Virus record (IMG/VR): IMGVR_UViG_2537561991_000022 | From: a virus | Lineage: Duplodnaviria; Heunggongvirae; Uroviricota; Caudoviricetes | Length of the DNA: 21,194 nucleotides | Strand: one strand, 5' to 3' | Part shown: piece after piece, positions 1 to 21,194 of the stretch | Position numbering within the stretch: position 1 is the first letter of the stretch | Layout: every line of letters begins with the position of its first letter | Translations under genes and position numbers: made by a program | Notes under the pieces: model-generated | The model's input: only the letters and a program-made list of their open reading frames with translations | Databases searched by the model: none | What the model was told of the DNA's origin: nothing

Positions 1-1284
1 TTACTTCTTCGCCTCTGCAACCACTTTACTACCCACGCCGCGGTTATTGTATTCCCACATGCGGTTGTAGTTAGTGTCATTCAGATTGCGCTGTATTTCG
101 TCGTTATCATCTACGCTGCCGGTATTACCCGCAAACGGACGATTAGAGATCACCGCATCGGCCCACGGTTTAGCCGTGTTAAAACCTTCGTTGATGGCGC
201 TATCACGGATCACCACCTGACCGTTGGTATTGGCATCAACATCCAGCGAGCGGCCCAGTTGCGCCACACCATCACCGAAAGCATTGAAACGGCTGTTTAC
301 GGCGAGGAAACCGTAGTAAATGTTGGACAGCGTAGCCGGTGCAAACACATACGCTTCTTGCTGAGTACGTGAGTTCACCACGCGGAATTCGGTGTTATCG
401 AACACCACTGCGCCGCGACCAGAAACGATATCCACATCCCCTTCAATGTAGCTGTTGGTCACCAGCGTACGCGGCTGACGGTTGGTTTCCAGACGGTTCT
501 GCACACCGCTGTTGGTGACAAAGAAGGTGTTCTGACGACCGAGAATGTTAACGTTGTTAATCTGTACCTGGTCACCATCAGTACGCAGTGCCACCGCCGG
601 ATGGTTACCTGCATCTACGCTATCGCCCAGCGTGTTTTCGATGGTCAGATTTTGCAGTTGCAGGCCATTGTTTTGTGACCAGAAGACCGCAGAGCAGAGA
701 ACACCGATACTGTCGCTGCGTTTGCTCTGGCAGCTATCGTACATATACCACGCTGGTTTACCTGGCATATATTTGCCGCGCGGGTTGACGTCGTGACGCC
801 AGTCGGCAGGGCTCATGCCCCCATCAAGGGAAAGCCCAATCTTCACATCAATCGGTTTTTCACCTGTACCGTACAGAGTAATTCCACCCGGAGCAGCAGG
901 GACATACACCGTTCCCTGATACTCACCAGGCATCACGGCAATATACTGGCGCTTGTTAGTGCGCTTGATAATTGCCGCATCTACCGCCGCCTGAATCGTG
1001 GTATGCGTTACACCTTGAGTACCCGCCGGGCCGACAACAAAGTCAGGTTGCGCAGGCAGGGTAATCGGGGAAGGATTCCACGCTGCAGCACCTGGTGTCA
1101 GGGATGCAAAATAGTGTTGAGCATCGAAATTCTGCGCTTCTTTTGCCGACAGAATCGGGCGAGAAGAGGTACCAGGCGCGGTTTGATCAGAAGGACGTTG
1201 ATCGGGTGGTGTTGAGCTACAGGCGGTCAGCGTCACGCCAAAAGCCAATGCCAGCGCCAGACGGGAAACTGAAAATGTGTTCAC
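1..1284 (-). CDS. ybhC: Host outer-membrane lipoprotein YbhC (pectinesterase-fold / acyl-CoA thioesterase family), flanking attB-lambda
   Basis: Complete 427-aa ORF with lipoprotein signal MNTFSVSRLALALAFGVTLTAC (lipobox LTAC). Recognised from memory as E. coli YbhC, the gene next to the lambda attachment site. Confidence 0.85.
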   Translation of the reverse strand: MNTFSVSRLALALAFGVTLTACSSTPPDQRPSDQTAPGTSSRPILSAKEAQNFDAQHYFASLTPGAAAWNPSPITLPAQPDFVVGPAGTQGVTHTTIQAAVDAAIIKRTNKRQYIAVMPGEYQGTVYVPAAPGGITLYGTGEKPIDVKIGLSLDGGMSPADWRHDVNPRGKYMPGKPAWYMYDSCQSKRSDSIGVLCSAVFWSQNNGLQLQNLTIENTLGDSVDAGNHPAVALRTDGDQVQINNVNILGRQNTFFVTNSGVQNRLETNRQPRTLVTNSYIEGDVDIVSGRGAVVFDNTEFRVVNSRTQQEAYVFAPATLSNIYYGFLAVNSRFNAFGDGVAQLGRSLDVDANTNGQVVIRDSAINEGFNTAKPWADAVISNRPFAGNTGSVDDNDEIQRNLNDTNYNRMWEYNNRGVGSKVVAEAKK

Positions 1285-1330
1285 AGGTTGCTCCGGGCTA
1301 TGAAATAGAAAAATGAATCCGTTGAAGCCT

Positions 1331-1430
1331 GCTTTTTTATACTAAGTTGGCATTATAAAAAACATTGCTTATCAATTTGTTGCAACGAACAGGTCACTAT
1401 CAGTCAAAATAAAATCATTATTTGATTTCA
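1331..1430. other. attL: attL: lambda att core GCTTTTTTATACTAA (1331-1345) joined to the phage P' arm with three tandem Int arm-type sites (1391-1420)
   Basis: Exact 15-bp lambda core; bacterial-side flank ...gaagcct, phage-side flank gttggcattataaaaaa; arm sites aggtcactat / cagtcaaaat / aaaatcatta overlap the int 3' end as in lambda. Confidence 0.85.
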
Positions 1431-2488
1431 ATTTTGTCCCACTCCCTGCCTCTGTCATCACGATACTGTGATGCCATGGTGTCCGACTTATGTCCGAGAA
1501 GATGTTGAGCAAACTTATCGCTTATCTGCTTCTCATAGAGTCTTGCAGACAAACTGCGCAACTCGTGAAAGGTAGGCGGATCCCCTTCGAAGGAAAGACC
1601 TGATGCTTTTCGTGCGCGCATAAAATACCTTGATACTGTGCCGGATGAAAGCGGTTCACGACGAGTAGATGCAATTATGGTTTCTCCGCCAAGAATCTCT
1701 TTGCATTTATCAAGTGTTTCCTTCATTGATATCCCGAGAGCATCAACATGCAATGTTGTAGGGATGGCAATTTTTACGCCTGTTTTGCTTTGTTCGACAT
1801 AAAGATATCCATCTACGATATCAGACCACTTCATTTCGCATAAATCACCAACTCGCTGCCCGGTAACAACAGCCAGTTCCATTGCAAGTCTGAGCCAACA
1901 TGGTGATGATTCTGCTGCTTGATAAATTTTCAGGTATTCGTCAGCCGTAAGTCTTGATCTCCTTACCTCTGATTTTGCTGCGCGAGTGGCAGCGACCGGG
2001 TTTGTTGTTATATGGCCTTCAGCTATTGCCTCTCGGAATGCATCGCTCAGTGTTGATCTGATTAACTTGGCTGACGCCGCCTTGCCCTCGTCTATGTATC
2101 CATTGAGCATTGCCGCAATTTCTTTTGTGGTGATGTCTTCAAGTGGAGCATCAGGCAGCCCCCTCCTTATTGCTTTAATTTTGCTCATGTAATTTATGAG
2201 TGTCTTCTGCTTGATTCCTCTGCTGGCGAGGATTTTTTCGTAGCGATCAAGCCATGAATGTAACGTAACAGAATTATCACTGTTGATTCTCGCTGTCAGA
2301 GGCTTGTGTTTGTGTCCTGAAAATAACTCAATATTGGCCTGTATTGCTTCAGTGATTGCTATCCTCCTGTCTCGGCCTAAACCAAACTCTTTACCCGTCC
2401 TTGGGTCCCTGTAGCAGTAATATCCATTGTTTCTTATATAAAGGTTAGGGGGTAAATCCCGGCGCTCATGACTTCGCCTTCTTCCCAT
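1418..2488 (-). CDS. int: Lambda integrase (tyrosine recombinase)
   Basis: 356-aa translation MGRRRSHERRDLPPNLYIRNNGYYCYRDPRTGKEF... matches lambda Int from memory; same length and overlap with xis as in lambda. Confidence 0.95.
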   Translation of the reverse strand: MGRRRSHERRDLPPNLYIRNNGYYCYRDPRTGKEFGLGRDRRIAITEAIQANIELFSGHKHKPLTARINSDNSVTLHSWLDRYEKILASRGIKQKTLINYMSKIKAIRRGLPDAPLEDITTKEIAAMLNGYIDEGKAASAKLIRSTLSDAFREAIAEGHITTNPVAATRAAKSEVRRSRLTADEYLKIYQAAESSPCWLRLAMELAVVTGQRVGDLCEMKWSDIVDGYLYVEQSKTGVKIAIPTTLHVDALGISMKETLDKCKEILGGETIIASTRREPLSSGTVSRYFMRARKASGLSFEGDPPTFHELRSLSARLYEKQISDKFAQHLLGHKSDTMASQYRDDRGREWDKIEIK

Positions 2489-2684
2489 TTCTGATCCTCT
2501 TCAAAAGGCTACCTGTTACTGGTCGATTTAAGTCAACCTTTACCGCTGATTCGTGGAACAGATACTCTCTTCCATCCTTAACCGGAGGAGGGAATATCCT
2601 GCATTCGCGCACCCATCGACGAACTGTTTCAAGGCTTCTTGGGCGTCGCTGGCGTGCGTTCCACTCCTGAAGTGTCAAGTACAT
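2466..2684 (-). CDS. xis: Lambda excisionase
   Basis: 72-aa translation MYLTLQEWNARQRRPRSLETVRRWVRECRIFPPPVKDGREYLFHESAVKVDLNRPVTGSLLKRIRNGKKAKS matches lambda Xis; 3' end overlaps the int start. Confidence 0.95.
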   Translation of the reverse strand: MYLTLQEWNARQRRPRSLETVRRWVRECRIFPPPVKDGREYLFHESAVKVDLNRPVTGSLLKRIRNGKKAKS

Positions 2685-2702
2685 CGCAAAGTCTCCGCAA
2701 TT

Positions 2703-2734
2703 ACACGCAAGAAAAAGCCGCCATCAGGCGGCTT
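2703..2734 (-). terminator. Intrinsic terminator-like hairpin just upstream of xis (tL3-like)
   Basis: Stem aagccgcc/ggcggctt (2715-2734) with 4-nt loop; on the minus-strand RNA it is followed by UUUCUUGCG. The IS target duplication abuts its upstream arm. Confidence 0.4.
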
Positions 2735-2738
2735 GGTG
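2731..2738. repeat. Left copy of the 8-bp target-site duplication GCTTGGTG flanking the IS66-family element
   Basis: GCTTGGTG sits immediately outside the GTAAGCG... terminus at 2739; an identical 8-mer is at 5193-5200. Confidence 0.7.
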
Positions 2739-2775
2739 GTAAGCGTGCAGCAAGAACCGTATTGACGGGGATGTG

Positions 2776-4314
2776 TTATTCAGTCGGCAGTGCTACGCGC
2801 CAGGGGAGCAGTTCGCCGACCCGGTTTATCGGCCAGTCGGCTATGACGTCAAGGACATAGCGGAGGTAGCTTTCTGGCTCCACTCCGTTCAGTTTGCACG
2901 TCCCGATCAGGCTGTACAGCAGCGCTCCCCGCTCTCCTCCATGATCCGAACCGAAGAACAGGTAGTTTTTGCGGCCCAGACTGACCATCCGCAACGCATT
3001 TTCAGCGATGTTATTGTCCGCCTCAGCCCAGCCATCATCTGCATAGTACGTCAGCGCCGGCCACTGGTTCAGGGCGTATGCGAACGCTTTCGCCAGTTCT
3101 GAGTGTCGCGACAGGGTTTTCATCTTTTCACGCAGCCAGCTTTCCAGGGATTTCAGCAGCGGTTTCGTTTTCAACTGACGTTCGGCAAGGCGCTGCTCCG
3201 CCGTCATTCCCCTTATCTCTGCCTCGATGGCGTACAGTTCGCCGATCCGTTTCAGCGCTTCCTCCGTCAGGGCTGACGGGGTGCGAACGTGCACATCGTG
3301 GATTTTACGGCGGGCGTGAGCCCAACAGGCGGCTTCCGTTATCCGGCCATCCCGGTACAGCTCGTTGAACCCGGCGTATGCATCCGCCTGCAGTACACCA
3401 CTGAACCCCGCAAGATGGGTCTGCGGATGGATGCCTTTTCTGTCCGGGCTGTAAGCGAACAACACCGCCGGCGCCAGCGTTGACCCGGCGTTACGGTCGT
3501 CACGAACGTAGGTCCATAACCGCCCGGTCTTCGTTTTCTTATTGCCTGGCAACAGCACCGGGACAGGCGTGTCATCAGCATGGAGCTTACCGTCAGTCAG
3601 CACATAGTCCTGAAGCGCTTCTTCCAGCGGTGACAGTAGCCGGCAGCATGCATCCACCCAGCCCGACAGCAGTGAACGACTCAGCTCCACGCCCTGGCGG
3701 CCGTACATTTCAGACTGGCGGTACAGCGGGGTGTGCTCTGCATACTTTGAGATCAGCACGCGGGCCAGCAGCCCCGGTCCTGCGATACCCCGCTCGATGG
3801 GCCGTGAAGGCGCGGGGGCCTGCACGATGGCATCGCACTGAGTACAGGCATGCTTTTCACGTACAGTCCGGATAACCCGGAAGGCGCTGCGCATCAACTC
3901 CAGCTGTTCGGCGGCATCCTCACCCAGATAGCTCAGTGAGCCTCCACATTCCGGGCAGCATGATGCTGCCGGCAGCAGCCGTTTTTCATCGCGGGGGAGT
4001 GATTCGGGGAACGGTTTGCGGGTGCGGGTTTGACGCAGCGGGCGCTGCACGGCCGGGTCGTCAACCCGACCGGTAAGGGTATCACTTTCTTTCTGAAGTG
4101 CCTTCAGGTCAGCTTCCATCTGTGCGATACGACGGGAGACTTTTTCGGAGCGGCTGCCGAAGTTCATCCGGCGCAGCTTATCCAGCTGTGCCTGCAGATG
4201 GTCTATTTCGCGTTCACGCTCGTTCAGCTTTTCCAGCAGGGCACGGTTCAGCGCCTCCTGTTCGGCAAGGAGACGTTTCAGTGCATTGATATCGTCAGGA
4301 AGTGAGCTGCTCAT
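2776..4314 (-). CDS. tnpC: IS66-family transposase TnpC
   Basis: 512-aa ORF with an N-terminal coiled-coil/leucine-zipper-like region ([38 protein letters not shown]) and a CxxC...CxxC cluster, typical of IS66 transposases. Confidence 0.9.
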
Positions 4315-4362
4315 ACCGGGTATATTACCAGGCTCATTCAGCGTCGACCAGGATAAAGAGGC

Positions 4363-4710
4363 TTACAACATAGTCAGGGACGTAAGCAGTCTTTTAGGCT
4401 GCCGCCAGTCGATACCTTCCAGCAGCATCGCCAGCTGTGCCGGTGTGAGGAACACTTTGCCATCCCGGGCTGACGGCCAGGCGAAGCGGCCGCGCTCCAG
4501 CCGTTTGGTCAGCAGACACAGTCCATCGCCGGTAGACCAGAGGAGCTTTACCTGACTGCCATTACGCCCACGGAAGATAAAAACGTGACCTGACATCGGA
4601 TCGTCTTTCAGCGTCGTCTGCACCTTTGCCGCCAGGCCGTTGAAGCCGTTTCTCATATCGGTGATGCCAGCGACCAGCCAGATCTTTGTCCCTGATGGTA
4701 ATGGGATCAA
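4363..4710 (-). CDS. tnpB: IS66-family accessory protein TnpB (Orf2)
   Basis: 115-aa ORF MIPLPSGTKIWLVAGITDMRNGFNGLAAKV... matches the conserved IS66 Orf2 family from memory; sits between tnpA and tnpC. Confidence 0.85.
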   Translation of the reverse strand: MIPLPSGTKIWLVAGITDMRNGFNGLAAKVQTTLKDDPMSGHVFIFRGRNGSQVKLLWSTGDGLCLLTKRLERGRFAWPSARDGKVFLTPAQLAMLLEGIDWRQPKRLLTSLTML

Positions 4711-5111
4711 CGTTTGAGCTCCCGTATCAGCAGGTTCAGGATATTTTCGCTGATGGCACCATTCAGACGGAGTGATCCGTGCCGGAACGTCACTTCACAG
4801 CTGATATTGAGTGATTCAGGTGTCGCAGCAGCTACAGGTTGTGACCGGGGGGAGGTTGTAGGGACAACATCTTCGGCATCAAGTGTTATCGGGAGCAGCT
4901 CAGGCACGTTGTTTTCTGTTGTTGAAGGAGGACGTAGTTTTCCTTCGCGCCAGTACTGGCGCCACTTGAACAGCAAATTATCGTTGATCCCATGCTCACG
5001 AGCGAGTTGCGCTACGGAGATCTCTGGTCGATGCGAGAGTTCAACCATTTTGATTTTGAACTCAACGGGATAATTAGGGCTTTTTTTACGCACTGCGGTT
5101 AATGATTTCAT
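4707..5111 (-). CDS. tnpA: IS66-family accessory protein TnpA (Orf1, HTH)
   Basis: 134-aa ORF; overlaps the tnpB start by 4 nt (ATGA coupling) as in IS66 elements; first gene inside the right inverted repeat. Confidence 0.85.
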   Translation of the reverse strand: MKSLTAVRKKSPNYPVEFKIKMVELSHRPEISVAQLAREHGINDNLLFKWRQYWREGKLRPPSTTENNVPELLPITLDAEDVVPTTSPRSQPVAAATPESLNISCEVTFRHGSLRLNGAISENILNLLIRELKR

Positions 5112-5192
5112 GGATAGCGTCCACCATATTTGGTGTCCACTATTCTCTCAGGAATTTCAGGATCTGCCAGACGGTGCTGAGACGACGCTTAC

Positions 5193-5200
5193 GCTTGGTG
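5193..5200. repeat. Right copy of the 8-bp target-site duplication GCTTGGTG
   Basis: Identical to 2731-2738, immediately outside the IS terminus ...gacgacgcttac (5192). Confidence 0.7.
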
Positions 5201-5389
5201 TTCTTTCAGTTCTTCAATTCGAATATTGGTTATGTCTGCATGTGCTATCTGCGCCCATATCATCCAGTGGTCATAGCAGTCATTGATGTTCTCTGCTTCG
5301 ATAACTCTGTTGAATGGTTCTCCATTCCATTCACCTGTGACTCGGAAGTGCATTTATCATCTCCATAAAACAAAACCCGCCGTAGCGAG

Positions 5390-5423
5390 TTCAGATAAAA
5401 GAAATCCTCGTCAGTGCGAGGAT
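5390..5423 (-). terminator. Terminator-like hairpin with U-tract on the minus strand
   Basis: Stem atcctcg/cgaggat (5404-5410 / 5417-5423), 6-nt loop; minus-strand RNA continues UUUCUUUUAUCU. Lies where lambda-like sequence gives way to the AT-rich replacement. Confidence 0.35.
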
Positions 5424-5595
5424 GCTGTTCATTGCTGCTATACACTTTTTTGCTCTCAACGTAAGCGGTAGCTCATTCTGTTGGGTTGGTGCAGTTGCTT
5501 TTAGGAAATGCTATTTACCCCTTAAACGTCGGCTGAAAGAGCTAAAATCCATGCAAAAAATTTACGCAATTTTGTGTATTATTGTGCAGTAAGTA

Positions 5596-6198
5596 ATGAG
5601 CTATTTTCTGCGCAAAAAATGGATGGTAAATTTGTCCGGGGCAGGAAAAATTTTATGGACGCTAAACATGAAAAAAGATTCGTATCCTTATTTGATTTGC
5701 ATGACAGTTTCAGGCCTGATCTTTATTTTCCTTTTCTTCTGGTGGCGGGCAGATATTTACAGGGTCACGTTTCTTAATCAGAGTATATCCCACTATTACA
5801 TTCTGTTTAGCATGGGAATAGCTTTTCTGTTATCTCTGTTTTGGGTTAAGAAGGGGATAGTAAAACAAAGCGGCTGGAAGAGTCTGTCAGCATACCTTAA
5901 GGTTTATGCAGGGATGTGCATATTTGCTGGATTTTTTCTGATTATACCCCTTACAACACTAACTTATTTTTTGCCTGGAGAGACATCGTCTTATGTTGCA
6001 CCGTATCGGTATACTTCCGGTAGTTCAAAAAGTTGTTCTGGAGCTGAGGTGGATGACCCCGATCTACATGAGAATATTCGCATTTGCTATCCGTATGGCA
6101 ATTATGAGTACGATAATATTATCTATGTTGAAAAGAAAATTAATACATTAGGTGCGGTAGTAACATATGCACAGACCGCGCGTGATGATACTGAATGA
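5596..6198 (+). CDS. Hypothetical integral membrane protein (3 predicted TM helices plus a ~70-aa Cys-containing C-terminal domain); start codon uncertain (5596, 5668 or 5701)
   Basis: ORF on the strand opposite to all neighbouring phage genes; hydrophobic segments LICMTVSGLIFIFLFFWW, YYILFSMGIAFLLSLFWV, VYAGMCIFAGFFLIIPLTTLTYF; strongly AT-rich; weak SD. Confidence 0.55.
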   Translation: MSYFLRKKWMVNLSGAGKILWTLNMKKDSYPYLICMTVSGLIFIFLFFWWRADIYRVTFLNQSISHYYILFSMGIAFLLSLFWVKKGIVKQSGWKSLSAYLKVYAGMCIFAGFFLIIPLTTLTYFLPGETSSYVAPYRYTSGSSKSCSGAEVDDPDLHENIRICYPYGNYEYDNIIYVEKKINTLGAVVTYAQTARDDTE

Positions 6199-6233
6199 GA
6201 TAGTATATAGCGGGCAAGTTTTAGTTAATTTAT

Positions 6234-6266
6234 CGAGGTAATATAATTTACCTCGACTCGTTTATT
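6234..6266 (+). terminator. Intrinsic terminator-like hairpin after the membrane protein gene
   Basis: Stem cgaggtaa/ttacctcg (6234-6241 / 6248-6255) with loop tataat, then T-rich actcgtttattc. Confidence 0.4.
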
Positions 6267-6408
6267 CTGGTATTAATATTTCGCTTTACGATCGATTTTT
6301 ATCTGATGATATCATGCGGTTTTCATATACTGACTTACTGTCTTTTCTCCGTTAGCGATTTTCTCCTGCTCAGCGATGATTTTATCTTTGGCTTCTAGTT
6401 AATTTCGC

Positions 6409-6630
6409 TCACTTCGAACCTCTCTGTTTACTGATAAGTTCCAGATCCTCCTGGCAACTTGCACAAGTCCGACAACCCTGAACGGCCAGGCGTCTTCGCT
6501 CATCTATGGGATCGCCACACTCACAACAATGAGTGGCAGATATAGCCTGGTGGTTCAGGCGGCGCATTTTTATTGCTGTGTTGCGCTGTAATTCTTCAAT
6601 TTCTGATGCTGAATCAATGATGTCTGCCAT
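6409..6630 (-). CDS. TraR/DksA-family C4 zinc-finger protein (lambda Orf73-like)
   Basis: 73-aa translation with CCECGDPIDERRRLAVQGCRTCASC (CxxC...CxxC), characteristic of the TraR/DksA family; matches the lambda early-left small ORF from memory. Confidence 0.8.
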   Translation of the reverse strand: MADIIDSASEIEELQRNTAIKMRRLNHQAISATHCCECGDPIDERRRLAVQGCRTCASCQEDLELISKQRGSK

Positions 6631-6682
6631 CTTCCATTAATCCCTGAATTGTTGGTTAATACGCTTGAGGGTGAATGCGAAC

Positions 6683-6706
6683 AATAAAAAAGGAGCCTGT
6701 AGCTCC
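6683..6706 (-). terminator. Short GC hairpin plus U-tract on the minus strand
   Basis: Stem ggagc/gctcc (6692-6696 / 6702-6706), loop ctgta; minus-strand RNA reads GGAGCUACAGGCUCC then UUUUUUAUU. Only 5 bp of stem. Confidence 0.35.
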
Positions 6707-6728
6707 CTGATGATTTTGCTTTTCATGC

Positions 6729-7010
6729 TCACCGTTCCTTAAAGACGCCGTTTAACATGCCGATCGCCAGGCTTAAATGAGTCGGTGTGAATCCCATCAG
6801 CGTTACCGTTTCGCGGTGCTTCTTCAGTACGCTACGGCAAATGTCATCGACGTTTTTATCCGGAAACTGCTGTCTGGCTTTTTTGATTTCAGAATTAGCC
6901 TGACGGGCAATGCTGCGAAGGGCGTTTTCTTGCTGAGGTGTCACTGAACAAGCCCCATGTCGGCAAGCATAAGCAAACAGAATATGAAGCCCGCTGCCAG
7001 AAAAATGCAT
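6729..7010 (-). CDS. Small hypothetical phage protein (lambda orf61-region homolog); possible internal GTG start at 6944
   Basis: 93-aa ORF whose C-terminal ~70 residues (TPQQENALRSIARQANSEIKKARQQFPDKNVDDICRSVLKKHRETVTLMGFTPTHLSLAIGMLNGVFKER) resemble the lambda early-left small ORF; true start unclear. Confidence 0.5.
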   Translation of the reverse strand: MHFSGSGLHILFAYACRHGACSVTPQQENALRSIARQANSEIKKARQQFPDKNVDDICRSVLKKHRETVTLMGFTPTHLSLAIGMLNGVFKER

Positions 7011-7020
7011 TCAGTGGTTG

Positions 7021-7212
7021 TCATACCTGGTCTCTCTCATCTGCTTCTGCTTTCGCCACCATCATTTCCAGCTTTTGTGAAAGGGATGTGGCTAACGTAT
7101 GAAATTCTTCGTCTGTTTCTACTGGTATTGGCACAAACCTGACTCCAATTTGAGCAAGGCTATGTGCCATCTCAATGCTCGTTCTTAACTCAACAGGAGA
7201 TGCTTTGTGCAT
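7021..7212 (-). CDS. Lambda Orf63-like small protein
   Basis: 63-aa [66 protein letters not shown]; position and length as lambda orf63. Confidence 0.75.
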   Translation of the reverse strand: MHKASPVELRTSIEMAHSLAQIGVRFVPIPVETDEEFHTLATSLSQKLEMMVAKAEADERDQV

Positions 7213-7367
7213 ACAGCCCCTCGTTTATTATTTATCTCCTCAGCCAGCCGCTGGGCTTTCAGTGGATTTTGGATAACAGAAAGGTCGGGAAATACCCAGC
7301 CTCGCTTTGTAACGGAGTAGACGAAAGTGATCGCACCTACCCGGATATTATCGTGAGGATGCTTCAT
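7185..7367 (-). CDS. Lambda Orf60a-like small protein
   Basis: ORF immediately downstream of exo; the 60-aa form starting [27 protein letters not shown]... matches lambda orf60a (the ORF track begins two codons earlier at 7373). Confidence 0.7.
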
Positions 7368-8044
7368 CGCCATTGCTCCCCAAATACAAAACCAATTTCA
7401 GCCAGTGCCTCGTCCATTTTTTCGATGAACTCCGGCACCATCTCGTCAAAACCCGCCATGTACTTTTCATCCCGCTCAACCACGACATAATGCAGTCCTT
7501 CACGCTTCATACGCGGGTCATAGTTGGCAAAGTACCAGGCATCTTTTCGCGTCACCCACATGCTGTACTGCACCTGGGCCATGTAAGCTGACTTTATGGC
7601 CTCGAAACCACCGAGCCGGAACTTCATGAAATCCCGGGAGGTAAACGGGCATTTCAGTTCAAGGCCGTTGCCGTCACTGCATAAACCATCTGGAGAGCAG
7701 GCGGTACGCATACTTTCGTCGCGATAGATGATCGGTGATTCAGTAACATTCACGCCGGAAGTGAACTCAAACAGGGCTCTGGCGTCGTTCTCGTACTGTT
7801 TTCCCCAGGCCAGCGCTTTAGCGTTAACTTCCGGAGCCACACCGGTGCAAACCTCAGCAAGCAGGGTGTGGAAGTAGGACATTTTCATGTCAGGCCACTT
7901 TTTTCCGGAGCGGGGTTTTGCTATTACGTTATGAACTTCTGAAGCTGTGATGACGCCGAGCCGTAATTTGTGCCACGCATCATCCCCCTGTTCGACAGCT
8001 CTCACGTCGATCCCGGTACGCTGCAGGATAATGTCCGGTGTCAT
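7364..8044 (-). CDS. exo: Lambda exonuclease (Red-alpha)
   Basis: 226-aa translation [65 protein letters not shown]... matches lambda Exo; start overlaps the bet stop (ATGA). Confidence 0.95.
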
Positions 8045-8826
8045 GCTGCCACCTTCTGCTCAGTGGCTTTCTGTTTCAGGAATCCAAGAGCTTTCACTGC
8101 TTCGGCCTGTGTCAGTTCTGACGATGCGCGAATGTCGCGGCGAAATATCTGGGAACAGAGCGGCAATAAGTCGTCATCCCATGTTTTATCCAGGGCGATT
8201 AGCAGAGTGTTAATCTCCTGCATGGTTTCATCGTTAACCGGAGTGATGTCGCGTTCCGGCTGGCGTTCTGCAGTGTATGCAGTATTTTCGACAATGCGCT
8301 CGGCTTCATCCTTGTCATAGATACCAGCAAATCCGAAGGCCAGACGGGCACACTGAATCATAGCTTTATGCCGTAACATCCGTTTAGGATGCGACTGCCA
8401 CGGCCCCGTGATTTCTCTGCCTTCGCGGGTTTTGAATGGTTCGCGGCGGCATTCATCCATCCATTCGGTAACGCAGATCGGATGATTACGGTCCTTGCGG
8501 TAAATCCGGCATGTACAGGATTCATTGTCCTGCTCAAAGTCCATGCCATCAAACTGCTGGTTTTCATTGATGATGCGGGACCAGCCATCAACGCCCACCA
8601 CCGGAACGATGCCGTTCTGCTTATCAGGGAAGGCGTAAATTTCTTTCGTCCACGGATTAAGGCCGTACTGGTTGGCGACGATCAACAATGCGATGAACTG
8701 CGCATCGCTGGCATCGCCTTTAAATGCCGTCTGGCGAAGAGTGGTGATCAGTTCCTGTGGGTCGACAGAATCCATGCCGACACGTTCAGCCAGCTTCCCT
8801 GCCAGCGTTGCGAGTGCTGTACTCAT
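8041..8826 (-). CDS. bet: Lambda Bet single-strand annealing protein (Red-beta)
   Basis: 261-aa translation [66 protein letters not shown]... matches lambda Bet. Confidence 0.95.
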
Positions 8827-8831
8827 CCGTT

Positions 8832-9248
8832 TTATACCTCTGAATCAATATCAACCTGATGGTGAGCAATGGTTTCAACCATGTACCGGATGTGTTCTGC
8901 CATGCGCTCCTGAAACTCAACATCGTCATCAAACGCACGGGTAATGGCTTTTTTGCTGGCCCCGTGGCGTTGCAAATGACCGATGCATAGCGATTCAAAC
9001 AGGTGCTGGGGCAGGCCTTTTTCCATGTCGTCTGCCAGTTCTGCCTCTTTCTCTTCACGGGCTATCTGCTGGTAGTGACGCGCCCAGCTCTGAGCCTCAA
9101 GACGATCCTGAATGTAATAAGCGTTCATGGCCGAACTCCTGAAATAGCTGTGAAAATATCGCCCGCGAAATGCCGGGCTGATTAGGAAAACAGGAAAGGG
9201 GGTTAGTGAATGCTTTTGCTTGATCTCAGTTTCAGTATTAATATCCAT
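8832..9248 (-). CDS. gam: Lambda Gam (RecBCD inhibitor)
   Basis: 138-aa translation [138 protein letters not shown] matches lambda Gam. Confidence 0.95.
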
Positions 9249-9346
9249 TTTTTATAAGCGTCGACGGCCTCACGAAACATCTTTTCATCGCCAATAAAAG
9301 TGGCGATAGTGAATTTAGTCTGGATAGCCATAATTGTTTGATCCAT
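9203..9346 (-). CDS. kil: Lambda Kil (host cell-division inhibitor)
   Basis: 47-aa reading frame [47 protein letters not shown] inside the 89-aa ORF; overlaps gam and cIII exactly as in lambda. Confidence 0.85.
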
Positions 9347-9479
9347 TTTTTGGGACTCCTGGCTGATTAAGTATGTCGATAAGGCGTTTCCATCCGTCAC
9401 GTAATTTACGGGTGATTCGTTCAAGTAAAGATTCGGAAGGGCAGCCAGCAACAGGCCACCCTGCAATGGCATATTGCAT
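9315..9479 (-). CDS. cIII: Lambda CIII (FtsH/HflB inhibitor, stabilises CII)
   Basis: Hand-translated 54-aa [57 protein letters not shown] (below the 60-aa cut-off of the ORF track); matches lambda CIII. Confidence 0.85.
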   Translation of the reverse strand: MQYAIAGWPVAGCPSESLLERITRKLRDGWKRLIDILNQPGVPKNGSNNYGYPD

Positions 9480-9551
9480 GGTGTGCTCCTTATTTATACA
9501 TAACGAAAAACGCCTCGAGTGAAGCGTAATTGGTATGCGGTAACGCCGCGC

Positions 9552-9920
9552 TCAGGCGGCCTTGATAGTCATATCATCTGAATCAAATATTCCTGATGTA
9601 TCGATATCGGTAATTCTTATTCCTTCACTACCATCCATTGGAGGCCATCCTTCCTGACCATTTCCATCATTCCAGTCGAACTCACACACAACACCATATG
9701 CATTTAAGTCGCTTGAAATTGCTATAAGCAGAGCATGTTGCGCCAGCATGATTAATACAGCATTTAATACAGAGCCGTGTTTATTGAGTCGGTATTCAGA
9801 GTCTGACCAGAAATTATTAATCTGGTGAAGTTTTTCCTCTGTCATTACGTCATGGTCGATTTCAATTTCTATTGATGCTTTCCAGTCGTAATCAATGATG
9901 TATTTTTTGATGTTTGACAT
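9552..9920 (-). CDS. ea10: Lambda Ea10 (small early-left protein)
   Basis: 122-aa translation MSNIKKYIIDYDWKASIEIEIDHDVMTEEKLHQINNFWSDSEYRLNKHGSVLNAVLIMLAQHALL... matches lambda Ea10; good SD (GAGGAT). Confidence 0.9.
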   Translation of the reverse strand: MSNIKKYIIDYDWKASIEIEIDHDVMTEEKLHQINNFWSDSEYRLNKHGSVLNAVLIMLAQHALLIAISSDLNAYGVVCEFDWNDGNGQEGWPPMDGSEGIRITDIDTSGIFDSDDMTIKAA

Positions 9921-9940
9921 CTGTTCATATCCTCACAGAT

Positions 9941-9966
9941 AAAAAATCGCCCTCATCTTGGAGGGC
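9941..9966 (-). terminator. Intrinsic terminator just upstream of ea10
   Basis: GC stem gccctc/gagggc (9949-9954 / 9961-9966) with 6-nt loop; on the minus-strand RNA it is followed directly by AUUUUUUAU (plus A-run 9941-9946). Confidence 0.55.
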
Positions 9967-10108
9967 AAAGAAGATTTCCAATAATCAGAACAAGTCGGCT
10001 CCTGTTTAGTTACGAGCGACATTGCTCCGTGTATTCACTCGTTGGAATGAATACACAGCGCTGTGTTTATTCTGTTGTTTGCGTGAAAATGAAATCCGCC
10101 TGAGCGGG

Positions 10109-10990
10109 TTATGACCACTTTTTGTTTGGGTTTCGTTGGTGAGCGTGGTTTACAGGATTATTTGATATACCCCATAACTCTGACTCGCTTATCTCTACAC
10201 GAGAGAAAGACCTGCTTTCTTTCAGTTCTTTTATAAACCTAGAACCTAAGATGACATCTATTGTACCAGAAAGTTCTTGTAAAAGATCTATGTTTTTTCT
10301 GAGGAAGAAAATATCTTCTTTATATTTAATTTTTACATAGAATTTATTCTGTATTTTTAATATATCAAAGCATGGCAGATATCTATATCCCTCATATTTT
10401 CGCCACTGCTTAACAATTATAACATCTTTTTCATTTACTGCATTAATCAGCCCAAGACCAAGTACAGGTATGAATATTCTATTGTCTGCCGAAAGCGTAC
10501 AATTATCACCACCAGGCAAATATGTATAAATCATGTCGGAATTTTTATACGCATCAACGAATGCACGTAAGAAGCGTACATATTTTTGCCATCCGTTTAT
10601 ACCGAATTTACCATATAAGTATTCTTTATTTGTTAGAAGAAAACTATTTGTATCAGGATCCTTATCTACAGACCTGTCGATAAGATCTCCAACTACGTTT
10701 ACAAAGTCAAAGACAGAGTTTAATAAGAACAATTGTCTTTCAGTAGGGCGAATTTCAATTATGTAGCCAGGATGAAGACGATATTGCATCTGCTTACGAA
10801 GTATACCGAACGCTTGGGTCCGAGCATCTGAAAGCAACTTCTTGTCGCCATCGCCGTGAGCATTGTTTCTAATAAAACTGATATAATTTGCTAATTTTTC
10901 AGCCTCTTTTTTGTGTTTTTTTCGCTCTGATGCTGAGTCTATTGGTTTTGGTATGGACTTGTAATCAATCTTCTTCATTACGTACCTCAT
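10109..10990 (-). CDS. Hypothetical 293-aa protein of unknown function in an AT-rich cassette between ea10 and N (lambda ral/sieB position); candidate anti-phage defence, exclusion or anti-restriction factor
   Basis: Uninterrupted ORF, strongly AT-rich versus flanks. Annotated ATG (10988-10990) overlaps the N stop codon (ATGA); an alternative ATG at 10978 (MKKIDYKS...) has an AGGT SD. No motif I can recognise (no P-loop, no Rx4-6H, no obvious PD-(D/E)xK). Confidence 0.65.
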   Translation of the reverse strand: MRYVMKKIDYKSIPKPIDSASERKKHKKEAEKLANYISFIRNNAHGDGDKKLLSDARTQAFGILRKQMQYRLHPGYIIEIRPTERQLFLLNSVFDFVNVVGDLIDRSVDKDPDTNSFLLTNKEYLYGKFGINGWQKYVRFLRAFVDAYKNSDMIYTYLPGGDNCTLSADNRIFIPVLGLGLINAVNEKDVIIVKQWRKYEGYRYLPCFDILKIQNKFYVKIKYKEDIFFLRKNIDLLQELSGTIDVILGSRFIKELKESRSFSRVEISESELWGISNNPVNHAHQRNPNKKWS

Positions 10991-11310
10991 GCCAATGGAA
11001 TGGATTCCCCTTTAACCTTTTGTCTTCCTTGACAAGTTATACCGAACTCACCTGGCTTGCTATACCAAACTCGATGATTCTTGCGCTCAATACGTTGCAG
11101 GTTGCTTTCAATCTGTTCGTGGTATTCAGCCAGCACCGTAAGGTCTATCGGATTCAGTGCGCTTTCTACTCGTGATTTCGGTTTGCGATTCAGCGAGAGA
11201 ATAGGGCGGTTAACTGGTTTAGCGCTTACCCCAACCAACAGGGGATTTGCTGCTTTCCATTGAGCCTGTTTCTCTGCGCGACGTTCGCGGCGGCGTGTTT
11301 GTGCATCCAT
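10987..11310 (-). CDS. N: Lambda N transcription antiterminator
   Basis: 107-aa frame MDAQTRRRERRAEKQAQWKAANPLLVGVSAKPVNRPILSLNRKPKSRVESALNPIDLTVLAEYH... within the 151-aa ORF; the arginine-rich N-terminus matches lambda N. The 44 upstream codons of the ORF are not part of N. Confidence 0.95.
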   Translation of the reverse strand: MDAQTRRRERRAEKQAQWKAANPLLVGVSAKPVNRPILSLNRKPKSRVESALNPIDLTVLAEYHEQIESNLQRIERKNHRVWYSKPGEFGITCQGRQKVKGESIPLA

Positions 11311-11467
11311 CTGGATTCTCCTGTCAGTTAGCTTTGGTTGTGTGTGGGAGTCGTAGTCCTGAACGAAAACACCCCGCAATGGCACATTGGCAGCTAATCC
11401 GGATTCGCACTTCCGGCCAATGCTTCGTTTCGTATCACACACACCAAAGCCTTCTGCTTTGAATGCT

Positions 11468-11500
11468 GCCCTTCTTCAGGGCTTAATTTTTAAGAGCCTC
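11468..11500 (-). promoter_or_regulatory. nutL: nutL (boxA-like GGCTCTTA plus boxB hairpin GCCCTGAAGAAGGGC) on the pL transcript
   Basis: Reverse complement of 11468-11482 is the lambda boxB hairpin; boxA lies just upstream on the leftward transcript with one mismatch to CGCTCTTA. Confidence 0.7.
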
Positions 11501-11538
11501 ACCTTCAATGGTGGTCAGTGCGTCCTGCTGATGGCTTA

Positions 11539-11611
11539 AAATTACAAGGAAGATTGTATGTTGTAAACAAGAAATATTGTAAAAAGGGGCGTGAAAAACA
11601 AACTCCATTGT
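11539..11611 (-). promoter_or_regulatory. pL promoter with three 434-type 14-bp operators (OL1-OL3)
   Basis: 14-mers ACAAGGAAGATTGT (11544-11557), ACAAGAAATATTGT (11567-11580), ACAAACTCCATTGT (11598-11611) fit the 434 operator pattern ACAA-N6-TTGT; minus-strand -35 TTTACA (11562-11567) and -10 TAATTT (11539-11544) with 17-bp spacer overlap the operators. Confidence 0.7.
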
Positions 11612-11661
11612 TTTTAAACGGAAAATAGTTTGTTTTTTTGTTATCGAGATTGAGGTGGGGA

Positions 11662-13014
<1,353 letters not shown>

Positions 13015-13022
13015 GACATTCC

Positions 13023-13054
13023 CGCTCTTACACATCCCAGCCCTGAAAAAGGGC
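13023..13054 (+). promoter_or_regulatory. nutR: nutR (boxA CGCTCTTAC, boxB GCCCTGAAAAAGGGC)
   Basis: boxA at 13023-13031 and boxB hairpin at 13040-13054, identical to lambda nutR as remembered. Confidence 0.8.
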
Positions 13055-13078
13055 ATCAAAATAAACCACACCTATGGT

Positions 13079-13098
13079 GTATGCATTTATTTGCATAC
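13079..13098 (+). terminator. tR1-region hairpin (Rho-dependent terminator in lambda)
   Basis: Stem gtatgca/tgcatac with loop tttatt between nutR and cII, at the lambda tR1 position; no strong U-tract, consistent with Rho dependence. Confidence 0.45.
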
Positions 13099-13133
13099 AT
13101 TCAATCAATTGTTATCTAAGGAAATACTTACAT

Positions 13134-13427
13134 ATGGTTCGTGCAAACAAACGCAACGAGGCTCTACGAATCGAGAGTGCGTTGCTTAACAAAATCGCAA
13201 TGCTTGGAACTGAGAAGACAGCGGAAGCTGTGGGAGTTGATAAGTCGCAGATCAGCAGGTGGAAGAGGGATTGGATTCCAAAGTTCTCAATGCTGCTTGC
13301 TGTTCTTGAATGGGGTGTCGTCGACGACGACATGGCTCGATTGGCACGACAAGTTGCTTCGATTCTCACCAATAAAAAACGCCCGGCGGCAACCGAGCGT
13401 TCTGAACAAATCCAGATGGAATTCTGA
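13134..13427 (+). CDS. cII: Lambda CII transcriptional activator
   Basis: 97-aa frame MVRANKRNEALRIESALLNKIAMLGTEKTAEAVGVDKSQISRWKRDWIPKFSMLLAVLEWGVVDDDMARLARQV... matches lambda CII. Confidence 0.95.
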   Translation: MVRANKRNEALRIESALLNKIAMLGTEKTAEAVGVDKSQISRWKRDWIPKFSMLLAVLEWGVVDDDMARLARQVASILTNKKRPAATERSEQIQMEF

Positions 13428-13450
13428 GGTTATTACTGGAACTATCAACA
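13373..13450 (-). ncRNA. oop: OOP antisense RNA (overlaps the cII 3' end)
   Basis: Minus strand reads GTTGATAGTTCCAGTAATAACCTCAGAA...CCGCCGGGCGTTTTTTATT, ending in a GC hairpin plus U-tract (plus 13371-13389); matches lambda OOP from memory. Ends approximate. Confidence 0.55.
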
Positions 13451-13459
13451 GGAGTCATT

Positions 13460-14292
13460 ATGACAAATACAGCAAAAATACTCAACTTCGGCAGAGGTAA
13501 CTTTGCCGGACAGGAGCGTAATGTGGCAGATCTCGATGATGGTTACGCCAGACTATCAAATATGCTGCTTGAGGCTTATTCAGGCGCAGATCTGACCAAG
13601 CGACAGTTTAAAGTGCTGCTTGCCATTCTGCGTAAAACCTATGGGTGGAATAAACCAATGGACAGAATCACCGATTCTCAACTTAGCGAGATTACAAAGT
13701 TACCTGTCAAACGGTGCAATGAAGCCAAGTTAGAACTCGTCAGAATGAATATTATCAAGCAGCAAGGCGGCATGTTTGGACCAAATAAAAACATCTCAGA
13801 ATGGTGTATCCCTCAAAACAGGGGAACACAAAAGACACTAATACAAAAGAAAATAGAAAAGATTATTCGTCAGAGAATTCTGGCGAATCCTCTGACCAGC
13901 CAGAAAACGACCTTTCTGTGGTGAAACCTGATGCTGCAATTCAGAGCGGCAGCAAATGGGGGACAGCAGAAGACCTGACCGCCGCAGAGTGGATGTTTGA
14001 CATGGTGAAGACTATCGCGCCATCAGCCAGAAAACCGAATTTTGCAGGGTGGGCTAACGATATCCGCCTGATGCGTGAACGTGACGGACGTAACCACCGC
14101 GATATGTGTGTGCTGTTCCGCTGGGCCTGCCAGGACAACTTCTGGTCCGGTAATGTGCTGAGCCCGGCCAAACTCCGCGACAAGTGGACCCAGCTCGAAA
14201 TCAACCGTAACAAGCAACAGGCAGTCGTGACAGCCAGCAAACCAAAACTCGACCTGACAAACACAGACTGGATTTACGGGGTGGATTTATGA
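13460..14292 (+). pseudogene. O: Replication initiator O, disrupted by a frameshift inside the origin iteron region
   Basis: N-terminal 119 aa (MTNTAKILNFGRGNFAGQERNVADLDDGYARL...ISEWCIPQN) in one frame and the C-terminal ~162 aa (YPSKQGNTKDTNTKENRKDYSSENSGESSDQPENDLSVVKPDAAIQSG...WIYGVDL) in another; frames meet at 13807-13819. Confidence 0.85.
13808..13825. repeat. Single remaining ori-lambda iteron (ATCCCTCAAAACAGGGGA) followed by the AT-rich origin segment
   Basis: One copy of the iteron with internal dyad TCCC...GGGA; lambda as I remember it has four tandem copies here. Confidence 0.6.
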
Positions 14293-14990
14293 AAAACATC
14301 GCCGCACAGATGGTTAACTTTGACCGTGAGCAGATGCGTCGGATCGCCAACAACATGCCGGAACAGTACGACGAAAAGCCTCAGGTACAGCAGGTAGCGC
14401 AGATCATCAACGGTGTGTTCAGCCAGTTACTGGCAACTTTCCCGGCGAGCCTGGCTAACCGTGACCAGAACGAACTGAACGAAATCCGCCGCCAGTGGGT
14501 TCTGGCTTTCCGGGAAAACGGGATCACCACAATGGAACAGGTTAACGCAGGAATGCGCGTAGCCCGTCGGCAGAATCGACCATTTCTGCCATCACCCGGG
14601 CAGTTTGTTGCATGGTGCCGGGAAGAAGCATCCGTTATCGCCGGACTGCCAAACGTCAGCGAGCTGGTTGATATGGTTTACGAGTATTGCCGGAAGCGAG
14701 GCCTGTATCCGGATGCGGAGTCTTATCCGTGGAAATCAAACGCGCACTACTGGCTGGTTACCAACCTGTATCAGAACATGCGGGCCAATGCGCTTACTGA
14801 TGCGGAATTACGGCGCAAGGCTGCCGATGAACTGTCCTGTATGACCGCACGAATTAACCGTGGTGAGGCTATACCTGAACCAGTAAAACAACTTCCTGTC
14901 ATGGGCGGTAGACCTCTAAATCGTGCACAGGCTCTGGCGAAGATCGCAGAAATCAAAGCTAAGTTTGGGCTGAAAGGAGCAAGTGTATGA
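14289..14990 (+). CDS. P: Lambda P (DnaB helicase loader)
   Basis: 233-aa translation MKNIAAQMVNFDREQMRRIANNMPEQYDEKPQVQQVAQIINGVFSQLLATFPASLANRDQNELNEIRRQW... matches lambda P. Confidence 0.95.
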   Translation: MKNIAAQMVNFDREQMRRIANNMPEQYDEKPQVQQVAQIINGVFSQLLATFPASLANRDQNELNEIRRQWVLAFRENGITTMEQVNAGMRVARRQNRPFLPSPGQFVAWCREEASVIAGLPNVSELVDMVYEYCRKRGLYPDAESYPWKSNAHYWLVTNLYQNMRANALTDAELRRKAADELSCMTARINRGEAIPEPVKQLPVMGGRPLNRAQALAKIAEIKAKFGLKGASV

Positions 14991-15277
14991 CGGGCAAAGA
15001 GGCAATTATTCATTACCTGGGGACGCATAATAGCTTCTGTGCGCCGGACGTTGCCGCGTTAACAGGCGCAACAGTAACCAGCATAAATCAGGCCGCGGCT
15101 AAAATGGCACGGGCAGGTCTTCTGGTTATCGAAGGTAAGGTCTGGCGAACGGTGTATTACCGGTTCGCTACTAGGGAAGAACGGGAAGGAAAGATGAGCA
15201 CGAACCTGATTTTTAAGGAGTGTCGCCAGAGTGCCGCGATGAAACGGGTATTGGCGGTATATGGAGTTAAAAGATGA
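14987..15277 (+). CDS. ren: Lambda Ren
   Basis: 96-aa translation MTGKEAIIHYLGTHNSFCAPDVAALTGATVTSINQAAAKMARAGLLVIEGKVWRTVYYRFATREEREGK... matches lambda Ren. Confidence 0.9.
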   Translation: MTGKEAIIHYLGTHNSFCAPDVAALTGATVTSINQAAAKMARAGLLVIEGKVWRTVYYRFATREEREGKMSTNLIFKECRQSAAMKRVLAVYGVKR

Positions 15278-15302
15278 CCATCTACATCACTGAGCTAATA
15301 AC

Positions 15303-15334
15303 AGGCCTGCTGGTAATCGCAGGCCTTTTTATTT
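15303..15334 (+). terminator. tR2-like intrinsic terminator between ren and ninB
   Basis: Stem aggcctgc/gcaggcct (15303-15310 / 15319-15326), 8-nt loop, then TTTTTATTT. Confidence 0.6.
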
Positions 15335-15350
15335 GGGGGAGAGGGAAGTC

Positions 15351-15791
15351 ATGAAAAAACTAACCTTTGAAATTCGATCTCCAGCACATCAGCAAAACGC
15401 TATTCACGCAGTACAGCAAATCCTTCCAGACCCAACCAAACCAATCGTAGTAACCATTCAGGAACGCAACCGCAGCTTAGACCAAAACAGGAAGCTATGG
15501 GCCTGCTTAGGTGACGTCTCTCGTCAGGTTGAATGGCATGGTCGCTGGCTGGATGCAGAAAGCTGGAAGTGTGTGTTTACCGCAGCATTAAAGCAGCAGG
15601 ATGTTGTTCCTAACCTTGCCGGGAATGGCTTTGTGGTAATAGGCCAGCCAACCAGCAGGATGCGTGTAAGCGAATTTGCGGAGCTATTAGAGCTTATACA
15701 GGCATTCGGTACAGAGCGTGGCGTTAAGTGGTCAGACGAAGCGCGACTGGCTCTCGAATGGAAAGCGCGATGGGGAGATCGGGCTGCATGA
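15351..15791 (+). CDS. ninB: NinB (Orf family recombination mediator)
   Basis: 146-aa frame MKKLTFEIRSPAHQQNAIHAVQQILPDPTKPIVVTIQERNRSLDQNRKLWACLGDVSRQVEWHGRWLD... matches lambda NinB; the ORF-track start 15333 is upstream of the native start. Confidence 0.9.
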   Translation: MKKLTFEIRSPAHQQNAIHAVQQILPDPTKPIVVTIQERNRSLDQNRKLWACLGDVSRQVEWHGRWLDAESWKCVFTAALKQQDVVPNLAGNGFVVIGQPTSRMRVSEFAELLELIQAFGTERGVKWSDEARLALEWKARWGDRAA

Positions 15792-16315
15792 CTATCAAAT
15801 CAAATACGCCAGCACACGACAAGGACTGCTGGCAAACGCCGCTTTGGCTTTTTGATGCACTGGATATTGAGTTTGGATTCTGGCTGGATTCGGCAGCGAG
15901 CGACAAAAACGCTCTGTGCGCTCACTGGCTAACTGAGGCTGACGACGCGCTAAATTCTGAGTGGATAAGCCACGGTGCAATCTGGAATAACCCACCGTAC
16001 AGCAATATCAGGCCGTGGGTGGAAAAAGCCGCTGAGCAGTGCATACAACAGCGACAGACGGTAGTGATGCTTGTGCCAGAGGATATGTCTGTCGGATGGT
16101 TCAGCAAGGCTCTGGAGAGTGTTGACGAAGTTCGTATTATCACTGATGGACGGATTAATTTTATCGAACCATCGACAGGGCTGGAGAAGAAGGGAAACAG
16201 CAAAGGCTCCATGCTGCTGATTTGGCGACCGTTCATTAGTCCTCGACGGATGTTTACTATCGTATCCAAAGCGGCATTGATGGCGATCGGGCAGGGCGTC
16301 AGGAGGGCGACATGA
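15788..16315 (+). CDS. Phage Dam-like DNA N6-adenine methyltransferase (in place of lambda ninC/ninD)
   Basis: 175-aa frame [26 protein letters not shown]... with the catalytic NPPY motif (IWNNPPYS); ATG overlaps the ninB stop (ATGA). Confidence 0.8.
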
Positions 16316-16494
16316 GGCGACAACGACGAAGTTTCACCGACATCATCTGCGAAAACTGCAAATACCTTCCAACGAAACGCTCCAGAAATAAACGCAAGCC
16401 AATCCCAAAAGAATCTGACGTAAAAACCTTCAACTACACGGCTCACCTGTGGGATATCCGGTGGCTAAGACATCGTGCGAGGAATACAAGGTGA
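16312..16494 (+). CDS. ninE: NinE
   Basis: 60-aa translation [60 protein letters not shown] matches lambda NinE. Confidence 0.9.
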
Positions 16495-16661
16495 TTGACC
16501 CAAATCGAAGTTACGAACAAGAAAGCGTCGAGCGGGCTTTAACGTGCGCTAATTGCGGTCAGAAGCTGCATGTGCTGGAAGTTCACGTGTGTGAGCACTG
16601 CTGTGCAGAGCTGATGAGCGATTCGAATAGCTCGATGCACGAGGAAGAAGATGATGGCTAA
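16491..16661 (+). CDS. ninF: NinF (probable GTG start)
   Basis: Frame [56 protein letters not shown] matches lambda NinF; overlaps ninE and ninG as in lambda. Confidence 0.8.
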
Positions 16662-17265
16662 ACCAGCGCGAAGACGATGTAAAAACGATGAATGTCGGGA
16701 ATGGTTTCACCCTGCATTCGCTAATCAGTGGTGGTGCTCTCCAGAGTGTGGAACCAAGATAGCACTCGAACGACGAAGTAAAGAACGCGAAAAAGCGGAA
16801 AAAGCAGCAGAGAAGAAACGACGACGAGAGGAGCAGAAACAGAAAGATAAACTTAAGATTCGAAAACTCGCCTTAAAGCCCCGCAGTTACTGGATTAAAC
16901 AAGCCCAACAAGCCGTAAACGCCTTCATCAGAGAAAGAGACCGCGACTTACCATGTATCTCGTGCGGAACGCTCACGTCTGCTCAGTGGGATGCCGGACA
17001 TTACCGGACAACTGCTGCGGCACCTCAACTCCGATTTGATGAACGCAATATTCACAAGCAATACGTGGTGTGCAACCAGCACAAAAGCGGAAATCTCGCT
17101 CCGTATCGCGTCGAACTGATTAGCCGCATCAGGCAGGAAGCAGTAGACGAAATCGAATCAAACCATAACCGCCATCGCTGGACTGTCGAAGAGTGCAAGG
17201 CGATCAAGGCAGAGTACCAACAGAAACTCAAAGACCTGCGAAACAGCAGAAGTGAGGCTGCATGA
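16651..17265 (+). CDS. ninG: NinG (Rap, structure-specific recombination endonuclease)
   Basis: 204-aa translation [69 protein letters not shown]... matches lambda NinG. Confidence 0.9.
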
Positions 17266-17927
17266 ATATCTACGAAAGAATTGATGGCAGCAAATACCGA
17301 AATATTTGGGTAGCTGGCGACCTGCACGGATGCTACACGAACCTGATGAACAAACTGGATACGATTGGATTCGACACCAAAAAAGACCTGCTCATCTCGG
17401 TTGGCGATTTGGTTGATCGCGGTACAGAGAACGTCGAATGTCTGGAATTAATCACATTCCCCTGGTTCAGAGCTGTGCGTGGAAACCATGAGCAAATGAT
17501 GATTGATGGCTTATCAGAGCGTGGAAACGTTAATCACTGGCTGCTTAATGGCGGTGGCTGGTTCTTTAATCTCGATTACGACAAAGAGACTCTGGCTAAA
17601 GTTCTTGCCCATAAAGCAGAAGAACTTCCGTTAATCATCGAACTGGTGAGCAAAGATAAAAAATATGTCATTTGCCACGCCGATTATCCTTGTGATAAAT
17701 ACGAGTTTGGAAAGCCAGTTGATCATCAGCAGGTAATCTGGAACCGCGAACGAATCAGCAACTCACAAGACGGGATCGTGAAAGAAATCAAAGGCGCGGA
17801 CACGTTCATCTTTGGTCATACGCCAGCAGTGAAACCACTCAAATTTGCCAACCAGATGTATATCGATACTGGCGCAGTGTTCTGCGGAAACCTCACATTG
17901 ATTCAGGTACAGGGAGAAGGCGCATGA
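17262..17927 (+). CDS. ninI: NinI serine/threonine protein phosphatase (lambda-PPase, Orf221)
   Basis: 221-aa translation with metallophosphatase motifs GDLHG, GDLVDRG, GNHE; matches lambda Orf221. Start overlaps the ninG stop, so no ninH lies between them. Confidence 0.9.
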
Positions 17928-18013
17928 GACTCGAAAGCGTAGCTAAATTTCATTCGCCAAAAAGCCCGATGATGAGCGACTCACTACTGGCCACAGTTTA
18001 TTGGTTTTCGTAA
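17924..18013 (+). pseudogene. Q: Truncated remnant of lambda Q antiterminator (~24 matching codons, then foreign sequence)
   Basis: Frame [20 protein letters not shown]... matches the lambda Q N-terminus, then runs into a stop at 18011-18013; downstream DNA is AT-rich and non-lambda. Confidence 0.7.
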
Positions 18014-18043
18014 CTGAGTCATTTTATTATTTTATTGCAACTT

Positions 18044-19102
18044 TTAATCTTTTATAGTGCGAAATAAATGGAGCTGGCATTCATTTCGCACTTTATGTTT
18101 TTGTTTGGACTTATTGTTATTTTGTATTGAATTCAATTCAGTTAAAAAAAGAAAGGTGATTGCTCCATTTATAAATGAATAGTCATCCCCTGTCTTGAAT
18201 TCTGATGTTACTTTATTAAATGCTAGTGTGAAGGCTACAGGTGCATACCCAATTGTTGCGCCAACTTGATATTCATCAACAGTTTTGTTTAGCGATACTG
18301 TTGTTTGTTTCGTCTGTATTGTTTTTCCTTCGAGAGTATAGTTGCGATTGACATCTCGTCTTTCCATACCTGCAAAAATCTTGTATTTGAATCCGCTTGT
18401 ATCGGACATATGCATTAAACCACGGGGAGCCAGCAGACCAAAGCCATTATCCGAATTGAAGGTTTTATCATTACCAATGGCAATGGTTGCGCCATATGCT
18501 ACATATTGAAATAAGTTTCCAGTAACAGCAGAAACTTCAGGGTATAATCCAACATTAGCACCTAAAATATCCATACTTGGTGTCATGGATAGCATCCCTT
18601 TTACAGTATAACCGTAGCGATTCTCTATTTGATCATCCCATGCATGATATTTTTCTGCCCCAATAATCTCATGAGCTTTATTTTGTACTTTCTGACCGCC
18701 TGCGTCGGGGCCAACAACACCTATGTCAGTACCTAATCGATAGCGAATCCAGTCATTCGCAAGGGAGCTCCATTCAATACCAGTGTGAGTGTATGCACTA
18801 AAAGCTCTGTCCCCAGTTACAGCTGTGTTGTGTCTTTTATTACTGCCTGATGGAGAGTAAATATCTTGCGCAATATGGAGAGATAATTGGCTCGAGTCTG
18901 AGATATCGTGGCTATATCCCAGAAATAAGCCTTGTGAGTAATCATCTCTGTTTTCATGTTTATTGCCATAAATATCATTAAGTATTGGTTGAAACTTCCC
19001 TGCATCATCATTTGCTAATGATAATGCAAGGCTGTTCGCGATAGCTGAACACGTGGTAAATGACAGAGCAATAAAGACGCCAGCGATGACACTTTTTTTC
19101 AT
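18044..19102 (-). CDS. lpxR: LpxR-like outer-membrane lipid A 3'-O-deacylase (beta-barrel) with a 33-aa C-terminal extension
   Basis: Signal peptide MKKSVIAGVFIALSFTTCSAIA; mature-numbered N9, D10, S34 and H122 coincide with the catalytic residues I remember for Salmonella LpxR; the homologous part ends ...GAITFLF at residue 319; good SD (AAGGAAG). Confidence 0.7.
   Translation of the reverse strand: MKKSVIAGVFIALSFTTCSAIANSLALSLANDDAGKFQPILNDIYGNKHENRDDYSQGLFLGYSHDISDSSQLSLHIAQDIYSPSGSNKRHNTAVTGDRAFSAYTHTGIEWSSLANDWIRYRLGTDIGVVGPDAGGQKVQNKAHEIIGAEKYHAWDDQIENRYGYTVKGMLSMTPSMDILGANVGLYPEVSAVTGNLFQYVAYGATIAIGNDKTFNSDNGFGLLAPRGLMHMSDTSGFKYKIFAGMERRDVNRNYTLEGKTIQTKQTTVSLNKTVDEYQVGATIGYAPVAFTLAFNKVTSEFKTGDDYSFINGAITFLFLTELNSIQNNNKSKQKHKVRNECQLHLFRTIKD
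18057..18108 (+). terminator. Strong hairpin with downstream T-rich tract (plus-strand intrinsic terminator candidate)
   Basis: Perfect 9-bp stem gtgcgaaat/atttcgcac (18057-18065 / 18083-18091) with inner aatg/catt pairing, then tttatgtttttgtttgg. Lies inside the 3' extension of the LpxR-like ORF. Confidence 0.5.
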
Positions 19103-19577
19103 ATGTTATTGTCTTCCTTTTTTTTGAATGGTGCGCGTATTTTACATACATGAGTTTGTAATACAAGGTGCGTAATCAATATGATGTTTTATAATTGCGT
19201 GAGACAATTGATTTATTTGTTTTTTATTGCGGTTTTTATTATCTTTTAATGTAACGGTGTTTTTATTAAGTGTGTTTGCGTGGTGTTTTATGTTTTTTAT
19301 AATTTTTATTTTATTAAATTTAAATGCATTAGTAATGGCTATTCTATATAGCAATATAAGAACTGTTACAAAAAAAGGGGGGGCAATTACAGGTAGTTAT
19401 GGATGATGAGTGAAACAGATATTGGAGAACCGGGGAATGAATGATGTCTGAGTCTTATATATCAGAACTCCTTCGCTGTCGCTGGGGGCTCCTGTGCTTA
19501 TGTCGTTTCCCCGATTCGGTTTTGAACGATTACCGAATGTTGAAGAATTATGCCAAAATATAGAAAGGATTTACTGC

Positions 19578-20267
19578 ATGAATACCCAATATTTACAGTA
19601 TGTTCGTGAGCAACTTATGGCAGCTACTGCTGACTTGAACGGAGCAACGAAAGGCCAGCTCGAAGCCTGGCAGGAGCATGCACAATTTGATACTGGTACA
19701 TACAAACGAAAGAAGCCGCGCATTCTGGATGTGGTAACTGGCAAGATGATTACGCTGGATAATACGCCGACTTCCGGTAAGCAGTCGTACGCAAAAGGTT
19801 CATCCATTGCTTTGGTCAGCCCGGTTGAATTCTCAACCTCTTCATGGCGCCGCGCGGTTTTGTCTCTCGATGAACATCAGAAAGCATGGTTGCTTTGGTG
19901 TTACAGCGAAAGCGTTCGATGGGGGCATCAGGTCACCATAACGCAATGGGCATGGAGCGAGTTTAAAGATTTGTTAAGTAACAGAAAAATTGCAGGTAAG
20001 ACACTGGATCGCCTGAAGACGTTAATCTGGCTGGCTGCACAGGATGTGAAGAGCGAACTTGCAGGGCGTGAGGCCTATGAATACCAGACACTGGCATCAT
20101 TGGTGGGAGTGACAACAAAAAACTGGTCCGAGACATTTACTGAACGCTGGGTTGCAATGAAGCACATTTTTCTACAGCTTGATAGTGATGCTTTATTGCT
20201 TGTGACGAGAACACGTTCAAAACAAAAGGCAGCATTTTTACAGCAAAATATTGCAAAACTGGATTAA
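19578..20267 (+). CDS. Putative Q-family late-gene antiterminator (long phage-82/QuuQ-type), tentative; the ORF also opens upstream at 19494
   Basis: 229-aa frame from MNTQYLQYVREQL... with AAAGGA SD; sits after the nin region and is followed by a promoter-like element and short terminator as expected for Q-pR'-tR'. Family assignment is from gene context and weak recall only. Confidence 0.4.
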   Translation: MNTQYLQYVREQLMAATADLNGATKGQLEAWQEHAQFDTGTYKRKKPRILDVVTGKMITLDNTPTSGKQSYAKGSSIALVSPVEFSTSSWRRAVLSLDEHQKAWLLWCYSESVRWGHQVTITQWAWSEFKDLLSNRKIAGKTLDRLKTLIWLAAQDVKSELAGREAYEYQTLASLVGVTTKNWSETFTERWVAMKHIFLQLDSDALLLVTRTRSKQKAAFLQQNIAKLD

Positions 20268-20280
20268 AAGCCATATACTT
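20251..20280 (+). promoter_or_regulatory. Candidate sigma-70 promoter at the 3' end of the Q-like gene (pR'-like)
   Basis: -35 TTGCAA (20251-20256), 18-bp spacer, -10 TATACT (20275-20280); predicted start about 35 nt upstream of the terminator. Confidence 0.3.
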
Positions 20281-20312
20281 CATGCAAATTTGGTATGTTG
20301 TAAAAAATGTAT

Positions 20313-20340
20313 AAACCCGCTGCCGAGTGGGTTTTTTTTA
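20313..20340 (+). terminator. Intrinsic terminator (tR'-like) downstream of the Q-like gene
   Basis: Stem aaaccc/gggttt (20313-20318 / 20329-20334), 10-nt loop, followed by a T-run to 20339. Confidence 0.5.
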
Positions 20341-20436
20341 TGCCCTGAGTTGTACTTGTACGGTAAACATGCTGGCTGCTATGTAATAGAGTTTTTTTAG
20401 CCTGTAACCTCTTGACGGCATTGAATTGCTTTTGTT

Positions 20437-20955
20437 ATGAGTTGTAAGCCAATGTTATCATCTTGTATTGGGGTGGTTATGAAGGATGGTGCGCTGCTCA
20501 GGAGTTCTTCACTTTTTATTGCCTACATGGGATGCCTTGGATGGGGGAGTGCTTATTTCTATGGATGGGGTACTTCTTTTTACTACGGCTTCCCATGGTG
20601 GATTGTAGGTGCAGGTGTTGATGATGTTGCCAGAAGTTTATTTTTTGCAGTTATCGTCATTGCTATATTTCTTATCGGTTGGGGTATTGGTGTTGTATTC
20701 TTTTTCGCAGTGAAAAGAAAACATTCTATGCAAGAGCTAAATGTATTTCGCCTTTATTTTGCTGTGGAATTATTGTTTGTGCCGGCAATTATTGAGTTTT
20801 CTATATTGAGACAGAAGATTCAGGTACCTCTTTTGCTACTGTCAGCAGCGATTGCGCTGGCGGTTACAATTTCGATAAGATCTTATGGGCGATTTTTATC
20901 GGTATCATGCTTCTATGATAAGCCATTTATAAAAAACATTTTTTTGAGATTGTGA
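20437..20955 (+). CDS. Hypothetical polytopic membrane protein (Gly/aromatic-rich TM segments); likely start at 20479
   Basis: ORF with about four hydrophobic segments (e.g. WWIVGAGV, LFFAVIVIAIFLIGWGIGVVFFFAV, LLLLSAAIALAVTISI); AT-rich; stop TGA overlaps the next gene's ATG (TGATG). Confidence 0.5.
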   Translation: MSCKPMLSSCIGVVMKDGALLRSSSLFIAYMGCLGWGSAYFYGWGTSFYYGFPWWIVGAGVDDVARSLFFAVIVIAIFLIGWGIGVVFFFAVKRKHSMQELNVFRLYFAVELLFVPAIIEFSILRQKIQVPLLLLSAAIALAVTISIRSYGRFLSVSCFYDKPFIKNIFLRL

Positions 20956-21194
20956 TGATTGCTTTTGTGGCATATTTTTGGCTTTTTTCATTTCTGACAG
21001 GATATTACAAACCACAGTTTAAGAAAGAATATGAAATGATTAATTATAATGATGGTTGGTATTATGTTCTTGCTCGTTATGATAATTGTCTGGTTTTGTC
21101 TACTTCTTTCAATGCAGGTAGTAAAAGGTTTGTCATTTATCAATCAGCACAAGATAAGAATCTTCAGGTTGATATTGTAAGGACCAGAATTTAA
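20952..21194 (+). CDS. Hypothetical small membrane-anchored protein (one N-terminal TM plus ~55-aa soluble domain)
   Basis: 80-aa ORF MMIAFVAYFWLFSFLTGYY..., coupled to the upstream gene; stop codon is the last three bases of the window. Confidence 0.45.
   Translation: MMIAFVAYFWLFSFLTGYYKPQFKKEYEMINYNDGWYYVLARYDNCLVLSTSFNAGSKRFVIYQSAQDKNLQVDIVRTRI

Follow-up and report, generated by a model that had tools for sequence, protein, structure and literature searches.

Between gpQ and gpA, P2-like phages have an established hotspot, home to old, tin, and a number of defence systems that have been validated (Rousset 2022, PMC9122126). Three out of eight further systems of this hotspot tested by Rousset et al. 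were defensive, and its cargo also includes partition systems and toxins (PMC9122126). The prophage expresses both old and tin, whose products exclude other phages; old encodes a cytoplasmic ATPase/nuclease and tin a cytoplasmic protein. In P22, the prophage inner-membrane protein SieA blocks DNA entry, and is proposed to act on the periplasmic or membrane conduit for DNA delivery (PMC10883804). HK97 gp15 and P1 Sim are further DNA-entry blockers (cited in PMC6832061), and gp15 is the textbook moron: an additional gene of deviant base composition that is equipped with a promoter and a terminator and whose membrane product blocks DNA entry. By its sequence, the element described here appears to have the same architecture as the gp15 moron.

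This element lies in a 21,194-nt stretch of lambdoid phage DNA (hereafter the window), in the slot that ea8.5 and ea22 occupy in lambda. When the window was compared with lambda and phage 434 by BLASTN, lambda homology appeared at 1331-2738, at 5193-5423, and then from 6397, with none at 5424-6396. Because homology ends at 5423 and restarts at 6397, the borders originally predicted for the replacement of ea8.5 and ea22 by non-lambda DNA (5425-6395) were right within 1-2 nt. The displaced lambda sequence (29356-30379) comprises ea8.5 and ea22 minus its first five codons. The insert thereby sits in the exo-xis region, between orf55/tL4 on one side and the zinc-finger gene, orf61, orf63, and orf60a on the other, but is on the opposite strand to the genes that it replaces and unrelated to them in sequence. 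At its right border, the start of ea22 and the stop codon of the TraR/DksA zinc-finger gene (6409-6630) overlap, and on the left, beyond the short lambda-like stretch, an IS66-family element (2739-5192, Pfam) is present with an 8-bp target duplication, GCTTGGTG. The AT-richness noticed at the outset was borne out, and here too the composition deviates as in other morons: the GC content of the insert is 37.9%, versus 48.0% in the lambda-like DNA on its right and 46.6% over the whole window, and equally AT-rich stretches of equal size amount to 7.7%, all of them in another accessory region around 9700-11100. The features of the locus are collected in Table 1.

Table 1. Coordinates of the insert, its immediate surroundings, and the parts of its predicted product (nucleotide positions in the window, or residues of the 176-aa protein where marked aa).
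Feature	Position	Strand	Remarks
Lambda/434 backbone left of the insert	5193-5423	-	BLASTN: lambda 95.7%, also 434
orf55	5189-5353	-	3' end changed by the IS; PHROG 676; ORF55 in the M60848 annotation
tL4 terminator hairpin	5404-5423	-	terminator scan; t-L4 in the M60848 annotation
Non-lambda insert	5424-6396		973 bp; 100% identical to phage 434
gpQ-side P2-like cos flank relic	5445-5535	+	local alignment to P2-like locus L014, 5693-5785
Hotspot-side cos flank relic	5536-5590	+	A-tract at ~5554-5560 and three 10-bp-phased degenerate heptamers
Heptamer TTACGCA	5562-5568	+	
Heptamer TTGTGTA	5572-5578	+	
Heptamer TTGTGCA	5582-5588	+	
Candidate sigma-70 promoter	5604-5632	+	-35-like TTTTCT at 5604-5609, 17-bp spacer, extended -10 TGgTAAATT at 5624-5632
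CDS	5668-6198	+	176 aa and stop; weak RBS GGA at 5657-5659
TM1	aa ~5-29		
Conserved periplasmic loop	aa 30-36		IYRVTFL, between TM1 and TM2
TM2	aa ~38-61		
Cytoplasmic loop	aa 61-72		K-rich
TM3	aa ~70-101		
Periplasmic beta domain	aa 102-171		five-stranded; invariant C123 and C140
Terminator-like hairpin	6233-6256	+	9-bp stem, 6-nt loop, 35 nt past the stop codon
Ead/Ea22-like 3' stub	6312-6398	-	28 codons and stop, no start codon; weak evidence
First five codons of lambda ea22	6395-6412	-	GTG-S-E-I-N; TAG stop at the junction

The left part of the insert is a broken P2-like cos site. The gpQ-side relic and its counterpart in locus L014 share 68 of 89 positions (score 46, against 15.3 +/- 2.1 for shuffled sequences), and the homology ends exactly at the start of the P2-like cohesive-end core; about 85 bp, including this core, are gone. 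When set against a P2-like backbone consensus for the cos region derived from 114 IMG/VR contigs, the two relics align to both flanks of the site, with the core deleted between them. The phased heptamers of the second relic correspond to a TTGTGCA triple repeat, which belongs to the backbone of at least 120 P2-like contigs whose sequences diverge right after it, and which decays in cassettes that no longer adjoin cos. A reading of this repeat as a gene-specific operator (for a response regulator, for CII, or as DnaA boxes) was dropped because the exact triple repeat precedes unrelated genes in these contigs, with backbone upstream and divergence downstream. Judging from this comparison, the CII site that the 434 record marks at 5572-5585 (TTGT-N6-TTGT) is a degenerate remnant of the P2-like repeats.

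At the right end, the match is weaker: positions 6355-6398 of the Ead/Ea22-like stub align with L014 6713-6756 and with a second P2-like locus, L159 (4521-4564), at 77% over only 44 nt (BLASTN). The counterpart in the P2-like hotspot is an Ead/Ea22-like ORF that is convergent to the gene, and that of L159 is recognised as Pfam Ead_Ea22, the stub alone being too short for Pfam. Between these ends, the homology to the P2-like cassette extends over 5531-6305 at 76% identity, and the gene, the 137 nt upstream of it, and the downstream hairpin move jointly between lambdoid prophages of the 434 type and the P2-like hotspot.

In this hotspot, homologues of the gene (49-78% identity) lie between the portal gene gpQ or cos and the replicase gene gpA of P2-like prophages of E. 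coli, Salmonella, Klebsiella, and Enterobacter, with variable neighbours such as YafO, HicAB, an AAA_16 protein, or ParM/StbB. They share their slot with old and tin, as the first gene inward from cos and in the orientation of old, and, as at the P2 promoter P-old, three phased short repeats and a candidate promoter stand ahead of them. The likeness ends there, as the 176-aa product is a predicted membrane protein without homology to the old and tin proteins, and the cassette of the window is a transplanted version that sits in a lambdoid rather than a P2-like phage. Its presence or absence is seen among collinear relatives: where lambda has ea8.5 and ea22, the segment is found in 434, in phages 2B8 and mEp332, and in 916 of 5,426 complete E. 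coli genomes (~17%), including O157:H7, O121, and O104:H4. The P2-like allele was found in 77 genomes. In addition, at least seven Enterobacter species have orthologues fixed at one and the same non-phage position of the chromosome (LysR - gene - GGDEF - AI-2E transporter), and chromosomal copies also occur in Klebsiella sp. R390 and Pseudescherichia; outside these loci, most copies are in phage accessory slots. The chromosomally fixed Enterobacter orthologues show that the gene family is not purely a phage weapon.

The plus-strand ORF originally proposed for the segment is present, but not at its full length of up to 200 aa. The open frame spans 5596-6198, and its true start is the M25 codon at 5668, since every homologue begins there and the 24 upstream codons hold in-frame stops in homologous cassettes; the 200-aa version was accordingly dropped. 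Several other gene calls were also set aside. An upstream 56-aa ORF (5422-5592) overlies the broken cos region, a 112-aa "variant" found in at least 1,000 contigs arose because an internal GTG was taken as the start of the 176-aa ORF, which is intact there too, and shorter or longer family matches (P0082-P0124), considered as domain fusions, turned out to be gene-call fragments and one spurious repeat protein. Public records label the gene just "putative membrane protein" or "hypothetical protein"; their annotation can now be mended as regards the start codon, the probably spurious 56-aa ORF, and the "CII site", which is a P2 repeat relic. Conservation, one of the tests that the original prediction had named for its ORF, speaks for the gene: dN/dS is 0.08-0.15 among the 434, E. 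coli P2-like, and Salmonella P2-like alleles, with synonymous sites saturated. From these alignments, the 176-aa ORF is a real gene under strong purifying selection (dN/dS of about 0.1).

The gene appears to carry its own expression signals. A promoter had been expected near 5550-5595, a region that proved to be P2-like cos-flank relic; the conserved promoter-like element instead lies just downstream of it, with a predicted transcription start at ~5639-5641. With the chromosomally fixed copies set aside, 9 of 11 cassettes share its extended -10, TGnTAA(A/G/T)TT, at -44 to -48 relative to the ATG; they come from E. coli, Salmonella, Enterobacter, Cedecea, and Citrobacter. The element is conserved while the adjoining repeats decay. 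The terminator-like hairpin that had been placed at 6234-6266 was recovered with slightly different limits and with CTCGTTTATT after it. Together with it, the scan gave 4 terminator-like sites in all, versus 1.5 in shuffled sequences, and the E. coli P2-like allele has a weaker hairpin at the equivalent place. Against independent expression stand the weak -35, a simple promoter scan that did not flag the site, and the poor U-tract of the hairpin.

AF2 models (pLDDT 87 and 91) and the positive-inside charge bias predict three transmembrane helices with a cytoplasmic N-terminus, in line with the three helices and Cys-containing C-terminal domain first read from the translation, and an inner-membrane location such as that of SieA is predicted on the same grounds; the second loop has a net charge of +3.7. 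The C-terminal domain is modelled as an OB-like beta-barrel of about 75 aa that would face the periplasm and contains an invariant Cys pair, with exactly two Cys in 33 of 33 sequences. Conservation within the protein is strongest in this domain. In the models, a strand of the TM1-TM2 loop pairs with the barrel, and both of these conserved parts are predicted to be on the periplasmic side, leaving only about 25 residues in the cytoplasm. The best fold matches of the C-terminal domain are DUF1093 and small membrane-anchored OB-like beta-barrels (PDB 3npp, 2k5q, 3rd4), likewise five-stranded and of about 75 aa, several of which are from membrane-associated proteins of unknown function.

Searches for relatives of known function, by sequence or by fold among solved and viral predicted structures, were negative. 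Neither the protein nor any of 20 family members matched Pfam-A or NCBIfam above threshold, Pfam colicin/bacteriocin immunity families included; no PADLOC-DB v2 defence HMM was found at E <= 1; and a PDB sequence search of the protein and an Rfam search of the non-coding parts of the insert returned nothing. The only family match is PHROG 1416, an unannotated family that spans just the last 88 aa. Homology to SieA of the P22 type, one of three SieA types, was dropped on a BLASTP E of 12 and an hhalign probability of 0.2%. The gene is absent from the validated systems of the P2 hotspot study (PMC9122126), and a survey of the literature on 434, mEp332, 2B8, the exo-xis region, the accessions, and the P2 hotspot found no paper on it.

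As both cos flanks, the promoter, the hairpin, and the Ea22-like stub are kept in the 434 insert, the cassette can be regarded as a transplanted, self-contained moron. By these comparisons, it is a one-gene unit that was at first cos-proximal cargo of the gpQ-gpA hotspot of a P2-like phage and that later entered a 434-lineage lambdoid phage by recombination, bringing along both P2-like cos flanks (with the cleavable core deleted), the extended -10 promoter, the gene, and the hairpin; the left junction adjoins the tL4 hairpin and the right one falls within ea22/Ea22-like homology. The cargo has crossed between phage families, apparently via a shared Ea22-like gene, the two families having no common backbone genes in the regions compared. 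The original view of an independently expressed moron that replaces ea8.5/ea22 and opposes the pL operon is strongly supported by these sequence comparisons, given the mobility of the unit, the conserved -10, and purifying selection, and the element very probably is a P2-derived moron that is expressed independently and codes for a real membrane protein. One might instead see in it the debris of a P2-lambdoid recombination, a decaying hitch-hiker without function in the lambdoid prophage, and debris is indeed present in the form of the broken cos site, the degenerate repeats, and the Ea22-like stub. This is, however, very improbable in view of the low dN/dS across alleles at saturated synonymous sites, of an ORF that is intact in phages whose isolation dates differ by decades and is carried at >=80% coverage by 906 genomes, and of a promoter element that is kept while neighbouring repeats decay. 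Even harder to credit is a CII-activated antisense unit, in which the ORF would be secondary and a plus-strand RNA would oppose pL read-through into xis/int during lysogenisation. Although a CII consensus is annotated in the 434 record and the P22 annotation places a C1-activated antisense RNA, aI, in the corresponding region, the motif is a TTGTGCA-repeat remnant of P2-like phages, which are not known to have a CII; moreover, no acceptable -10 is present at pRE/pI/paQ spacing, and an ORF under such selection is not incidental.

As to function, the original prediction had suggested exclusion or abortive infection. Of these and other roles, superinfection exclusion at the inner membrane or in the periplasm is the most likely one, held tentatively and at somewhat less than even probability, and the same reserve applies to the overall statement of a P2-derived moron with an exclusion function. 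In the repressed prophage, the candidate promoter would drive transcription of the gene against pL, and the product would act on the outer side of the inner membrane or within the periplasm, where the periplasmic domain may bind the DNA-delivery apparatus of an incoming phage, or an inner-membrane protein used by it, and block genome entry. With P22 SieA it shares a small size (176 aa versus 164 aa) and the origin from a single prophage gene outside the essential operons, here with a candidate promoter of its own, but neither sequence nor profile similarity, and it adds a predicted folded periplasmic beta domain. HK97 gp15, T4 Imm, and P1 Sim are likewise entry-blocking membrane or periplasmic proteins; the protein here is presumably unrelated to them. 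Both gp15 and Imm are much smaller and are not known to have a periplasmic domain. Exclusion is weakened by the lack of similarity to SieA or to any PADLOC, Pfam, or NCBIfam model, and the hotspot argument is guilt by association only, with three of the eight further systems being defensive. The chromosomal orthologues of Enterobacter, Klebsiella sp. R390, and Pseudescherichia moreover fit a cellular envelope role that phages have borrowed. In such a role, which is possible but rather doubtful, a periplasm-facing membrane protein unrelated to exclusion would benefit the host by protecting or modulating its envelope, e.g., through immunity to a periplasm-acting bacteriocin or T6SS effector or through stress or bile tolerance, the phage copy being a lysogenic-conversion gene. 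The fixed chromosomal loci are consistent with it, as are the gene kept intact in a heavily decayed prophage remnant of strain E189 and the non-defence cargo of P2 hotspots, though the retention in E189 counts for the main reading too; several periplasmic immunity or inhibitor proteins are also built as a small disulfide-capable periplasmic beta domain. Yet no Pfam match links the protein to colicin/bacteriocin immunity or another family, no toxin gene adjoins it in any context examined, and the copies beyond the chromosomal loci are mostly in phage accessory slots. An abortive-infection effector, which would depolarise or permeabilise the inner membrane once infection is sensed and kill the cell before phage release, is improbable. 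Single membrane proteins are common suicide effectors, some of them in P2/P4 hotspots, and the gene has the hotspot location; however, there is no partner sensor gene, as neighbours differ in every context, and with so few residues predicted in the cytoplasm there would be no cytoplasmic sensing surface. Conservation is also centred on the periplasmic domain and not on the helices, while a promoter that looks constitutive and a gene present in 17% of genomes are hard to fit to a toxic pore.

New here, from sequence comparison, are the homologues in the P2-like hotspot, the cos-flank relics with their core deleted, the conserved extended -10, and the Ea22-like stub. Phage 434 was among the models on which molecular genetics was founded, and the broken P2-like cos in a lambdoid genome is a clean molecular fossil of accessory cargo moving between two phage families. 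The presence of the gene in ~17% of complete E. coli genomes, major pathogens among them, and its link to the best-validated P2-like defence hotspot therefore make it a candidate that is well motivated and cheap to follow up for a novel role in exclusion or in the envelope. It is conceivable, if on balance unlikely, that with the 176-aa protein a hitherto unrecognised family of entry blockers begins, each encoded by one gene and using an OB-like domain, anchored in the membrane and exposed to the periplasm, to intercept the DNA-delivery machinery of incoming phages or the inner-membrane receptor that these use. If so, the cassette would shuttle an entry blocker between the P2-like hotspot and the lambdoid exo-xis region, i.e., between the two main temperate coliphage lineages, and would add to the phage resistance of about one-sixth of E. 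coli strains, including EHEC O157:H7, O104:H4, and Shigella sonnei, while the chromosomal copies of Enterobacter would be domesticated versions.

The prophage occupies the lambda attachment site, adjoining ybhC, and BLASTN against lambda and phage 434 places att, int and xis within a lambda-homologous block at window 1331-2738. Homology returns at 5193-5423 and is then interrupted until 6397, leaving an insert of 973 bp (5424-6396) without a lambda counterpart, in place of lambda 29356-30379, i.e., ea8.5 and all of ea22 except its first five codons. Its GC content is 37.9%, against 48.0% in the lambda-like DNA to its right. The original prediction had described an AT-rich replacement carrying a plus-strand ORF and a terminator-like hairpin, and its limits and contents were all recovered. 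Phage 434 shares 99.3% identity with window 5193-10420 and 100% with the insert alone.

An IS66-family element, bordered by an 8-bp target duplication (GCTTGGTG), has orf55 on one side and the xis/t'I hairpin on the other. It parts int-xis from pL read-through, so that excision of the prophage may be impaired; strain 2015C-3163 carries a 100% identical insert and lacks this element. On the other side of the insert, the stop codon of a TraR/DksA-type zinc-finger gene overlaps the start codon kept from the truncated ea22. Farther on, window 9700-11100 is the most AT-rich stretch (about 35% GC) and contains a 293-aa ORF that is likely another accessory gene; at what would be the corresponding place the 434 record has a "Nun C-terminal peptide-containing protein", the 434 alignment ending at window 10420. 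A segment of the prophage also turns up, at 98.6-99% identity, as a 3.6-kb contig in a MAG labelled "Candidatus Nanosynbacter sp.", where it is almost certainly a contaminant.

Features of the insert and its surroundings (window coordinates)
Feature	Position	Strand	Details
IS66-family element	2739-5192		2,454 bp; three ORFs (transposase, TnpB-like, HTH) by Pfam
Degenerate heptamers	5562-5588		TTACGCA, TTGTGTA, TTGTGCA; comparison with P2-like loci
Weak -35-like element	5604-5609	+	TTTTCT; 17 bp upstream of extended -10
Extended -10 element	5624-5632	+	TGgTAAATT; just downstream of repeat relic
Membrane-protein CDS	5668-6198	+	176 aa; homologue starts, upstream stops
Terminator-like hairpin	6233-6256	+	9-bp stem
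TraR/DksA-type C4 zinc-finger gene	6409-6630	-	PF01258, PHROG 54
ORF in AT-rich stretch	10109-10990	-	293 aa; without Pfam match

Its sequence relationships identify the insert as a TRANSPLANTED fragment from a P2-like phage. Window 5531-6305, which comprises 137 nt before the ATG of the membrane-protein gene, the gene itself, the hairpin and about 50 nt past it, is 76% identical to an E. coli P2-like locus. The upstream part of this span holds an A-tract followed by three heptamers with 10-bp phasing, which in P2-like loci read TTGTGCA three times after an A7 tract and have degenerated here. Searching IMG/VR for exact copies of the triple repeat returned at least 120 contigs; among those listed (L038-L157), roughly 200 nt of conserved P2-like backbone precede the repeats, including a match to the P2 cohesive end (GCTGTTCCCCCGTCACC versus P2 cosR), and divergence sets in immediately past the third repeat. 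None of these 120 contigs has the membrane-protein gene as first ORF downstream, which argues against the repeats belonging to the gene's own control region. Conserved backbone before them, divergence after them and unrelated first ORFs together identify the repeats as the last backbone element beside cos, where they may serve either packaging or transcription of the accessory slot; P2 has three analogous (A)ATGCA repeats of its own at the -35 region of the old promoter. The other side of cos is also represented, as window 5445-5535 matches the gpQ-side cos flank at 68 of 89 positions (score 46 versus 15.3 +/- 2.1 for shuffles) in an alignment that ends exactly where the cohesive-end core starts, about 85 bp including this core being missing from the window. 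The insert thus retains the sequences on either side of a P2-like cos site, the cleavable core between them having been lost.

At the right-hand end, window 6355-6398 weakly resembles (77% over 44 nt) an Ead/Ea22-like ORF that in the P2-like locus is convergent to the gene, and lambda homology restarts at the five initial codons of ea22. Many P2-like hotspots carry a lambdoid-type Ead/Ea22-like gene beside a ParM/StbB partition system (comparison loci L014 and L159, 4477-4812 in the latter; cf. window 6312-6412), an arrangement repeatedly listed in Table S5A of Rousset et al. (2022, PMC9122126). This shared gene may have been a recombination bridge between the two families. The cos relic fixes the direction of transfer of the left part as P2-like to lambdoid; beyond that, the simplest history that we infer would start from a P2-like phage whose cos-proximal cargo was the gene, adjoined by an Ea22-like gene. 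Homology in ea22 would have mediated its recombination with a lambdoid phage at the right end, and the left end would have been joined illegitimately beside the tL4 hairpin. Within the limits of the literature searched, we found no report of this origin, the cos relic or the distribution of the insert.

The plus-strand ORF of the original prediction (5596-6198, 200 aa) is a real gene, but its product is shorter. The start of every diverged homologue corresponds to methionine 25 of the 200-aa ORF, and the 24 upstream codons contain in-frame stops in homologous cassettes (gene, upstream DNA and downstream hairpin) of P2-like prophages from E. coli, Salmonella and Enterobacter, which defines a CDS of 176 aa. 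Public gene calls for this one intact ORF range over 200, 188, 176 and 112 aa, and PHROG 1416 spans only its last 88 residues. A search of 5.8 billion proteins yielded 74 relatives, and only 61 came from 1.84 billion cluster representatives searched exhaustively with a profile; those with a stated organism are all from Enterobacteriaceae, and the seemingly full-length ones are all about 170-180 aa. The conservation asked of the ORF was borne out: dN/dS is 0.10 between the 434 and E. coli P2-like alleles and 0.08-0.15 against Salmonella alleles, with synonymous sites near saturation, a pattern indicating strong purifying selection. The sequence has been public in part since 1990 (M60848) and in full since 2022 (OL657226), its product bearing no label other than putative membrane protein or hypothetical protein. 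A 56-aa ORF at 5422-5592 (+), a "putative membrane protein" in the 434 record and a "hypothetical protein" in mEp332, is probably not a gene, as it overlies the broken cos region, with its 85-bp deletion relative to P2-like phages, and has no database matches.

The cassette also seems to bring its own expression signals. With chromosomally fixed copies excluded, 9 of 11 cassettes have TGnTAA(A/G/T)TT at -44 to -48 relative to the ATG (434-type, P2-like from E. coli, Salmonella and Enterobacter, two islands and Citrobacter), and the element is retained even where the heptamers have decayed to two, one or none. This conservation is the main argument for a candidate cassette-borne promoter at the extended -10, which a simple hexamer scan did not flag; transcription would then start near 5640, excluding the 5596 start codon too. 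The hairpin past the gene is strong but followed by a poor U-tract, and the E. coli P2-like allele has a weaker one at the equivalent place. The "transcription factor CII" site of the 434 GenBank record (5572-5585) coincides with the degenerate repeats and is probably a P2-like relic instead, several chance occurrences of TTGY-N6-TTGY being expected in a genome of this size.

An AlphaFold2 model of the 176-aa protein, built with a 20-sequence alignment, is confident (pLDDT 87) and consists of three long helices (residues 5-29, 38-61 and 70-101), a short strand (34-36) in the first loop and a five-stranded beta domain (105-171; pLDDT 91 when modelled alone). Across 33 diverse members, the short N-terminus has a charge of +1.5 and the loop between helices 2 and 3 a net +3.7 in about 16 residues, while the C-terminal domain is slightly acidic with exactly two cysteines in all 33. 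The positive-inside rule and this cysteine pair, which implies an oxidising compartment, predict a cytoplasmic N-terminus and second loop and a periplasmic first loop and C-terminal domain, with only about 25 residues facing the cytoplasm. Mean top-residue frequency is highest in the C-terminal domain (0.60; helices 0.37-0.49, cytoplasmic loop 0.30), and the first loop has a conserved IYRVTFL motif with several invariant positions, so that the functional surface is predicted to face the periplasm. The protein matches neither SieA nor any PADLOC or Pfam model and belongs to no described family.

The family is mostly, not exclusively, mobile phage cargo. Among 5,426 complete E. coli genomes, 916 have the gene in a 434-type lambdoid prophage, in every case on the chromosome, including O157:H7, O121 and O104:H4, and large Shigella sonnei clusters are also represented; among isolated phages only 434, 2B8 and mEp332 have it. 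The P2-like allele is present in 77 complete E. coli genomes. In P2-like prophages the gene sits between portal gpQ and replicase gpA (identity 78% in E. coli, 58-70% in Salmonella, 55% in Klebsiella and 57% in Enterobacter) beside variable neighbours: small ORFs, YafO, HicAB, an AAA_16 protein, or ParM/StbB with an Ead/Ea22-like gene. This slot, the old/tin locus next to cos, was shown to be a hotspot for anti-phage systems, although it also houses partition systems and toxins and only three of eight further systems tested were defensive (Rousset et al., 2022, PMC9122126). Other copies lie in small degraded islands adjoining SBP_bac_5, Bax1-I (yccA-like) and DsrC genes (Cedecea and one further genome), in Klebsiella sp. 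R390 and Pseudescherichia chromosomes, and at a fixed LysR - gene - GGDEF - AI-2E transporter locus in at least seven Enterobacter species, with between-species identities of 64-97% for the membrane protein versus 82-86% for the GGDEF neighbour. At this Enterobacter locus the orthologue lies 17 nt downstream of the LysR-family gene, with which it may be co-transcribed, and upstream of the convergent HAMP-GGDEF gene and the transporter. In E. coli E189 (dsdC-torI region), an intact gene (176 aa per RefSeq) persists in a heavily decayed KplE1/CPS-53-like remnant, beside phage genes that are pseudogenes or IS-disrupted.

What emerges is a mobile, self-contained and strongly conserved gene for a membrane protein, the conserved surface of which is predicted to face the periplasm. 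The gene would be expressed from the prophage independently of pL, its product acting either within the periplasm or on the inner membrane's outer face, and we tentatively favor superinfection exclusion by a block of genome entry as its likeliest role. This is suggested by its two recurrent homes, both accessory slots where temperate coliphages keep genes acting on other phages, by its needing no partner, and by precedents among prophage inner-membrane proteins that block DNA delivery, namely SieA (PMC10883804) and HK97 gp15 and P1 Sim (cited in PMC6832061). Lambda and 434 need the inner-membrane ManYZ for DNA entry (PMC6832061), the kind of step that such a protein could obstruct.

Abortive infection, which the original prediction had also raised, is less likely: essentially no cytoplasmic surface is left for sensing infection, a point that also counts for exclusion. 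The main rival, somewhat less likely than exclusion, is an envelope function that is unrelated to phages and that prophages would carry as lysogenic conversion; the intact copy in the E189 remnant and the orthologues fixed in Enterobacter chromosomes speak for it. That the segment is junk DNA, or that it has an antisense role driven by CII from the annotated site, is less likely.

The element most likely belongs among ordinary morons and hotspot cargo genes. The gene is thus not surprising in kind; it is widespread, easy to test, and present in major pathogens as well as in a classical phage, and the insert that carries it is a tidy fossil record of two phage families exchanging cargo.

What the first reader, a model, noticed from the sequence alone, without database searches (positions are those of the whole stretch)
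10076..10990. AT-rich single-gene cassette of unknown function where lambda has ral/sieB, between ea10 and N
Gene order and protein sequences on both sides (ea10, N) are lambda-like, but the ~0.9 kb between them is a compositionally distinct AT-rich segment encoding one 293-aa protein with no motif I can place. Its start overlaps the N stop codon (ATGA), so it can be translated from the pL transcript, and a weak hairpin plus the strong terminator at 9941-9966 follow it. In lambda this slot holds Ral (anti-restriction) and SieB (exclusion), i.e. a known accessory/defence locus, so a swapped-in gene here is a prime candidate for an undescribed anti-phage or anti-defence function.
Basis: partly seen in the sequence, partly recalled or inferred. 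Interest (0 to 1): 0.8.

Follow-up and report, generated by a model that had tools for sequence, protein, structure and literature searches.

The report
Nun arrest tail on TnpB-like body
The AT-rich gene between N and ea10 of phage 434 encodes a protein with no tested function: its last 14 residues are identical to the RNA-polymerase-jamming tail of the HK022 exclusion protein Nun, and its body is predicted to fold like the DNA/RNA-recognition half of a TnpB/Cas12 nuclease, so it is probably a transcription-arrest weapon with a new kind of targeting domain.

Summary
The window is phage 434 (99.9% identical to OL657226). A 916-bp 434-specific segment (10081-10996) replaces lambda ral/sieB. It has the lowest GC in the window (34.6% vs 46.6%) and carries one ORF. 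The likely start is ATG 10978 (289 aa), not the ATGA overlap at 10990.

"No motif" is wrong. The last 14 residues (VNHAHQRNPNKKWS) are identical to HK022 Nun 96-109, the segment that enters the RNA polymerase cleft and blocks translocation. GenBank already calls the gene "Nun C-terminal peptide-containing protein"; I found no functional study.

New here:
- Homologues only 37-68% identical, with synonymous sites saturated, keep V-N-H-A-H-x-R-x-x-x-K-K-W.
- The gene always follows an N-like gene, or replaces nun after an HK022-like putL, and is always followed by a terminator.
- Distant relatives with a different tail (GGLPSLGKRR) sit inside BREX operons.

Best reading: a Nun-type tethered arrest factor whose tether is a nuclease-less TnpB-like lobe. 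Its target, and whether it is expressed in lysogens, are unknown.

The parts
10109..10978 (-). Gene 48 of phage 434 (CPT_434_48), 289 aa plus stop. The alternative upstream ATG at 10990 would give 293 aa.
   Evidence: ORF. GenBank annotation 'Nun C-terminal peptide-containing protein'. Full-length match to PHROG 12139 (unknown function) from residue 5 of the 293-aa ORF. Homologues start at the equivalent Met.
10985..10988 (-). GAGG Shine-Dalgarno, 6 nt upstream of ATG 10978; it lies over the N stop codon.
   Evidence: Read from the sequence. An RBS is annotated here in OL657226.
10112..10153 (-). Codons for the C-terminal 14 residues VNHAHQRNPNKKWS (aa 276-289): the Nun-type RNA polymerase arrest peptide.
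   Evidence: Identical to HK022 Nun residues 96-109. Hit to PHROG 5632 'Nun-like' over aa 274-293 of the 293-aa ORF. V, N, H, A, H, R, K, K, W are invariant in homologues of 37-68% identity. These residues include N97, H98, H100, R102, K106, K107 and W108, which contact the beta' rudder, RNA and DNA inside the elongation complex (PMC5386594).
10307..10780 (-). Core, aa 67-224: predicted TnpB/Cas12-like REC lobe. One WED strand, then a helical REC insertion, then the rest of the WED beta-barrel. No RuvC domain.
10784..10933 (-). N-terminal helical hairpin (aa 16-65), opening with a variable basic patch (SERKKHKKEAEK). It is specific to the Nun-tail subfamily.
   Evidence: Model secondary structure, pLDDT 85-97. 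Absent from most distant relatives. Basic density is similar to arginine-rich motifs, but no detectable homology to them.
10181..10210 (-). Conserved motif SFSRVEISES (aa 257-266), between the long linker helix (aa 221-259) and the disordered tail.
   Evidence: S[FY][SA]RV[DE][FI] is shared by the Nun-tail subfamily and by the distant GGLPSLGKRR-tail subfamily.
10086..10108 (-).
   Evidence: Sequence and fold. Nearly identical after HK022 nun. Every divergent homologue has a canonical GC hairpin plus T-run within 40 nt of its stop. Not called by the consensus scan.
9939..10154 (-). Segment shared with HK022 at about 95% DNA identity: the tail codons plus the sequence downstream of nun. In HK022 it is split by IS903. 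The mosaic junction lies inside the gene at about codon 276.
   Evidence: blastn and alignment. HK022 annotation with IS903.
9939..9968 (-). Strong intrinsic terminator upstream of ea10.
   Evidence: 8-bp stem, T-run. Annotated as a terminator in OL657226.
10987..11310 (-). Lambda-type N gene, directly upstream and co-transcribed from pL. nutL boxB lies at 11467-11483.
   Evidence: 92% identical to lambda N DNA.

Best explanation
Gene 48 of phage 434 most likely encodes a modular, Nun-type transcription-arrest factor.

Step 1 (shown by sequence; the mechanism is taken from HK022 Nun). The disordered C-terminus ends in the 14-residue Nun warhead. In Nun, this segment threads between the beta' lid and rudder of a transcribing E. 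coli RNA polymerase. [quoted passage not shown]

Step 2 (inferred). In Nun the warhead is weak on its own. It is made specific by a tether, an arginine-rich motif that binds lambda boxB RNA. Here the tether is replaced by a ~260-aa body. Its core is a nuclease-less TnpB/Cas12-like WED+REC lobe, which in TnpB holds the TAM DNA duplex and part of the guide RNA. The body would bind a nucleic-acid feature of a target, either a DNA motif or a structured nascent RNA. That raises the local concentration of the tail at polymerases transcribing the target.

Step 3 (inferred from position). The gene is made with N on the first, unantiterminated pL transcript. In HK022-like phages it is made from the nun slot. 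The most likely targets are competing phages or other mobile elements, i.e. exclusion. No adjacent guide RNA seems to be involved.
For: Tail:
- It is identical to Nun 96-109.
- The residues invariant across seven lineages (V N H A H. R... K K W) include the ones that make contacts or matter functionally in Nun. The positions that vary are Q101, N103, P104 and N105; N103 makes no important contact (PMC5386594).
- Selection: dN/dS = 0.05 for L034 vs L125. In the other pairs dS is saturated with dN 0.22-0.60. Length is constant at 288-290 aa.
- The tail is disordered in the model, as Nun's is off the polymerase.

Modularity:
- A scan for the tail in viral contigs found only two architectures. One is small proteins of 79-123 aa carrying many different arginine-rich motifs. 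The other is this ~290-aa type.
- In Nun, nut RNA acts only as a tether, and overexpressed Nun is toxic (PMC4496710).

Body:
- The strand/helix order matches WED-REC-WED (domain limits from PMC10097598).

Context:
- The gene lies directly after N-like genes with different arginine-rich motifs (434, L006, L034, L059, L078, L125).
- In L004/L033 it lies directly after an HK022-like cI-pL-putL with no N, exactly where nun sits.
- L034 carries it in tandem with a small Nun-like gene.
- Distant relatives lie in BREX operons and defence islands.
Against: - No experiment exists. Neither RNA polymerase binding nor arrest has been tested for this protein.
- Nun H93 and R94, which touch upstream DNA, are N-N here.
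- The fold assignment rests on a predicted structure. Sequence-level support is marginal (hhalign P=0.011, probability 3.9%; no Pfam hit), and the Foldseek E-values are not significant.
- A WED+REC lobe without RuvC and without a guide has no precedent as an autonomous binding module.
- The target is unknown.
- From my own knowledge, lambda plates on 434 lysogens in classical immunity tests. So lambda-type nut is probably not the target, or the gene is silent in lysogens.
- No promoter for lysogenic expression was found.
- In 434 itself the tail DNA is ~95% identical to HK022, so that particular copy could be a recent recombinant.
Confidence: 0.5

Rival explanations
1. Same biochemistry (polymerase arrest through the Nun tail), but used for the phage's own lytic programme rather than for exclusion. 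The protein is made with N at the very start of infection or induction. It would shut down or re-route host transcription, or transcription that is not antiterminated. The phage's own N-modified (or put-modified) polymerases would be protected.
For: - Invariant placement immediately after N or putL and before the first terminator makes it an immediate-early lytic product.
- No promoter for lysogenic expression was detected.
- Overproduced Nun arrests polymerase generally and is toxic (PMC4496710; PMC5386594).
- From my own knowledge, untested here: the C-terminal part of lambda N also occupies the polymerase cleft in the antitermination complex, which could give immunity.
Against: - It does not explain why a large, conserved nucleic-acid-recognition-like domain is needed.
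- HK022 nun sits in the same slot and is an exclusion gene with no role in lytic growth.
- The gene is rare (83 of 5426 complete E. coli genomes) and replaceable by ral/sieB. That fits an accessory gene better than a core regulator.
Confidence: 0.2
2. An RNA-guided arrest factor. The TnpB-like lobe still binds an omega-RNA-like guide and uses base pairing to bring the Nun tail to polymerases on complementary DNA or RNA.
For: - Fold similarity to the guide- and target-binding lobe of TnpB/Cas12.
- Precedent for nuclease-dead TnpB/Cas12 proteins that act on transcription (PMC10705468 and PMC12259091, listed; PMC10691335).
Against: - In TnpB the guide scaffold is held by WED together with RuvC (PMC10097598), and RuvC is absent here.
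- No conserved non-coding element accompanies the gene. Upstream is N or putL, and downstream is only a terminator.
- The BREX-embedded relatives have 23- and 34-nt intergenic gaps.
- Rfam finds nothing.
Confidence: 0.08
3. The Nun tail is a passenger. The tail codons plus terminator are a recombination linker shared among lambdoid pL operons. The protein's real function lies in its body: a DNA-binding regulator, an anti-restriction factor like Ral, or a partner of another system as in BREX. It would be unrelated to polymerase arrest.
For: - The 434/HK022 identity starts inside the gene and continues ~75 nt past the stop, as expected for a mosaic junction.
- The distant relatives work with a different tail.
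- The slot holds Ral in lambda.
Against: - The tail is kept at the protein level in lineages whose DNA has diverged to saturation, and the functional residues of Nun are among those conserved.
- The constant C-terminal position and the Trp-(Ser)-stop ending are kept.
- There is no similarity to Ral, SieB or any PADLOC, Pfam or NCBIfam model.
Confidence: 0.12
4. A decaying, non-functional remnant of a TnpB gene trapped in prophages.
For: - The body lacks the nuclease half.
- Some E. coli copies are truncated, IS-disrupted or fused.
Against: - Intact ORFs of 288-290 aa occur in seven lineages down to 37% identity, with dN/dS 0.05 where it is measurable.
- 83 full-length copies occur in complete E. 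coli genomes.
- Synteny and the following terminator are conserved.
Confidence: 0.03

Closest known systems
HK022 Nun (transcription-arrest exclusion protein; PHROG 5632)
   Same: - Identical last 14 residues, including N97, H98, H100, R102, K106, K107, W108 and S109.
- A disordered tail at the extreme C-terminus.
- Encoded at the head of the pL operon and followed by the same hairpin.
- In HK022-like phages (L004, L033) the 290-aa gene sits exactly where nun sits.
   Different: - 289 aa instead of ~110 aa.
- No detectable arginine-rich boxB-binding motif.
- Nun residues 87-95 (including H93 and R94) are not conserved.
- The body is a folded TnpB-like domain.
- In 434 it coexists with a lambda-type N, so lambda nut is unlikely to be its target.
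TnpB / Cas12 RNA-guided nucleases (IS200/IS605 OrfB; e.g. ISDra2 TnpB 8H1J, Cas12n 9UDI)
   Same: - A weak collinear profile alignment to E. coli InsQ residues 2-170.
   Different: - No RuvC, no TNB/zinc ribbon, no catalytic D-E-D.
- No transposon ends or TnpA.
- No adjacent guide RNA.
- Not detected by Pfam TnpB models.
- Carries an N-terminal helical hairpin and a C-terminal effector tail.
Nuclease-dead TnpB/Cas12 transcription regulators (TldR; dCas12f-sigmaE; Cas12m)
   Same: A TnpB-derived scaffold repurposed to act on transcription, some of them in prophages.
   Different: - Those keep the whole bilobed protein with an inactivated RuvC and a guide RNA. They act as roadblocks or recruit sigma.
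- This protein keeps only one lobe and would act through a peptide inserted into RNA polymerase.
Lambda Ral and SieB (occupants of the same slot)
   Same: An accessory, exchangeable cassette between N and ea10 in the pL operon.
   Different: No sequence or fold relationship. The expected mechanism is different.

Membership tests
HK022 Nun family | C-terminal arrest peptide with N97, H98, H100, R102, K106, K107 and W108 at the extreme C-terminus | tested here: met
   14 of 14 residues identical to Nun 96-109. Invariant in seven lineages. Residue roles from PMC5386594.
HK022 Nun family | N-terminal arginine-rich motif that binds boxB of a nut site | tested here: not met
   The PHROG Nun profile aligns only to the last 20 residues. 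phmmer of 41 small Nun-like N-termini against the 290-aa bodies gives only bit scores of about 5. A basic patch exists at aa ~4-26 (7-9 K/R in 22 aa), but it is Lys-rich in 434 and not homologous.
HK022 Nun family | Small (~80-125 aa), largely unstructured protein | tested here: not met
   289 aa with a confidently folded core of about 210 aa.
HK022 Nun family | First gene of the pL operon in an N-less, put-dependent phage | tested here: inconclusive
   Not so in 434, where it is the second gene, after N. Met by the homologues in L004 and L033, which follow an HK022-like cI-pL-putL.
HK022 Nun family | Blocks RNA polymerase translocation and excludes a superinfecting phage | not testable with these tools
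   Needs in vitro transcription and plaque assays.
TnpB/Cas12 superfamily | WED (OB-fold barrel) with a REC helical domain inserted between strands 1 and 2 | tested here: met
   [not shown]
TnpB/Cas12 superfamily | RuvC nuclease domain with the D-E-D triad, plus a TNB/zinc-ribbon insertion | tested here: not met
   After the WED barrel, only one helix (aa 221-259) and a disordered tail remain. No hit to the Pfam TnpB models (PF12323, PF01385, PF07282, as listed) for any of 24 members.
TnpB/Cas12 superfamily | Guide RNA (omega RNA, or crRNA/tracrRNA) encoded at or after the 3' end of the gene | tested here: not met
   Downstream is only a terminator hairpin, then sequence shared with lambda, which lacks the gene. 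Rfam finds nothing. The BREX-embedded relatives have 23- and 34-nt gaps. A guide encoded elsewhere is not excluded.
TnpB/Cas12 superfamily | Statistically supported sequence homology | tested here: inconclusive
   hhalign of the family profile against 19 InsQ-like N-terminal halves: collinear over 147 columns, P=0.011, probability 3.9%. Against a single sequence, E=0.042. A PDB sequence search finds nothing.
TldR / nuclease-dead TnpB regulators | Full bilobed TnpB scaffold with mutated RuvC and an adjacent guide RNA | tested here: not met
   As in the two rows above; description of TldR-type proteins from PMC10691335.
Known anti-phage defence systems (PADLOC 2.0) | Match to any model of a known defence protein | tested here: not met
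   No hit for the 434 protein or for five distant relatives.
Lambda Ral / SieB | Sequence similarity to Ral or SieB families | tested here: not met
   Only PHROG 12139 and the Nun tail are hit. Pfam and NCBIfam give nothing. The lambda DNA in this interval does not align.

The most novel reading that the evidence does not exclude
A previously unrecognised protein family in which the nucleic-acid-recognition lobe of a TnpB/Cas12 ancestor, stripped of its nuclease, serves as a sequence-specific tether for short interchangeable C-terminal effector peptides. One tail is the Nun peptide that jams RNA polymerase; it is found in lambdoid phages such as 434. Another is the GGLPSLGK(R/G)R tail of members built into BREX operons. 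If so, 434 gp48 would be a naturally occurring, site-directed polymerase-arrest device. The BREX members might reveal how BREX touches the transcription or replication machinery.
Probability: 0.3. Interest if true: 0.9.

Novelty: new variant of a known kind. Interest (0 to 1): 0.72.

Why it matters
Nun has been treated as a one-off. The review read calls its specificity unique.

- These results suggest the Nun tail is a portable warhead, attached to many different tethers. One tether appears derived from the TnpB/Cas12 recognition lobe. That would link two well-studied fields, transcription elongation control and RNA-guided nuclease evolution, in a classical phage that has been in laboratories since the 1950s.
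- The common laboratory hybrid lambda imm434 carries lambda's ral/sieB in this slot instead, which may be why the gene was never studied.
- It gives a directly testable candidate for a new exclusion mechanism.
- If the tether is sequence-specific, it also offers a compact natural design for targeted transcription arrest.
- The BREX-embedded relatives offer a new handle on a defence system whose mechanism is still unclear.

Tried and rejected
- Pfam, NCBIfam and PADLOC scans of the protein gave nothing. A Pfam scan of all 24 family members, and of ten distant members, gave nothing meaningful.
- The first AlphaFold run, with only 3 sequences, was unusable (pLDDT 45) and was not searched.
- A PDB sequence-profile search gave only noise.
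- Rfam on the window and related loci found only the cIII thermoregulator and a tRNA.
- The promoter scan found no candidate upstream of the gene, and the number of sites was no higher than in shuffles.
- A homology test of the N-terminal basic patch against arginine-rich motifs of small Nun-likes was negative. I keep the patch only as a lead.
- The genome-contig scan (one genome per species) returned only small Nun-like tails in Oxalobacter, Escherichia sp., Proteus and Shimwellia, and no full-length relative.
- Literature searches for phage 434 + Nun, TnpB + Nun, 'Nun-like', and the 434 genome announcement found no study of this protein. A search for overlap between the N and Nun sites on polymerase gave nothing usable.
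- I considered that the sequence downstream of the stop might encode a guide RNA. I rejected this because that sequence is shared with lambda, which lacks the gene.

Full report
**Identity of the window and check of the observation**

The region 9900-11500 is 99.9% identical to Escherichia phage 434 (OL657226/OL657227).

- Homology to lambda runs through cIII-ea10 up to 10080 (98%) and resumes at 10997 in N (92%). The 434-specific insert is therefore 10081-10996.
- In lambda the same interval holds ral, orf28 and sieB.
- The gene has 34.6% GC against 46.6% for the window. It is the lowest-GC 870-nt stretch in the 21 kb (profile).
- The ATG at 10990 does overlap the N stop codon. The better start is ATG 10978. 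A GAGG lies 6 nt upstream; GenBank uses this start (CPT_434_48, 289 aa); the PHROG 12139 profile begins at residue 5 of the longer ORF; and every homologue starts at the equivalent Met.
- The strong terminator at 9947-9968 is confirmed. The 'weak hairpin' is CCCGCTCAGGCGG plus ATTTCATTTT, directly after the stop.

Residue numbers below use the 289-aa protein.

Pfam, NCBIfam and PADLOC find nothing. PHROGs gives a second hit: the last 20 residues match the 'Nun-like transcription termination factor' family.

- The HK022 Nun sequence translated from AF069308 ends ...HRVVNHAHQRNPNKKWS. The 434 protein ends ...NNPVNHAHQRNPNKKWS, so 14 of 14 residues are identical to Nun 96-109.
- GenBank already labels the gene 'Nun C-terminal peptide-containing protein'. 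The genome announcement does not discuss it, and I found no functional work.
- According to the cryo-EM study of Nun (PMC5386594), only Nun residues 87-109 are ordered on the elongation complex, and they contain all known determinants of arrest. Residues 97-100 contact the beta' rudder, RNA and template DNA. Residues 102-109 fill a pocket between the hybrid and downstream DNA. Nun lacking its last 13 residues is inactive and does not bind polymerase.
- Of the 23 ordered residues, the 434 protein keeps the inner 14. It does not keep H93 and R94, which touch upstream DNA.

**Is the tail a recombination scar or under selection?**

In 434 itself, the DNA from about codon 276 to ~75 nt past the stop is ~95% identical to HK022. 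A further shared stretch lies beyond the IS903 insertion in HK022. So a mosaic junction lies inside the gene.

The family as a whole shows selection, however.

- Searches of 5.8 and 1.84 billion proteins, plus viral contigs, found few relatives. They form seven lineages of 288-290 aa at 37-68% identity to 434.
- All keep V-N-H-A-H-x-R-x-x-x-K-K-W(-S), although the DNA encoding it has diverged.
- The four variable positions correspond to Nun Q101, N103, P104 and N105. The structural paper describes N103 as making no important contact. The invariant positions include the residues that make contacts or matter functionally.
- dN/dS is 0.05 for the one pair where dS is measurable. Elsewhere dS is saturated while dN is 0.22-0.60.
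- The gene is intact in 83 of 5426 complete E. coli genomes, always chromosomal, with an N gene annotated beside it in most of the listed records.

**The body**

With only three sequences AlphaFold failed (pLDDT 45). The exhaustive profile search added about 20 distant relatives of 213-326 aa that share residues ~73-227. With that 24-sequence alignment the model reached pLDDT 82 and pTM 0.72. It has these parts:

- a confident region, aa 11-229;
- a long helix, aa 221-259;
- a disordered tail, aa 260-289.

Fold searches gave the following.

- Foldseek against PDB also lists Cas12l/f/k/p first. Against BFVD, giant-virus 'transposases' (mimivirus, Klosneuvirus, Chlorella virus) take five of the top seven places, behind an uncharacterized Dickeya phage protein. 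E-values are only 0.003-0.2.
- The order of elements is one strand (71-77), helices (80-145), then a sheet with one helix (152-219). This matches the TnpB REC lobe. In ISDra2 TnpB the WED domain is residues 1-12 and 117-176, REC is 13-116, and the TAM duplex binds in the WED/REC cleft (PMC10097598).
- Nothing corresponds to RuvC or TNB.
- Sequence support is marginal. hhalign against 19 InsQ-like N-terminal halves is collinear over 147 columns, pairing IEIRPTERQ with FQLRPGGQQ and RIFIPVLGLGLI with RIFLPKLGWMRY, but P is only 0.011.

I therefore treat 'TnpB-like REC lobe' as a well-supported fold prediction, not as proven homology. The PNAS census of exapted TnpBs describes only proteins that keep the RuvC scaffold. 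None resembles this one.

**Context**

The gene is always the first accessory gene of a pL operon.

- In 434, L006, L034, L059, L078 and L125 it starts 1-22 nt after an N-like gene, and those N genes carry different arginine-rich motifs.
- In L004 and L033 there is no N. The gene follows a cI-pL-putL region that is 72.6% identical to HK022, with an almost identical putL. That is exactly where HK022 has nun.
- Every copy is followed within 40 nt by a GC hairpin plus T-run.

So the protein is encoded on the first transcript made from pL, before antitermination is needed. In HK022-like phages it would be expressed however nun is expressed. I could not find a promoter that would express it from a repressed 434 prophage.

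**The tail as a portable module**

A degenerate DNA pattern for NHAHxRxxxKKW was scanned over viral contigs. Together with the loci already held, it gave 143 matches and 65 distinct ORFs. Apart from fragments and one chance match, they fall into two architectures.

- Small proteins of 79-123 aa with at least a dozen different arginine-rich N-termini. Some have an N-terminus nearly identical to a lambda-type N motif.
- The ~290-aa type described here.

L034 has N, the 290-aa gene and a 102-aa small Nun-like gene in a row. Hafnia phage Pocitis76 has N followed by two small Nun-likes. This fits the view from the literature that nut RNA merely tethers Nun near the polymerase, and that untargeted Nun at high dose arrests generally and is toxic.

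**Distant relatives**

Members that share the core and the S[FY][SA]RV[DE][FI] motif end instead in ...GGLPSLGK(R/G/H)R. Two of them lie between brxC and pglX in BrxA-BrxB-BrxC-X-PglX operons, with 23- and 34-nt gaps. Another lies among NYN/OST-HTH, RelA_SpoT, PLD and MZB genes. I do not know what this second tail binds.

**Mechanism proposed**

Shown:
- the Nun warhead is present and under selection;
- a folded body with a TnpB-like REC-lobe prediction;
- conserved placement at the head of pL and replacement of nun.

Inferred:
- the tail enters the polymerase cleft as in Nun;
- the body is the tether and recognises a DNA motif or structured RNA on a target;
- the targets are competing phages or other mobile elements.

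The main rival keeps the biochemistry but assigns it to early lytic host takeover. A guide-RNA version is unlikely, because RuvC, which helps hold the guide in TnpB, is missing and no conserved non-coding partner exists. A pure 'scar' or pseudogene reading conflicts with the conservation data.

**Verdict**

The gene is not motif-less, and its tail was already noted in GenBank. Its function is untested. The TnpB-like body, the family structure and the BREX relatives appear to be unreported in the literature I could search. I rate it a new variant of a known kind (a Nun-type arrest factor) with interest 0.72.

Noticed in passing
L034 8037-8345 (+); also L003 2504-2770 and 2878-3183: Phages that have their own N also carry small Nun-tail genes downstream. 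L034 has N, then the 290-aa gene, then a 102-aa arginine-rich Nun-like ORF that the source's gene caller missed. Hafnia phage Pocitis76 has N followed by two Nun-likes annotated only as 'transcriptional regulator'.
   Followed up: partly
Loci L039-L152 from the viral-contig pattern scan: Small Nun-like proteins (79-123 aa) are much more diverse than HK022 Nun. There are at least a dozen unrelated arginine-rich N-termini on the same VNHAHxRxxxKKW tail. Several have an N-terminus almost identical to a lambda-type N motif (MDAQARRREKRKEKQEEWKR...). This suggests a family of exclusion factors, each aimed at a different nut site.
   Followed up: partly
L035, L036 and L037 at 7001-7867; L038 at 4390-5256: Distant relatives of the 434 protein share its core but end in GGLPSLGK(G/R)R. 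They are encoded between brxC and pglX inside BREX operons (BrxA, BrxB, BrxC, X, PglX, two unknown genes, an HSP70-like gene), in L035/L036 a few genes downstream of a weak TrfA-like gene. They match no PADLOC or Pfam model.
   Followed up: partly
Contigs of P0029 (no DNA held): Another GGLPSLGKHR-tail relative lies next to ParB_N, NYN+OST-HTH, a 1003-aa RelA_SpoT protein, PLDc_2 and MZB genes, which looks like a defence island.
   Followed up: no
L004 2000-3983; L033 2913-4846: A phage with an HK022-like cI, pL and near-identical putL has the 290-aa TnpB-like gene in place of nun and has no N gene.
   Followed up: yes
P0008 (96 aa, E. coli); compare window 8041-8826: A chimeric ORF joins the first 23 residues of Bet ([23 protein letters not shown]) to the last 73 residues of gene 48. 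This implies a prophage deletion from within gene 48 to the start of bet that keeps the Nun tail in frame.
   Followed up: no
L002 2930-3853 (HK022), versus window 9939-10154: The sequence shared by 434 and HK022 downstream of the Nun tail is interrupted in HK022 by IS903. The two halves match window 10042-10154 and 9939-10050.
   Followed up: yes
window 11467-11483: The terminator-like site reported on the + strand at 11468-11482 (GCCCTTCTTCAGGGC) is the nutL boxB hairpin read on the wrong strand, not a terminator.
   Followed up: yes
window 9434-9492 (-): Rfam Lambda_thermo (cIII thermoregulator), 88.5 bits, as expected for a lambda-like cIII leader.
   Followed up: no

Follow-up and report, generated by a model that had tools for sequence, protein, structure and literature searches.

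A 434-type prophage with a split replication gene

The window, by which we mean the whole stretch of 21,194 nucleotides analysed here (IMG/VR record IMGVR_UViG_2537561991_000022), holds the genes and features listed in Table 1. A megablast search of phage records returned phage 434 (OL657226) as clearly the best match to the whole window, with 82% coverage and 99.6% identity, and the identity of the two from int to Q was 99.5-99.7%. Homology to 434 begins at window position 1331, which corresponds to the annotated attP core of 434, and the same attachment core is present in the window. Because the 434 match starts from the attachment core and ybhC lies on its left, the window represents the left, early part of a 434-type prophage at att-lambda. 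It belongs to this class by its 434 immunity, its int and xis of the lambda type and its attachment core by ybhC. The contig ADUO01000201.1 (GCA_000188775.2) was identical to the window (100%) over 17,735 bp and ends 135 bp past it; GCA_902838225.1 and GCA_900016365.1 come from sibling strains. The window stops short of the late region and attR, whereas in sibling contigs the prophage extends at least to the holin.

Table 1. Features of the window around the immunity region, gene O and the replication origin (ori)
Feature	Position	Strand	Remarks
ybhC (pectinesterase family, 427 aa)	1-1284	-	host gene adjoining the prophage in sibling loci
434 immunity region and cII	12063-13427	mixed	100% identical to 434
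cI	12063-12695	-	100% identical to 434
cro	12799-13014	+	100% identical to 434
cII	13134-13427	+	100% identical to 434
oop RNA region	13374-13460	-	mapped from the 434 annotation; sequence identical to 434
Frameshifted O ORF, 154 aa	13460-13924	+	residues 1-120 native O, residues 121-154 out of frame
O C-terminal remnant (residues 138-299), out of frame	13804-14292	+	holds the part that the literature suggests binds P
Deletion junction, 13-bp microhomology TATCCCTCAAAAC	13807-13819	+	common to 434 iterons 1 and 4
Sole remaining ori iteron ATCCCTCAAAACAGGGGA	13808-13825	+	identical to 434 iteron 4
AT-rich unwinding region of ori	13826-13867	+	unchanged from 434; coordinates mapped from lambda 39119-39160 (PMC3349717)
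P (replication gene, helicase loader)	14289-14990	+	intact, 233 aa; protein 100% identical to 434 P

As shown in Table 1, the replication gene O is represented by two overlapping frames. The 434 O protein aligned with the window by tblastn at E=1.6e-165, and the in-frame 299-aa O, with its N-terminal domain and C-terminal part, was not found, since the first ORF stops at 13924. Native O runs through N120 (...NISEWCIPQN) and is followed by 34 out-of-frame residues up to a TGA; the C-terminal frame opens at an ATG at 13801 and ends at 14292 (163 aa). An earlier, sequence-only reading of this DNA had described O as two frames meeting on a single iteron. The alignment confirmed this arrangement, the native N-terminal part being 120 aa long rather than the 119 aa given there, and it likewise confirmed that one 12-mer is read in two ways, ATCCCTCAAAAC giving IPQN in the N-terminal frame and (Y)PSK(Q) in the C-terminal one. 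The same reading had considered the initiator protein lost. This applies to the linker and the C-terminal part, which are missing in frame from the 154-aa product, whereas the Phage_rep_O domain (PF04492) is retained there in full (residues 22-115, E=3.7e-37, profile positions 2-95 of 95). No sequence relative of O was found in the PDB, and the domain limits were taken from Pfam and the literature. For the purpose of annotation, the two ORFs at 13460-14292 would be described as one O pseudogene together with a crippled ori.

To survey the remainder of the early region, we aligned the other 37 annotated proteins of 434, from int through the gene after Q, with the window by tblastn. Full-length matches at 92-100% identity were obtained for int, xis, exo, bet, gam, kil, cIII, N, the Nun-like gene, hex, cI, cro, cII, P, ren, the nin genes and Q, with xis 100% and int 99.7% identical to their 434 counterparts; PF06992 was present in P of the sibling loci. 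Three genes depart from this pattern: hyp33 is missing, hyp34 has had its last codon cut by an IS insertion, and a gene for a TfpB-like protein carries a frameshift. Between window positions 7976 and 16310, only 2 SNPs separate the window from the 434 laboratory phage besides the deletion described below. The O/ori lesion is the sole evident defect of the early region, and the intactness of every other early gene indicates that it is young.

Three other differences from 434 were noted. Window 2739-5192 is occupied by a 2,454-bp insertion sequence of the IS66 family, with minus-strand ORFs of 134, 115 and 512 aa, terminal inverted repeats GTAAGCGT and ACGCTTAC, and an 8-bp target duplication at 2731-2738 and 5193-5200. 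It sits between xis and the homologue of gene 34 (55 aa), on the route that the pL transcript takes to xis and int, and is absent from the four sibling loci that span its site (L004, L005, L008 and L012). About 450 bp of 434 (2892-3341 of the 434 locus, L001), including the hypothetical gene 33, have no counterpart at window 2722-2738/5193; the gene spacing suggests that this segment is missing from the sibling prophages too, as a natural difference from the laboratory phage that is independent of the IS. Finally, the gene of the TfpB-like membrane protein (434 gene 68, 247 aa) is split at window 20931 into ORFs 20437-20955 and 20952-21194 because an A-run has become one base shorter (6 A in the window against 7 in 434). 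This allele is not specific to the present prophage, as its 167-aa product was indexed in 428 blocks of the assembly collection described below, some of them with an intact O.

A 67-bp deletion between iterons 1 and 4 of ori

The window lacks exactly 67 bp of phage 434 (OL657226), between ori iterons 1 and 4 and inside gene O. The left match to 434 reaches window 13819 (434 11968), and the right match reaches back to 13807 (434 12023). While 434 and lambda have four 18-bp iterons each in O, the window has one: the annotated gpO sites of 434 are ATCCCTCAAAACGAGGGA, ATCCCCTAAAACGAGGGA, ATCCCTCAAATTGGGGGA and ATCCCTCAAAACAGGGGA, and only the last is left. When these 67 bp were removed from 434 in silico, the resulting sequence and the window agreed at every base (0 mismatches) between -120 and +1600 relative to the iteron. 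The AT-rich region still lies directly to the right of the iteron, and the window is identical to 434 from 13826 on. As ori is contained within O and 67 bp do not make up whole codons (67 mod 3 = 1), the same event frameshifts O. Thus, two defining features of the lambda-type replication module, the four iterons and the in-frame 299-aa O, are missing from the window, and the others are kept.

The sequence-only reading had anticipated a recombination between direct iteron repeats that removed a stretch not divisible by three, together with most of the binding sites at ori. The alignment with 434 bears out the repeats, the length and the loss of sites (three of the four O-binding sites), and it narrows the event down to a deletion with a 13-bp microhomology at its junction. 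Where that reading had named lambda as the reference phage, the fitting reference proved to be 434, whose O/ori is of the lambda type. Phage 434 shares with the window identical cI, cro, cII and P and the attachment core; the wild-type phage differs in its four iterons and intact 299-aa O, and the window in its IS66-family insertion, the lack of gene 33 and the 1-bp deletion in the TfpB-like gene.

Losing the DNA between two short direct repeats is a textbook mark of slipped-strand mispairing or short-homology recombination. The longest direct repeat of the 434 ori is the 13-mer in iterons 1 and 4, the next ones being 11, 10 and 10 bp long. The deletion in the window would accordingly have arisen by one of these two routes, which the sequence cannot tell apart. 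Among the iterons, four repeat pairs of 8 bp or longer were found, spaced 67, 20, 23 and 44 bp apart; as three divides none of these spacings, deletions across any of the pairs would likewise frameshift O.

Occurrence of the deletion

We searched for the deletion in public assemblies. The exact 154-aa frameshift product was indexed in 41 blocks of a public assembly collection, from which at least 24 contigs were examined, including five NCBI assemblies, Logan assemblies of SRA runs and ENA metagenome assemblies; in IMG/VR, 2 contigs carry the one-iteron junction. Between 4 and 51 SNPs separate the fetched loci from the window, and the loci also vary in whether they have the IS element and a 1-bp indel elsewhere, which marks them as independent isolates rather than copies of one record. 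In the eleven fetched loci with the junction, the DNA of cI, cro, cII, the O-fragment and P was identical where complete, the lone exception being a synonymous SNP in P of one locus (L003). The four-iteron block was found in at least 120 IMG/VR contigs and was 109 bp long in all matches listed; the 118 four-iteron IMG/VR contigs that were examined further contained 12 sequence variants of it.

The junction was absent from 5,426 complete E. coli genomes, in which an 81-bp query gave only two-piece matches spanning 148 bp, and exact-pattern scans did not find it in GTDB species representatives or in JGI metagenome contigs. A second pattern scan found no two- or three-iteron variants in the GTDB species representatives. 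A protein search with the junction and the out-of-frame tail returned four short fragments only, because the 90%-identity clusters that were searched are represented by intact O; it did reveal a lambda-type deletion allele in E. coli PA48. For tracing the late genes of the deleted lineage, Q and TfpB proved too widespread (15,591 and 428 blocks), and the places they returned were other prophages. Given its absence from the complete genomes, the GTDB representatives and the JGI contigs, the deletion marks a small E. coli lineage, in which it is inherited vertically, as expected of a prophage able to spread only in this manner.

The same junction in a second O allele

The IMG/VR contig L002 and contigs of E. 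coli PA48 and of GCA_000614885.2 have the same iteron 1/iteron 4 junction in another O allele. From the last base of the iteron on, this allele showed 0 mismatches to lambda (+0 to +288), against 7 to the window. Over -100 to +300, three intact four-iteron IMG/VR contigs (L119, L043 and L096) were identical to L002, and four others (L127, L133, L051 and L090) were identical to the window. As each deletion allele has an intact parent of its own, the deletion seems to have recurred independently, and the parsimonious reading of these sequences is that two identical deletions occurred, one in a 434-type and one in a lambda-type O allele. A common origin of the two alleles was rejected, since each matches a different intact four-iteron allele over this interval. 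For just the deletion to pass from one allele into the other, a crossover would have to fall in the 17 bp on the right of the junction.

Predicted effect on replication

By analogy with lambda genetics, from which the failure to replicate is inferred, the deletion is very probably a null lesion in the replication module of the 434-type prophage at att-lambda. The loss of 67 bp between the 13-bp repeats of iterons 1 and 4 leaves a single iteron next to an intact AT-rich region, and the same event shifts the frame of O after residue 120. The lone iteron 4, reported as the least efficiently bound, would be unable to assemble the four-dimer O-some, and the truncated O would keep its DNA-binding domain and lack the part that recruits P-DnaB. 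Firing of the origin would then be defective both in cis and in trans, and induction would be followed neither by DNA amplification nor by a normal burst. With three iterons and the C-terminal part of O gone, the prophage is predicted to be without initiation of theta replication even when O comes from another prophage: a second lambdoid prophage in the cell might provide O in trans, and the cis defect would remain.

This predicted defect agrees with published lambda genetics. O has to be bound to the four iterons for the O-some to form, and iteron 4 is the one bound least efficiently (PMC7466680). In PMC6022878, the 24-bp deletions r93 and r98, each removing about one iteron, are described as abolishing ori function, the O protein of r98 as failing to complement, and an O lacking its last 5 residues (294 of 299) as null; the C-terminal region of O is suggested there to bind P. 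Judged from its sequence, the prophage is a defective (cryptic) one, carrying in an essential lytic function a lesion that is inactivating by virtue of the O frameshift and the deletion of three of the four iterons. We have thus identified a single lesion that would make a near-pristine phage-434 prophage defective, and we predict that strains with the deletion will not release 434-type phage.

Other losses of the replication module in E. coli

Replication-module loss is common in related prophages. A second lesion of O consists of a three-iteron block that is 28 bp shorter and frameshifts O (L016-L018, and L149 at NC_013361.1 899597-900468). About 329 complete E. coli genome records match this shorter block at 99% identity or higher, and in the one record that we checked, that of E. 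coli O26:H11 11368, PGAP labels O as 'replication protein, frameshifted'. Among att-lambda prophages, two have an IS inside O (L142 and L146), and in another (L150), a Q-like gene is attached to an O that breaks off at 218 aa. Four att-lambda remnants (L139, L144, L145 and L147) have deletions from exo or bet to ninE.

Two observations stand beside these lesions. The exo/bet-to-ninE deletions, seen in the att-lambda relatives of the L139, L142, L144-L148 and L150 group, take out the immunity and O-P together. In a further locus (L015), the block is 27 bp shorter and keeps the frame across the iterons, with one A differing in the middle iteron, and O is interrupted upstream.

Alternative explanations

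A deletion between repeats, seen in a draft assembly and at a contig end, could in theory reflect collapsed repeats in a genome that truly has four iterons and an intact O. We give this artefact almost no credence: the shared repeat is 13 bp long, below any assembler k-mer and therefore too short for a collapse to be expected, and the four-iteron block was assembled correctly in at least 120 IMG/VR contigs. Moreover, the identical junction and product occur in independent assemblies (NCBI, Logan, ENA and IMG) with SNP differences and an IS difference between them, which excludes the sequencing error in a single O frame that the sequence-only reading had named as its possible refutation. If the deletion is real, the split O might still function, either as an N-terminal part acting with a reinitiated C-terminal part to fire the single-iteron origin or through a -1 ribosomal slip in the A-rich tract that restores a shortened O. 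The complete Pfam DNA-binding domain and the intact AT-rich region and P are in keeping with this, as is a 123-aa ORF called by gene callers in the O C-terminal frame, from a GTG at 13921 to 14292, on which the TGA stop of the upstream ORF overlaps (GTGA, in the 13918-13924 region). Reinitiation at this GTG would in principle yield a free O C-terminal fragment; inspection of the sequence, however, showed no evident Shine-Dalgarno before it. The length of the four-iteron block, which is invariant in the at least 120 contigs, argues against a working single-iteron origin, as do the requirement of the O-some for O on four iterons (PMC7466680), the loss of ori function when a single iteron is deleted and the inability of the r98 O to complement (PMC6022878). 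Taken together, we regard a functional split O, by either route, as highly improbable.

The null lesion could, on the other hand, owe its presence to selection, if loss of O/ori spared partially derepressed lysogens replicative killing or P toxicity and the iteron array were a hotspot supplying such mutants. The identical deletion that arose twice, the related att-lambda remnants that have lost the replication module through an IS in O or large deletions, and the approximately 329 records with the shorter iteron region (O being 'frameshifted' in the one checked) speak for it; so do laboratory survivors of N+ prophage induction, which have out-of-frame O/P deletions or insertions (PMC6022878). 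Mutation bias alone, however, predicts recurrence equally, the junction is absent from the 5,426 complete genomes, and P is still intact. In addition, kil and the lysis genes still make induction of an otherwise intact prophage lethal to the host, which leaves little survival benefit in losing O alone. We therefore consider positive selection unlikely, if worth keeping in mind. A wider version holds that the iteron array is a recurrent mutational fuse, fixed repeatedly in E. coli lineages because it protects lysogens from runaway in-situ replication or P toxicity, and a first step of domestication. With direct repeats inside the frame of the initiator, at spacings that are not multiples of three, one slippage would destroy both the cis site and the trans factor. 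The two identical events and the abundant frameshifts of the iteron region are compatible with this version and with mutation bias equally, and we find it doubtful; if it were true, iteron collapse would be the preferred first step of prophage domestication. Finally, the remnant could have been co-opted, the truncated O or the oop-iteron segment hindering superinfecting lambda-type replicators by a dominant-negative effect or by origin titration. The truncated O does keep its DNA-binding domain, oop and iterons on plasmids inhibit lambda-type phages (PMC3349717), and ectopic ori copies are reported to arrest lambda proliferation (PMC4488673). The published inhibition, however, needed iterons 3-4 and a multicopy plasmid (PMC3349717), as against one iteron in single copy here; the N-terminal O product is transcribed from pR, which the intact 434 cI is inferred to repress in the lysogen; and no spread beyond the small lineage was seen in complete E. 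coli genomes, GTDB representatives or JGI contigs. Co-option is thus very hard to credit.

Relation to known mutants and pseudogenes

Read as a null mutation of the replication module, the lesion in the window is a natural counterpart of the lambda ori-minus r mutants and of the out-of-frame O mutants that outlive replicative killing (PMC6022878), and it resembles the O pseudogenes of RefSeq. The mutants that it replays have been known since the 1970s. The r mutants (r93, r98, r96 and r99; Rambach, Denniston-Thompson, Hayes) likewise have small ori deletions in O that abolish the origin. Theirs, however, are in frame (12, 15 or 24 bp), came from N-minus prophages and removed at most one iteron, whereas the lesion in the window is 67 bp long, out of frame and natural, has taken away three iterons and lies in a 434-type prophage. 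The RK-minus 'ilr' survivors of induced N+ cryptic lambda (Hayes laboratory), as described in PMC6022878, similarly carry out-of-frame O/P lesions that stop initiation at ori; they differ in having been selected in the laboratory, from an engineered fragment that cannot be excised, and the text consulted there describes no iteron 1/iteron 4 deletion among them. The O pseudogene of E. coli O26:H11 11368 (ECO26_RS31175) is also frameshifted within a prophage iteron array with P and ren retained. Its block, in contrast, is 28 bp shorter and keeps three iterons, the prophage is without an immunity region, and its type is represented by about 329 records, against 0 of 5,426 complete genomes for the 67-bp lesion.

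The picture of lambda replication is unchanged by these results, the lesion being a real but ordinary route to a defective prophage. Since the deletion appears to have arisen twice and other O frameshifts in the iteron region are common, the repeats that make up the origin may leave lambdoid prophages vulnerable to losing their autonomy.

An 8-bp direct repeat, ACAAAAGA, with a spacing of 15 bp lies in the AT-rich region of 434 (12044-12066 of the 434 locus, L001; window ~13828-13850). In size and approximate place, it matches the 15-bp in-frame deletion of lambda r96 (PMC6022878). This match suggests that r96 may also have arisen by repeat slippage.

Follow-up and report, generated by a model that had tools for sequence, protein, structure and literature searches.

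The question raised by this locus is what controls late transcription in a lambdoid prophage whose lambda-type Q gene breaks off shortly after its start. The window, by which we mean the whole 21,194-nucleotide stretch of DNA analysed here, contains four successive segments in this region. A lambda-type nin region runs to Q codon 24 (up to ~17994) and is followed by a cargo segment with lpxR (~17996-19425), by a block containing a rusA remnant, ylcG, a Q82-type gene and positions +1 to +27 of a pR' leader (~19425-20312), and, from 20313, by the tR' terminator with downstream genes that are also found behind an unreplaced Q allele. We consider it very probable that this is a 434-type prophage in which Q was cut after codon 24 and late control was swapped for lpxR and a Q82-type switch. 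The arrangement of Q fragment, LpxR, ylcG and Q82-type gene is already known, and it is real but ordinary. The GenBank record of phage 434 lists a Q fragment (CPT_434_64), LpxR (CPT_434_65), a YlcG-like product (CPT_434_66) and a "Q82-like" product (CPT_434_67), and NCBI PGAP marks the same features in hundreds of EHEC/EPEC genomes. What is added here to the prior annotation comes from aligning the unreplaced allele, which pins both breakpoints: the left one falls at Q codon 24 and the right one at +27 of the leader.

Identity and state of the prophage

When we compared the window with Escherichia phage 434 (OL657226.1), the nucleotide identity was 99.5-99.7% from 5193 to the window end, and 99.5% over 17000-21194. 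At the left end, the host gene ybhC (1-1284) is followed by int and xis, and phage homology starts at the att core at 1331. Since the match to phage 434 extends from 5193 and phage homology begins at the att core, the window is a 434-type lambdoid prophage inserted at att-lambda next to ybhC. The nin-Q region of phage 434 (CPT_434_63 to CPT_434_68) has all of these elements too, namely the Q' fragment, lpxR, ylcG, the Q82-like gene and the terminator. However, the window differs from phage 434 in several respects besides being integrated in the chromosome. First, an IS66-family element (2776-5111), an insertion relative to phage 434, replaces part of the left arm. Second, a 67-nt deletion removes three of the four ori iterons, and gene O is split by a frameshift. 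Third, the window carries an 8-nt tandem duplication (18021-18028), which E. coli prophages share. Finally, five homopolymer indels are private to the window when it is compared with phage 434 and the loci L003 and L012. These indels lengthen lpxR to 352 codons' worth of protein (352 aa) and split the first gene after tR', and they may be sequencing errors. A search of Rfam at the gathering score returned the cIII thermoregulator (9434-9492) as its sole match.

Judged from these lesions, the prophage looks replication-defective, and because of the iteron loss, the O frameshift and the IS66-family insertion, the Q82-type switch may never drive productive growth in this host. It might even be proposed that the Q82-type cassette is an inert relic in a cryptic prophage, which would make the question of late expression moot here. 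The ori/O deletion and the IS66-family element in place of part of the left arm speak for such a relic, as do the frameshifts in lpxR and in the first gene after tR'. However, between 19378 and 20929 we found no difference from phage 434, indicating that the Q82-type gene and its cis elements are intact, and the Q reading frame, promoter, pause element and terminator in this interval are the same as those of the functional phage. In addition, late transcription needs no replication, the frameshifts in those two genes all stem from private homopolymer indels that may be sequencing errors, and the remaining part of the prophage lies outside the window. We regard the inert relic as unlikely, and we continue with the reading in which an intact Q82-type switch has taken the place of the lambda-type one.

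The Q remnant and the lpxR segment

The last intact lambda-type nin gene is ninI (17262..17927, plus strand; lambda orf221 Ser/Thr phosphatase), which matches the Pfam Metallophos family (E 3.4e-16) and is ~96-97% identical to lambda 43224-43889. Both in the window and in phage 434, ninH is absent between ninG and ninI. The stop of ninI overlaps the start of Q' (ATGA), the remnant of a lambda-family Q at 17924..18013 on the plus strand. This open reading frame starts with the ATG at 17924 and ends with the stop at 18011-18013, and its 29 codons comprise 24 Q codons and five unrelated ones. The first 71 nt correspond to the 5' end of lambda-family Q, and the homology ends there. Compared with lambda Q itself (J02459, from 43886), 61 nt are identical, while the megablast match to lambda reaches 17994, which corresponds to lambda 43956. 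The lambda-family Q allele of E. coli Z1322HEC0009 (L011) is identical up to 17994 except for one mismatch at 17992, a position where lambda agrees with the window. This allele reads CTCACTACTGGC like the window and has the same residues 21-24, LLAT. Since it agrees up to 17994 and encodes these residues, 24 codons of Q survive, and the short stretch beyond nucleotide 61 that looks degenerate against lambda reflects allelic variation and not decay.

The left breakpoint of the substitution is located at 17995..18002, where 17995 is the first mismatch to both lambda-family alleles and similarity is gone after ~18002. Across this junction the GC content falls from 0.475 (17800-17999) to 0.285 (18000-18199). 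The first-pass annotation, made from the sequence alone, had described about 24 remaining codons of lambda Q and a junction at ~17990-18000 into AT-rich non-lambda DNA, and had proposed an alignment to lambda for placing it; the alignments to lambda and L011 bear out the codon count and narrow the junction to the eight positions given above. Its further statement that the native lambda-type activator is gone also holds, as Q' has neither the body nor the zinc-ribbon arm of Q-lambda. It has been reported that Q-lambda consists of a four-helix body with a helix-turn-helix (residues 61-113 and 153-207) and a zinc-ribbon arm (residues 114-152), and that in its N-terminal segment only residues 45-60 fold on loading, with residues 1-24 lying in the portion that stays disordered (PMC9388147). 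Of the Q-lambda family (PF03589) the remnant retains residues 1-24 only, and the profile search with Q' gave no Pfam or NCBIfam match. In this region, the window shares with lambda the genomic slot after ninI, the regulatory role of late control and the first 24 codons of Q, whereas 183 of the 207 Q codons and the lambda-type pR', QBE and pause element are missing. From these comparisons, Q' is unable to act as an antiterminator and is best seen as a dead remnant.

The overlap with ninI and the intact ribosome-binding site of Q might nevertheless suggest that Q' has been retained for a function, either as a small peptide coupled to ninI or because its translation shields the transcript that enters antisense lpxR. 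Phage 434, L003 and L012 also keep the reading frame unbroken, and hundreds of genomes carry it in identical form. However, these genomes agree at more than 99% over the entire module, so this conservation gives no signal of selection, and residues 1-24 fall within the portion of the Q-lambda N-terminal segment described as disordered (PMC9388147). Besides its lack of family matches in Pfam and NCBIfam, Q' is called a fragment by both sets of annotators: it is labelled "lambda Q N-terminal fragment" in OL657226.1 and a C-terminally incomplete antitermination pseudogene by NCBI PGAP. A function retained for Q' is very unlikely on this evidence, and a dead remnant is the reading that we follow.

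Beyond the breakpoint lies an AT-rich cargo segment (~17996-19425), whose GC content of 0.25-0.46 compares with ~0.47-0.50 in the flanks. It carries lpxR, a cargo gene ('moron') of the lipid A 3'-O-deacylase family, at 18044..19102 on the minus strand. The match to PF09982 (E 1.5e-39, 136.3 bits) covers the profile in full, with residues 10-317 aligned to positions 2-319 of 323. In phage 434, L003 and L012 the protein has 319 aa, and the reference stop corresponds to 18142-18144 of the window. One extra A in the run at 18147-18153 replaces this end in the window and adds 33 residues, giving 352 aa, so that the native C-terminus of the LpxR outer-membrane barrel is lost here through a frameshift that may be a sequencing error. 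A Citrobacter homologue of 321 aa ends near window position 18142. RNA folding predicts a strong stem-loop at 18056..18092, in the stretch that separates the stop of Q' from the lpxR 3' end, with a U-rich tail on the plus strand. The minus strand folds at -19.1 kcal/mol (z -6.3), and the plus strand at -16.7 kcal/mol (z -3.5). This stem-loop is probably the terminator of lpxR. The right part of the segment, upstream of lpxR, is an AT-rich spacer (19103..19425) with a GC content of 0.25-0.28.

Neither the intact-Q allele L011, which is otherwise collinear, nor the phages with the order rusA-ylcG-Q have the cargo segment. It therefore combines three features expected of a moron, namely odd composition, a hairpin and absence from relatives, and a promoter of its own is putative. 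Like other prophage cargo genes, such as lambda bor and lom and the lpxR of EHEC prophages, it is an AT-rich host-fitness gene on the opposite strand between phage genes, with its own hairpin. Usual morons, however, lie between intact genes, whereas lpxR in the window interrupts Q at a recombination joint. The same lpxR is present in O157:H7, O55:H7, O111 and O103 prophages, and according to a review (PMC6393859, citing Ogawa et al. 2018), EHEC lpxR was reported as a 3'-O-deacylase whose dependence is on two virulence regulators, Pch and Ler. We found no donor context for lpxR. In E. coli, the junction is the same for all copies but two divergent ones on plasmids, and the species-representative genomes gave only the Citrobacter gene, which is 72% identical and has flanks without homology.

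The Q82-type cassette and its late promoter

Homology to the rusA-ylcG-Q phages starts at ~19423-19430, so that at most ~20 nt of the rusA 3' end precede ylcG. The small ORF of the ylcG family is located at 19441..19563 on the plus strand and was recognized by NCBIfam NF033498 (E 7.4e-13) and by alignment with PhiR47_2. It is followed by the gene for the antiterminator at 19578..20267, also on the plus strand, which belongs to PF06323 (E 1.1e-91), the Q82 family and one of three unrelated Q families (Yin et al., PMC9388147). The match is full-length, with residues 4-219 aligned to positions 1-216 of 220 and a score of 306.8 bits against a cut-off of 25. Among 2,681 homologues, PF06323 was found in all matches listed. 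The protein is 100% identical in amino acid sequence to the only Q of phage 434, a phage that was grown in liquid infections and whose virions were purified to be sequenced (Feiss et al. 2022, PMC9119081). The Q82-type cassette is probably the working late switch of phage 434, and the protein encoded in the window would accordingly be expected from its sequence to have antitermination activity. The first-pass annotation had read an LpxR-like gene on the opposite strand and a different candidate antiterminator at 19578-20267, and both gene calls agree with the profile matches described here. It had left in doubt whether the latter is a functional Q at all; because the protein matches PF06323 in full length, is identical to the sole Q of lytic phage 434 and is adjoined by cis elements, this doubt seems largely removable. 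A PDB sequence search with the protein returned no relatives, and AlphaFold2, given an alignment of 40 sequences (72-100% identity), yielded an unusable model with a mean pLDDT of 42.9 and a pTM of 0.25.

A laboratory recombinant provides a useful comparison. In 434B (OL657227.1), Q, the late promoter and the lysis genes were replaced in the laboratory by E. coli K-12 DLP12 sequences via recombination within ylcG. Its match to the window stops at 19558, inside ylcG, and the 434 record notes the crossover there. Phage 434B thus retains Q'-lpxR and exchanges the Q82-type cassette for the DLP12 one. As in the window, the whole late-control cassette was swapped as one unit, whereas the event in the window is older, its left joint is non-homologous and lies inside Q, and its right joint is at +27 of the leader.

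The late promoter pR' is of the 82 type and lies at 20251..20279 on the plus strand, with the -35 element TTGCAA (20251-20256), a 17-nt spacer and the -10 element TATACT (20274-20279). A scan of 17800-21194 found nine promoter-like matches against 10.4 in shuffled sequence, and since there was no enrichment, the pR' call relies instead on conservation across phages. When we aligned the Q-distal regions of seven Q82-family phages, whose Q proteins range from 100% down to 48% identity, all seven kept TTGCAAAAsTrGATT, the -10 hexamer, the start region CATGCAAAT and TGnTATnTT at fixed spacing. We placed +1 at the first A of AAAT (A20286), a setting under which the relatives show GCC at +15-17 and T at +25. 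According to Bird et al. (PMC5001585), the pR' of phage 82 carries an extended -10-like element together with a GCC discriminator at +15-17, and its pause falls at +25/+26, where +25 is U. In the window, the initial transcribed region covers 20286..20312 on the plus strand, with 82-type homology ending at +27, and the cross-phage alignment reveals the extended -10-like pause element TGgTATGTT at 20291-20299 (+6 to +14). By the geometry of phage 82, the pause is predicted at +25/+26 (20310-20311). The T at +25 is kept, while the discriminator at +15-17 is GTA and not GCC; since mutation of the GCC discriminator shortens the phage 82 pause (PMC5001585), pausing may be weaker or shifted in the window.

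It has also been reported that the QBE lies between -35 and -10, and that -31 to +30 of the 82 pR' holds the QBE as well as the pause element (PMC4914094). At this position the window contains the block AAAACTGGATT (20255-20265, -31 to -21, plus strand), which falls, like the -35 element, within the last codons of Q and is kept in all seven loci of the family. We regard the block as a candidate QBE. Its conservation is partly confounded because these bases also specify the C-terminal AKLD of Q, which is invariant, yet this conservation persists in phiES15, whose reading frame ends otherwise. Taken together, the window resembles phage 82 in having a promoter that overlaps the end of the Q gene, a conserved block at -31 to -21, a -10-like element at +6 to +14, T at +25 and an intrinsic terminator close downstream, and the spacing of promoter and pause element equals the published description of the 82 geometry, with which it was compared. 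It differs from phage 82 in the GTA discriminator and in its leader, which is truncated at +27 and runs on into a terminator that lambda-Q-type prophages also have.

That terminator, tR', is an intrinsic terminator at 20313..20342 on the plus strand, made up of a 9-bp stem with four G-C pairs, a 4-nt loop and T8 (U8 in the RNA), and it folds at -15.8 kcal/mol (z -3.3). At the relaxed Rfam threshold, the pR'-tR' region matched only STnc240, and weakly so (28 bits, with a gathering score of 55; E 0.25). Two further candidates were set aside. The motif of a CII-dependent antisense promoter (paQ-like) is present at 20243-20256 and is annotated in phage 434, yet it is weak evidence, because the window contains 12 such motifs where 6 are expected by chance. 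The small RNA PasD, which a 2026 preprint ties to lpxR and Q, lies upstream of the sialate esterase gene, past the right end of the window.

The right joint was determined by comparison with L011. This allele has rusA and ninH ahead of an intact lambda-type Q (624 nt); a lambda-type pR' comes next, and then the same downstream genes. Its alignment with the window is confined to 17913-17994 and 20314-21194, with 98.4% identity in the second stretch. As the match resumes at 20314, the right joint is located at 20312/20313, at +27 of the 82-type leader. It closely follows the predicted pause and closely precedes the terminator hairpin, which both alleles have. Consequently, the leader RNA in the window is ~20 nt shorter than in other Q82-type phages. 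The downstream genes common to L011, L012, L003 and phage 434 encode the membrane protein WP_001302581.1, a DUF3927 protein and an esterase. The first of them (20437..21194, plus strand) is a single 744-nt coding sequence in all four, whereas in the window a missing A at 20930 splits it into 20437-20955 and 20952-21194; the window ends at its stop codon.

Distribution, origin and meaning of the exchange

We searched 5,426 complete E. coli genomes with a 177-nt junction query at a coverage of at least 80%. The Q'-lpxR junction was found in 620 genomes, many of them at 100% identity, and the carriers include O157:H7 EDL933, O55:H7, O111:H8 and O103:H2. The lpxR segment gave a match of any kind in 622 genomes, the two weakest being the divergent plasmid copies. 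With counts this close, a single ancestral event is indicated. In 568 genomes we found the intact-Q allele followed by the same downstream sequence, so that E. coli prophages are polymorphic for a lambda-type cassette and a Q'-lpxR-Q82-type cassette in front of the same terminator and downstream genes. Both alleles occur with either ninI or ninH upstream, a pattern that homologous exchange at a later time, within the conserved 5' end of Q, would explain. The sudden change of composition and homology at 17995-18002, together with private indels that point to imperfect sequencing, could be taken to mean that the junction is an assembly chimera of two prophages, the outcome that the first-pass annotation had itself named as a refutation of its reading, yet the recurrence of the junction in the 620 genomes and in two independently sequenced phage 434 stocks argues that it is no misassembly, and with flanks on either side collinear with phage 434 over 18 kb a chimera is vanishingly unlikely.

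Based on these observations, we suggest the following history and mechanism for a prophage with a replaced late switch. In one ancestor, non-homologous recombination would have cut a lambda-family Q after codon 24, and a 2.3-kb composite would have taken the place of the whole stretch between that point and position +27 in the leader of the late promoter. One part of the composite would be the AT-rich lpxR cargo on the minus strand, and the other the right end of an 82-type early region, comprising a few rusA bases, ylcG, the Q82-family gene and its cognate pR' with QBE and sigma70-dependent pause element; tR' and the downstream genes would have been retained. The Q82-family protein would probably be made from N-antiterminated pR transcripts that cross lpxR in antisense. 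It would then bind its site inside pR', at about -31 to -21, and load onto RNA polymerase paused at ~+25 through sigma70 on TGgTATGTT, and the loaded polymerase would pass the hairpin at 20313-20342 as well as terminators farther on. If Q is absent, transcription from pR' would give only an RNA of ~55 nt. In Stx phages, the regulatory small RNA StxS arises from termination of the pR' transcript (PMC7547250), and the constitutive late promoter and immediate tR' of the window would likewise yield a short terminated RNA, a likeness of arrangement.

It is tempting to extend these results and to propose that the Q gene, QBE, promoter and pause element, without the terminator, form a minimal portable unit of Q specificity, that the terminator-proximal joint is a recurrent point of exchange, and that the ~55-nt pR'-tR' RNA, expressed in lysogens, could act in trans like StxS; we consider this extension quite unlikely as it stands. 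Beyond bookkeeping the significance of the locus is small, and its by-products are modest. The natural allele pair could be used as ready-made constructs for tests of Q specificity, and lpxR, a lipid-A-modifying virulence gene of EHEC, is located exactly at the recombination joint. With the breakpoints placed at base level, the exchange is one in which promoter, binding site and pause element move along with the Q gene, whereas its terminator does not.

Borders of the lpxR segment and single-base differences

The lpxR segment (lpxR at 18044-19102, minus strand) is bordered by truncated genes on both sides. The left border is formed by Q', the 29-codon remnant of a lambda-family Q gene (17924-18013, plus strand). 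On the right we found a second gene remnant at about 19423-19440: the homology to phages with a rusA-ylcG-Q arrangement starts there, only a few codons before the end of rusA. Directly after the Q' stop codon, the 8-nt unit ATTTTATT is present as a tandem duplicate (18013-18028); this duplication is shared by E. coli prophages, many of which match the junction segment at 100%, whereas it is absent from phage 434. A 15-bp stem-loop is located between Q' and the 3' end of lpxR (18056-18092), with a folding energy of -19.1 kcal/mol and a z-score of -6.3 on the minus strand and a U-rich tail on the plus strand. This structure could end the lpxR transcript and could also stop unmodified pR transcripts.

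When the window was compared with 434, FDAARGOS_1059 and 7_26_9A, five single-base homopolymer indels (18104, 18114, 18125, 18152 and 20930) were found only in the window sequence. Owing to the indel at 18152, LpxR has 352 amino acids instead of 319; the one at 20930 breaks the gene of a 247-residue membrane protein in two. The pattern of these differences suggests sequencing error, and real variation is also conceivable.

Surroundings of the late promoter and small RNAs

On the minus strand, TTGCAATATTTTGC (20243-20256) matches the consensus for CII binding, TTGY-N6-TTGY; the site shares bases with the -35 element of the inferred late promoter pR' (20251-20279). The 434 record labels it an antisense promoter of the paQ type, and the motif is retained in PhiR47_2 and PPompW, two Q82-type relatives from E. 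coli. Motifs of this type occur 12 times in the window against 6 expected by chance. For the leader from pR' through the terminator tR' (20274-20343), Rfam yielded a match to STnc240, a small RNA of Salmonella, that stayed below the threshold (28.2 bits, gathering score 55, E = 0.25). The terminated pR'-tR' RNA of about 55 nt could, like StxS (PMC7547250), be a small RNA expressed in lysogens. The only Rfam family that reached its gathering score within the window was Lambda_thermo, the cIII thermoregulator element (9434-9492, minus strand, 88.5 bits).

It has been reported that the small RNAs PasD1 and PasD2 are located immediately 5' of a sialate esterase gene, with lpxR and a Q gene within 10 kb in over 98% of cases (2026 preprint, bioRxiv 10.64898/2026.05.13.724894). 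PasD was found past the right end of the window, at about 43343-43371 of the 434 record and at 10113-10141 of the comparison locus L001; its location immediately 5' of the sialate esterase gene puts it just outside the window. The Q linked to PasD is of family PF03589 according to the preprint (bioRxiv 10.64898/2026.05.13.724894), whereas the intact Q beside lpxR in the window belongs to PF06323.

Left arm, nin region and replication origin

From xis to the early-left genes, the 434 sequence is replaced by an IS66-family element (2722-5192) with three minus-strand ORFs of 512 (2776-4314), 115 (4363-4710) and 134 (4707-5111) amino acids. At the ninG/ninI junction (17262-17265) ninH is missing, as in phage 434, whereas in lambda ninH sits between these two genes; other E. 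coli prophages lack ninI and carry ninH immediately 5' of Q or Q'.

Compared with phage 434, only one of the four ori iterons is left after a 67-nt deletion at about 13806-13807. The deletion also shifts the frame of replication gene O, so that ORFs at 13460-13924 and 13801-14292 remain in the region 13460-14292. Replication of this prophage is probably defective.

Follow-up and report, generated by a model that had tools for sequence, protein, structure and literature searches.

The lpxR gene of Salmonella lies at a chromosomal locus, and the Salmonella Typhimurium enzyme was described by Reynolds et al. in 2006 and Rutten et al. in 2009. In the mechanism of Rutten et al., as summarised in PMC6260217, H122 activates the hydrolytic water, and the scissile ester is polarised by a Ca2+ ion whose ligands are N9, D10 and T34. 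For Yersinia enterocolitica, PMC3486919 reports 3'-O-deacylation of lipid A by LpxR at 37 °C.

In EHEC, Ogawa et al. (2018, Cell Microbiol 20:e12806), as summarised in PMC6863877, observed less lipid A deacylation in an lpxR mutant of O157:H7 Sakai; lpxR-dependent deacylation dampened the TLR4 response in the same strain, according to the citation of that work in PMC6863877. That prophage lpxR is a genuine lysogenic-conversion function, with under-acylated lipid A dampening TLR4 signalling, has thus already been published. EHEC lpxR is activated by Pch and Ler together with the genes of the LEE (locus of enterocyte effacement) (PMC6393859). PMC6863877 treats the EHEC protein, under the name MC001, as a protective antigen; it is conserved, with 218 of 224 EHEC genomes carrying it, and when it was tested as a vaccine, immunisation reduced colonisation by EHEC. 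LpxR has also been put forward as an antigen for an EHEC vaccine. The gene, its module, the deacylase function and the regulation in EHEC are therefore already known, routinely annotated and experimentally studied.

The DNA analysed here, referred to as the window, is a stretch of 21,194 nucleotides (IMG/VR virus record IMGVR_UViG_2537561991_000022) comprising a lambdoid prophage that adjoins ybhC. Its sequence agrees at every position (100% identity) with NCBI contig ADUO01000201.1, which belongs to assembly GCA_000188775.2 of E. coli E128010, an EPEC control strain that is eae-positive with intimin beta. Prophages next to ybhC in O111:H2, O103:H2, O121 and other strains match 88% of the window at 99.9% identity. 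We have little doubt that the ORF described below is the lpxR moron of EPEC/EHEC lambdoid prophages and that its unusual C-terminal tail most likely comes from assembly errors.

Assignment of the ORF to the LpxR family

The ORF listing of the window contains a minus-strand ORF of 352 aa with an ATG start, spanning 18044..19102. A sequence-only reading of the same DNA had described an ORF of this size with a signal peptide, and had lined up N9, D10, S34 and H122 with the LpxR active site. Its coordinates proved exact, and the signal features are legible in the sequence. The signal peptide has a KK n-region, a hydrophobic core and a c-region with an A-x-A cleavage motif, the cleavage site falling between MKKSVIAGVFIALSFTTCSAIA and NS.

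The Pfam LpxR profile (PF09982) scored 136.3 bits against a gathering score of 26, ORF residues 10-317 aligning with model positions 2-319 of 323. A search of NCBIfam with the protein returned no match and was uninformative, since that collection holds no matching LpxR model. Salmonella LpxR (3FID_A) was the single PDB sequence matched, with E=1.6e-151. The alignment pairs residues 24-319 with chain residues 2-296, with 218 of 296 positions identical (73.6%) and one 1-residue gap. As chain residue 2 of 3FID aligns to S24, mature numbering equals precursor numbering minus 22, and the EHEC protein has been numbered with the identical offset of 22 (PMC6863877).

In the recomputed alignment, N31, D32, D33 and S56 correspond to N9, D10, D11 and T34 of 3FID, and K89, Q140, H144 and E150 to K67, Q118, H122 and E128. 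The residues N31, D32, S56 and H144 are thus those picked out by the sequence-only reading, which had also suggested alignment to a characterised LpxR as a check; against 3FID the catalytic residues are kept. Mature position 34 is Ser in the window protein and Thr in the Salmonella enzyme, a conservative difference found in all EHEC copies. The corresponding residues listed for the 319-aa EHEC protein, in mature and precursor numbering, are N9/31, D10/32, T/S34/56, Q118/140, H122/144 and E128/150 (PMC6863877).

Judged by its sequence, the 352-aa ORF is a genuine LpxR family member. From the 73.6% identity to 3FID, it is predicted to form a 12-stranded outer-membrane beta-barrel exported by the Sec pathway.

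Retention of all eight active-site and substrate-binding residues at this level of identity argues against a barrel of the LpxR fold with another primary role, as a phage-exclusion surface protein or an adhesin-like antigen, in which the catalytic residues would be a legacy of recent ancestry. The EHEC protein is immunogenic and surface-exposed, and immunisation with it cuts colonisation (PMC6863877), as would suit such a role, and the activity of Salmonella LpxR in its native membrane is described as rather low (PMC6260217); but the EHEC orthologue is reported to deacylate lipid A in vivo, the modification being lost in an lpxR mutant (Ogawa et al. 2018, as cited in PMC6863877 and PMC6393859). 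We consider a different primary role highly improbable, and take the ORF to encode a lipid A deacylase.

The prophage module and its transcription signals

The features of the locus are collected in Table 1.

Table 1. Coordinates of features in and around lpxR in the window.
Feature	Position	Strand	Basis
lpxR coding sequence proper, codons 1-319	18146..19102	-	Pfam, 3FID, comparison with WP_000750155.1
Signal peptide, residues 1-22 (MKKSVIAGVFIALSFTTCSAIA), mature start N23	19037..19102	-	Sequence, 3FID start, offset in PMC6863877
Shine-Dalgarno AGGAAG, 10 nt 5' of ATG	19113..19118	-	Ribosome binding site annotated equivalently in phage 434
1-base insertion (+ strand A; gene sense T)	18152	.	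Alignment; absent in 620/620 carrier genomes
Read-through tail, 33 codons (LTELNSIQNNNKSKQKHKVRNECQLHLFRTIKD) + stop	18044..18145	-	3' untranslated DNA in other genomes
15-bp stem-loop, ~50 nt beyond native stop	18056..18092	.	Folding
Upstream intergenic region, very AT-rich, expected lpxR promoter site	19103..19440	-	Base composition
lambda-type Q remnant, 29 codons, ~first 24 match lambda; module left edge	17924..18013	+	
ylcG-family small ORF (PF26818)	19441..19563	+	Annotations
Q82-type late antiterminator Q, PF06323, 306 bits	19578..20267	+	Profile match, annotations
ninI serine/threonine phosphatase, last lambda-like early gene before module	17262..17927	+	

The gene order is ninG, ninI, a Q remnant, lpxR on the opposite strand, ylcG and a Q82-type Q. 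Homology to lambda stops at about 17994, 71 nt into Q, and RefSeq genomes label the remnant an incomplete antitermination protein, while the phage 434 record calls it an N-terminal Q fragment. The GC content is 0.34-0.40 at 18001-19500 compared with about 0.45-0.53 in the phage early genes to the left. Because the lambda homology ends within Q, the sequence-only reading was right that a foreign AT-rich module replaced the Q-proximal region. The PF06323 protein is the functional Q and was brought in with the module.

The description of lpxR as phage cargo also stands. Its GC content, orientation, position and patchy presence are those of a moron, although the promoter itself was not located. 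The gene is missing from lambda and from most lambdoid phages, and is present in phage 434. Of 5426 complete E. coli genomes, 620 have its 3' end, and in every case it is chromosomal. Upstream of lpxR, a 70-aa low-complexity ORF at 19142-19354 on the minus strand is a gene in the draft annotation and is absent from the RefSeq and phage 434 annotations; it is probably spurious.

In a consensus promoter scan of 17850-19650, promoter-like sites did not exceed the number in shuffled sequence, and the intergenic region 19103..19440 holds one weak consensus match, at 19369-19341. A pattern-based terminator scan of the same interval called none, the hairpin at 18056-18092 failing the loop and tail rules of the scanner. 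This hairpin was spotted by eye and confirmed by folding, with -16.7 kcal/mol (z = -3.25) on the + strand. In the lpxR sense it folds with -19.1 kcal/mol (z = -5.5) and is followed by no U tract. On the + strand the U-rich tract TTTATGTTTTTGTTTGG comes after it, so that the element resembles an intrinsic terminator of rightward phage transcription. From its sequence it looks like a terminator against rightward phage transcription entering lpxR antisense. At the gathering thresholds of Rfam, the only family found in the whole window was the lambda cIII thermoregulator (RF01804, 88.5 bits) at 9434-9492 on the minus strand, and none was found near lpxR.

Given its opposite orientation and its own AT-rich upstream region, lpxR would be expected to be expressed from the lysogen, independently of the early and late phage operons. 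E128010 is eae-positive, which makes Pch/Ler-type regulation plausible there too, by analogy with EHEC.

A mechanism can be proposed on these grounds. The prophage beside ybhC in E128010 would carry lpxR as a moron, an accessory gene equipped with transcription signals of its own. Oriented opposite to the early-right operon, lpxR would be transcribed from the lysogen under Pch/Ler control as in EHEC. Its product would be exported by means of the 22-residue signal peptide and would then form a 12-stranded barrel in the outer membrane, where it would hydrolyse the lipid A 3'-acyloxyacyl ester in a Ca2+-dependent reaction. His122 (H144 here) would activate water, while Ca2+ on Asn9, Asp10 and Thr/Ser34 (N31, D32 and S56) would polarise the scissile ester. 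Under-acylated lipid A with weaker TLR4 stimulation would be the outcome. The real E128010 protein would be an ordinary 319-aa LpxR with an N112S polymorphism. We infer by analogy that activity and regulation in E128010 are the same as for the EHEC copy, which is about 99% identical; remodelling of lipid A has been reported for near-identical copies in other strains.

Other parts of the prophage differ from its relatives. A 2.45-kb IS66-family element at 2738-5193, just downstream of xis and with a GC content of 0.55-0.61, is absent from three reference prophages that are otherwise 99.9% identical. Its minus-strand ORFs match HTH_Tnp_1 (134 aa), TnpB_IS66 (115 aa) and DDE_Tnp_IS66 (512 aa). 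In the lambda-type ori within gene O (13807-13823), 67 bp are missing, corresponding to three of the four gpO-binding iterons. Both endpoints of this deletion lie in a direct repeat, TATCCCTCAAAAC, shared by iterons 1 and 4, and the loss frameshifts O into ORFs of 154 aa and 123 aa. Either the prophage is replication-incompetent or the repeats were collapsed in assembly. At 1357, in the ybhC-int intergenic (attL) region, a private 1-base deletion in an A run relative to three complete genomes is a homopolymer-length difference consistent with draft sequencing error.

Four private transitions (17063, 17099, 18768 and 18812) lie within 1.75 kb in ninG and lpxR, the other ~17 kb being without private substitution. 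The change at 18768 gives N112S, and S112 is present in a few draft isolates. One possible origin of the cluster at 17063-18812 is a short recombined patch derived from an allele that the complete genomes do not contain.

To the right of Q, at 20437-21194, lies a membrane-protein gene that measures 744 bp in other strains (WP_001302581.1). Here, the lack of an A near 20931 splits it into two ORFs, 20437-20955 and 20952 onwards. The gene is frameshifted compared with two of three references; in O111:H2 strain 12A it is likewise annotated as 'frameshifted', and since the lesion is identical there, it is a shared, real mutation. A 2026 preprint places the Hfq-binding prophage sRNAs PasD1/PasD2 within 10 kb of LpxR and Q in more than 98% of their occurrences, usually beside the holin/lysozyme operon. 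The Q family is PF03589 in that preprint and PF06323 in the window. From this proximity, a PasD gene may lie at the end of the window (~20268-21194) or just to its right.

The frameshift at the 3' end of lpxR

Alignment with O55:H7 DEC5A and phage 434 revealed four 1-base insertions within 47 bp, at 18152, 18125, 18115 and 18106. The first lies three codons 5' of the native stop and changes ACC TTC TTT TTT TAA to ACC TTT CTT TTT TTA ACT. It abolishes the stop at 18144-18142 and thereby produces F318L and a tail of 33 residues (LTELNSIQNNNKSKQKHKVRNECQLHLFRTIKD). The other three insertions fall inside the tail stretch, 18044..18145. Codons 1-317 specify the sequence of WP_000750155.1 except for N112S, and codon 318 is Leu rather than Phe. 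The length of 352 aa given in the sequence-only reading is accordingly correct for the ORF as deposited. It does not describe the native gene, which encodes 319 aa, the last 33 codons lying outside the gene in other genomes.

The tail is rich in lysine and asparagine. The native protein ends in ...GAITFFF, an aromatic beta-signal that is also present in Salmonella; in the window this end is internal, reading ...ITFLF followed by 33 residues. As deposited, the protein therefore lacks a terminal aromatic beta-signal, which returns once the single inserted base is removed. Single-sequence AlphaFold2 prediction of the 352-aa protein gave a nonsensical helical model with a mean pLDDT of 28.6, unfit for judging the tail.

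Across all 620 carrier genomes, the best match to 18040-18170 was identical at 127 of 131 positions, the four differences being the four insertions. Within a collection of 15 billion proteins, no other assembly showed the insertions. There, a single contig (ADUO01000201.1 of E128010) encodes the 352-aa protein, compared with at least 1000 contigs for the 319-aa form. The 'repaired' protein, consisting of residues 1-317 with S112 and the FF end, exists exactly, under four NCBI accessions and on at least three contigs or assemblies. An S112 allele with a normal stop thus circulates. A T7 run before the stop was considered as a programmed slippery site and rejected, because the insertion lies outside the run and the extended frame is found in no other genome.

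Against three complete genomes, the window shows nine private differences in ~18.7 kb. That four of these nine should fall within 47 bp has a chance probability of ~1e-8. Each inserted base, moreover, repeats the base of a run of at least two bases located one base upstream on the + strand (runs T5, TT, T4 and A7). With the inserted base in brackets, the + strand contexts are T5-G-TT[T], TT-A-T[T], T4-G-[T] and A7-G-AA[A]. An inserted base that echoes a nearby upstream run is the signature of pyrosequencing phasing (incomplete-extension) errors, and pyrosequencing was widely used for draft genomes in 2010-2011. No mention of the assembly accession ADUO was found in the literature searched. We judge that the four insertions are probably sequencing or assembly errors of the 2011 draft.

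Should the insertions be real, E128010 would make a LpxR with F318L, a 33-residue basic tail and an internal beta-signal. The deposited sequence does read this way, and genuine private SNPs lie nearby; since the S112 allele is found elsewhere, the change at 18768 is real and the local divergence is not wholly an artefact. The prophage also carries further lesions, namely the IS66-family element, the ori deletion splitting O and the frameshifted membrane-protein gene after Q, so that a true lesion in lpxR would not be out of character. Nevertheless, four independent +1 events in 47 bp are very unlikely (~1e-8), all four echo the base of a nearby upstream homopolymer, none is found in the 620 complete genomes or in any other assembly of the 15-billion-protein collection, and the sister S112 allele has a normal stop. 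Real insertions are therefore an unlikely explanation, at perhaps a third of the weight we give to draft errors.

The consequences of a real frameshift could go either way. Outer-membrane assembly could be compromised; BAM-dependent assembly might fail, leaving a young pseudogene. The stem-loop at 18056-18092 lies within the extension, and if it marked the 3' end of the mRNA, the extended frame would have no stop codon; conceivably the product of such a stopless message would be tmRNA-tagged and degraded. On the other hand, the barrel might assemble with activity kept. The N- and C-termini of a barrel with the 3FID fold are periplasmic, which would place the tail in the periplasm. OmpA-type barrels with C-terminal periplasmic domains do assemble, so loss of LpxR function would not be certain.

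Under the preferred reading of draft errors, the GenBank record EFZ44856.1 / WP_000750159.1 ('systemic factor protein A', 352 aa) is most likely an ordinary 319-aa LpxR with a spurious read-through tail. The 352-aa E128010 record should not be treated as a variant form. If the frameshift were true, it would represent either a freshly inactivated lipid A deacylase, in which case a classic EPEC strain has lost an immune-evasion function, or a C-terminal extension that is tolerated and bears on how strictly BAM requires a terminal aromatic residue.

Comparison with described LpxR systems

One close relative is the EHEC/EPEC LpxR, named 'lipid A deacylase LpxR family protein' in RefSeq (319 aa, WP_000750155.1). 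It is identical to the window protein at 317 of 319 residues, the differences being N112S and F318L. The module order (ninI, Q', lpxR, ylcG, Q) is identical, and the module with its upstream region shares 99.5-99.6% DNA identity, including with O157:H7 and O55:H7 strains. The EHEC/EPEC protein has a normal end, whereas the window copy adds the 33-residue C-terminal extension from a private frameshift.

Phage 434 (OL657226) was the only one of 50,697 phage records to have lpxR, with 98.9% DNA and 99.4% protein identity. Its gene, CPT_434_65, is annotated as 'outer membrane beta-barrel lipid A deacylase'. The gene order is shared, and the 98.9% DNA identity extends across 17900-19500. The reading frame is the normal one of 319 aa, and 8 bp are missing from the downstream spacer. 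Phage 434 is a viable isolate, whereas the prophage in the window bears an IS element and an ori deletion.

Salmonella Typhimurium LpxR (3FID) has N9, D10, D11, K67, Q118, H122 and E128 in common with the window protein, T34 being replaced by Ser. By homology, the two would share the barrel and the Ca2+-dependent 3'-O-deacylase mechanism. The Salmonella protein has no C-terminal extension, in contrast to the window copy, which is extended and prophage-borne.

Y. enterocolitica LpxR/SfpA ('systemic factor protein A') belongs to the same Pfam family. The GenBank name of EFZ44856.1 was transferred from SfpA. According to the literature, the Yersinia gene is chromosomal and temperature-regulated, unlike the prophage copy described here.

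Follow-up and report, generated by a model that had tools for sequence, protein, structure and literature searches.

The region from the Q gene at 19578 to the end of the terminator at 20339 is read here as the late-gene switch of a phage 434-like lambdoid prophage, made up of a Q82-family antiterminator gene, the late promoter pR' overlapping its 3' end, a sigma70-dependent pause element and the intrinsic terminator tR'. The probability of this reading is put at about 0.93, and the steps of the switch are predicted by homology with phage 82. The window, by which is meant the whole stretch of 21,194 nucleotides that was analysed, begins in host DNA and ends with the first late gene. The features used in the argument are the following.

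1-1330: host DNA, ybhC, followed by integrase and excisionase genes
18044-19102, minus strand: lpxR, lipid A deacylase LpxR-family outer-membrane protein (Pfam PF09982, E = 1.5e-39)
19441-19563, plus strand: ylcG-like small ORF, 40 aa (ORF list; 'YlcG-like' in phage 434, 'YlcG family protein' in RefSeq)
19566-19569, plus strand: ribosome-binding site AGGA, within GAAAGGA at 19563-19569 (sequence; annotated in OL657226)
19578-20267, plus strand: Q gene, Q82 family, 229 aa plus stop in a 690-nt CDS (Pfam, PHROG, phage 82 alignment)
20251-20256, plus strand: pR' -35 hexamer TTGCAA (sequence, consensus scan; also at the end of phage 82 Q, X92588)
20274-20279, plus strand: pR' -10 hexamer TATACT (sequence, consensus scan)
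20286, plus strand: putative transcription start, +1 (A), set as the seventh base after the -10 hexamer
20291-20299, plus strand (+6 to +14): sigma70-dependent pause element, extended -10-like TGgTATGTT (conservation; matches the published description of 82 pR')
20310-20311, plus strand: predicted promoter-proximal pause site at +25/+26 (T, A), placed by register from 82 pR'
20313-20339, plus strand (+28 to +54): intrinsic terminator tR' (terminator scan, RNA fold; annotated terminator in OL657226)
20452-21194, plus strand: first late gene after tR', membrane protein (247 aa in phage 434; PHROG 1521)

The cassette is already known: its gene carries the annotation Q82-like in phage 434, hundreds of E. 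coli genomes in RefSeq label it antitermination protein Q, and the Q82 late-switch mechanism is the textbook one. Its one slightly unusual aspect is how short the leader is, and this short form recurs as a variant. This study adds the exact coordinates of pR', the pause element and tR' in a 434-type cassette. It also adds the block boundaries, with Q, promoter and pause element travelling together to +15 and leader and terminator exchangeable. In addition, it draws attention to natural Q82-family leaders whose terminator nearly abuts the pause site, in the one Q family that has no solved structure.

The assignment of the protein is carried by profile searches and by alignment with phage 82. 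A Pfam profile search of the Q ORF returned PF06323 as the sole Pfam match (E = 1.7e-91, 306.3 bits, with a cut-off of 25 bits), covering profile positions 1-216 of 220, and the ORF also matched PHROG 304, 'anti-termination protein Q-like' (E = 3e-108). The 229-aa protein aligns with phage 82 Q (X92588) at 89% amino acid identity, at equal length and with zero gaps. According to PMC9388147, PF06323 corresponds to the Q82 family, and the three Q families share no detectable sequence similarity with each other; neither lambda-type Q (PF03589) nor phage 21-type Q (PF06530) matched the Q ORF at E <= 0.01. An NCBIfam search with Q and its neighbours gave zero matches. Judged by these family matches, the product of 19578-20267 is a Q82-family transcription antiterminator. 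The sequence-only reading had proposed a Q-type antiterminator at this position and had suggested a homology search; the search bears the proposal out (PF06323 at 306 bits, PHROG 304, 89% to 82 Q), and the protein falls in a Q family and not in an unrelated one. A PDB sequence search with Q gave chance matches only (E of at least 0.12), with no structural homologue by sequence, and no experimental structure of a Q82-family protein was found in that search or in the literature as of 2022. The AlphaFold2 model built from the single Q sequence had a mean pLDDT of 41.9 and was unusable.

The plus-strand ORF at 19494-20267 extends to 257 aa with a GTG start and gives the 229-aa form from the ATG at 19578. 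The gene is taken as 19578-20267 because, in the numbering of the 257-aa ORF, the PF06323 profile begins at residue 32 and PHROG 304 at residue 29, because AGGA stands 8 nt before ATG 19578, because the extension overlaps, in a different frame, the ylcG-like ORF directly upstream of Q, and because the annotations of phage 82, phage 434 and RefSeq agree on the 690-nt CDS with the 229-aa start. The GTG start was ruled out on the profile starts, the overlap and these three annotations. An ORF of 229 to 257 aa had been reported here previously; the ORF is present, and of its two forms only the 229-aa one is the gene.

Q closes the early rightward (nin/rus) region, and the genes upstream of it are NinG, a phosphatase, a lambda-Q remnant, lpxR and ylcG. 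The ORF had been described as following the nin region; it does not do so directly, the remnant, lpxR and ylcG lying in between. The remnant is a 29-codon ORF at 17924-18013 (plus strand) that overlaps the stop codon of the phosphatase gene and diverges after its start; it is annotated as an N-terminal lambda-type Q fragment in phage 434 and as an incomplete antitermination protein in RefSeq. It marks the joint at which a lambda-type Q was replaced by a block of lpxR, ylcG and the Q82-type Q. The lpxR gene, inserted between the nin genes and Q, is read from the other strand, so early rightward transcription must traverse lpxR antisense to reach Q.

The pR' promoter consists of TTGCAA, which falls in the last five codons of Q, and TATACT, separated by a spacer of 17 nt. 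Both hexamers had been noted before with a spacer of 18 nt, and only the spacer length needs correction. The hexamers alone are at chance level, as a promoter consensus scan of 19000-21194 (2.2 kb) found 6 promoter-like sites and 6.7 were expected in shuffled sequence; the scan was discarded as promoter evidence because it is uninformative. What raises pR' above chance is its conservation across Q82-family loci. Seven close loci (phages and E. coli genomes) were gathered together with 44 Q82-family loci at 59-73% protein identity, the latter from Kluyvera, Citrobacter, Leclercia, Enterobacter, Klebsiella, Raoultella and other genera. The 51 loci compared are the window, six of the close loci and these 44; they were lined up from the stop codon of Q, and column identity was scored over the 48 distinct sequences among them.

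All 51 loci have the arrangement TTGCAN-17-TAnnnT-11-TGnTAT or a near variant. The -35 hexamer is TTGCAN in 50 of 51 loci, the spacer is 17 nt in every one, and the -10 hexamer is TATATT in 36 of 51 (46 with other TAnnnT forms, by our own count). The gap from the -10 to the pause element is 11 nt, and TGnTAT occurs at the same distance in 44 of the 51. Column identity averages 0.97 over the -35 hexamer and 0.94 over the -10 hexamer; within TGnTAT it is 0.96-0.98 at five positions and 0.88 at the first T. The corresponding means are 0.75 for the spacer, 0.77 for the Q coding sequence just upstream and, in an ungapped register that makes the value unreliable, 0.55 beyond +18. The conservation peaks coincide exactly with the -35, -10 and TGnTAT elements, and the pR' hexamers align base for base with those of phage 82 pR'. 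By this alignment, the promoter overlapping the 3' end of Q is the homologue of the phage 82 late promoter. The Q / pR' / tR' arrangement suggested by the sequence-only reading holds, since promoter and terminator are placed in that way and the promoter is homologous to the studied 82 pR'. The heading of that reading gave Q "its own promoter," which is misleading, as pR' is a late promoter acted on by Q; its text had said so correctly.

A direct repeat, TGCAAA-N2-TGG, was observed on the plus strand at 20252-20262 and 20283-20293, its copies 31 bp apart. One copy is at the pR' -35 and the other is just upstream of the pause element, and the 82-type relatives have TGCAAAACTGG and TGTAAATCTGA at the two sites. 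The repeat could be a -35-like element or part of a Q-binding site.

The start register adopted here is supported because it reproduces the published features of 82 pR' on the 82-type relatives. The 82 pR' promoter has a -10-like element with an extended -10, a GCC discriminator at +15 to +17 and pauses at +25/+26, with U at +25 (PMC5001585). In the same register the 82-type relatives have TGaTATTTT at +6 to +14, GCC at +15 to +17 and T at +25. The pause element is the defining cis element of Q-regulated late promoters, and it is a feature which the earlier account of this DNA did not include. After the pause element the window reads GTA at +15 to +17 (20300-20302), A5 at +18 to +22, TG, and T at +25 (20310). 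This GTA is a single case among the 51 loci and takes the place of the GCC discriminator, which is a feature of the 82 pR' pause and is no criterion for the Q82 protein family. GCC mutations in 82 pR' reduced the pause half-life 2- to 5-fold (PMC5001585). Thus, with GTA instead of GCC, the position, strength and half-life of the pause are uncertain in the window, and the pause may be weaker or shifted.

Among loci L003-L053, the relatives with medium-length leaders have a possible leader hairpin, absent from the window, at about +11 to +38 of the pR' transcript. Its 5' arm is formed by the end of the -10-like pause element and GCC, and its 3' arm by +30 to +38, with arms of UGCCA/UGGCA, UUUUGCC/GGCAAAG, UGCUGCC/GGCGGCA and UGCCAA/UUGGCA in the different classes. 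The mean duplex energy was -7.7 kcal/mol for a locus's own arms, -6.6 kcal/mol for arms swapped between classes and -4.5 kcal/mol for shuffled arms; the effect was clear in the GCC classes and not in the CGTCGCC class. RNAalifold found no consensus structure in the medium-length leaders of the relatives. These figures are suggestive only of a conserved leader hairpin in this set.

The tR' hairpin occupies 20313-20334 (+28 to +49) and has 9 pairs, formed by AAACCCGCT and AGTGGGTTT around a GCCG loop. A run of T8 at 20332-20339 gives the last three positions of the stem and the tail. The 60-nt RNA containing this hairpin folds with -15.8 kcal/mol (z = -3.3 against shuffles). The hairpin begins 34 nt after the -10 hexamer, in agreement with the hairpin and T-run placed earlier at about 35 nt past the promoter. 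A hairpin with a T-rich tail is found downstream of the pause element in 48 of the 51 loci. In the window only about 3 nt separate the predicted +25 pause from the start of the hairpin, and the terminated RNA would be about 52-54 nt long. In the 82-type relatives, by contrast, the hairpin begins at about +50 and the terminated RNA is estimated at about 80-85 nt.

The short leader belongs to a recurrent minority class (6 of 51 loci, several genera). The five other short-leader loci have homologous AACCCGCC...GCGGGTT terminators starting at +28/29, and are from Superficieibacter (L014), Kluyvera cryocrescens (L015), Scandinavium (L029), Enterobacteriaceae MGYG-HGUT-00110 (L032) and Citrobacter (L037). 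Because these loci have the same arrangement, the short leader is no deletion peculiar to this sequence. Two E. coli relatives (L004 and L007) have a similar terminator about 18 nt further downstream. It is improbable that the 434-type short leader, with its hairpin close behind the predicted pause and no GCC discriminator, makes a functionally distinct, minimal Q82 cassette. If this were true, Q would have to protect fully by about 28 nt after leaving the pause, a constraint on whether Q82 acts as a closed nozzle. The RNA of about 53 nt, made constitutively, might then be abundant as a small RNA of prophages, in parallel to StxS, given how many E. coli genomes carry this stretch (628 of 5426, including EHEC serotypes).

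Rfam gave nothing at gathering score in the cassette region. A match to STnc240 (20274-20343) scored 28 bits, below the threshold of 55, and was taken as chance given its terminator and A/T runs. The sub-threshold matches to Phe leader, Leu leader and tsr31 were also taken as chance.

The surroundings of the cassette indicate an integrated prophage. Between 19400 and 20450 the window matches phage 434 (OL657226) with 100% identity; in that record the gene, CPT_434_67, is annotated 'transcriptional activator/anti-terminator, Q82-like'; the RefSeq entry for the same 690-nt CDS is WP_001097238.1. The CDS limits in phage 434 are those found in the window and the same terminator is marked, whereas pR' and the pause element are unannotated in OL657226. 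Across 82% of the window, from position 1331 on, the identity to phage 434 is 99.6%. Since the first 1330 bases are host ybhC and the phage 434 match runs from 1331, the prophage is at the lambda attachment site, and by these matches the window is a 434-like lambdoid prophage by ybhC and not the phage 434 virion genome. It also differs from phage 434 in the gene after tR', where A6 at 20931-20936 stands in place of A7. This 1-nt deletion splits the membrane-protein gene into ORFs 20437-20955 and 20952-21194, in different frames. Holin, lysozyme and Rz genes lie downstream of the cassette in phage 434 and in the O157:H7 copy, and here would be beyond the window end. Of 5426 complete E. coli genomes, 628 contain the 19400-20450 stretch at >=99% identity, and its carriers include O157, O26, O103, O111, O121 and O145 strains.

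The homology shows two mosaic breakpoints. DNA homology to the 82-type relatives ends at 20300 (+15), so Q, promoter and pause element were inherited as one block. Homology to phage 2B8 (93%) begins at about 20335, the end of the terminator, with the Q and promoter part of the query unmatched. The breakpoints at 20300 and about 20335 thus delimit three blocks, namely Q with pR' and the pause element, leader with terminator, and the late genes. The segment of leader plus terminator looks like a separate exchangeable block.

The closest studied counterpart of the switch is that of phage 82. Both have the -35 TTGCAA in the last Q codons, a 17-nt spacer, the same start register, an extended -10-like pause element at +6 to +14, an A/T-rich stretch and T at +25. 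They differ in the -10 (TATACT in the window, TATATT in 82), in the pause element (TGgTATGTT and TGaTATTTT) and at +15 to +17 (GTA and GCC), where the homology ends. Lambda and phage 21 have the same order of Q gene, constitutive late promoter, sigma70-dependent pause, intrinsic terminator and late genes. Their Q proteins, however, belong to the families PF03589 and PF06530, which are unrelated to PF06323 (PMC9388147), and structures exist for both, whereas the Q82 family is without one by the PDB and literature searches described above. In lambda, the pause is at +16/17 (PMC5001585) and not at +25, and tR' is at +193 (PMC4914094). Short RNAs from pR' that are terminated at tR' have been reported in lysogens of lambda (6S RNA), 21, phi80, 82, P22 and Stx phages (PMC7547250). 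For example, StxS also comes from a constitutive pR' that is terminated just downstream, giving a short RNA in lysogens (PMC7547250). StxS differs in being cut to 74 nt from a terminated transcript of 258 nt and in binding Hfq, whereas the RNA of the window is predicted at about 53 nt.

The proposed mechanism is based on work on phage 82 (PMC4914094, PMC5001585) and on other Q families, and promoter activity, start, pause and Q-dependent read-through in the window are all predicted by homology. RNA polymerase would start at about 20286 from a constitutive pR'. Sigma70 region 2 would then re-bind the -10-like element, and the complex would scrunch and pause near +25. Without Q, the polymerase would terminate at tR' and release an RNA of about 53 nt. 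With Q present on its DNA site in the promoter region, and with NusA helping, Q would load onto the paused complex, engage the beta flap tip, displace sigma region 4 from the beta flap and travel with the polymerase. NusA would stimulate the engagement of Q when the nascent RNA is short. The modified polymerase would ignore tR' and later terminators and read through into the late genes for the membrane protein, DUF3927/TciB, holin, lysozyme and Rz. Terminator read-through, binding to the Q-binding element (QBE), beta-flap contact and NusA stimulation have been reported for phage 82 Q (PMC4914094); for the Q of the window we only infer these properties from 89% identity. Published constructs place the Q-binding element of 82 pR' within -31 to +30 (PMC4914094). 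A full-text literature search for the string GATATTTTGCC (82 pR' sequence and QBE position) returned unrelated papers only.

Other readings of the same DNA were weighed against the late switch. It is very improbable that 20313-20339 is simply the terminator of the early rightward Q transcript, with TTGCAA-17-TATACT as a chance look-alike. The consensus scan, with 6 sites where shuffled sequence gives 6.7, would allow this, and the location of the -35 in coding sequence could explain part of its conservation. However, the -10, the start region and TGnTAT are outside the ORF and yet are more conserved in the 51 loci than the 3' end of the ORF. The block is also homologous to 82 pR', a promoter for which experiments have established the start, the +25 pause and the dependence on Q, and the homology breaks after +15 and not at the stop codon. 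A second function for the same bases is unlikely, though less so, namely that TTGCAATATTTTGC (20256 to 20243, minus strand) is the CII box of an antisense, paQ-like promoter sharing the palindromic TTGCAA. If true, the same DNA would couple the lysogeny decision to Q and pR', which would add to the late-switch explanation. In OL657226 a CII site is marked here together with a paQ -35 signal, and the box is perfect. The strict form TTGC-N6-TTGC occurs five times in the window, at 20243-20256, 2697, 6963, 7847 and 13143, all on the minus strand, with a chance estimate of about 0.65, and two copies, other than those at 6963 and 7847, match pI and pRE in sequence and position. The antisense promoter, though, would be without an acceptable -10 at the pRE/pI distance, with CCTTTT here where those promoters have AAGTAT and TGTACT. 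One half-site is the palindromic pR' -35 and the other is the Gln-Gln codons of Q, the full box is kept in about 8 of 51 relatives (by our own reading of the flanks), and a search for a supporting experiment found none.

The alternative to be taken most seriously, although we lean against it, is that the cassette is a relic, intact in sequence within a defective prophage, that exerts no lytic control in this strain and yields at most the short RNA. The window starts in host ybhC and is thus an integrated copy, the first gene after tR' is frameshifted relative to phage 434, and O157:H7 PV15-279 has an identical cassette in a prophage with truncated structural pseudogenes. Yet Q, promoter, pause element and terminator are 100% identical to those of phage 434, which forms plaques, and the window ends at 21194, before the lysis and structural genes. 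The relic reading moreover bears on present use and not on the identity of the element, which is that of a late-gene switch under either outcome. Elsewhere in the prophage, a Lambda_thermo cIII thermoregulator element was found at 9434-9492 (minus strand) with 88.5 bits, the only Rfam match of the window above gathering score.
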